Assembly (NCBI GenBank): GCA_037447435.1
Contig: JBBIGR010000045.1
Coordinates: 1 to 40,192 of the forward strand
Source: Fibrobacteria bacterium
GTDB lineage: Bacteria; Fibrobacterota; Chitinivibrionia; Chitinivibrionales; FEN-1185
Length of the DNA stretch: 40,192 nt
Reading direction: 5' to 3'
Shown here: positions 1-40,192 of the stretch, piece after piece
Position numbering within the stretch: position 1 is the stretch's first letter
How the letters are laid out: every line of letters begins with the position of its first letter
Notes under the pieces: model-generated
Told to the model about the DNA's origin: nothing
Seen by the model: only the letters and a program-made list of their open reading frames with translations
The model's database searches: none
Program-made: the position numbers and the translations under genes

Positions 1-7
1 CTGTACC

Positions 8-232
8 ATGCCGGATCAAACGATAATGGGGTGCCGAATGGGCAAGAATAGGCAACAAAGATTGTATTTCCTTGCCCATCCTGAAACATGGTATTCCGAA
101 GGATGCGACTTAATAGAACTTCATAGACGGATTGAACAGCATGAAATTAACAAATTAAAATTAAATTATAATACCTATGTTTCCGGGAACATAGAATATT
201 TACGAAAAAGGGCTATTACGGAAAACAAATAA
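8..232 (+). CDS. 3' end of a hypothetical protein, probably starting upstream of the window
   Basis: Frame is open from the window edge to TAA at 232. No recognisable motif. Confidence 0.4.
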   Translation: MPDQTIMGCRMGKNRQQRLYFLAHPETWYSEGCDLIELHRRIEQHEINKLKLNYNTYVSGNIEYLRKRAITENK

Positions 233-267
233 ACACAACTGCCAAGAAAGATAAATTTCCCTTTATT

Positions 268-307
268 ATTTTCTTCTTTTCAAAGGCCTTTCTATAATTT
301 AAGTTAT
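268..307 (+). repeat. 40-bp AT-rich motif, copy A (contains TATAAT at 293-298; possible promoter)
   Basis: ATTTTCTTCTTTTCAAAGGCCTTTCTATAATTTAAGTTAT; 35/40 identical to 12865-12904, partial copy at 4761-4789. Confidence 0.65.
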
Positions 308-341
308 AAGAAAGGTCTTTTTATTTATCCGGAAGAATCCG

Positions 342-503
342 ATGCCTCAAATAATAATCATAGACGATATGGTCGCCATGACCGACATGATAGAAATCAC
401 GCTTATGTTAAAAGGCTTTCCGATTTTGGAAAAAGGGCAATTCAAATTCTTTGCTGAAATAGACCAGATTGTGAAGGACTGCATGAGAAAGACCGGCAAT
501 TAA
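342..503 (+). pseudogene. Internally deleted response-regulator receiver (REC) domain remnant, 53 aa
   Basis: Not in the ORF track. MPQIIIIDDMVAMTDMIEITLMLKGF resembles REC beta1-DD-alpha1 and is joined directly to PILEKGQFKFFAEIDQIVKDCM (beta5-Lys-alpha5-like). The phospho-acceptor Asp region is missing. Confidence 0.55.
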
Positions 504-518
504 ATGCGGCTTACTCCT

Positions 519-729
519 GACAGTCCGGCGCTGTCCCTCGATAGGGACTTCGAAGCGACGCCGCGTCCAAGAGAGAGAGACAGCATTTCTTTATTTTTTT
601 CCATTAATGCCCTCTTATTTACACCCATCATTTAATACTGGCAAATATCATTTTATGGTTATCGCTAAAGACGCAAGGGGTTCGACATCATTCAATAATG
701 CGAGCTTTTTTAATTATCCGTGATTTTAA
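519..729 (+). repeat. ~210-bp repeat upstream of toxin cassette 1 (GC-rich stem-loop plus short coding segment ending ...FFNYP*)
   Basis: Aligns with 8041-8251 from GACAGTCC to TGATTTTAA. Confidence 0.9.
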
Positions 730-1196
730 CCCTCAACCCCGGCCCTTCTCCCAATTATGGGAGAAGGGGGCATTATTTATAATGGATCGTATTTACAGAA
801 AGCCTGCTAAACCGAAATATGTCATTCAACTTGCGAGAGAACTTCGTAAGAATTCAACTGCAGCAGAAGTGACGCTATGGGAAAACCTTAAAAACAGAAA
901 ATTATTGGGCTTGAAATTTCGTAGACAAAAGCCAATTGGTCGATATATTGCAGATTTTTATTGCGCAGAAAAAGGATTTGCCATTGAGTTGGATGGCAGC
1001 TCGCATACTGACAAAATTCAATACGACAAAAATAGAGATGGCATTTTAGCCGCTTCCAATTTGACAATATTAAGGATTCCAAACAACCTGGTTCTAACGG
1101 ATCTTGATAGTGTTTTAAAAGAAATCTCTGAAAAATTACAAATGAGTTACACTCCTTCCCTTCTCCCATAATTGGGAGAAGGGCAAGGGATGAGGG
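730..1196 (+). mobile_element. DUF559 gene bracketed by palindromic terminal inverted repeats
   Basis: Left 730-768 and right 1158-1196 are inverted copies sharing an exact 26-bp core CCCTTCTCCC-AATTAT-GGGAGAAGGG, itself a hairpin. A second partial copy lies at 6043-6363. Confidence 0.65.
782..1171 (+). CDS. DUF559 / Vsr-like PD-(D/E)xK endonuclease domain protein
   Basis: ARELRKNSTAAEVTLW...KFRRQKPIGRYIADFYC...IELDGSSH...RD motifs. ATG 782 preferred over 698 because the extension reads through the hairpin repeat. Confidence 0.9.
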   Translation: MDRIYRKPAKPKYVIQLARELRKNSTAAEVTLWENLKNRKLLGLKFRRQKPIGRYIADFYCAEKGFAIELDGSSHTDKIQYDKNRDGILAASNLTILRIPNNLVLTDLDSVLKEISEKLQMSYTPSLLP

Positions 1197-1202
1197 GAAT
1201 AA

Positions 1203-2501
1203 ATGTCCGAACCTTACCAAGATATTCATAGCTACTATTTTATAAAGCCTAAAGCTGCGCCTGCGGATAATACACGCGTAAAATACAAAACAGACCCTGT
1301 ACCGGAGCCGCCGAAAGAGCCTACACCTATTGAAGCAAGATTATCCGATGCAAAATTCCTTCCGCCCAAAGATGGTGTAACTTTTAACGGCAAATGTAAA
1401 GCCCAGGTCAAAATCGAATATTTACGTCATACAATAATGACCAAAATCACCTTTTGCCTTTATTCCACCTACAAAGGCAAAACTGAAATAATGAAACCCG
1501 ATAAATTTGGGAATGAAAAAGACGGCATAGCCGAAACCGAGTTTACAATATTTTATCCGGATAACTATACCCAAGGTGACACGGTCGAATACTTTTTCAA
1601 GGCTTCGCACCGAAGAGGCGAAAAAGAGATTTCGAGCGAAAAGTTGACAATGCCTATGGCATCTGGCAAAACTATTAAAAAGGGCGATAAAGGCACAATC
1701 GTTGAGGAAATAAATATCAGACTTGCCGGATTTGGCGGCGGAGTTCCGAGCGACACTTTTGATGATAAAACAGAAGCAAAAGTAAAACAATTCCAAAAAG
1801 ATTATATGAAAATGGGAACCCCAACCGGCGAAGTGGATGAAGATACTGCAAAAAAAATTGATGAATTCGGAAAGAAATATACAGTCTCATTGGAGCTTTT
1901 TGATGGGTTAAAATGCCGATGTCAACCTCAATGCGGTGGCTTTGGAAAAGGCCGATTTAAAAACGAATATTTTGAAAAGCCTGGCAAAGACGGCAAACCC
2001 AAACCGCATGATGAATCAACACACAAGTATGAATACCCCGGAATGCATCGTTTTCTCCTATGGGCTGTACGCGGTTTGAATTATCATTTAGAAAAAGAAA
2101 CCACTATTTCTGCAAAACTAGATTTTTTTAGTTCTGGCTATAGGTGCAATGACCACCCATTAACAATAAACAGGAAAACTGTTAACCATATGGGAAAAGC
2201 CGCTGACATTCATTTTAAAATAAAGGCAGAAACAACTTGGGTAACGCCAAAAACCGATGCTGAAAATAATGCCTTATGTGAGAAAATCAGAAAAATATGT
2301 TTAAAGCCTGATGGTTTAAATGCGCAAATGGAATGGGGAAAAGCCAACAGAATTTCTTTAGAATCTACAGCCGACGGTGCAAAAACCTGGATACATGCTG
2401 ATGTTCGTAATTTTGAAAAAAAATATCTTGACGATAAATTCTTTTGTAAATCCATTCAAGACTTAGACGGCAAACCTTTGGAAACTTTAATAAAGGGTTA
2501 G
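1203..2501 (+). CDS. Conserved N-terminal domain + PG-binding domain + M15-type (Hedgehog/DD-peptidase fold) Zn peptidase; putative cell-wall toxin
   Basis: IKKGDKG..VEEINIRL...TEAKVKQFQ...TGEVD (PG_binding_1-like); SSGYRC...NHMGKAADI...WIHAD (M15 H/D/H ligands). No signal peptide. Residues 1-151 shared with 9017-10063. Confidence 0.85.
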   Translation: MSEPYQDIHSYYFIKPKAAPADNTRVKYKTDPVPEPPKEPTPIEARLSDAKFLPPKDGVTFNGKCKAQVKIEYLRHTIMTKITFCLYSTYKGKTEIMKPDKFGNEKDGIAETEFTIFYPDNYTQGDTVEYFFKASHRRGEKEISSEKLTMPMASGKTIKKGDKGTIVEEINIRLAGFGGGVPSDTFDDKTEAKVKQFQKDYMKMGTPTGEVDEDTAKKIDEFGKKYTVSLELFDGLKCRCQPQCGGFGKGRFKNEYFEKPGKDGKPKPHDESTHKYEYPGMHRFLLWAVRGLNYHLEKETTISAKLDFFSSGYRCNDHPLTINRKTVNHMGKAADIHFKIKAETTWVTPKTDAENNALCEKIRKICLKPDGLNAQMEWGKANRISLESTADGAKTWIHADVRNFEKKYLDDKFFCKSIQDLDGKPLETLIKG

Positions 2502-2503
2502 TT

Positions 2504-2914
2504 ATGAAATTCATTTTCTGTTTAGTTCTTTCAATCACTACTCTTCTAAATTGCCAAAATACTAAACAAAGCAACAACGAAAAGCAAACTGCGTCGGATC
2601 AGAAATTCCTTACTACTTCACAATGTATACCAACAAAGACATTTAACAGAAAAGATACTGTCGGAATATTTAAAGGACCGGTCGTTCATTTTTCCGACAC
2701 TTCAGCAGGTTCTGCAAGCGGTGGAATTATGATTAAAGATCAGGCCGGTGATTCAATTTCGTTTCTATTTTCCTATGGCGAATCGAAAAACATCGACGTA
2801 AAAAAGTTATCACTAGGCTCATGCATTGAAATCAATTTTCATGCTAAGGTTTTTCTTGAAGAGGGAATTGAAATCAACCGACTATTTTTTATTGATGATA
2901 TAAAATACCAATGA
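2504..2914 (+). CDS. Lipoprotein; candidate immunity protein of the upstream peptidase
   Basis: MKFIFCLVLSITTLLN-C lipobox-like signal; starts 2 nt after the upstream stop. Immunity role is inferred from position. Confidence 0.7.
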   Translation: MKFIFCLVLSITTLLNCQNTKQSNNEKQTASDQKFLTTSQCIPTKTFNRKDTVGIFKGPVVHFSDTSAGSASGGIMIKDQAGDSISFLFSYGESKNIDVKKLSLGSCIEINFHAKVFLEEGIEINRLFFIDDIKYQ

Positions 2915-2930
2915 ATAGGTTTATTACCAA

Positions 2931-3175
2931 ATGAAAATTATTAGTTTTTTATTATCGTTCTGTTTGGTTGCAATCCTTTTCACCTGCACAACCAATGCCC
3001 CAAATCCTTTTTCCCAGGACAAGGCACAGGCTTTTCTGCATTTTGCCAATGATTCATCCATACAATGATGGTTACAAACACCAGGCAATTATGGAGTACC
3101 GGCCATAATGATTTGGGACAATTAGGCGATGGAACAACAACTAACAGTTTAATTCCCAAATTGATTCTCCCATGA
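2931..3175 (+). pseudogene. Remnant of an RCC1-repeat lipoprotein (frameshifted start, large internal deletion)
   Basis: Shifted frame after ATG 2931 reads KLLVFLLSFCLVAILFT-CTTNAPNPF (lipoprotein signal). 3065-3175 reads MMVTNTRQLWSTGHNDLGQLGDGTTTNSLIPKLILP*, a typical terminal RCC1 blade. Stop overlaps the next ATG (ATGA). Confidence 0.7.
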
Positions 3176-4752
3176 AAAAACATAATAAATCAATTGTAAA
3201 TACAAAAAAAGCAATATCCTTCGACGTTCCTACGAAAGATCTGGGCAAGACTAAAGGGCATTTGTTCATGCTGGTTTTTCTTTTAGAGCTTATAACGATA
3301 ATTGTCTATAGTGGTACTTTAAAAAGTGATTTTGTTTATTATGATGACGAATCCTACATTACGACAAATGAGCATGTACTTCATGGCTTGACATTGAATG
3401 ATGTCAAATGGGCCTTTTCCGCCGTGGGTTATTCGGACAACTGGCATCCTCTCACTTGGATTTCCCATATGCTGGACGTCCAACTATTTGGCCTTAATCC
3501 TTCCGGACATCATTTAACAAACTTGATTTTCCACATTCTTGCGACATTGCTTCTTTTCGGCTTTCTGCAATATGCAACCGGCAAAGGCCGGCTTGCCGCA
3601 TTTATCGCAGGATTATTTGCTTTGCATCCGATGCATGTGGAATCCGTTGCCTGGGTTGCTGAACGCAAAGATGTCTTAAGTGCCGTGTTTGGATTTGCAA
3701 CTTTATGGGCTTATGTTTATTATGTCCGCAAACCTGATATAAAAAAATACGCGCTGGTTTTGGTCCTGTTTTGCCTCGGCCTTTTATCCAAGCCGATGCT
3801 GGTAACACTACCGTTTGTTTTGCTTCTTTTGGACTTCTGGCCGTTGGAACGTTTGACAATAAATATGCGTACCATCGGCAGACTCGTGATCGAAAAACTT
3901 CCGCTCTTTGTACTGGCGGCCGCATCGTCGATAATTACTATTATCGCCCAACATTCGGCCATTGCCAACATTGACAGATACGGCTTTTCGACAAGGATAT
4001 CAAACGCGATTATCTCGTATGGTGTATATGTAGGACAACTATTCTGGCCGGCAAAATTATCGGTGATATATCCATTTACAAAGCCCGATTCCTTTAAAGT
4101 TATTGTATGCGCGTTGCTTCTTATTGCAATTTCCACGGCAGCCATATGGTTAGGCAGAAAGAAAAAATATCTCATCACCGGCTGGCTTTGGTTTCTTGGA
4201 ACTTTGGTTCCTGTCATTGGTATATTGCAGGTAGGAAGTCAGGCACATGCGGACCGATATACGTACATCCCATATATCGGGCTTTTTATTATGATTGCAT
4301 GGGGTTTAAATGCCCTTGCGGAGAAAATGATAAGCAAGAATAAGGTTGTGTTGAACACCATTTTAAGCATCATCTTTTTAATCATGACTATTAAAACATG
4401 GGAACAAATCGGATATTGGAAAAACGGGACAACGCTTTTTTCTCATACCAATGAAGTTACACAGGGAAGTGAGATTGCTTATTATATCCTTGGCAATATC
4501 ATGTTGGAATCAGGAAGAACAGACGAGGCCATTGCGAATTATCAAAAAGCATTGAAAATTAATCCCAATAAAAGAAACGCTCTCAGCAATCTTGCCGGTG
4601 CTTATTATCAGAAGAAACAATTTTCTGATGCGATACCGCTTATACAAAGAGCGATCGCTTTGGAAAAAGCCGCCGGTGATGAAGTACAAGCAAAAGAAGA
4701 CGCCGGGAATCTCGAAATGCTTCTGCATGAAGACAGTTTGTATCAAAAATAA
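3172..4752 (+). CDS. TMTC-like GT-C membrane glycosyltransferase with C-terminal TPRs
   Basis: YDDESYI, WHPLTWISH, HPMHVESVAWVAERKD, ADRYTYIP motifs; many TM segments; short TPR tail. Confidence 0.85.
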   Translation: MKKHNKSIVNTKKAISFDVPTKDLGKTKGHLFMLVFLLELITIIVYSGTLKSDFVYYDDESYITTNEHVLHGLTLNDVKWAFSAVGYSDNWHPLTWISHMLDVQLFGLNPSGHHLTNLIFHILATLLLFGFLQYATGKGRLAAFIAGLFALHPMHVESVAWVAERKDVLSAVFGFATLWAYVYYVRKPDIKKYALVLVLFCLGLLSKPMLVTLPFVLLLLDFWPLERLTINMRTIGRLVIEKLPLFVLAAASSIITIIAQHSAIANIDRYGFSTRISNAIISYGVYVGQLFWPAKLSVIYPFTKPDSFKVIVCALLLIAISTAAIWLGRKKKYLITGWLWFLGTLVPVIGILQVGSQAHADRYTYIPYIGLFIMIAWGLNALAEKMISKNKVVLNTILSIIFLIMTIKTWEQIGYWKNGTTLFSHTNEVTQGSEIAYYILGNIMLESGRTDEAIANYQKALKINPNKRNALSNLAGAYYQKKQFSDAIPLIQRAIALEKAAGDEVQAKEDAGNLEMLLHEDSLYQK

Positions 4753-4760
4753 ATGTTTGT

Positions 4761-4789
4761 ATTTTCTTCTTTTCAAAGACCTTTTCTAT
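4761..4789 (+). repeat. 40-bp AT-rich motif, partial copy B
   Basis: ATTTTCTTCTTTTCAAAGACCTTTTCTAT matches the first ~28 nt of copies A and C. Confidence 0.6.
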
Positions 4790-4931
4790 CGTCCCAAAAA
4801 GGGCAGCGCTTTTTATATTGTCTTGGAAAAACAAATCTGACCTGACCTCAGGTTTCCTAAACCTGTGCTCTATAGACTTTGTGAAATCGCGATATATTCA
4901 TTAATATCGCGCGGCAATAAATTTAACTCGA

Positions 4932-5200
4932 CTTCGCCTCTTTTTACTTTACAAACCAATAAAAAACAATTGATGCGCTCTCTTTTTGGGAGAACGTCGA
5001 GTCTTTTTTAATCGAACGTAAGTCCATTGCACTCGAAGTCCTCTCTTTTAGAGTGAAATTTGACTCTAATTCATATATTAGTCTTCACTTTTTTACAGAA
5101 AATCGAGTCTTTTTAAATCGAGATCGCCGCAAATAGTCCCGACATCGACTCTTTTTGAGAGGATGAGCTCTCAATTTGAATTGAAACCGACTCTTTTTTT
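4932..5200. repeat. Degenerate 21-bp-period tandem array (core TCGAnTCTTTTT)
   Basis: Core-like TC-T-tract words at 4939, 4981, 5002, 5023, 5044, 5065, then after a +1 shift 5087, 5108, 5150, 5171, 5192. Confidence 0.7.
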
Positions 5201-5260
5201 GAAAAAGCCGTTTGAAAAAATATTGCGAGGCTCTGAAAAAGTGAAGCAATAGATTCTTTA

Positions 5261-5295
5261 GGAATCAGAGGAATAGCTATTATTCCCCTGATTCC
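5261..5295 (-). terminator. Stem-loop just downstream of 5303-5794
   Basis: GGAATCAG-A-GGAATA / TATTCC-C-CTGATTCC inverted repeat; weak U tract. Confidence 0.45.
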
Positions 5296-5302
5296 GGAAA
5301 TA

Positions 5303-5794
5303 TTACTCGGTTTTCTTTTCCTGCCCATTTGCTGGGGCATGACCGGCACCGGGAAATCGGGATTTCATATCCTGATACGCTTCTGCGGCGCCCGGAATAT
5401 TCATTTTAGTGGCATTTTTCACTGCATGGTAAAAAGAAAGGCTCGCGGAATAGGCTTCACTCCCTGCGAGAATTGCGGTGTCCTGCATCATGTCCGTGAG
5501 CTTTTGTAAAGGAACCAATAAAGATCGCAATTCCTGCACAGCCGCAAAATCCTTTTGCCATTCGGCCTGATTTATATAGCTGGGCACCAGATCAGCATGC
5601 TTACCCGCATACTGGAGGGATTTCATGACAAAAGAAATTGTTTTATCACCCATTTTCGGCAACTCATGCCTGTCGGCAGTCGATATTTTCACAAGCTTGG
5701 GAATAAGACCGGTTTCCAAGATCTTAATTGCCGCCTGATAGGCAGCCACTTCATCTTGTGTAAAATCAATTGACACGAGGTTCTCACCAGCCAT
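5303..5794 (-). CDS. Conserved all-helical hypothetical protein
   Basis: Strong RBS (AAAGGAG). LPKMGDK..F...P.Y...D...L...DT..LAGSEAY..L.FY...RFP pattern, recalled as a widespread uncharacterised family. Confidence 0.8.
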   Translation of the reverse strand: MAGENLVSIDFTQDEVAAYQAAIKILETGLIPKLVKISTADRHELPKMGDKTISFVMKSLQYAGKHADLVPSYINQAEWQKDFAAVQELRSLLVPLQKLTDMMQDTAILAGSEAYSASLSFYHAVKNATKMNIPGAAEAYQDMKSRFPGAGHAPANGQEKKTE

Positions 5795-6042
5795 AATTTA
5801 ACTCCTTTGTTAAAAGTGTTAATATTATTGTAGGTCTCATACCAAAGCCAATATATGAAATCCATATTAAACGGCGCAAGGTTTATATGCATCATTTTAA
5901 GTTAGATGCCGGATTGTCCCGTTTTTTTTAATTATCTTCTTTTTTATTCATTTTCTATGATTTAGATTATTGAACATTTTCTTGGAAAGTTCGCCGTTGA
6001 TATCAATAGAATATTAATGATTAAACATATCAACCGCATCCG

Positions 6043-6363
6043 ACCCTCAACCCCGGCCCTTCTCCCAATTATGGGGGAAGGGGGCATTATTTATAATGGA
6101 ACAGAAAGCCTGCTAAACCGAAATATGTCATTCAACTTGCGAGAGAACTTCGTAAGAATTCAACTGCAGCAGAAGTGACGCTATGGGAAAACCTTAAAAA
6201 CAGAAAATTATTGGGCTTGAAATTTCGTAGACAAAAGCCAATTGGTCGATATATTGCAGATTTTTATTGCGCAGAAAAAGGAATTGCCATTGAGTTGGAT
6301 GGCAGCTCGCATGCTGACAAAATTCAATACGACAAAAACAGAGATGGAATTTTAGCTGCTTCC
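6043..6363 (+). pseudogene. Second, broken copy of the DUF559 element (left repeat, 8-bp deletion after the ATG, 3' truncation)
   Basis: Near-identical to 729-1057. Lacks TCGTATTT after ATGGA (frameshift). Homology ends at GCTTCC 6363; no right repeat. Confidence 0.9.
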
Positions 6364-6422
6364 TGTTCACTGATAAATAAATCCATTCATTATGCCCCTT
6401 GTTGCGAATGCAACCGGGGTAT

Positions 6423-7886
6423 TTATTCTGAAAAAATAATCTGCTGCATTTTAATTAAAGAACCGGCTTGTATCCTAATGTAATAAACACCCATCGAGAA
6501 ATTATTCTTTTTAATATTCACGACAGGCAAAATGCCGGAATTATTCCCTTTATATAAAGTGGATATTTTGGCGCCGCCTACATCATATAAATCAACATCG
6601 ACGGTCCCTATTTGCTGAGGAACTCTAACCTGAATGGAAATGCTTTGAGATTCTTTTTTTATTTCAATGGCAATATTTTTTTGAACAAATTTTAAAGAAC
6701 CGTTTTGCAGGTTTCCGGTAGTGATATTCAAATTATACGACCTTAACTTATTAAAATCCTGAAGGTGCTGTAGAAACCACCCGTCATCACCCGTTCCTGA
6801 ATTGAGCGTATACAAAGTACCTTTACCCTGATTCGCACAACTGGCAAGCATGCCGATAAAACCGGCCTGTATAAAATCATTGACATGAGTAAAGAAATAC
6901 GGATAAAAAGTATCTTCATATCTATTGTCGGTATTCGGAAGCCCGGTATGCCCAAGACATATTTGCCAACCGAAGGCGGGCAGATCTACCGTCTGCGAAA
7001 CACGCTTGCACCAGGCAACATAATTGGCCATGTCGCTATCGGTCCAGTAATAATTATCCGTGCTCATATTTACTTTTGCATAGCCTGCATCTGCGCCGTA
7101 TTTTTCGAACCCGACAAAATCCCCCCGGTATTTTGTTCCCAGAAGAAGATTGATATACTCAGCCGTTTTATCGGCTGCGGCGAGAACTTTGTCCGATGAA
7201 TTTTTAAAAAGAATAACATTGGTCGCGCCTGCCGGCTGATATGCCCAGAATGCCATAAGAATACCGACATAAGCATCAGGATCAAAAGTTTTTATTGTTT
7301 TTATCAGGGCTGCCGGATAATTCTGTAATTTATTATCAAATTCCGTTAGCCAACTACAGCCCAAATTATTAAGATAGCAAGTTTGATTCAAATTAGTTTT
7401 CCCTAAATTCGCCTGGTCGTTTTGGAGTAAATAGCCCCATACATCGGGCTCTAGTACGTAAATTGGTGACGTACCTTTAGAACTATCGACCGCAAATTTT
7501 AAAGCCGTAAAGAGTTTTTTCATGTATGTCTGATCCGAGGCATTCTGAAGGACCGCAGCCAAACCATCACCACCGTTTTGAAGCATGTAAGCCGTAAACG
7601 CAGGCTTAAGGCCTTTATAGCCCTTTTTTGCATAGTTAGTCCAAGGCGTGAAAAGCATGGTAGATATTTCATCGGGATTATTGATATAAACATATCTTCT
7701 GTCAATTCTGATTCCTTTATCGATGGCAGCTTTCAGTTGATCTTCCCATAATAAAGCGGTACCGTTACTGACCAGGCCGAAACAATAATCATCCCATTTT
7801 GCCGGCGGGGTTCCCCAGCCGCAATATGATGAAATAAAAAGAAGTAAAAGAATTGCACTGCTTTTTAGTAATTTATTGTAACCCAT
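6423..7886 (-). CDS. Secreted putative glycoside-hydrolase-like protein with T9SS/FlgD-like C-terminal tail
   Basis: Signal peptide; aromatic-rich domain with LEPDVWGY, EKYGADAG, GWQI motifs; tail VDLYDVGG.KI...GVYYIRI. Family not resolved. Confidence 0.65.
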   Translation of the reverse strand: MGYNKLLKSSAILLLLFISSYCGWGTPPAKWDDYCFGLVSNGTALLWEDQLKAAIDKGIRIDRRYVYINNPDEISTMLFTPWTNYAKKGYKGLKPAFTAYMLQNGGDGLAAVLQNASDQTYMKKLFTALKFAVDSSKGTSPIYVLEPDVWGYLLQNDQANLGKTNLNQTCYLNNLGCSWLTEFDNKLQNYPAALIKTIKTFDPDAYVGILMAFWAYQPAGATNVILFKNSSDKVLAAADKTAEYINLLLGTKYRGDFVGFEKYGADAGYAKVNMSTDNYYWTDSDMANYVAWCKRVSQTVDLPAFGWQICLGHTGLPNTDNRYEDTFYPYFFTHVNDFIQAGFIGMLASCANQGKGTLYTLNSGTGDDGWFLQHLQDFNKLRSYNLNITTGNLQNGSLKFVQKNIAIEIKKESQSISIQVRVPQQIGTVDVDLYDVGGAKISTLYKGNNSGILPVVNIKKNNFSMGVYYIRIQAGSLIKMQQIIFSE

Positions 7887-8040
7887 AAATACTCCTTGAA
7901 TGCTTGTTGCACCTGTTACCAGAAAAATACGTTATTGGAATAAATCGATAATGCTTATGTATATTCTATTTTACAATGAAAGCGATAAACATATCAGGGA
8001 TTTCATGAGGAAAACTTTGCCTTAGGGAAAGTTTGTTTTT

Positions 8041-8251
8041 GACAGTCCCGCGTTGTCCCACGGCAGGGACTTCGAAGTGCTGCGTGTCCATGAGAGGGCG
8101 GCAGCCCTTTTTATATTTCTCTCTCTATTAATACACCCCATATTTACCATCATTTAGTACCGGCAAATATCATTTTATGGTTATCGCTAAAGATGCAAGC
8201 GGTTCAACTTCATTTAGCAATGCAAGCTTTTTTAATTATCCATGATTTTAA
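8041..8251 (+). repeat. ~210-bp repeat upstream of toxin cassette 2
   Basis: Aligns with 519-729. Confidence 0.9.
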
Positions 8252-8278
8252 TGATGAAAAATATAGGAGTTCAGAGCC

Positions 8279-8626
8279 ATGCAAATTGATACCAACCTTT
8301 CGGTTACAACCGTAACGCCTGATATTATCGATTATGTTGTCGAGAAAATTGTCTTGGCCGTGCATCCATTAAAAATCATTCTTTTTGGTTCACAAGCAAG
8401 GCACGACAACAGAGAGAACAGTGATATTGATTTACTTATAATCACCAAAACAGGTGAGGATAGTGAGCAAATTCGCCTTGAAATCGAACGAACACTTCGA
8501 GGTAGACGTTTTGGCATTGATCTCTTAGTACGAACTCCCGCAGATTTGGAATGGAACATCGAAGCGGAAAATCCATTCTATACGAATGAAATATTTCGCG
8601 ATGGGCAGGTTATGTATGAGTGCTGA
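8279..8626 (+). CDS. Minimal nucleotidyltransferase (MNT) antitoxin-like protein
   Basis: LFGSQARHD....SDIDLLI and IDLLV motifs; RBS AGGAG. Confidence 0.9.
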   Translation: MQIDTNLSVTTVTPDIIDYVVEKIVLAVHPLKIILFGSQARHDNRENSDIDLLIITKTGEDSEQIRLEIERTLRGRRFGIDLLVRTPADLEWNIEAENPFYTNEIFRDGQVMYEC

Positions 8627-9017
8627 AGGGAAAAACAGGCTAATCGAAGATTGGTATCGATTCGCACGTGAAGATCTTGCCGCAGCACGTGAACTTGCTA
8701 GTCGCGGTTCATTTCATCATCAAGCGTGCCTTCTTTCTCAGCAATCGAGTGAGAAATATCTGAAAGCATATTTACTTTCAAAAGGTTGGAAACTCGCAAA
8801 AACACACGAGCTTTCACAGCTTGTTAGCGAATGCTGCATTTATGATGAAACATTTCAAGAATTATACTTAGATTGTGAACTATTAAACAAATATATCATA
8901 ACAGGTCGATATCCTGGTGACCAGCCTTTTGATAGCACCAGCGATAATGATTCTAAGAAAGCCATTGAGGCGGCAAGCAACGTGGAAAAATTTATTTTAG
9001 GAAAAAGGTTTTCTTAA
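8616..9017 (+). CDS. HEPN domain protein (MNT-HEPN pair)
   Basis: AREDL..A...QQSSEKYLKAYL...KTHEL..L...RYP. ATG 8616 overlaps the MNT end; stop overlaps the next start (TAATG). Confidence 0.9.
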   Translation: MSAEGKNRLIEDWYRFAREDLAAARELASRGSFHHQACLLSQQSSEKYLKAYLLSKGWKLAKTHELSQLVSECCIYDETFQELYLDCELLNKYIITGRYPGDQPFDSTSDNDSKKAIEAASNVEKFILGKRFS

Positions 9018-10063
9018 TGTCCGAACCGTACCAAGATATTCACAGCTATTATTTCATAAAGCCACAAGCTGCGCCTGCGGACAATACACGCGTAAAATAC
9101 AAAACAGACCCTGTACCGGAACCGCCTAAAGAGCCTGCACAAATAGAAGTAAGGCTTTCGGAAGGAAAATTCCTGTCGCCCAAAGAAGGGGTAAGTTTCA
9201 ACGGCAAATGTAAAGCCCAGGTCAAAGTCGAATATTTACGCCATTCAATAATGACCAAAATCACCTTTTGCCTTTATTGCACCTACAAAGGCAAAACGGA
9301 AATAATGAAACCCGACAAAGTAGGGAACGAAAAAAACGGCATAGCCGAAACCGAGTTTACAATTTTTTATCCGGATGATTATACCCAGGGTGAAACGGTT
9401 GAGTACTTTTTCAAGGCTGCGCATCGAAGAGGCGAGAAAGAAGTTATGAGCGAGAAAATTACAATGCCCCTTAAAGGAAATGGTAGTTTTTGCTTTCCGC
9501 TTAATTTCAAATTTCAAGATAAAGGATATAAGCAAGGTGCTCGCGCTTTTGGATCATCAAGAAATAATGGGGAACGGGCGCATGCCGGATGCGATCTTTA
9601 TGCTCCCGCAGGTGAAAATATTTATGCTGTCGCCGATGGCGAAGTAAAAGCATACCATGATTTTTATATGCAAACTTATGCTATGGTAATAGATCACAAA
9701 GATTATATCGTTAGATATGGGGAAATTCAGCCTCCTAAGGACCATGATTATGGCAATAACCCGCCAGATGATTTACGTAAAGGAATGGCAAGCAATGTTA
9801 TTATTGGCTCAAAAGTAAAAAAAGGCCAACATATTGCATACGTTGGACAATTACGGCAAAAGAATTCAATAACGGGTGCCTTAGAAAACTATAAACAAAC
9901 TATGCTACATTTTGAAATGTTCAAAGGAATTGCCGGAGGCAATCCCATATTATTAACCGCAAAGGATAATAAAGAATCTGATTTTGTTGCACCGCTAAAT
10001 TATGAAAGACGGAAAGATTTGCTAAATCCAACTCAAAATCTTGATAATGCAACTTCAATTTAG
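9017..10063 (+). CDS. Conserved N-terminal domain + M23 metallopeptidase; putative cell-wall toxin
   Basis: FGSSR....RAHAGCDLY (HxxxD), IYAVADGEV, VKKGQHIAYVG, LHFEM. No signal peptide. 131/151 aa identical to the N-terminus of 1203-2501 by manual alignment. Confidence 0.87.
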   Translation: MSEPYQDIHSYYFIKPQAAPADNTRVKYKTDPVPEPPKEPAQIEVRLSEGKFLSPKEGVSFNGKCKAQVKVEYLRHSIMTKITFCLYCTYKGKTEIMKPDKVGNEKNGIAETEFTIFYPDDYTQGETVEYFFKAAHRRGEKEVMSEKITMPLKGNGSFCFPLNFKFQDKGYKQGARAFGSSRNNGERAHAGCDLYAPAGENIYAVADGEVKAYHDFYMQTYAMVIDHKDYIVRYGEIQPPKDHDYGNNPPDDLRKGMASNVIIGSKVKKGQHIAYVGQLRQKNSITGALENYKQTMLHFEMFKGIAGGNPILLTAKDNKESDFVAPLNYERRKDLLNPTQNLDNATSI

Positions 10064-10072
10064 GACACAAAA

Positions 10073-10609
10073 ATGAAGAGAAAATTCTTTATCAGTATAT
10101 CAGCAATTTTCTTTTTAATTAATTTTGCATCTTTTTCATTCTCTGCAGATTTCGGGAAAAATATTCAAGTTAAAAAAGATTTAAAAAACATAATTTTAAT
10201 CGCAGATTTTAATGGTGACCAGCTAAAAGATACTGTTGTGTTATTGGAAATCGGTGCAAATAGTCTACCTTTAAAAGAATGTGCTATCTCTAATCCTTGG
10301 TATGGAAAATCAATTAGACAAGATGGCGAGCCATTATCAATTGGAATCATATCATCAAATAAAGCATTAAATAAACCATCATTGACCATAATTCATGATT
10401 CTTCGTTTTTTTCAACGCCAATATGGACTTCAAATAAAATACCTATAGATATAGTCACAAAAGGCACAGCTAAATTTAAGCAGTGGAAAGAAACTGTTTC
10501 GGATTTAAAAAATGATGCAATCGTTTTAGGTACTGAAGCCGGAATTGATATTTTGATTTATTGGAATGGAAAAGCCTATATGCTTTTTCAACCAAATGAA
10601 GAACCATAA
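10073..10609 (+). CDS. Exported protein; candidate immunity protein of the upstream M23 peptidase
   Basis: Sec signal MKRKFFISISAIFFLINFASFSFS; DFNGDQLKD loop; 9 nt after the upstream stop. Immunity role is inferred. Confidence 0.7.
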   Translation: MKRKFFISISAIFFLINFASFSFSADFGKNIQVKKDLKNIILIADFNGDQLKDTVVLLEIGANSLPLKECAISNPWYGKSIRQDGEPLSIGIISSNKALNKPSLTIIHDSSFFSTPIWTSNKIPIDIVTKGTAKFKQWKETVSDLKNDAIVLGTEAGIDILIYWNGKAYMLFQPNEEP

Positions 10610-10683
10610 TATTTTTCAATTAATTTAATTTGCTCAATAAAACTTTCTCAAGTTTTGCTTTATCCTTTTGAAAGGTATGCCCT

Positions 10684-11993
10684 ATGAAAATATCATCAAG
10701 ATTCTTACTTGGTGGATTTATTGCATTTCTCAGCGCATCGATGCTCTTCGCTCAAGCAAGATCAGCCATTCAATTTTACGACACGACGGGCGCAAATAAA
10801 ACCGGAAAAATTGGCTGGACAGGCGATCAAAATACCGGCTCGATATTTATCCAAACCCCGCAAACGCCGATATTTTAAAAACAAAAACCGGCGGCATTGA
10901 TGTTAAAGGCACATTATCCGCAACCAAATTTTCCGGAGACGGCAGCAGCTTGACAAACCTTCCATCGCCAACACCGCCCGCAATTGCAACAATACCGGGC
11001 CTTCAAGATTCGCTTGGGAAAAGGCCCGATACAAATTGGGTCAAAACAAAAATTCCATCATCAAGCGGTTCAATATCCGCAATAACTGCAGATTCAGGAC
11101 TTGCCGGCGGCGGCAATAGCGGCACGGTTAGCTTGAAAGTGAAATACGGCGGTACGGGAACCGCTGCAACAGTATCTCGAAGTGACCATACCCACACGGG
11201 ACTAACTGATGCGAACATATCGTCATTGAGCTATTCAAAGCTGAGCGGTGCACCAACCATTCCCACAGTGCCGTCGAGTTTGCCGCCTAACGGGACTGCT
11301 GGCGGATCATTAAGTGGAACTTATCCTACGCCTAAAATCGCTTCAAATGCCATTTCTGATACAAATATCAGTACTAATGCAAATATCGCAGGCGGTAAAA
11401 TCAACCCCGATTTTGGAACAAAATCAATAGTGACAAGTTCGAATATTACTTTACGTTCTTCCGACAATCAGCCCCAAATGGGTTTGATTGTCGAACCTAA
11501 TGTGTTTGAAATTTATAGCATCAGAGGCGGCGCGCGATCAAGTGAATGTTTCCATATTCAAAACCTGAGTGCTTCGACAAATGACAATTTCGGGGAATTC
11601 TATGGAAGCTTAGATATTGGGAAATCAATAACCGCACAAACATGCTGCAGCAGCTCGGATAAACGTTTCAAAAAAAATATTACGGGAATTACGAACGCCC
11701 TTCAACTTACGGACTCCCTTCAAGGTGTATATTATGATTGGCGTTGCAATGAATTTCCCGAGCGATCATTTTCCAGTAATCGCCAAATCGGCCTTATTGC
11801 TCAAGATGTTGAAAAAGTCCTTCCCATGGTTGTAAATCAGGACAATGAAGGTTATAAATCTATTTCTTACGATAAAATATCGGCCCTTTTAATAGAAGCA
11901 ATAAAAGAACAGCAGACAATTATTAAAAGCCAGGATGATCGAATTAAGAAATTAGAACAAGAAATGGCAACCTTAAAAGATTCAAAGCAATGA
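10684..11993 (+). pseudogene. Secreted tail-fibre-like protein with C-terminal S74 intramolecular chaperone, split by a single frameshift near 10855-10875
   Basis: Signal peptide ORF (10684-10878) continues in the -1 frame as ANADILKTKTGGIDVKGTLSATKFSGDGSSLTNLP into ORF 10950-11993. C-terminus SSDKRFKKNI...GLIAQDVEKVLP...LLIEAIKEQQ plus coiled coil. Confidence 0.8.
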
Positions 11994-12009
11994 AAGATCA
12001 TTAACCATC

Positions 12010-12774
12010 ATGGGAAATAACAGGACACGATCTATTAACGGCTTTAAATTTCGTGCTTTTTTACGGATAAAATTGAATTTTATCCATTCATTATTATACC
12101 TGGGAAACAACGTTAATTGTCCTTGTTGTAAAGGCAATTTCAACAAATTCCTTCTTTGGGACCCGAGTGATCCAAAAGATGAAAATCTTATTTGTCCTCG
12201 ATGCAATTCGCACAGCAGACATAGAACAATTTTATTATACTTGCAAAGGGAAACAAAAATATTTTCCAGCCAAGGAAAAATGTTGCATTTTGCCCCGGAA
12301 CCTTTTTTTATTCCGATTTTCAAATCACAGCATAACATCGATTATGTGACCGGGGATTTAAATCCTGTTTTCGCAGACAACAAAATTGACATAACGAATA
12401 TTTCTTTTTCAAATAATTTTTTTGATTTTATTCTATGCCTTCATGTTTTAGAACACATCGTCGACGATGAAAAAGCAATGCGCGAATTGTTTCGCGTTCT
12501 TAAGCCCGGCTCATTCGCTTTAATCCAAGTACCTATTGATTTGGCCAAGTCGGTAACCTTTGAAGACACTTCAATAACTACCGAGGCAGACAGGCTTAAT
12601 TTTTTCGGGCAAGTCGACCATGTTAGAATTTGCGGTACCGATTATTATAAACGGCTTGAACAAGTCGGCTTTTCGGTAGAAACATGCAACTACTCGGATG
12701 TTTTTTCCAACGACGACAAACGCAAATTCGGACTTACAAGCAGAGAGGATTTTTACATCTGCAGGAAGCCTTGA
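12010..12774 (+). CDS. Class I SAM-dependent methyltransferase-like protein with N-terminal Zn ribbon
   Basis: CPCC...CPRC; MLHFAPE; FDFILCLHVLEHI; ELFRVLKPG; FGQVDHVR. Confidence 0.85.
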   Translation: MGNNRTRSINGFKFRAFLRIKLNFIHSLLYLGNNVNCPCCKGNFNKFLLWDPSDPKDENLICPRCNSHSRHRTILLYLQRETKIFSSQGKMLHFAPEPFFIPIFKSQHNIDYVTGDLNPVFADNKIDITNISFSNNFFDFILCLHVLEHIVDDEKAMRELFRVLKPGSFALIQVPIDLAKSVTFEDTSITTEADRLNFFGQVDHVRICGTDYYKRLEQVGFSVETCNYSDVFSNDDKRKFGLTSREDFYICRKP

Positions 12775-12864
12775 CATAGCAACAGGATCCATCGCGATAT
12801 AGATTATATAATATTTTAGCATTCCCAAAAAACATGTCGAACCGTCTCGTTTTCTTTTTAAATA

Positions 12865-12904
12865 ATTTTCTTCTTTTCAATACCTTTTCTATTATTTAAG
12901 TTAT
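12865..12904 (+). repeat. 40-bp AT-rich motif, copy C, upstream of the HDOD gene
   Basis: ATTTTCTTCTTTTCAATACCTTTTCTATTATTTAAGTTAT; 35/40 identical to 268-307. Confidence 0.65.
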
Positions 12905-12965
12905 TACTATCAGCCCTTTGAAATTTCACCGGAGAATATCCACTTATCCAATACGGTTAATCAAT

Positions 12966-13805
12966 ATGATTAATAACGGTATAACTTTACAAAAAATCAT
13001 TCTGAATATCGAACATATCGGCACTCCTCATAACATCGTTTTCAAACTTCTTGAAAAATCGGATAAAGTGAACATCGGGATCGACCAAATCGCATCCGAT
13101 ATTTCGCAGGACGCCACGGTTTCCGCCCTCGTCCTTAAAACGGCCAACAGCGTTCATTTTACCCGAGGACAGCGGATAAAGTCTATAAAGCAAGCGGTCA
13201 TCCATCTGGGAATAGACAATATTAAAAAATTGCTCTTCGCAGTCGAAATGCTCGGGGTTTTCAAGGGTAATTGCGCTTCGGACAAATTTTCGGAAATTGA
13301 CTTTTGGAAACACACGCTGGCTGGGGCAATTCTTGCGTCCAAATATGCCTCCTTTATAAAAACATGCCCCGCCGATATCGCGTACGCAGCGGCCCTCATG
13401 CGGGACATCGGCATTTTGGCGATACGGCAATTCACGCCGGATGAATTCGACCGGATACTCCTTCATAAAGACGCCGAACGATTGCCCGTATATAACCTTT
13501 TCAAAAGCATCTTAGGCATTTCTCACAGAGAAATCGGTTATATGATCGGCCTTCGATGGAATTTGCCCAGCATAATCATCGAACCCATTAAAGATGCAAC
13601 GAACAAATTTGAAACAACCGACGAAATAGAAGCAGTCCGCGCATCGATTCTCTTTGCCGACGAACTTCTGCATGTGACGAACTATTGCCTATGGGACGTT
13701 AATTACTTGCCCGGGAACTTCGATTTTCACGGGATACCCTGCGAAGAAATGCTGAAAGAAACAAGGGCCCTTGTCGATAAAATGATTCTGGAATTCTGGT
13801 TGTAG
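12966..13805 (+). CDS. HDOD domain signal-transduction protein
   Basis: ISQDATVSALVLKTANS, SIKQAVIHLG, FWKH, ALMRDIG (usual His replaced by Arg), LGISHREIG...WNLP. Confidence 0.88.
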   Translation: MINNGITLQKIILNIEHIGTPHNIVFKLLEKSDKVNIGIDQIASDISQDATVSALVLKTANSVHFTRGQRIKSIKQAVIHLGIDNIKKLLFAVEMLGVFKGNCASDKFSEIDFWKHTLAGAILASKYASFIKTCPADIAYAAALMRDIGILAIRQFTPDEFDRILLHKDAERLPVYNLFKSILGISHREIGYMIGLRWNLPSIIIEPIKDATNKFETTDEIEAVRASILFADELLHVTNYCLWDVNYLPGNFDFHGIPCEEMLKETRALVDKMILEFWL

Positions 13806-13824
13806 CTGTTAAAATATTGTCCAT

Positions 13825-13865
13825 AAGCGCTTCCGCATAAAGGAGAGGGCGGCGGCGCTTTTTTT
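13825..13865 (+). terminator. Intrinsic terminator after the HDOD gene
   Basis: AAGCGC-TT-CCGC...GCGG-CG-GCGCTT followed by a T run. Confidence 0.55.
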
Positions 13866-13928
13866 ATGTATTTTATGGTTACGATCCAATCTTTCCAGAA
13901 CATTTTTTCATTGAAAGCTCTTAGCCGT

Positions 13929-14666
13929 ATGAAAATCAAATTTTCCGTTATTTCTTTTTTGTTTTTCATTGTGTCGACTTTTTCACAATCATATGCGTCG
14001 GTCAAAATTCTCAACGACGATACATTGTCAAAATGGGTTACAAACGGGACGTCGTTCGATTTTATTCTAATCGACGTTCGTAATCCTTCCGAGCTTTCGA
14101 CTTCGTCAATTATTGCCTCAAGCAGCTGCAAACCGTATAATTTTTCGTATAACCTCGGCGCTTTCGATTCTATTATTCCGCAACTTCCAAAAATAATAAC
14201 CATAATTTTATACTGTGCCGCCGGTGGCCGAAGTGCTTCTGCGGCCCAGAAATTGGATGCCGCGGGTTTTTCTATTGTGTATTCCCTGGACGGCGGTTTT
14301 TCAAATTATTCCTCGATTAGTTCAAGGGCAACAAGACCTTATTCCGAGGTCAAACCGGCATCGGCATTGCCTGCTCCATCGATGTCTAAAACCGCAATAA
14401 CCGATATCCATAATAATGATATATTTCCTTTGAATTCGATACTCACGGTACAAAAAAACGTCGTTCGTGTTTTTTCCCCTTTGCACTTGAACCATCATTT
14501 GTCCATTACCGATATGGGAGGAAAAACGATTGCCTCTTTCGACAATCCGTTTTTGCATTCACCTTCCTTTACGATACCCCGGAATATTGTTCCCGGAACG
14601 TATATACTTTCCTTACAAGGGCAAACCAATTCCATAATCATCTGTAAAACACCCGTGATTCAATAG
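13929..14666 (+). CDS. Secreted rhodanese-like domain protein with C-terminal sorting-like tail
   Basis: Signal peptide; LIDVRNPSE, YCAAGGRSA, VYSLDGGF; tail ITDMGGKTI...PGTYIL. Confidence 0.8.
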   Translation: MKIKFSVISFLFFIVSTFSQSYASVKILNDDTLSKWVTNGTSFDFILIDVRNPSELSTSSIIASSSCKPYNFSYNLGAFDSIIPQLPKIITIILYCAAGGRSASAAQKLDAAGFSIVYSLDGGFSNYSSISSRATRPYSEVKPASALPAPSMSKTAITDIHNNDIFPLNSILTVQKNVVRVFSPLHLNHHLSITDMGGKTIASFDNPFLHSPSFTIPRNIVPGTYILSLQGQTNSIIICKTPVIQ

Positions 14667-14824
14667 CGGTTTAAAAAAAACCGCTATTACTTCAAATATT
14701 ATTTGCATATTCGCATTTGGCGTTATTTAGATTTTTTATTACCACCATTCATTGATGATTTTATCATCAACTGTCTTAACTTATAATTATTTATTTCTTC
14801 ACATTCATTCATGGAGGTCCTTTT

Positions 14825-15136
14825 ATGGCATTTGCGAGTAAGACGGAACTTGTTGGACTGCAAAAAAAACTCGGCACCGACGAGGCAATTGCAAAAAAAT
14901 TCAAAGTGACCCGTCAGGCAGTGCATCAACTCCGGACAAAACACGGAATTCCTTCACTCCTTGTAAAAAATCCTGAACGTAACGATAAAATCGTATCGAT
15001 GTATAAAGCCGGAAAAACCGGAACCGAAATCGCAGAGAAAATCGGTTTATCCATGGGGCAAGTTTATCGAGTCATTGCCCAGGGAACCGGCAAAAAATCC
15101 GATAAGCGGAAAAAAACCGCGAAGAAAAAGAAATAA
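14825..15136 (+). CDS. Small basic tandem helix-turn-helix DNA-binding protein
   Basis: DEAIAKKFKVTRQAVHQLR and GTEIAEKIGLSMGQVYRVI HTH-like segments; Lys-rich tail; RBS GGAGG. Confidence 0.8.
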   Translation: MAFASKTELVGLQKKLGTDEAIAKKFKVTRQAVHQLRTKHGIPSLLVKNPERNDKIVSMYKAGKTGTEIAEKIGLSMGQVYRVIAQGTGKKSDKRKKTAKKKK

Positions 15137-15158
15137 TAGTTCACTACAATCGAATCTG

Positions 15159-15196
15159 AAACGCCGAAGACAAATCTTTGTCTCGGCGTTTTTTTT
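15159..15196 (+). terminator. Intrinsic terminator
   Basis: AAACGCCGA(A)GACAAA-TC-TTTGTCTCGGCGTTT followed by a T run. Confidence 0.8.
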
Positions 15197-15273
15197 ACCC
15201 CGGCGTTAAGTAATTTTGTTCTGTATTTTTAATGGCATAAAAAACGCTATTGATTTTCTTAAGGGGGGAATTG

Positions 15274-16341
15274 ATGAGCCGTATCACTTATTTGCTTTTT
15301 TGTTTCTGCAGCGTTATAATTTTTACCGCTACATTCTGCACCTCGGCCTTTGCGGCGACACCCAGATTCAAAGTCCTTGTCGTGGCCACGGAAAACACTT
15401 CCGATTCCCATTATGCAATGGTTGAAGCAGGTAAAACCTTTTTATATGCTTTAGCTGCCGATAGTAATTTTTCAATCACCTGGGTGCAAAATCCGAACGG
15501 TTTTACTGACGCATACCTTGCGGACTACAAACTGATTCTCCAGTTAAATTATCCGCCGTTCGGCTGGAATTCCACTTCCCAAACCGCATTTCAAAATTAT
15601 ATGGAACAAGGCAAAGGTGGATGGATCGGCATTCATCACCCGGGGATTTACTCACAAAGCACAGCCGGCTCGCAACAACTTTTTACCTGGTTTCAACCAT
15701 TTTTCGGCGGAATAACATACTTAGGCTATATTGCAAGCCGGTGCCAGGGCACAATTACTTCCGAAGACACCACCCACCCCTGCTTTAAAGGCGTTCCTAA
15801 AACATTTATTATGAAAGATGAAGAATGGTTTTACTGGGACAAAAGTCCACGGCCGTCCGTGCATATGCTCGCAACGGTTAATGAAAAAACTTTTGTACCC
15901 GATTCTGCCTCGTTCAATAAAATGCCTAACGATCATCCGGTTGCATGGTCAAATGAAAATGCCAAATACAAAGCCAGAAATATTTACATTTCGGTAGGAC
16001 ATTCGGCCCAGGCATTTGCAAATTCCGCGTTTACGACCATCGTTCGGAATGCCATTTTTTGGGCTGCTGCAACAGGGACTACCTCGACTTCGACAACGGT
16101 GGAAAAAGGATTCAAACCTTCAATCATTCTTAACCTGAGTGCGCGCTCGATTTCGGTATCCGTTCAAAACGTAAACAGTTTTGATGTTTTCATTTCGAAT
16201 GTCCAAGGACAAATTGTCAAGCGAGCACATACCGTTCATGGATCAATTGCTTTTGATCGCAAGGAACTTAAGGCGGGATTGTATACGGTGATGACCGGCA
16301 ACGCTGGAAAAACTCTATCGCAAAAATTATTGATTAATTAG
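15274..16341 (+). CDS. Secreted ThuA-like domain protein with C-terminal sorting-like tail
   Basis: Signal peptide; GGWIGIH, EEWFYW, DHPVAW, YISVGH, RNAIFWAA; tail ISNVQGQIV...AGLYTV. Confidence 0.85.
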   Translation: MSRITYLLFCFCSVIIFTATFCTSAFAATPRFKVLVVATENTSDSHYAMVEAGKTFLYALAADSNFSITWVQNPNGFTDAYLADYKLILQLNYPPFGWNSTSQTAFQNYMEQGKGGWIGIHHPGIYSQSTAGSQQLFTWFQPFFGGITYLGYIASRCQGTITSEDTTHPCFKGVPKTFIMKDEEWFYWDKSPRPSVHMLATVNEKTFVPDSASFNKMPNDHPVAWSNENAKYKARNIYISVGHSAQAFANSAFTTIVRNAIFWAAATGTTSTSTTVEKGFKPSIILNLSARSISVSVQNVNSFDVFISNVQGQIVKRAHTVHGSIAFDRKELKAGLYTVMTGNAGKTLSQKLLIN

Positions 16342-16372
16342 ATTTTTGCGATAAAAAGGTTTCATCTAAAAT

Positions 16373-16411
16373 AGTGCATTGGCTTTGCTTGCTTACCAAT
16401 GCACTTTTTTT
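16373..16411 (+). terminator. Intrinsic terminator between convergent genes
   Basis: AGTGCATTGG...CCAATGCACT followed by a T run. Confidence 0.7.
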
Positions 16412-16446
16412 ATGCAGCGGACGCAGGAAGCCTCAGAAGTTGCGTA

Positions 16447-16983
16447 TTATTTTTTAGCCTCGGGCATAAAACTTGCAACGACAACTGCAAAGTACAACAG
16501 ATAGCACAATGCGACAACCAGCTTTTCCCAAATCGACAACTCGCCTGCATTGACCTCGTCGAATCCGTTGGCTTTGTTCCATTCCTTCATGCTGTTTTGC
16601 ATATACAAAAGCGGAAGAAAATTAAACGATGTCAACAGCCAATACGGCTGCGGCAATTTATAAAGAAATGAGACGAGAATATAGACAATACCAAGGACTA
16701 TGGGGTTCCATGGAATCGAAATGCCTTTATCGTCCGAATCGTTTTTAATGTTGAAACAAAAACTGAAAATAAAAATCGGCGCGAAAAAAGCCCTTAAAAA
16801 CGGAATTATGTTTTTCCCGGAATTGTTTTTCATGACATGCCAATTTTTATAAATCCAGTAAACTCCGGAAATATTGAATGTAATGATATTGAGAATCGCA
16901 AAACGAAACGTACTTACCGTATAATACGGTTGCAATTCAATTTCTTCGTTATTTTCATCGGTGCCATCACTATCGTTTTCCAT
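16447..16983 (-). CDS. Membrane protein (DUF4234-like)
   Basis: FAILNIITF..GVYWIYKNW...RAFFAPIF; several TM segments. Confidence 0.7.
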   Translation of the reverse strand: MENDSDGTDENNEEIELQPYYTVSTFRFAILNIITFNISGVYWIYKNWHVMKNNSGKNIIPFLRAFFAPIFIFSFCFNIKNDSDDKGISIPWNPIVLGIVYILVSFLYKLPQPYWLLTSFNFLPLLYMQNSMKEWNKANGFDEVNAGELSIWEKLVVALCYLLYFAVVVASFMPEAKK

Positions 16984-17126
16984 TGTATTCCCTTTTCATA
17001 AATACAAAAATCCGTTGCGAAGATTTAGTTTTGTTTCATAATTGAGCAATAGATAAATTAATAGCAGAACGTTTCGAAATTCGTTTTTTTTAGGAAATGC
17101 CAACCTTACCCTGAAGGAGGTTTCAA

Positions 17127-17597
17127 ATGGCCAAGGTGACGCTCAGTACTATTGATGCTTTTCTTTCGGCAAAACATATCGCGGTTATCGGCTCATCCAG
17201 AAATCCCAAAGAATATTCGAGATTGCTTTTTCGCGAGCTCATAAAACACGGATATGACGCGATTCCGGTTAATCCTTTCGTCGATGCATTGGACGAGCAT
17301 CAATGCTTCAAAAATGTAAAGGACATCTCGCCGGTCCCCGATGGGGCTTTAATTCTTCTTCCTGAAGATAAAACCGAACAGGCCGTCATCGACTGCGCCG
17401 ATGCGGGCATTAAAAATGTCTGGCTTCATCGGCATGTGGCCGGCGGCGTTTCGGATACAAGGGCGATATTTCGTGCCGAAGAACGGGGAATTTCATTGAT
17501 AACCGGGTTCTGCATGTTCATGTTTCTGCCAAAATCTTCCGTGATTCATAAATTCCACGGCACCATCATGAAGCTTATCGGTATTTATCCCAAATAA
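17127..17597 (+). CDS. CoA-binding domain protein (YccU-like)
   Basis: IAVIGSSRNP, GYDAIPVNP, GIKNVWL, GFCMFM; RBS AAGGAGG. Confidence 0.85.
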   Translation: MAKVTLSTIDAFLSAKHIAVIGSSRNPKEYSRLLFRELIKHGYDAIPVNPFVDALDEHQCFKNVKDISPVPDGALILLPEDKTEQAVIDCADAGIKNVWLHRHVAGGVSDTRAIFRAEERGISLITGFCMFMFLPKSSVIHKFHGTIMKLIGIYPK

Positions 17598-17687
17598 ATT
17601 TTATGCCTTGATATTTTATTATAATACAGTATACTAACTATGTATTGTCATTTTTGAATTTCTCAACCAATTTCAGGAGTAGGGTTC

Positions 17688-18239
17688 ATGAGAAGACTTG
17701 CTTTTTTTGCTTTGACGGCTTTAATTTTTTCAATGTCCTCTGCAGCTGTAGTCGCGGATAAAAAAGCCGAAACAAAACCCGCGGTGACAAAAGAAACCAA
17801 AGAGCCGGAAATGAAATTGTCCGATATCCCAAGCATCACTACTCCCGACAGAACGCCTCATGCCTGTGTGGATTGTCATAAGAATTATCCTGAAATGAAA
17901 AAAGATTTCAGGATAATGAGCATTCTGTCCACTTGGCAAGCCGGCGTAAACCCCGAAATTGTAGAGAAAGCACGGGCCGCAGCTCCAGCGGGCAGAACGC
18001 TTACCGGCAAACATCCCGATGTCAAGGCACTGGTAAAAATCATTCCTGATGATTGTTTAATGTGCCATGTCCAATACTCGCGTGTGGCACCCCCGTTTTC
18101 AAAATTACTGCACGCTATCCATTTGGTAGGCGGAAAAGAAAATCATTTTCTCACATTTGCGAATGGTACCTGCACGAGCTGTCATAAGCTCGACGAAAAA
18201 TCAGGTACTTGGCGTATCGGAAGCGGGGAAGAAAAATAA
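17688..18239 (+). CDS. Periplasmic triheme c-type cytochrome
   Basis: Signal peptide; CVDCH, CLMCH, CTSCH. Confidence 0.85.
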   Translation: MRRLAFFALTALIFSMSSAAVVADKKAETKPAVTKETKEPEMKLSDIPSITTPDRTPHACVDCHKNYPEMKKDFRIMSILSTWQAGVNPEIVEKARAAAPAGRTLTGKHPDVKALVKIIPDDCLMCHVQYSRVAPPFSKLLHAIHLVGGKENHFLTFANGTCTSCHKLDEKSGTWRIGSGEEK

Positions 18240-18262
18240 TTGTTCCTCCGTATAAGAATACG

Positions 18263-18300
18263 AAAAAGGCTTATTGTCATATCGGACAATAAGCCTTTTT
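18263..18300. terminator. Bidirectional intrinsic terminator
   Basis: AAAAAGGCTTATTGTC-ATATCG-GACAATAAGCCTTTTT between convergent genes. Confidence 0.85.
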
Positions 18301-18328
18301 CATTATCGGTTTCGAAATAATCGGACTA

Positions 18329-20005
18329 CTATACTGTAAATTGTTTCATCAATTGACGTAATTGTTCGGAAAGATTCAATAGCTCCTTTGCCCGTTCGTT
18401 GACCCGGGCGCTGCACGATGAGGATTCCTGGGCAATATTTTTTATTACCGAAATATTCTTCGTGATTTTTTCCGCGGCAAGCGTACTTCGATCGACGGTT
18501 CCCGCAATATGTTGCGTTCCCTTCGAGACATTCCCCACGTTTTTGGTCATTTCATTCGTCGTCACCGATTGTTCCTCCACGGCTGCGGCAATTGTTGCGA
18601 TTGCGGAATCAACATCGTTCATGCCTTCCGAAATTGCCCCAATTGCCTTTACTACCTCCCGCGTCGACAAGTCCATTCCGGCAATTTTTGATTTAATCAC
18701 TTCCGCGGCCTTGGCGGTTTCGTCTGCAAGGCCTTTTACTTCTTTTGCAACAACGGCGAATCCCCGGCCTGACTCCCCGGCGCTCGCGGCTTCGATGGTC
18801 GCATTCAATGCCAAAAGTTTGGTCTGATAGGAAATTGTATCGATAACCTTAATGATTTCGCCGATATCCTTTGCCGCATCACCGAGTTTTCGTACGTATT
18901 CGGTCGTGCCATTTGTCAACCCGACCATGCTTTCCGACGTTGTCCTGGCGTTGCCGGCAGTATGGGCGATTTCCTTTATCGATGCATCCATTTCGGTCAT
19001 TGCAGTGGCCAACCCCGATGCATTTTCAGAAGCTTCGACGGTATCCGTTGCCGCAACCGACATATTGGTACTCATTTCTTCCGATTCCGATGCAGCGACG
19101 TTCGATTGCTCCGCGCTTTGTTTTGCGCCCGACGCCATTTGGTCGGCAACGACCGACAAATCGGCCGCCGAACTTGCTATGGTTTCCGCGCCCGCGACGG
19201 TTTCACCGATCATTTTGCGGAGGTTTTCGTTGACAATATTCATCTGCCGACAAATCAGACTTAATTCATTGTTTCCCCGAACGGGGATATCGAATGCAAA
19301 ATTCCCATCCTTCAACTTCGATGCGGTATCAAGCAAAAGGTTTACCGGTTTAAGCACGATGGTCCGGAATAAAAGGATGACCGTCGTAAGCGTCACGATA
19401 AGCCCGAACAGACCTAAAAAGGCGGTGAAAATTTTTGAGTCGTTCATCGCGCGTACCGATTCCTCGTTTGGTAAGTGCGCCACGATCCCGCCTAATACTT
19501 TGCGGGTCGTGCCATGGCAATGATAGCATTCCGAACTGTTCAAAATGGGCCTGGCGACGGTCATGTAATGGATCCCGTGCTCATTGGATTGGAACGGTTT
19601 TTCGGGCGACACGCCGTCGGCGAGCATTTTATCGATTGAACCGCGAAAAACAGTTTCATCCATAACTTCATTGACCTGTTTGTTCGTCATTTGCGAATCG
19701 GAGGCAAAAGCCACTGTTTTATCAAAATCAAAAATCAATATGTTGATGTCTTTGTTTTTCTTTCTTAAATTATGCAGCTGATTATTGATCAATTTTTCCT
19801 CACCCATGGGGAGCAGCGACTCCATGCTCGAATACAGCGTTTCGATCAATCGGTTCCCCTGATTCTGCATTTGGGTTACGGCCAAATCCCCCACCGTGAT
19901 TACGCCATAGGTCGTAATTGCTCCAACCGTAAGAATTACCGGGATCGACACGGCAATCAGTATTTGTATTCCTAAATGTTCTTTTATATACTTAAGCAAT
20001 TGCAT
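18329..20005 (-). CDS. Methyl-accepting chemotaxis protein with heme-c motif in the periplasmic sensor
   Basis: Two TMs, CYHCH in the sensor, HAMP, QTKLLALNATIEAASAGESGRGFAVVAKEVK signalling hairpin. ATG 20005 chosen as start. Confidence 0.92.
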   Translation of the reverse strand: MQLLKYIKEHLGIQILIAVSIPVILTVGAITTYGVITVGDLAVTQMQNQGNRLIETLYSSMESLLPMGEEKLINNQLHNLRKKNKDINILIFDFDKTVAFASDSQMTNKQVNEVMDETVFRGSIDKMLADGVSPEKPFQSNEHGIHYMTVARPILNSSECYHCHGTTRKVLGGIVAHLPNEESVRAMNDSKIFTAFLGLFGLIVTLTTVILLFRTIVLKPVNLLLDTASKLKDGNFAFDIPVRGNNELSLICRQMNIVNENLRKMIGETVAGAETIASSAADLSVVADQMASGAKQSAEQSNVAASESEEMSTNMSVAATDTVEASENASGLATAMTEMDASIKEIAHTAGNARTTSESMVGLTNGTTEYVRKLGDAAKDIGEIIKVIDTISYQTKLLALNATIEAASAGESGRGFAVVAKEVKGLADETAKAAEVIKSKIAGMDLSTREVVKAIGAISEGMNDVDSAIATIAAAVEEQSVTTNEMTKNVGNVSKGTQHIAGTVDRSTLAAEKITKNISVIKNIAQESSSCSARVNERAKELLNLSEQLRQLMKQFTV

Positions 20006-20083
20006 GTCTCGCACCTTTGTTGTTTTGATGTATTCAAAGCCTATTCTCAATAATTCAGATTCGTTTCCGTAAACAATTTACAT

Positions 20084-20569
20084 TTAATGCGCGCCGCCGA
20101 AAAGCGCGGGTTTGAACCTAAAAGCAACGACGCGTTCCTTTGAATGGCAATTTTCGCACACTTCGGTAGTTACCTTTTTAACGATATTTTTACCGTCATT
20201 GCGTTCCATATGCAAGCTTCCGGGACCATGACACATCTCGCAACCTACATTTTTAAGTTCGGGCGTCGCCTCTTCCGAAATAAAACCGCCGGCTTTGCCG
20301 TAACCGGTAGTATGGCACGCCAAACAAGACTGATACTCATTTTCACTAAGGAATTTTTTCATGAGTTTCATACGCAAAAATGAAACCGCCATTTTTGAAT
20401 TTGCTTGGTAACTTTGGTATTCGTCGCTATGGCATTCCCCGCATTTTTGGGACCCTATATAGGTGTTTTTATCATTTTGCCCATTAATCGCGCTCGCAAA
20501 AGCGCTTAAACAAAAAACAAGGGCGATCCGAACGGATTTTTTCCAAACAGTTGAACTCGACGCCTTCAA
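20084..20569 (-). CDS. Periplasmic tetraheme c-type cytochrome (c554-like domain)
   Basis: YIGSQKCGECH, CLACHTTG, VGCEMCHGPGS, CENCH; TTG start with GGAGG RBS. Confidence 0.88.
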   Translation of the reverse strand: MKASSSTVWKKSVRIALVFCLSAFASAINGQNDKNTYIGSQKCGECHSDEYQSYQANSKMAVSFLRMKLMKKFLSENEYQSCLACHTTGYGKAGGFISEEATPELKNVGCEMCHGPGSLHMERNDGKNIVKKVTTEVCENCHSKERVVAFRFKPALFGGAH

Positions 20570-20970
20570 AATTCCCTCCTTGTCAATCGTTGCCGTTCAT
20601 GATGTACCGGAAAATTTGACGATCTTCGGAAAAAGACCCGCAAATTACTTAGGCCACGATCTTAACTCATCGGAATGTAAATAGCATTGATTACACAATT
20701 GATTACATTTATATTACCATTTTTCCAATTTATTTCAATATTTTTTTTTATAATAACGGCATTTTTTTCGTGGTAAATCGTCATTGGTATTTGCGAGTAT
20801 GTATACGGAATGTATTCTTTTTGTTGATCTACGGAATTTTTATTACGGGGCCGGCTCAATACATTTTATTGATACTTTTTTGAAATAAAACCCTATATTT
20901 GAAATGTTCTATCAATATATAATCATCGACTAATAAAAAAAGTCTTTATAAAAACCATGAAAGGTGAACT

Positions 20971-22230
20971 ATGCAGAAGAATAACGTGTCCTTTAAAAGG
21001 TATATGTCCGGTATCCTCATAGTTGCATTTTGTCTGACGGTTCACGCCTTATCTTTTGATAAGCGGCAAAGCGAAATCTGGAAAAACTTGGCAAAAGGCA
21101 AATCTCAACGGTTGGTATTGAGCGGAACAAGTTTGAGCGTACCGTCATATTCATACTGGCCCGATTCGCTGCAAACCTTTGCAAACGCCAAATTCGGAAA
21201 AGGTTTATTGGATATTCGCAATATCTCCCCCGACGGCGGAAACACATCCAAGTCAGGACCCAATTGTGCCGACAGCGTTGAAAAGATAATTGCTCTGGCT
21301 CCCAATGCCGTAATTTTGGAATTCGCGTCGAACGATGCGACCAATTATGTCGATTGCACGGTGGAAGGATGTTCGAGGCCGAGCCATGTAAAAATGATCG
21401 ATGCAATTAAAAAAGCATTGCCAAATTGTGAAATTTTCTTATATGTAACCGGACTGCCCTGGGATATGCAAAGTTGCGGTAACGTCTCTTGCGCATATTG
21501 CACGGTTTTTGAAGCCCAATATTGCAGGCGTGCGGCACGACCGTCCAACAACGATCATGTTGAAAAATATTTCGATATGGTCAGAGAGGAAGCCGATCAT
21601 TATTACAGTCACCTTATCGACACCTACGCCGATTTTAAAGCGATATTCGACACTGCAAATGCATCGTACGTCCAATATTTATACGACGGTCATCACCCTA
21701 CCCAACGGGCGACTCACGAAATAATCCTTCCCCATATGCTGCAGGCACTTCGCGGGTGGCCGCTGGTCATTACGAATTTAAAAGCCGGAGATACCTTGAC
21801 TATCGGAGATTCGGTCCATGTTGCCTGGGAATATGATCCCGATTCCGTCGGGGTTGTGGAATTCCAAGTTTCTCCGGATAATGGAATTACGTGGTTGCCT
21901 GCCCTTAACCGGGCGGTGCAGACGTCCGAAAATCAAGCGGCATTTTTCCTGCCAGCCACTATCGGCGGCGTATCAATGGTTTCCAACAAATTTTTATTCC
22001 GCATGCGCAAATATAACAGCAATCTTGCGGATATCGCAGGCCCCATGATCGTGCAAGCAGGGCAACCCAATGCAGTGCGGCAGCCGATTCCGCAAAAAAG
22101 AGTCCAATCAAAATTATCATCGGTACGTCTTGTCGTCGGAAATCGGATCGATAAATTAATAATAGAAGAAAACGGGCAGATCTTCGATATCCGCGGCGAT
22201 CGTCTTAACATAAGTAAAAAACGTTTGTAA
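20971..22230 (+). CDS. Secreted SGNH/GDSL hydrolase
   Basis: Signal peptide; GTSLS (block I), EFASND (block III), DGHHP (block V). Confidence 0.82.
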   Translation: MQKNNVSFKRYMSGILIVAFCLTVHALSFDKRQSEIWKNLAKGKSQRLVLSGTSLSVPSYSYWPDSLQTFANAKFGKGLLDIRNISPDGGNTSKSGPNCADSVEKIIALAPNAVILEFASNDATNYVDCTVEGCSRPSHVKMIDAIKKALPNCEIFLYVTGLPWDMQSCGNVSCAYCTVFEAQYCRRAARPSNNDHVEKYFDMVREEADHYYSHLIDTYADFKAIFDTANASYVQYLYDGHHPTQRATHEIILPHMLQALRGWPLVITNLKAGDTLTIGDSVHVAWEYDPDSVGVVEFQVSPDNGITWLPALNRAVQTSENQAAFFLPATIGGVSMVSNKFLFRMRKYNSNLADIAGPMIVQAGQPNAVRQPIPQKRVQSKLSSVRLVVGNRIDKLIIEENGQIFDIRGDRLNISKKRL

Positions 22231-22279
22231 CGGTAATCAAAACGATCGATATTTGACAAACAAGGTCGGGATAGAATCG

Positions 22280-22319
22280 CAAATAAGAAAGGGGTGCATA
22301 TGCACCCCTTTCTTATTTG
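22280..22319. terminator. Perfect 40-bp palindrome, probably a bidirectional terminator
   Basis: CAAATAAGAAAGGGGTGCAT|ATGCACCCCTTTCTTATTTG between convergent genes. Confidence 0.75.
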
Positions 22320-22341
22320 TTCTCACGTACGAAACCGCAGG

Positions 22342-24792
22342 CTATTTTTGTTTGATTCCGATAATTTGCCGAATGTTTTGAGACTTATTCCGTGTTTGAT
22401 CGTTGATGGTTATCCGTGCCACATACGTCCCGTTTCCGGCAGTCACCCCTTTGGTTGTTTTCCCATCCCAATTATAATAGATCTTGGCGGAAGTCGGATC
22501 AATCCACATCGGCCGCCTTTCAACGACCGTATTGCCGACGGCATCGTAAATCGCCACTGTTCCAGTCACGTTTCCGAGTTGCAGGTCCTGTTTAATCGCA
22601 TTGATCATGGTCACTTCGATTCGGGTTCCGTAAATAACCGAGTGGACGGGATCTTGCTGCTTCACGGGTATCTGGGTTTCGCCCGGAGTAAAGGGGTTAC
22701 TTGCCACATGATAATCGCTGACAATCGGTACGTCGCCGCAAAGGAAGAGCGGAAATACCGGGCGCGTACCTTCCTTGACTTGTTCAAGATCGGTAAGGGA
22801 ATTTTTTGCATATACGTATAATTGCCTGTCATTTTTATTGACAACAGTGGTCGATACGCCCGTTACCGTCGAACCGTCTTTGTTTTGTATGGTAAACGTT
22901 CCGGCTTTATTGGAAGCGTTGATCGGTTCGCTGTAAAGCACGTTGAGCGTATCGCCGCCCGTTGAAGGAACAAAACAAAGGCTTTTGATCACCGGAGCTG
23001 CCGCATCTATTATCGAAGTGACCGTAAACGCGCGCTGTTCGGTTGTCATAGGCGCCGAAGAAAGCGTCACATGAACATTCCCGGCGGTCCATCCTGTTTC
23101 CAGAATAGGCCCGGAGTTTTCAACGAGGAAAATGTGTATGGTATCTTTACCGCCAAGTCGCATCGAATCAATGCTCAAGGAGACGGGAGTATTACCATCA
23201 TAAGAAGTAAGCCCTGCCGAGGTCACCCAATTTCGTGCTGCGGGAAGCGCCGTTTGCAATGTCACATTACTCGGATAGACGATGTCGATTTGATCAAGAT
23301 GGCCGTTTCCATTTTTATCATACATAATTGCGGTTACCGGAATATCGCTGTTTGGCCCTACCGCATTAATGGCCGTGGTCCCCGATTTCAGGCCCGCAAC
23401 GGATGCCGTTAGCGTCGTTTTACCAAAAAGCACTTCCGAAACCGTGGTGACTTTACCTTGTGCCGGCGTTGCAGCGGCTATAGTGGGGTCGGTCACCTGC
23501 CATATCGCATTTGTCGCTAAACCGACGAAGTTTCCAAACGAGTCGCGTACGACCGCATATACCTTGACAGGGGTTATCTTATCGACACGCACGGTGTCAA
23601 TCGGCCGCGGAGCGCGCGTGTTTGCGGCCAAAGAATCGGCCTCAATCCACACGGCAGTGCCGGGGCCGGGATTAACCCAAACCGATATTGTGGTTTTTAA
23701 TGTTTGTTTTGTCGTGGGATCGGTATACGTGGCAGTGATTGTTACCAAACCGAATGCTTTTTCAGGAATAAGAACTGTTGAGCCGCCAACCTGGGTCGTT
23801 AGAATCGGATTTCCGAGACCGTTTTGTGAGGAAATAGTCCATGTAACCGTGGAATCCCATTTTGCAACGGGATTACCAAGGCTGTCCAAGACATGAACAT
23901 ACAGTGGAAAACCCTGCCCCGCCACTGCAGTGTCGAGCGGCCCAAGTGGAGGGTTTGTCGGCGTATTGATGGGACCGTCGTTTCCATACAGCTTAATTGC
24001 GCCTGCGGGCGTGAAAATATTCGTCGTAATCGTGATATCCGACCCGGTAACATGGCGTTCCGCATAAAAAAGGTCGAAATTATACTTTTGCCCCGGTGTC
24101 ATTCCCGTGAGCGAATTGAGATTAACGGTTGCAGTTTGCGGTCCGTGAATTCCCCCGAGATCGATCACCCTTTGGCCATTTATGAATACCCAAACATCAT
24201 CATCACCGGTAAAGGAAAACGATAAGCCCGCCTGATAGGTAAATTCCCAATGCAATTCCATCGTATAACTGAAATTATGCAAAGGACTTTGACCGGGCGG
24301 CTCATTGCCGAACCCTTTGCCGTCTAGTCTGAAAAAACTGGTGCTTGTTAACCGATACATTCCCGGATTAACCGAATCGAGTGTAAGCGTATCGGGAATA
24401 ACTATATTTTTATATGCAGTGTCCGTTGTCACGGTCGAATCGCGAAGATATGCGCCGGCATTTGAATATACCGGTACCGTGAAATCGCCGGGCGTCCAAG
24501 CCCTGAACCATTTTGCCACCCGCTGGCTAAAAAACGGAGCTGTTCCCACAAGAGGTTTTCTTTGCGCATCAAGCGTTGTTTGAACTTCATTCAATTTTAA
24601 ACCGGTACCTGTTAAGCATTGAAGAGATCCGCAAGTATACAAGCCTGGTTCAAAATCAGGATTGCTGCCGTCTGCATGATAATCATAAAATGTCACCGGG
24701 ATTTTTAAAAGGGCTTGAGCGCTGGGTTGAAGCGCTAAAATAGCGATAAACAATGCACATGAAGCTAGCCAGGAAACCATAGTTTTTTGCAT
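22342..24792 (-). CDS. Fibro-slime (PA14-like) domain protein with Ig-like region and FlgD-like C-terminus
   Basis: HNFSYTMELH..F.Y....F.FTGDDDVWVFING..VIDLGGIH...FDLFYAERH; tail IYDAVGN...WDGKTTKG...GNGTY. Confidence 0.9.
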   Translation of the reverse strand: MQKTMVSWLASCALFIAILALQPSAQALLKIPVTFYDYHADGSNPDFEPGLYTCGSLQCLTGTGLKLNEVQTTLDAQRKPLVGTAPFFSQRVAKWFRAWTPGDFTVPVYSNAGAYLRDSTVTTDTAYKNIVIPDTLTLDSVNPGMYRLTSTSFFRLDGKGFGNEPPGQSPLHNFSYTMELHWEFTYQAGLSFSFTGDDDVWVFINGQRVIDLGGIHGPQTATVNLNSLTGMTPGQKYNFDLFYAERHVTGSDITITTNIFTPAGAIKLYGNDGPINTPTNPPLGPLDTAVAGQGFPLYVHVLDSLGNPVAKWDSTVTWTISSQNGLGNPILTTQVGGSTVLIPEKAFGLVTITATYTDPTTKQTLKTTISVWVNPGPGTAVWIEADSLAANTRAPRPIDTVRVDKITPVKVYAVVRDSFGNFVGLATNAIWQVTDPTIAAATPAQGKVTTVSEVLFGKTTLTASVAGLKSGTTAINAVGPNSDIPVTAIMYDKNGNGHLDQIDIVYPSNVTLQTALPAARNWVTSAGLTSYDGNTPVSLSIDSMRLGGKDTIHIFLVENSGPILETGWTAGNVHVTLSSAPMTTEQRAFTVTSIIDAAAPVIKSLCFVPSTGGDTLNVLYSEPINASNKAGTFTIQNKDGSTVTGVSTTVVNKNDRQLYVYAKNSLTDLEQVKEGTRPVFPLFLCGDVPIVSDYHVASNPFTPGETQIPVKQQDPVHSVIYGTRIEVTMINAIKQDLQLGNVTGTVAIYDAVGNTVVERRPMWIDPTSAKIYYNWDGKTTKGVTAGNGTYVARITINDQTRNKSQNIRQIIGIKQK

Positions 24793-25102
24793 AAAGAACC
24801 TTCTTTGAGGGGGGTTATCGCTAAAACTTAGTATTTCGCCATTTCAAATTATAAGATTTTGCCTTAAAAGAGGCATTCCAAATCTTATATAAAATATTTT
24901 TTTTACCCATGCAAATCCTTGCAAGGGTTTTTTATTTATAAAAAGGGCATCTTCTATTAAAGAATATATACATTTTGAAAAATTTTTGCCAAAATTAAAA
25001 AAGCAGTCCGATTATTCTATCGGTCGGTTACTTAAAACACCATGACCGCAAAAGATTTTAGAAAGCATTTTACAGCATATTCAACGCCTTTTTTTCCCCA
25101 AA

Positions 25103-27034
25103 TTAATATTGAAGAGCATTCTGTTCATTGATTTTGGAATTCTTCCGGCTTTTTGCTTTTTCAACATTCAAAAGAGTCACGCTATCGGGATGAAGTTTAT
25201 ATGCTGTCGACAATTCTTTGATCGCATCTTCGAATTTACCTTTATCCAATAAGTAAACAGCCAAATTCGTGTGCGCTTCATAATGTTCCGCATCGTCTAT
25301 CCCCAAGTTATTGGCTGCGACAAATTCCTTATACGCAGCCTCATGGTCGCCCATGGACCATAAAAGCGCGCCCAGATTGTTATGCGCATGATAATCTTTG
25401 GGATTGTATTTCAAGGCCAACTGATAGGCCGGAATCGCCCGTTCGAAATCGCCCGATTTGTGGAATTCGTTTGCAATACGATAATATGAATACGCGTCAA
25501 GATAGTCGTCGCTGATTTTCTCAAGCGCATCCGGGGAATTATTGACAAATTCGGGAATGTTTGCGGCCCGGTCCGCGCACGCGAAGTTTTCCAGTTGTAC
25601 CGCCGGACTGCTGTTTCCGTTATCGTCGATATGGGTAATAAACAGCTGCGTATAAGGACCGTTAACCTTGGAGGAAAAAACCAGCCACCTGCTGTTGGGC
25701 GACCAACTGTGCCAGGAATTCATGACCGGCAAATTGCAGGCAAGCATGCGTGCTTCTCCTCCATGAGACGGTATAATGTACAATTTCGAGTCGGGCTGAA
25801 GAAGCATGTAGTTTTTGGCCTTACAAAACACTATCCACTTGCCGTTTGGAGAGTATTTCGCGAAATAATTGCTCATGCCGTTGTCCGATGCCCCGGGTAT
25901 GGGTTCGGCTTTTCCGCCTTTTCCATTGTTAAAAGGAATACGATACAAATCGTATTTATACGACCTACCTTGATTTGCTATAAATTCCTCCGCCTCAGGA
26001 CCGCCCACCAGCGCCCTTCTCTGGCGCGTAAACACATCAAGGTTGTACGCTCGTGCCCTGGAAAAAACGATATCCGCCCCGTCGGGACTCCAGGTTGCGT
26101 TGGTTTGGACGAATTGCTTATCGTCGGCACCCGGCAAAGTCGAGAACTCCCTTTTTTCCCTATTGTATATCGCGACGATGCCCTTGATTAAAAAGAAAAG
26201 CTGCGAAAACATCAGATCGGGTTTATACACGGCAAGCGCCTGGTCTTTCACCGTACCCGCCACAAATTTGCCGTCCGGAGAAACCTGGCATAAAAGGCCG
26301 AAGGTCGGATCTTTGTCCTGGGGCCGGTAATTCGCCCAGCTGATGATTTTTGTCCTGTCCAGAAGGATGTCCTTGACCATGGGCATGATCGCATACGCCC
26401 CCTTGTCATTACCCGAATCGACTTCCATTGCCAATGTTTTGCCGTCTTTTGAAAATGAGTGGCAATTACCGCAAACCTTTAGGTTTTGCAATACGACACG
26501 CGGACGCTGCTCCGACGATACTGTCCCATATCGCCATTTGATTTTTGACGGGTCTTTGACCGCATCCTCAAACGGGATATTAACTTCACGGTAAAAAATC
26601 GGCGCAACAACGGAATCTTTTGAAAACGAAAACGAGACCTTTCCAAAAGAGAGTATTTTTTTCGGCTTTTTGGAATTCATTCCCCGTATTGCAACCACGG
26701 CGGTTTTATCGGCATATATCCGCTTTATGGACTCCCAGTCCTGTATGGGGATTCTCCAACTGGACGTATTGCTCAGGTACGCCGATGAATTGGGCACGCC
26801 CTCAATGGAAACAGACCATCGATCTACCTCTTTAACCGCATCATGCCAACGCAGGGTCGGCGCAATAATGTCCGGCGGAAACAGCGTCGATTCGCTCGGA
26901 TAATCCACGGTAATTCCCGCTGTTATTACAGCCTGTTTTTGGCATGAAGAAAACCACAACATTACAGCGAGCGGAAACATCCTGAACAACAGCGCGGGAA
27001 TAAACTTGCGATTGCATTGAAAAAAATTGCTCAT
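25103..27034 (-). CDS. Lipoprotein with TolB/PD40-like beta-propeller, a CxxCH motif and C-terminal TPRs
   Basis: FSS-C lipobox; CGNCHSFS; repeated WSPDG/YSPNGKWIVF/WSPNSRWLVFSS; TPRs (AHNNLG). Confidence 0.82.
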   Translation of the reverse strand: MSNFFQCNRKFIPALLFRMFPLAVMLWFSSCQKQAVITAGITVDYPSESTLFPPDIIAPTLRWHDAVKEVDRWSVSIEGVPNSSAYLSNTSSWRIPIQDWESIKRIYADKTAVVAIRGMNSKKPKKILSFGKVSFSFSKDSVVAPIFYREVNIPFEDAVKDPSKIKWRYGTVSSEQRPRVVLQNLKVCGNCHSFSKDGKTLAMEVDSGNDKGAYAIMPMVKDILLDRTKIISWANYRPQDKDPTFGLLCQVSPDGKFVAGTVKDQALAVYKPDLMFSQLFFLIKGIVAIYNREKREFSTLPGADDKQFVQTNATWSPDGADIVFSRARAYNLDVFTRQRRALVGGPEAEEFIANQGRSYKYDLYRIPFNNGKGGKAEPIPGASDNGMSNYFAKYSPNGKWIVFCKAKNYMLLQPDSKLYIIPSHGGEARMLACNLPVMNSWHSWSPNSRWLVFSSKVNGPYTQLFITHIDDNGNSSPAVQLENFACADRAANIPEFVNNSPDALEKISDDYLDAYSYYRIANEFHKSGDFERAIPAYQLALKYNPKDYHAHNNLGALLWSMGDHEAAYKEFVAANNLGIDDAEHYEAHTNLAVYLLDKGKFEDAIKELSTAYKLHPDSVTLLNVEKAKSRKNSKINEQNALQY

Positions 27035-27386
27035 TATTAACCCTTTTTAAAACTGGAATTTATTTAACCGATTACATAAAGCTACATTTTTTATATCGAC
27101 TGAAGAAGCATCGCAAGGAGATATCCGGCAGAAGTCGATGCAATACGAACAAACATTCTTTCGCATCATTAATAATACTTATAAAATATGCCGCGCCAAT
27201 CCCGATAATATGTCCGCCTTTAAAATTTTGTTATAAATACGATTAAGCTCTGTTTTTTAATAAAAAAAAATCCGGCATTTTTTTTAAAGTTGTATAAATT
27301 ATAACAGGATCTTATACTATTGAAGCTGATTCTGCGGTGAAAACAACAATAATTTAAGCGATTAAACAACGAGAAGGGGTTTCGCC

Positions 27387-28547
27387 ATGAAAAAGAAAAA
27401 GATTGGGCTTGCATGTTTTTTGGCTATCGCAGTACTTTGTACTACGGTTTTTGCCCAAAGAAAATACGTTGGATGGTCATACGGGTATCTTCCCGATTAT
27501 GCTAATTTTTCGGTTTCCAAAGTAAATTTTAAATGCTATACGTATCTCGCCTGGTTTGCAGTAAACGGTAATGGATCCGGAACAATAAACGGCATATCCG
27601 ATGCGACAGCCCAGACATTTACAAACACATGCCACCAAAATAATTGCAAAGCAATCATATGCGTTGGCGGCGCAGGTGCCGGACAGCCCAACTTTCAACC
27701 GGCAACAACGACCAGCGTAATGCCGACCTTCGTAAAAAACCTGGTGGCATATATGTCACGTAATGGTTTCGACGGCATAGATATCGACTGGGAAGACGGT
27801 ATCAACGGCCAATTTGTACCGTTTATGAAAGCATTGAGCACCGCACTCTCCGCAATCACTCCCAAACCCGTATTAACCGTTGCGACAGCGCAATATTTGG
27901 CCTCGCAGCACGGACCTGCCGCAGCATATGTCGACCAATTCAATCTTATGTCCTATTATAACGATGTCAATTCAATGGCCGGCCAAGTAGCGTCGTTTAC
28001 CAGTCAGGGCATTCCTAAAAGCAAATTAGGCATCGGGTATGGTTATGATACCGACAACGAAGTGGACGGCCCCAACGAATGCGGCAACGGCGCAGATGGC
28101 AATCCTACCGATATCAATGCCAAATGCCTGTGGGCCATCAATAACGGCTGCGGCGGCGTCATGGTTTGGGAAGTCGACCGGGCCCCTAAAAAATGCGACA
28201 GCGTCACTGCTTTTTATGTAAACAAGACTGTAACATCCGTTGTGGATGGGCCATTTGCAAGCATGCGTCATGCGCCAAAAGCCGTTTTTTCAATTGTTAA
28301 CAACGCCGCGTCGGGCATAAACGAACTACATTACTCCGTGCTTTCGGAAGAAGCCGTGAATCTTGAAATTTTCAATATGAACGGCGCTTTGGTGCAAAGA
28401 ATTGCGCGGGGCATGCAACATCCGGGAATCGATTACAGCATTTCTGTCGGAAAAAACAATGCGAACGTATCGGCAAAACCCGGCGTTTATGTTCTTAAAG
28501 TGGCTACCCCCACAAACAATATGGCCGGCACGGTGGTCGTAAAATAA
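27387..28547 (+). CDS. Secreted GH18 (chitinase-like) glycoside hydrolase with C-terminal sorting-like tail
   Basis: Signal peptide; FDGIDIDWE catalytic motif; LMSY, GGVMVWE; tail IFNMNG...PGVYVLK. Confidence 0.9.
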   Translation: MKKKKIGLACFLAIAVLCTTVFAQRKYVGWSYGYLPDYANFSVSKVNFKCYTYLAWFAVNGNGSGTINGISDATAQTFTNTCHQNNCKAIICVGGAGAGQPNFQPATTTSVMPTFVKNLVAYMSRNGFDGIDIDWEDGINGQFVPFMKALSTALSAITPKPVLTVATAQYLASQHGPAAAYVDQFNLMSYYNDVNSMAGQVASFTSQGIPKSKLGIGYGYDTDNEVDGPNECGNGADGNPTDINAKCLWAINNGCGGVMVWEVDRAPKKCDSVTAFYVNKTVTSVVDGPFASMRHAPKAVFSIVNNAASGINELHYSVLSEEAVNLEIFNMNGALVQRIARGMQHPGIDYSISVGKNNANVSAKPGVYVLKVATPTNNMAGTVVVK

Positions 28548-28569
28548 AGGTAATAAAAACTTTTGCTTC

Positions 28570-28612
28570 AAAGGCGTTTGTCGATAATCGGTTCCGACAA
28601 ACGCCTTTTTTT
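28570..28612 (+). terminator. Intrinsic terminator
   Basis: AAAGGCGTTTGTCG...CGACAAACGCCTTT followed by a T run. Confidence 0.85.
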
Positions 28613-28658
28613 ATTGGTCTTTTTATTGTGAACAAAAGCGTACGATTCGAAAAAAACC

Positions 28659-28716
28659 TTGACATTTTTTTGTTTTATGTGCATATTATACACATATGCA
28701 CTTTATACACATGCAC
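28659..28716 (+). promoter_or_regulatory. lexA promoter with tandem candidate LexA operators
   Basis: TTGACA at 28659; CATATT/TATTAT near 28682-28689; repeats TGCATATTATACACAT (28680) and TGCACTTTATACACAT (28697) overlap the -10/+1 region. Confidence 0.6.
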
Positions 28717-28739
28717 CATTCGCGCAGAACGGATAAACT

Positions 28740-29366
28740 ATGGACGATCTGACAAAAAAACAGGAAAACATTCTTCTCTTTATACGGAAATACTGGACCA
28801 AATACTCATTGTCTCCTACATACAAGGAAATACAGGCTCATTTCGGCTTCGATTCGCTCAATTCGGTACAAAACCATGTGAAGGCTTTGCTGAAAAAAGG
28901 CCATGTGCGGGGCATTATCGATAAGCATGGCCGTAAGCGAATGCTTGTTCCTACACGTAAGCAACACCCTGTCGACGCTTCTGTTCCGCTGCTTGGCACC
29001 ATTGCCGCAGGAGCGCCGATCGAGGCAATTGAAAATGTTGAAACAAAACTCGATTTATCGTCACTCGGTATAAACAACAGCGGAGAGGAATTTTTCGCCC
29101 TTCGCGTGCGCGGTGAAAGCATGATAGAGGCGCATATTATGAGTAACGACATTGTCGTCATCAAAAAACAACCATCTGTCAATGCCAACGATATTGCGGC
29201 CGTCATATGGAACAATGAAGCGACCCTCAAATACGTGCACAAAACGCCCAAAGGCATCGTACTTGTGCCGGCAAACAGTACCATGAAACCGCTGCCGGTC
29301 GACTCGGCAGCAACATCGCAGTTTTCCGTGCTCGGCAAAGTCGTACAGGTAATTCGCCGATGTTAA
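28740..29366 (+). CDS. lexA: SOS repressor LexA
   Basis: LTKKQ..IL...SPTYKEI wHTH; IAAG cleavage site; GESM (Ser) and ATLK (Lys) dyad. Confidence 0.95.
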   Translation: MDDLTKKQENILLFIRKYWTKYSLSPTYKEIQAHFGFDSLNSVQNHVKALLKKGHVRGIIDKHGRKRMLVPTRKQHPVDASVPLLGTIAAGAPIEAIENVETKLDLSSLGINNSGEEFFALRVRGESMIEAHIMSNDIVVIKKQPSVNANDIAAVIWNNEATLKYVHKTPKGIVLVPANSTMKPLPVDSAATSQFSVLGKVVQVIRRC

Positions 29367-29429
29367 CATTATTTGCGTCCAATAATTTCCTTTGCCTTGA
29401 AAGAGCGGCATGAAAAGCGGTTACGATAT

Positions 29430-32400
29430 ATGCACTTCATATCATTGCACAACCATTCGACGTTTTCATTTTATGCAGGCGTATGCACGCCGGAAGACCT
29501 TGCCGTGCGCGCCAAACAGCTCGGCATGCCCGCCATTGCATTAACAGACATCAACCGCATGAGCGGGCTAATCCGTTTTTATTGTAAATGTAAAGAAATC
29601 GGCGTTAAGCCGATTTTAGGCGTAGAGCTTTCGGAACAAAAAAACGACAATCGCCGCCTCGTTTGTCTTGCCAAAAATGCCGGCGGCTACGCCGACATAT
29701 GCGAAATAATCACAAATCGTCATTTACAGAGCGACACATTCACTTTCGGCACGGCCATGCAACGACCGTGGCCCAATTTGCTTTTCATTTCGGCAAACCC
29801 CGATATATTGACTTTACTCGCATCGACGCCGAATAAAAACAACCTGTACGCGGAGCTTGTCAATAATTCGCGGGAAACCAGGCTGCATAGCTGGACCGTT
29901 GCGCAAACCGCGCAACGGCTCGGTATACCGCTTGTCGTTTCGAACGCCCCGTTCTTTCTTGACAAGACCGATTGGGAAACGCACAGGATACTGAGTGCCA
30001 TCGGCCTTTGCTCAACCGTGTCGAGACTTAAAGCCCACGAATATGCCTCGCCGCAGGCTTATCTGCGGCCGCACGACGATATGGTTAAACTGTTCCCAAA
30101 CCATAGTGAGGCGATTGAAAATACGCAAAAGATAGCAGACCAATGCACTGTGACGCTCGATCTTGGCAAATGGATAATGCCGCAAGTGCCCCTTCCCGGC
30201 ACCATGAGTGCCGAAGCCCTGTTACGCGAGCTCGCGTATACGGGCCTTGCCCGCAACTACGGCGCTTCGCCTCTGTATGAGCAGGCAAAGCGCATACAGG
30301 ATATGGAACTTGACGTTATCGCAAAGCTCGGATACCCGTCTTATTTCCTTATTGTCAAAGACATACGCGACTGGGCGGGCAATAGCCTGCGCGCCGGATT
30401 CCGCACGCCAAAAGACTGCACGGTATTGCGCGGCAGCGCCGCAAATTCCATGACGTTTTTCAATATCGGCGTCAGCGATTTGGATCCCATCAAATACGAT
30501 TTGCATTTCCAGCGTTTTTTGAACGAAGACCGGGCCTCACCGCCGGATGCGGATTTGGACTTTGGTTGGGACGAACGTGAAAAAGCGCTCGAGTATCTAG
30601 TTAACAAATGGGGACGCGACCGCGTGGCCATAACCTGCACCACCAATCATTTCAGGAGACGCGCCGCGTTCCGCGAAACAGCCAAGGTATTCGGCTACAG
30701 TGAGGAGCAGGTAACGCAAATCCTCAAAAGCCACAAAACAAAGACAAAACGCATCGACGACGACGAAGTGGCTCATTTGCTTGCGCTTGCAGAAACAATA
30801 CGGGGCAAGCCCCGTTTCTTAGGCCAGCATCCCGGCGGCGTGCTTATTACCAATCAACCGATATGGCGCCATGTCGCCTGCGAATACTCGCGCGCCGCGC
30901 CGCACGGCATGCCGAAGGCTACGTCGTTGGATAGCGGCAGGATCATCACGCAAATCGACATGCATAGCGGCATCGACGAGCTGGGCCTCATCAAATTCGA
31001 CATACTGGGTAACGGCTCCATTTCCGTATTACGCGATTCGCTCGCCCAGCTGCATAATCAGGGCATGCCGGACCCAAACGTATCGAATCTCGACATGTGC
31101 TATAACGACCCGCTGGTACGCGACATGATACGCAACGGCAGAACGCGCGGTATTTTTTATATCGAAAGCCCTGCGCAAATTCGGCTGAACAAAAAAGCCC
31201 AGGCAGACACATTCGAGGAAATCGCAATAACGTCCAGCCTTGTGCGGCCGGCAGGAGCGCAATACACCAAAACATTCGTCGAGCGCCATCGCAAAGCAAA
31301 ACTAGGTATTGTCGACTGGGAATATTTACATCCCTCGCTCGAGCCCATTCTCCATGAAACGCATGACGTATGCGCATATCAGGAAGACGTGACCAAGATA
31401 TGCCATCAAGTCGCAGGATTATCCTATAAAAAAGCCGATCGCATACGTAAAATGATGAATTCGCTGCATGAGGGCGTCCTTTCCGGCAGCGACTATGCCG
31501 CTGTGGCAAAGGAATTCATGGATGGCTGCATACGGCATAGCGGCCTCAGCACGTCGCAATCGATCGAGTTATGGGAGCGCGTCAGCAGTTTCACGGGATT
31601 CTCTTTTTGCAAATCTCACAGCGCAAGCTATGCGCAATTATCGTTCAAATGCGCATGGCTCAAGGCCCATTACCCTGCGCAGTTTTTATCGAGCGTCATA
31701 AGCAACAATCACGGATTTTATTCCCGCGACACCTATATCGACGAAGCGAGGCGATTCGGCATACGCATTTTGCCGATCAATATAAACAGTTCGAATATTC
31801 CGTATTTCGGCAAGCACAATTGGATGCGCTTGGGCCTCATGCATGTGCGGATGCTCTCGAAAAAAAGCCTCGAGGCCATCATGCGCGAGCGAAAAGAACG
31901 AAGTTTCCGCAACCTCATCGACTTCGTACAGCGCGTTCCCATCGGCAAAAAGGAAATCGAAAACCTCATTTTGGTCGGTGCATTCGACGGTTTTGGCCTG
32001 AGCCAACCGGAATCGCTGTTTCTGCTCGACGACATCTACGATAAAACCTGCCCGTACAACAGCGCGACGTCGCTGTTTCCGTCGAACGCATTGTTGACAC
32101 AAAATATTCTTCACCCCGGCTTGTCCGATTATACACTGACGCAAAAATGCCTCAATGAACTTCGACTTTTGGGCTTTATGGTATCGGGCAACATTCTGGA
32201 CATACTCGATTTACACCCGGCCCATAAAAACGCCGTCGCAGCGGCGGACATCGGCCGCCGGTCCAGAGGGGAAACTATTAAAATATTCGGATGGCCGATT
32301 ACCAACAGGATACATATGGTCAAAGCGGAGCGGCCCATGCTCTTTGTGACGCTTGAAGACAAAACGGAATGCGTCGACGTTATTCTCTGGCCCGATGTTT

Positions 32401-32624
32401 ACGAGCGATATGCGGACGTGATGTCTGAAAGCGGGCCGTTTGAAATATGGGGACGCGTCGGCGAGGATTTCGGTACCTACACGTTGGAGGCGCAGACCAT
32501 ACGCTCGGTTCAGTGGTCGCCAGCAATGGTCGATTTTAAAGAAGCATCCCAACGGCTCGCCAACTCGTACAAGGCGGCAGACTATGTATATGCAGATGTT
32601 AAGAACCATGCAGTCGCAGCCTAA
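29430..32624 (+). CDS. dnaE2: DNA polymerase III alpha-family, error-prone DnaE2-like
   Basis: PHP HNHSTFS, RGSAANS, PPDADLD, HPGG, KFDILG, FCKSHSASYA, terminal OB fold. ~1064 aa without a long C-terminal extension; directly follows lexA. Confidence 0.85.
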   Translation: MHFISLHNHSTFSFYAGVCTPEDLAVRAKQLGMPAIALTDINRMSGLIRFYCKCKEIGVKPILGVELSEQKNDNRRLVCLAKNAGGYADICEIITNRHLQSDTFTFGTAMQRPWPNLLFISANPDILTLLASTPNKNNLYAELVNNSRETRLHSWTVAQTAQRLGIPLVVSNAPFFLDKTDWETHRILSAIGLCSTVSRLKAHEYASPQAYLRPHDDMVKLFPNHSEAIENTQKIADQCTVTLDLGKWIMPQVPLPGTMSAEALLRELAYTGLARNYGASPLYEQAKRIQDMELDVIAKLGYPSYFLIVKDIRDWAGNSLRAGFRTPKDCTVLRGSAANSMTFFNIGVSDLDPIKYDLHFQRFLNEDRASPPDADLDFGWDEREKALEYLVNKWGRDRVAITCTTNHFRRRAAFRETAKVFGYSEEQVTQILKSHKTKTKRIDDDEVAHLLALAETIRGKPRFLGQHPGGVLITNQPIWRHVACEYSRAAPHGMPKATSLDSGRIITQIDMHSGIDELGLIKFDILGNGSISVLRDSLAQLHNQGMPDPNVSNLDMCYNDPLVRDMIRNGRTRGIFYIESPAQIRLNKKAQADTFEEIAITSSLVRPAGAQYTKTFVERHRKAKLGIVDWEYLHPSLEPILHETHDVCAYQEDVTKICHQVAGLSYKKADRIRKMMNSLHEGVLSGSDYAAVAKEFMDGCIRHSGLSTSQSIELWERVSSFTGFSFCKSHSASYAQLSFKCAWLKAHYPAQFLSSVISNNHGFYSRDTYIDEARRFGIRILPININSSNIPYFGKHNWMRLGLMHVRMLSKKSLEAIMRERKERSFRNLIDFVQRVPIGKKEIENLILVGAFDGFGLSQPESLFLLDDIYDKTCPYNSATSLFPSNALLTQNILHPGLSDYTLTQKCLNELRLLGFMVSGNILDILDLHPAHKNAVAAADIGRRSRGETIKIFGWPITNRIHMVKAERPMLFVTLEDKTECVDVILWPDVYERYADVMSESGPFEIWGRVGEDFGTYTLEAQTIRSVQWSPAMVDFKEASQRLANSYKAADYVYADVKNHAVAA

Positions 32625-33822
32625 TGCGCCCCTCAGCGCACCGCTTTTTTGCGCAATTGATTTTCCCGCGTTCATCGCACAAGTCATAAGCGCTTACCAT
32701 GCGCAATACCGCAACACGGCATTTGTCGTCATTAGCCAGAATGCGCATAGCCACAAAAGCACGGTGGTTTCATGCTCGTCACCGGCAATGGCCCTTGGCG
32801 TAGAATACAATATGCCGCTGCATGTCATACAACGGCGATGGCCGCGTATTGGCATCGTGCAGCGCGATAAGGACCTTGAAATCGCCGCCTGCGAAGAAAT
32901 CGGCCGAGTGCTCGATCGCTACTCCCCGCAATACGGCGTGCGCGAAAACGGCTCGTGCATTATCAATTTATCAAGAACGCCGTCGCAACGGACCTTGCCG
33001 ATTTTGACCATTGCAAAAAAAATCCGCGACAATCTGACGGAAGCAGTACCCGTGCAAGACATTGCCGTGGGAATGGCGGGGAAAGAGGCCATGGCCCGTA
33101 TCATGGCGCGCATGGCGCGTCCCCGCGGCGTTTGCATGTGTGAAAACGGTCTCGAAGAGCCGACGCTGCAAAATCTTGATGTGGCAATGCTTCCCGGTCT
33201 TTCCGGCCCTTGCAGGATACGACTTGCCGCGTATGGAATCAAACGCATCGGGCAAATCCAGGCCATAACAAAAGAAGCACTGGTCGTGCGTTTCGGTAAT
33301 GAGGGCGAAAAACTGTACAGCCTTGCGCATGGCAGTGCCGGCCGCACGCAAACGTGTGCGCCCGCGCGCTATTGCGAAGAAACGATTCTCGACAAAGACA
33401 TCAACGATGCCGCATGCATCATGAAAAAAGTCAGGTTGACTGTCGACAAACTGTGCTTTTCCCTGAAAAACACGAACACGCATATCGACAGATACACTAT
33501 GACTATCTGCTATTCCGACAATAAAAAATCAAAAAAAACCATACGGCTGCCGCATATGACCAATGATTTTGTTTTTTTGTCAGAATATGCGCAGCGGGCG
33601 TTTACAACATTGTACGTACGACGGGTTGCGTTGCGCTCTATACGGATTGAGGTAAAAAATCCGCAGCCTGATCCTTGTCAAACGAGTTTATTTGAAACTT
33701 CTTGGGAGCAAAAACAAGCGGCATTGACGCGACAAATCGTGAAGATCCGCAATAAGAACAGTTTTGATGCGGTACTGTCCGGTGCAGACATCACCCCGGT
33801 CCGCCCTGCGCAAAAAGCGTAG
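32608..33822 (+). CDS. Y-family polymerase homolog, probably catalytically inactive (ImuB-like)
   Basis: CAIDFPAFIAQV N-terminal motif; the expected S-x-D-E position reads RENGSCIINLS; little-finger region; QTSLF clamp motif. Start estimated at ATG 32608. Confidence 0.75.
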   Translation: MQSQPNAPLSAPLFCAIDFPAFIAQVISAYHAQYRNTAFVVISQNAHSHKSTVVSCSSPAMALGVEYNMPLHVIQRRWPRIGIVQRDKDLEIAACEEIGRVLDRYSPQYGVRENGSCIINLSRTPSQRTLPILTIAKKIRDNLTEAVPVQDIAVGMAGKEAMARIMARMARPRGVCMCENGLEEPTLQNLDVAMLPGLSGPCRIRLAAYGIKRIGQIQAITKEALVVRFGNEGEKLYSLAHGSAGRTQTCAPARYCEETILDKDINDAACIMKKVRLTVDKLCFSLKNTNTHIDRYTMTICYSDNKKSKKTIRLPHMTNDFVFLSEYAQRAFTTLYVRRVALRSIRIEVKNPQPDPCQTSLFETSWEQKQAALTRQIVKIRNKNSFDAVLSGADITPVRPAQKA

Positions 33823-33868
33823 ACTATAGTACCGAGGTAACGAGTGTATAATTCAGATATAGGTACTA

Positions 33869-34828
33869 ATGAATAACAAAATACCATGGCAACCGCTTAA
33901 AGTCCCATTGCAGGATAGTACCCAAAGCAATATATACGTTGGAACATCCGGCTATTATTACGACGACTGGGTCGGCATATTCAACCCGCCCAGACCAAGC
34001 CGCAAACAAATCGAATCCATGACCGACGAACAAAAAGCCGATCAGGACCGGTTGCGATTCTATCAGAAATATTTTTCTTTTGTAGAAATCAACAATACGT
34101 TTTATGCCGAACCGTCCCTTGCCCACTTTTTAGACATCGAATCGCGCAGCAAAGAGAACATGCTGTTCAGCGTAAAAGTACACAAGGACATTTCGCATAC
34201 AAAAGATAACAATATCGCCCTTGCCCAAGACATGATGCGCCGGCACATCACCGCAGTGAGCCCGCTTATAGAAAGCGGCAGGTTCTTCAGTTTTCTCATT
34301 CAACTGGAAGACCATACCTTCCGGGCACAGAAAAAACTCGATTTTTTATTACGCGTTGCCTCTGTTGCGTTATCGGAACATGTCGATGTTCATATTGAGT
34401 TTCGTCATAAAAGCTGGCACGACGAACAGGTACTGACGGCGCTCAAAAACAGCGGCATCGGCATTTGCAATACCGAAATACCGCCGGTGCCGCATGCGTT
34501 TCCGCTCAAAGCATATGCGACTACCGATAAGGGGTACATACGCTACAGCGGCTTAAACCTTGAAAACTGGTATCCGCGACCCGGTCAAAAAGCGATCACC
34601 GCCAAAGAACGAATTGCGCAACGCAATGCACGGTACGATTACGAATATTCCGACGAAGAATTATCGCAGCGGGTAAGAGGCCAGTTAGTGCTTCATACAA
34701 AAACGACGAAAACCGGCATCGCTTTTAACAATCATTTCCGGGCCAAAGCGATACGGAATGCGATTAAAAACATGAAACTGCTTCTTGACAAACTGAATAA
34801 TGCCGAGTCGCCGTCATTGGCCGGTTAA
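33869..34828 (+). CDS. DUF72 (YecE/YunF-like) TIM-barrel protein
   Basis: YVGTSGYYYDDWVG, VEINNTFY, IEFRHKSW, YIRYSG, YDYEYSDEEL, FNNH. Confidence 0.9.
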   Translation: MNNKIPWQPLKVPLQDSTQSNIYVGTSGYYYDDWVGIFNPPRPSRKQIESMTDEQKADQDRLRFYQKYFSFVEINNTFYAEPSLAHFLDIESRSKENMLFSVKVHKDISHTKDNNIALAQDMMRRHITAVSPLIESGRFFSFLIQLEDHTFRAQKKLDFLLRVASVALSEHVDVHIEFRHKSWHDEQVLTALKNSGIGICNTEIPPVPHAFPLKAYATTDKGYIRYSGLNLENWYPRPGQKAITAKERIAQRNARYDYEYSDEELSQRVRGQLVLHTKTTKTGIAFNNHFRAKAIRNAIKNMKLLLDKLNNAESPSLAG

Positions 34829-35344
34829 TTCCTGCAAGCGCTTTTTGCGTTCTTCCGAAATCAATTTAGCATTCTCAATACGCTGGGTCGATTTCTCGGA
34901 AATAGTAGTAAGCAACCGGCGCGTTTTAGACGGGTCCTGATGTGCGGCTTGCGCAAGATTCTGATGCGTATGCGTCGCGACCAGCGCGCGATATCGATCG
35001 CTGAGCGTATTGGCTATTTTCATGAGCGAATCGAGCCGTTTGTCTTCGCTGCTTCCGGAATCAACTGAAATAACCGACGCATTATTTTGAATCGCCGCCT
35101 CGAGAGAGGCGGCCGTATCGGGCTTTGCCGGCTTTACTTTTGCAGGCATGCGTACACGCGCCGGGGCGATATTTTTTTTTGCTTGAGGAGCCGACGGCGC
35201 CTGTTGCTTGACAACAGGGGCTTCGAAAAGCGCCATGAGCGAGTCGTTTTGCGCAACCGCGCCGTGAGTGACGTTGGGGTTTTTCCTGCCGCAACTGCCG
35301 CATAATACGCAGACCAGCGCAACGAATAAACAACACGCTTTCAT
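34814..35344 (-). CDS. Hypothetical lipoprotein, last gene of the ABC operon
   Basis: VLCGS-C lipobox; ATGA overlap with the upstream gene. Confidence 0.7.
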   Translation of the reverse strand: MKACCLFVALVCVLCGSCGRKNPNVTHGAVAQNDSLMALFEAPVVKQQAPSAPQAKKNIAPARVRMPAKVKPAKPDTAASLEAAIQNNASVISVDSGSSEDKRLDSLMKIANTLSDRYRALVATHTHQNLAQAAHQDPSKTRRLLTTISEKSTQRIENAKLISEERKKRLQELTGQ

Positions 35345-36324
35345 TCGTGTTGTCCCTTTGATGCTTTCTGCAGAAATGCATCTTGCAGCAAGGCGTAGTT
35401 TTTTTGGATAAGACCGAAAAGTCCTTTGTCAAAAAACTTCATTGCAGGATCCCCGACGGCAAGGACCGCAACATCGACATGCGCCGAATCGCAAATCGCG
35501 GCAGACGCGCCCGTCGGCTTCCACCGATGCACAAGCGTCCGAATGCGACCCCTGCGAACATTGTCCGAAAACTCGTTTTTTTCCTTCACGGTCCATTCAT
35601 TGTCGTCGCCGGAATACCGATACGGAACGAAGAGATTGACATCATTGAGAAAATAATCAAAATCCGGGGTCAATACCGTTGCGCGAAAATCGGCGATCTG
35701 GGCCAATTCCCCTTCAGCGCTTGCCTTAAGAGCAAAATACCTCCGCTTGAGGTCCGCAAGATTTTCGAATATCCTTCCGGAAAAGTGCGGATACAAACTC
35801 GCCAAATCCTTTGCCGCGATTTCGGCCATCTTGACGGCATTGGAAACCGACAGCCACACGAACGGATTCGGTTCATTTGCTCCATTCAAGAGAATGGGAA
35901 TTGGCGATAGTACCGGGTCGGGGGGCGTTGCGCAATCGACTTCGACGATGCGGATATTGCGCTTACGCAATTGCGGATAAAAAACATCCTGCCGCACAAC
36001 ACTGCGCAAGTCGAACACCGCATCGCATAAGGAAAGCGAATCAAGAAGTTTCCCATGTTCCGTAATGAACTGATCGAGTTCCGCAATCGAAACGTCGGGT
36101 GGAATTGCGTTTTGAATAATGATTCCGGTACCGGATGTCAAATCGCAAAGAAGCGAAGATATCGCCGGAAGGGTCGCAACGATGCGCGGTTTTTTTTGCG
36201 GAGTGCATCCGGGTGCCCCGATTGCGAGTACAATCGCAAAAGCAAAAATAAAAAACGATTTTATACCATAAGACAAGCTCCGGGAAAGAGCGATGGGATA
36301 TACACAAAAACGGACTGCCGTCAT
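35341..36324 (-). CDS. Second, degenerate cluster A-I solute-binding protein (FpvF-like)
   Basis: RIVATLP, RNIRIVEVD, NPFVWLS; the usual His ligands are absent. ATG 36324 overlaps the permease stop. Confidence 0.75.
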   Translation of the reverse strand: MTAVRFCVYPIALSRSLSYGIKSFFIFAFAIVLAIGAPGCTPQKKPRIVATLPAISSLLCDLTSGTGIIIQNAIPPDVSIAELDQFITEHGKLLDSLSLCDAVFDLRSVVRQDVFYPQLRKRNIRIVEVDCATPPDPVLSPIPILLNGANEPNPFVWLSVSNAVKMAEIAAKDLASLYPHFSGRIFENLADLKRRYFALKASAEGELAQIADFRATVLTPDFDYFLNDVNLFVPYRYSGDDNEWTVKEKNEFSDNVRRGRIRTLVHRWKPTGASAAICDSAHVDVAVLAVGDPAMKFFDKGLFGLIQKNYALLQDAFLQKASKGQHE

Positions 36325-37208
36325 ATTCGCTCCCTGATGATTCGAACGAACAACGTAATGATAAAAAGTCCTGCGGCAAGGAGTATGATCGCCGAGCCCG
36401 AAGGGATTGATATATTGTAATGAACTGGAATGACGATGCCGCCAATTGCCGCAATCGTTCCGAAAACGACGCTGTAACCAACGAAGCTTTTTAACGACCC
36501 CGCGATATTGCGCGAGGCAGCCGCCGGAATAATAAGCAATGCCTCGACAAGAACCGCTCCGACGATTTTTATGGATGCAACGGTGACAAGCGCAATGACG
36601 ACGGCAAACAGGTAATAAGATACGCGGACGCTGGAACGAATCGACGCAAGCCCCGGGTGCAGCCCGCTTTGCAAAAAGGTGTTGAAAAACAAGGCGCATA
36701 TAACAAGCGCGACTATTCCCGTTGCGGCAAGCAAGGTAATATCGCCATAGCTTGCCGTTAATATCGAACCGAACAGGAAACTGTCGAGAATATGGATATT
36801 GATTGTACGCGTGACCGAAAACATCAACGCCGACCCGACGGCAATCGCAGAGGCGAGAAAGACGGCGATAAGCGCCTCTTGCGACAAATCGCTATGACTG
36901 CGCGCAAAATTAAGCACGATCGCAAAAAGCAATGAAAAGGAAACCAGGGAGATGTACGGCGCAGAAAGTGGCTCCCCTAAAAGAATGCCCAATGCAATAC
37001 CCGTAATTGCCGCATTCGCAACGGCGGTCGAAAAAAAAGCCATTTTCCTGGCGACGACAATAGTTCCTACCGCGCCGAGAGCCGGGCCAATGATGCAGGC
37101 GCACAAGAAGGAGTTAATGACGAACCCGTATTTGAATTCCTGCCAAATGATACCGTTTTGCGCCAGGACCTGTAACATATTGCGTATTGCGTCGTAAATA
37201 CCATCCAT
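36321..37208 (-). CDS. Metal ABC transporter permease (ZnuB/MntB family, FpvE-like)
   Basis: YGFVINS...GP.LG.VGT.VV...AFFS, LFGSIL, IVGAVLVEALLIIPAAASRN. Confidence 0.9.
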   Translation of the reverse strand: MDGIYDAIRNMLQVLAQNGIIWQEFKYGFVINSFLCACIIGPALGAVGTIVVARKMAFFSTAVANAAITGIALGILLGEPLSAPYISLVSFSLLFAIVLNFARSHSDLSQEALIAVFLASAIAVGSALMFSVTRTINIHILDSFLFGSILTASYGDITLLAATGIVALVICALFFNTFLQSGLHPGLASIRSSVRVSYYLFAVVIALVTVASIKIVGAVLVEALLIIPAAASRNIAGSLKSFVGYSVVFGTIAAIGGIVIPVHYNISIPSGSAIILLAAGLFIITLFVRIIRERI

Positions 37209-37209
37209 A

Positions 37210-37938
37210 TTAATCCTCACGACCGGGATAGGCGGAAAACATCGCTTTAATGGAATCGTTTGTCAAAACCGTCGCCGGCGTTCCCGAAAACAAAACAGCG
37301 CGATTGACGCACGACACCGCATCCGCGATTCTGCCGACAAGCGATAGATCGTGATTTACCCAAAGTACCGTGGTTCCCGCGCGAGCAAGCCCTTTGATGA
37401 TTTCCGAAACATCGGCTGCGCCTTGTTCGTCGAGCGATTGCAACGGTTCATCGAGAACGAGCAGTTGCGGTGACGGAATCAGTGCCTGAGCGAAAAGCAC
37501 GCGCTGGCGTTCGCCGCCCGAGAGCTTTGAAATCAGGCGTTTTTCCTTACCGTTCATTTTTACTTCGGTCAATGCACGTGTTATTGCTTTCGAAACGCCG
37601 CGGACCGGCCCGAAAATCGCGGGTTTTTTTTGTACGCTAAGGGTAAGAAAGTCCATGACGGTCAGCGGGATTGTCGCATCAAAAGTCAATGCTTGCGGAA
37701 CATAGCCGGTAATCCGGGGCCCGTCGGACCAGGTGATGCTTATTTCCCCTGTGTGCCGGGTTTGGGCCAAAAGCGATTTTATTAAACTCGATTTGCCGCC
37801 GCCGTTCGGTCCGATTATGCAATGAACCGATGAGGATTCCACCGTGAGATTGACACGGTCCAAAACGACGTTTTCCTTAATTGTCAGGGAAACGTCCCGA
37901 AAACAAACGGATGGCCCTGTGCATGCCTGTATGGTCAT
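37210..37938 (-). CDS. Metal ABC transporter ATP-binding protein (FpvD-like)
   Basis: GPNGGGKSS, YVPQ, LSGGERQR, LVLDEP, NHDL. Confidence 0.93.
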   Translation of the reverse strand: MTIQACTGPSVCFRDVSLTIKENVVLDRVNLTVESSSVHCIIGPNGGGKSSLIKSLLAQTRHTGEISITWSDGPRITGYVPQALTFDATIPLTVMDFLTLSVQKKPAIFGPVRGVSKAITRALTEVKMNGKEKRLISKLSGGERQRVLFAQALIPSPQLLVLDEPLQSLDEQGAADVSEIIKGLARAGTTVLWVNHDLSLVGRIADAVSCVNRAVLFSGTPATVLTNDSIKAMFSAYPGRED

Positions 37939-38831
37939 TTTGCGGCGCCTTCCACTGCCGAACAAAGCGCCTCACAATTTGCACGCATATGTTTTTCAAA
38001 AAAATCCGCCGTATATTCTCCTTGCGAAAGATGCGAAAGTGCGCAAACGCGGACCCCGGTTTCCCGTTGTATCGTATTGACAAACGAGCTCGGAAAATCG
38101 GCCTCTGAAAACAAAACCGTCACGTGGGCCTTTTTAATACGGGCGATGGTTTGTGCAAGCTGGGAAGCCGAAGGCTCGACGCCGTGGGCAGGCTCGATGA
38201 CATCTTCCACCTGAAACCCGAATTCCTGAAGCAAATACGAATAACCGCCGTGTATTGTGGCGCATCGGAAATCATGTGTCTTTACAAGAGCAATTCTTTT
38301 CAAATATTCCGCTTTCATTTTCCGCAAACGGGATGCGTATGCGGCCGCATTATCGCGGTACGCCGGCGCATTATCCGCATCTATGGCGGCGAGGGCGTTT
38401 GCGATCGTATAAATTTGTTGGATAGAGGCCGAAAGGGAAACAAACGTATGGGAATTCACGGCGTTGGAATTAATAGATTGCGGGATAAGAGCGACATCCT
38501 TGTTTGCATAGACGATCGTAACCTTTTTGTCGATGCCTGCGCCTTTTAAAATATCGAACACAAATTCGTCGTGCCCCACGCCGTTGACGACAACAACGGA
38601 TATACCCAGCGCCCTTTTAATATCGTTTGGCCCGACTCGATACCCATGCGTATTGCTCCCCGCCTCTATCATCGGAACAACATCGGCTTTGTCACGAACG
38701 ACATTTTTCACATAGCTATAATACGGCAATAACCCTACCCCGATGCAAAGCCGTTTTGCTTCAGGGGATGCGGTGATGCCGGACGCAATCACCATGAGAA
38801 CGACTATCCGGAATAGTTGCAACGGTTTCAT
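37935..38831 (-). CDS. Metal ABC transporter solute-binding protein (ZnuA/TroA family, FpvC-like)
   Basis: PYYSYV, NTHGY, NGVGHDEF, VNSHTF, TIHGGY, EPAHGVEPS, LSH. Confidence 0.9.
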   Translation of the reverse strand: MKPLQLFRIVVLMVIASGITASPEAKRLCIGVGLLPYYSYVKNVVRDKADVVPMIEAGSNTHGYRVGPNDIKRALGISVVVVNGVGHDEFVFDILKGAGIDKKVTIVYANKDVALIPQSINSNAVNSHTFVSLSASIQQIYTIANALAAIDADNAPAYRDNAAAYASRLRKMKAEYLKRIALVKTHDFRCATIHGGYSYLLQEFGFQVEDVIEPAHGVEPSASQLAQTIARIKKAHVTVLFSEADFPSSFVNTIQRETGVRVCALSHLSQGEYTADFFEKHMRANCEALCSAVEGAAK

Positions 38832-38837
38832 GACGCC

Positions 38838-39470
38838 TCAATTTCCACGGTTCAGTTTTTTTAATTCGTCGGCACCTCGATAGGGTACCGCTTCATGCCA
38901 ACCGGTTGCGATAAGCGTGCCTTCGGAAAAATTTTTTGGCAAAATGAAAATTCCCGGTTTATACCAGATGGTAAACGGCGTCCGTTTATTTACTCCAGAG
39001 AAATAAGCGCCGTCGAGCGTATGAAAATGTTCAAAGAATGCGATAAACGACCCGGTAATGGCCGTATCATTGCTTTTTCCAATATAGGCGGCCCGATGAA
39101 CGCCGGCATTGTCCATCGGGTAAAGCAGCCATTGGATTTTCCCTCGGCTTTCCCACAAGGCGTTTTTTTCAAAAGGAGGCATAAGGCTGTCTTCAAGACT
39201 ATTGACAAGCGGCCATGTTTCATTTTTCCGATGCAATCCCTCGATATCGAAACCGCTTGTATATAAATCCATAAAAACGGATTGCGCCTTGGGCGGCAGG
39301 GCAAAAAACGCAGACACCTGATACGATTTTAGAGGCGGATTCTTCGTTACCTTGGCACGCAGCGAAATCAGGCCGGCGGCAACAAGAATGACGGCGATGA
39401 TTGACACAAAAACGAATATCGCTTCGCCGCGCTGCTGCAAAGGCTTGACAATAACGGTTTGGCCCGGCAT
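38838..39470 (-). CDS. Membrane-anchored DUF6162-like protein (FpvK-like)
   Basis: IVKP....E..F + TM, Q.SAF..L....Q..F.DL, PPF......SRG...W, AYIG.S....GSF. TAATG overlap with the upstream gene. Family assignment recalled from memory. Confidence 0.65.
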   Translation of the reverse strand: MPGQTVIVKPLQQRGEAIFVFVSIIAVILVAAGLISLRAKVTKNPPLKSYQVSAFFALPPKAQSVFMDLYTSGFDIEGLHRKNETWPLVNSLEDSLMPPFEKNALWESRGKIQWLLYPMDNAGVHRAAYIGKSNDTAITGSFIAFFEHFHTLDGAYFSGVNKRTPFTIWYKPGIFILPKNFSEGTLIATGWHEAVPYRGADELKKLNRGN

Positions 39471-40192
39471 TACTTGATCACCTGAATCCATAAAACCGGA
39501 TCCTGTTCAAGGGGTCTGCCCTTCCACGTTTTCGCCGAACCGGCCCCAATTGCCGCAAAGCCCCAAAATCCGGGCGTTTGCGGAATGTATGCGAATTCCC
39601 CGCTCGCATCGGTCAATACCGTGGCAACGCCGTATTTTTCGGAAGGAGATTTCCCTATTCCGACGATTCTTTTAGTTTTCATGTCTACATCGGCGTTTAA
39701 GTATTCAATTTCGATAGTGCAATACGGGACGGTTTTCCCTTCGGCATCAAATACAACCGCGCGGATAAGAGCTCCCGGGATTGCTTCCGTCGGCTTAATG
39801 AGTGGAACAATTTCGGCATATCCTTTTGCACAACGATGAGACCAATCGGTAGGAAACCCCGCTTTGTTTATAATGAGCTTCGCTATTTGCTGGATATAGG
39901 TTTTTTCCGATGCTTCCCAAAACGGATACGGTACGATAATCACCGCATAATCACCGGCGCTTTTAAATCCGGTTGTTTGATCAAGAAAAAGACTTTGTGC
40001 CGTACTGATTTCTTTGGGAGTTGCCAAAATAATGTTTTTAATCGATTCGCCGACTTTTAACGTTGCACCCCGATGAACGATAAATGCATCTTTGACCCCA
40101 AGCTCTTTGCCGTCTTCTTGCAAACCTGTTTTGAGCAGCGGTTCTACAACAAACGGGTGGGTAAAGAAAAAAAATATTTCAACCGATTTTTC
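39470..40192 (-). CDS. DUF4198 domain protein (5' end outside the window)
   Basis: Open to the window edge; FTHPF, GDY...PFWE.SE..YIQQ.AK, EIVPL..P, TD..G.F...P...GFWGFAA. Confidence 0.85.
   Translation of the reverse strand, partial: EKSVEIFFFFTHPFVVEPLLKTGLQEDGKELGVKDAFIVHRGATLKVGESIKNIILATPKEISTAQSLFLDQTTGFKSAGDYAVIIVPYPFWEASEKTYIQQIAKLIINKAGFPTDWSHRCAKGYAEIVPLIKPTEAIPGALIRAVVFDAEGKTVPYCTIEIEYLNADVDMKTKRIVGIGKSPSEKYGVATVLTDASGEFAYIPQTPGFWGFAAIGAGSAKTWKGRPLEQDPVLWIQVIK

Follow-up and report, generated by a model that had tools for sequence, protein, structure and literature searches.

A candidate T6SS delivery module with an Ig-like domain and exchangeable toxin tips in the phylum Fibrobacterota

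The window analyzed, a stretch of 40,192 nucleotides from a member of the Fibrobacterota, contains two ORFs with a common front end, effector 1 (1203-2501, 432 aa) and effector 2 (9017-10063, 348 aa); these and all other features given below lie on the + strand. Pairwise alignment of residues 1-151 gave 131/151 identities, beyond which 0-2 identities per 10 residues were found, and the likeness of the DNA starts with the ATG and ends with codon 151. A shared N-terminus followed by unrelated C-terminal parts, here called tips, had already been noticed in a preliminary description and is thus confirmed. The source genome contains five copies of the N-terminal region altogether, the three additional ones having been found among 46,721 ORFs with E-values of 1.5e-81 to 1.5e-10 (next best 0.037), and because of these further copies the shared N-terminus cannot be attributed to chance. 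Although the region had been taken as one domain of 151 aa and is conserved as such, it consists of two parts, namely a leader (aa 1-44; 1203..1334 in effector 1 and, by alignment, 9017..9148 in effector 2) and an Ig-like domain (aa 45-151; 1335..1655 and, likewise by alignment, 9149..9469).

The tip of effector 1 (1656..2501) combines a PG_binding_1 domain (aa 164-218, Pfam E 9e-8, above the cut-off) with a probable, predicted M15-like Zn peptidase. M15 peptidases are marked by an R, an H-x(5-6)-D and a further H downstream; here R314, H329 and D335 are invariant and H398 is nearly invariant in 14 relatives, one of which gave a weak M15_3 match (E 0.06), and a weak endolysin match (E 0.004) was obtained. 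The tip of effector 2 (9470..10063) matched Peptidase_M23 (Pfam E 3.5e-10, above the cut-off) and, weakly, solved M23 structures. Classical M23 peptidases carry the zinc motifs HxxxD and HxH as well as YxH. Effector 2 has retained HxxxD (H189-x3-D193) but contains RYxE (RYGE) and MLHFE in place of YxH and HxH, and is thus a variant, putative M23 peptidase. Of the earlier tip assignments, PG_binding_1 and Peptidase_M23 are backed by Pfam, whereas for the M15-type peptidase no Pfam match was found in effector 1.

Each effector is directly followed by a gene for a small exported protein, as proposed earlier, with gaps of 2 nt and 9 nt and export signals that were read by eye. The product of 2504-2914 has a hydrophobic N-terminus with an LLNC lipobox and no Pfam or NCBIfam match, and all three of its BLAST matches outside the source genome sit behind the same toxin tip; we predict it to be the immunity lipoprotein for effector 1. 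The product of 10073-10609 has a Sec-like N-terminus and belongs to no known family. Four relatives were found, one directly behind a short domain-bearing gene and two within runs of exported genes, and it is predicted to be the periplasmic immunity protein for effector 2.

Upstream of effector 1 lies a non-coding element (518..729), of which a second copy with 81% identity (8040..8251, from the DNA comparison) precedes effector 2; these are the only two copies in the source genome. All three Rfam matches of the element were below the gathering score, and it is possibly a shared promoter region. Different passenger genes, both assigned with Pfam, separate the element from the effectors. In front of effector 1 this is a DUF559 endonuclease gene (698..1196) bearing 39-nt inverted repeats at 730-768 and 1158-1196, in front of effector 2 a nucleotidyltransferase-HEPN gene pair (8279..9017), which we take to be of the toxin-antitoxin type.

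In a structure model of effector 1 the N-terminal region contains no helix. Residues 9-30 of the leader have a pLDDT below 50, and residues 45-151 form seven strands with a pLDDT of 79-90, suggesting a disordered leader, made up of a short aromatic motif and a Pro/Glu/Lys-rich linker, ahead of a beta-sandwich with Ig/macroglobulin-like matches. The ADNTRV motif of the Pro-rich leader, part of the earlier proposal, is confined to one subclade. An early Trp (position 4-7) was found in 108 of the 160 members that lack Hcp and is missing from 52, the aromatic residue of the copies in the window being Tyr (Tyr5 in effector 1). One candidate relative, P0131, was rejected as its match was confined to the Pro-rich linker.

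The view that this N-terminus matches no described family has held up. Residues 1-151 gave no match in Pfam or NCBIfam, the domain none in PHROG, and both profiles none among the PDB sequences; the ESM Atlas provided no named match and three unnamed clusters at 0.82-0.86 that serve as leads only. No description of the domain was found in the openly readable literature searched, though a large effector catalogue in bioRxiv supplements could list it. By fold, it is of a common Ig type, with 60 chains at a Z of at least 8. The best compact match is a domain of BtaeB (9JDH; Z 10.0, rmsd 2.9, 103 residues aligned), in a tie with complement C3, and the VgrG cargo complex 9JG8 was matched with Z 9.2. 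Foldseek returned generic Ig matches only; MIX, FIX, PIX and WHIX are not in its list, although a likeness to them may still exist. Similar-looking Ig-like domains are also present elsewhere within T6SS-linked proteins.

A profile search of 296 Fibrobacterota genomes found the domain in 64 (weakest match E 7e-4, the profile including some C-terminal columns). TssC is present in 64/64 of them, the domain in 0/181 TssC-negative genomes, and 51/115 TssC-positive genomes are without it; within the order the domain/TssC co-occurrence counts are 38/0/23/20. These counts span related genomes that are not independent, so that the association is overstated, and they score the T6SS by TssC, the full core having been examined in the source genome only. 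There TssA, B, C, D, E, F, G, I, K, L and M as well as PAAR are present, scattered over four contigs, with a single Hcp gene and a ClpV match of 811 bits, below the 885-bit cut-off. The family extends over several families of the one phylum, with 1 to 9 copies per genome. A domain-bearing contig of 2.3 kb is labelled Bacteroidales. A genome scan with a single protein as query yielded 0/43 confirmed candidates, and no T6SS study for this phylum was found in the literature searches.

The tips of the family are highly diverse. Seven tip classes occur among the 19 closest proteins and 82 long tails fall into 40 clusters, many without a Pfam name, which bears out the C-terminal diversity expected from the two copies in the window. 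The repertoire includes M23, M15, lysozyme, amidase, lipase, Tle1, amidohydrolase and pore-like domains; the Tle1 catalytic domain is fused in one member and a DUF3289 toxin adjoins another. The designation as a cell-wall toxin family is too narrow for the lipase, Tle1, amidohydrolase and pore-like tips and for the toxin-less, adaptor-like members. Many members exceed 800 aa and many contain OmpA-like and PG_binding_1 domains, while short members carry a transthyretin-like tip only and are followed by a separate toxin gene. By a hydrophobicity rule, 0/82 domain ORFs have a hydrophobic N-terminus versus 37% of 3,356 background ORFs, in accordance with the absence of signal peptides noted earlier.

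The downstream genes change together with the tips. Judged by the same crude rule, an exported-like gene follows 31/48 long members (65%, versus a background of 37% of 3,356 ORFs) and 0/15 short ones. Among 861 comparisons, 11 of the 14 pairs with similar immunity genes also share the toxin tip, supporting the earlier suggestion of cognate partners; the unrelated downstream genes in 11 of 22 pairs with similar tips count against it. The amidohydrolase tip is accompanied by the same immunity family behind either head, leader or Hcp (L038, L136, L102), and a headless cassette of a lysozyme and an LprI inhibitor follows the C22 copy. On genomic grounds, an adjacent cognate immunity gene thus appears to be a feature of the family.

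The heads vary as well, and the architecture of the family, as read from the sequences, is a head, an acidic or Pro-rich linker, the Ig-like domain and a variable tip. In 15 ORFs from 9 genomes a degenerate Hcp stands in for the leader, which is absent from the Hcp-fused members, and a scan of 111 database proteins showed an in-frame Hcp ahead of the domain in 3. The Hcp fusions fall at four places on a quick-method tree (189 rows x 117 columns, 81/186 branches open). Comparison of the leader with the C-terminal D-x-W junction of Hcp placed 11 junctions, many of them kin, at the 75th-100th percentile of 806 D-x-W sites, which is suggestive of a resemblance between the leader and the Hcp tail. 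Relatives of the effector 1 tip are located directly behind PAAR genes at three loci, confirmed by Pfam. A sister Ig family also exchanges Hcp for another head; it was kept apart because of its weak profile match (probability 13.6%) and because 3 of its 40 genomes (of 296) are TssC-negative.

Our reading, to which we assign a probability of roughly 0.8, is that effectors 1 and 2 are orphan antibacterial T6SS cargo effectors with exported immunity proteins and that their N-terminus attaches them to the tube-spike. Tip swapping, T6SS co-occurrence, Hcp fusions and absent signal peptides are established here at the level of genome sequences. Since the family is found only in owners of a T6SS, its front end probably loads effectors into this machine, and we infer that the shared region is an effector-loading marker as originally proposed. 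The effectors would be produced in the cytoplasm, attached through the N-terminal region to the tube-spike and delivered by T6SS firing to the periplasm of a neighbour, where the tip would cut peptidoglycan or lipids or form pores. In kin, the tip would be blocked by the partner encoded downstream, a periplasmic protein or a lipoprotein. Short members with the transthyretin-like tip might be secreted as adaptors for the toxin whose gene comes next.

Given T6SS delivery, docking on Hcp is the mechanism we prefer, by a modest preference. The aromatic leader of about 15 residues could be the non-covalent counterpart of the covalently fused Hcp, with the Ig domain as a compact spacer. A more specific version, which we regard as doubtful, is that a peptide of about 15 residues derived from the Hcp C-terminal D-x-W is a portable loading signal for the Hcp tube, the free family representing Hcp fusions that lost Hcp and kept its tail. 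The members above 800 aa, big for the tube lumen, count against loading into the tube.

Docking on the spike would then retain a substantial minority share. The same T6SS effectors would bind VgrG-PAAR by means of their Ig domain or leader, much as PIX and WHIX bind VgrG according to the available text of 10.1101/2023.07.16.549128 and PMC12135965, and the Hcp fusions would be a separate route. Large members are better suited to this arrangement, and the top compact fold match, BtaeB, together with that to 9JG8, points the same way, the position of BtaeB within a VgrG-bound complex favouring the spike over Hcp. This match has only 8% identity, however, and ties with unrelated Ig domains. DUF4123 proteins are spike-loading chaperones, and a DUF4123 gene lies directly upstream at two loci. 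The fusions speak against the spike, as none with VgrG or PAAR was found among 111 + 62 proteins scanned whereas those with Hcp occupy four places on the tree, and overall we consider spike docking possible but rather unlikely.

We think it improbable that the shared region serves as a folding spacer or survives as a relic of Hcp fusions that were lost, with a separate adaptor loading these T6SS effectors. The likeness of the leader to the D-x-W junction would be expected of a relic, and the similar-looking Ig-like domains at other positions in T6SS-linked proteins would fit a spacer; but the region stays N-terminal in 15 short toxin-less members, Trp is retained in 108/160 leaders and a chaperone gene is rarely near the copies (2 DUF4123 cases among the loci examined).

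Even less probable is an accessory role in the T6SS, in which the proteins would anchor the machine or remodel the wall of their own cell and the downstream gene would encode a regulatory partner. T6SS anchoring proteins carry OmpA-like and PG_binding_1 domains, as do many members here, and the T6SS co-occurrence would be accounted for as well; the lack of signal peptides (0/82), the lipase, Tle1 and pore-like tips among 40 clusters, the headless toxin-inhibitor cassettes, the 1 to 9 copies per genome and the absence from 51 TssC-positive genomes all argue against it. A role as phage endolysins, or as the cargo of an extracellular contractile injection system, can practically be discarded, since despite tips resembling endolysin families the N-terminal domain is without a PHROG match, 0/27 candidate viral stretches were confirmed, the phage sheath family is absent from the genome although positive controls were detected, and no phage genes surround the effector 1 or effector 2 copies.

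N-terminal delivery modules are the main route to orphan T6SS effectors, and their loading is stated to be an open question in the available part of PMC13323088. In a phylum that is mostly uncultured, the domain flags effectors in 64 genomes and reveals about 40 tip clusters together with their immunity genes, and Hcp-fused and free versions with the same toxin-immunity pair offer a natural contrast between covalent and non-covalent tube loading. If true, the Hcp-tail signal would be the sole Hcp-tied marker among those compared and, to our knowledge, the shortest T6SS loading signal.

Among known systems, Hcp-ET, as outlined in the accessible text of PMC13323088 and PMC13035841, has the architecture of the Hcp-fused members; the proteins in the window are without an N-terminal Hcp, which occurs in 15 relatives, and unlike Hcp-ET the family has one conserved Ig module in both Hcp-fused form and free form with a short leader. 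The same texts describe Bacteroides V1 effectors whose N-terminal module binds Hcp and stacked Hcp rings that can hold extended cargo. That module is folded, of about 70-80 aa, and recognised by a specialised Hcp2-Hcp3 ring, whereas the source genome has a single Hcp. BtaeB of Bacteroides fragilis is likewise a T6SS cargo effector with an Ig-like domain; this domain is internal (254-383) and was not matched by the profiles in PDB, and homology is at most possible.

PIX, in the portion available of 10.1101/2023.07.16.549128, is an orphan module of about 140 aa, defined by a profile of Pse3 1-140 in Enterobacterales, with immunity within 25 bp; it is set apart by this description as a VgrG-binding, proteobacterial module with mostly cytoplasmic toxins. 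WHIX resembles the family in its tips, which nearly exclusively target peptidoglycan, but compared by description (PMC12135965, in part) it is proteobacterial, binds VgrG and is a bipartite motif of several hundred residues forming a cavity, not a beta-sandwich of 107 aa. With regard to MIX and FIX, the N-terminal region has no Pfam or NCBIfam match, the coverage of MIX/FIX models in these libraries being uncertain.

A close parallel is RIX, a group of Vibrionaceae effectors and secreted adaptors with a module of 55 aa, arginine-rich and with two helices, as far as described in the available text of PMC10435454. Both are orphan, lineage-restricted N-terminal modules with polymorphic tips, a downstream immunity gene, near-total T6SS co-occurrence, occasional fusion with a structural component and short transthyretin-like-tipped members before a separate toxin-immunity pair. 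RIX, however, fuses with or replaces PAAR/VgrG and has many anti-eukaryotic tips (same source), while the present family swaps with Hcp and none of its tips was recognised as such. As its leader and all-beta Ig domain have no helix in the model and a consensus that is not Arg-rich, it does not appear to be a member of RIX. With its diverse C-termini, restriction to T6SS owners, adjacent immunity genes and lack of a Sec/Tat signal, the family would nevertheless belong to the polymorphic cargo effectors of the MIX/RIX/PIX/WHIX kind and, judged from the genomes, may represent a new module for T6SS delivery that is specific to its lineage and comparable with RIX, PIX and WHIX.

The preliminary description had reported two open reading frames, effector 1 (1203-2501) and effector 2 (9017-10063), each followed by a small gene (2504-2914 and 10073-10609), and all four are present as claimed. 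Residues 1-151 of the two proteins are indeed identical at 131 of 151 positions, and at codon 151 the likeness stops abruptly, in the DNA as in the protein. As to the variable C-terminal parts (tips), Pfam recovered PG_binding_1 in effector 1 and Peptidase_M23 in effector 2, whereas the M15 label given to the former is motif-based; the M23 tip is a variant common to seven database proteins with the same tip. The shared region, described as unrecognised, had no Pfam match and NCBIfam added none, nor did either library match the two downstream proteins.

In the structure model residues 1-44 (the leader) are disordered and residues 45-151 form seven strands, a predicted fold that is Ig- or macroglobulin-like. 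Among the tied top structural matches is the Bacteroides T6SS effector BtaeB, which with Z 10.0 and an rmsd of 2.9 is the best of the compact fits; Z 8 was reached by 60 chains in the same comparison, and we take the modelled likeness of the Ig-like domain to BtaeB as a lead, not as homology.

The shared region was found, nearly always N-terminally, in 19 close proteins and 137 cluster representatives. Domains were scanned in 111 of 132 new cluster proteins (leaving out 10 fragments or partial matches and the 11 weakest), 15 others and 62 locus proteins. Many tips are unnamed; the named ones include M23, M15, M74, VanY, NlpC/P60, CHAP, lysozyme, pesticin, SLT, Lipase_3, Tle1, amidohydrolase and OmpA with PG_binding_1, and a hydrophobic 580-aa class, read by eye from its sequence, is a candidate pore-former. 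By their tips the 19 closest proteins form 7 classes, and 82 long tails were sorted into 40 clusters. Tip 1, that of effector 1, also occurs in two other genomes, G015 (loci L147, L163) and G016 (L149), in tandem headless cassettes which share a short N-terminal arm and each carry a predicted immunity gene.

We consider the family to be effectors delivered by the T6SS, with a probability of about 0.8. Its profile matches 64 of the 296 genomes of the phylum, and the T6SS marker TssC is found in 115 (both counts include G253, an unpublished genome that enters into none of the other claims). The co-occurrence raised in the preliminary description is borne out: domain and TssC, domain only, TssC only and neither were found in 64, 0, 51 and 181 genomes of the phylum and in 38, 0, 23 and 20 of the order, these being kin genomes and not independent, for which reason the P values are given no weight. 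Moreover, Hcp precedes the domain in frame in 15 ORFs from 9 genomes, among 28 loci picked for extended Hcp or known matches and hence not blind. PAAR genes lie directly ahead of tip 1 relatives, and a DUF4123 gene directly upstream of the domain gene in two loci. The short members (without toxin tip) behind DUF4123 (L079 7578-8228, L080 6359-7024) end in a PFCEECE motif known from VgrG tails.

The genome under study contains five copies of the shared region, two in the window and one each on contigs C22 (94% identical over 151 aa), C21 (35%) and C47. The one on C22 carries a VanY-like tip, and an exported gene comes next; further on stand a headless remnant similar to the middle part of the C47 effector, a lysozyme and the LprI inhibitor, these three being an orphan toxin-immunity cassette. 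Hcp and VgrG gave one match each and ClpV one below the cut-off. The T6SS core is scattered among housekeeping genes in at least five small groups on four contigs, C1, C12, C25 and C28 (TssA-B-C-Hcp; TssE-F-G; TssK-L-M; VgrG with PAAR). A second effector cluster lies on C12 (61997-69025), where a PAAR gene is followed by one for a 785-aa protein devoid of Pfam matches, by DcrB and by a gene whose product has a transglutaminase-like tip; Ig-like stretches were noted by eye at the beginning of both long proteins.

Predicted immunity partners were assessed by a hydrophobicity rule, under which an export-like N-terminus occurs in 0 of 82 domain ORFs versus 37% of 3,356 background ORFs. Among 63 members with a close downstream gene, that gene is exported-like in 31 of 48 long and 0 of 15 short ones; where the first neighbour was non-exported and the second visible, the same rule called the second exported-like in 11 of 17. 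Among 42 pairs compared, similarity of downstream genes was accompanied by similarity of tips in 11 of 14 cases, and similar tips had unrelated downstream genes in 11 of 22. The three relatives found for 2504-2914 all stand behind the same toxin tip. Pairing of 10073-10609 with the M23 tip is less well supported because its relatives are few: one follows a short domain gene that has no visible M23, and two lie within runs of exported genes.

Ahead of both effector operons lies a 216-nt non-coding element (518-729 and 8040-8251; 81% identical), found in the genome in these two copies only, with small selfish genes between it and each effector. A DUF559 gene (698-1196; truncated second copy at 6043-6483) is framed by inverted repeats of 39 nt, to which repeats on C37, C42 and C93 are similar; the gene with its repeats looks like a small mobile unit. 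LexA-like, error-prone DnaE2-like, ImuB-like and DUF72-like genes, named by eye from translations, form a row at 28740-34828, a putative mutagenesis cassette.

In free members the N-terminus consists of a short aromatic motif, with Trp at position 4-7 in 108 of 160 members, and a Glu/Pro/Lys linker; fused members have Hcp in place of the leader and a linker of the same kind, and a tree of poor resolution puts such fusions at four points. A second, distantly similar Ig family, present in 40 of 296 genomes (L167-L170, L172-L174, L178, L185, L190-L197) and probably a parallel effector class, exchanges Hcp for a Cys-rich head. The head is therefore the exchangeable part, which points to the head as address and Hcp as dock. 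Another head was seen by eye: a helix-turn-helix-like stretch of about 60 aa replaces leader or Hcp in L078 (2848-5793) and P0073. In an odd pairing, an Hcp-like domain precedes what by eye resembles a type IX secretion tail (L171 1582-2502, L186 1437-2279).

The head would thus act as an address that docks the effector on Hcp. The leader modestly resembles the Hcp tail; extended cargo can fit inside stacks of Hcp rings (PMC13323088), and an N-terminal module binds Hcp in Bacteroides effectors (PMC13035841). However, many members are large, BtaeB stands in a VgrG context, and PIX (10.1101/2023.07.16.549128) and WHIX (PMC12135965) bind VgrG. Overall, docking on Hcp is a tentative proposal with slightly less than even chances.

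No published description of this domain was found in the literature searched. Some short members have a tip that is transthyretin-like, a name given by eye and from weak Pfam matches, and precede LysM- or lipase-bearing genes, which matches the RIX adaptor layout (PMC10435454); the family differs from RIX in fold and composition, however, and is not RIX. The family would work like RIX, PIX and WHIX: the domain itself appears to be undescribed, and the type of effector-delivery module it would represent is already known from these three.
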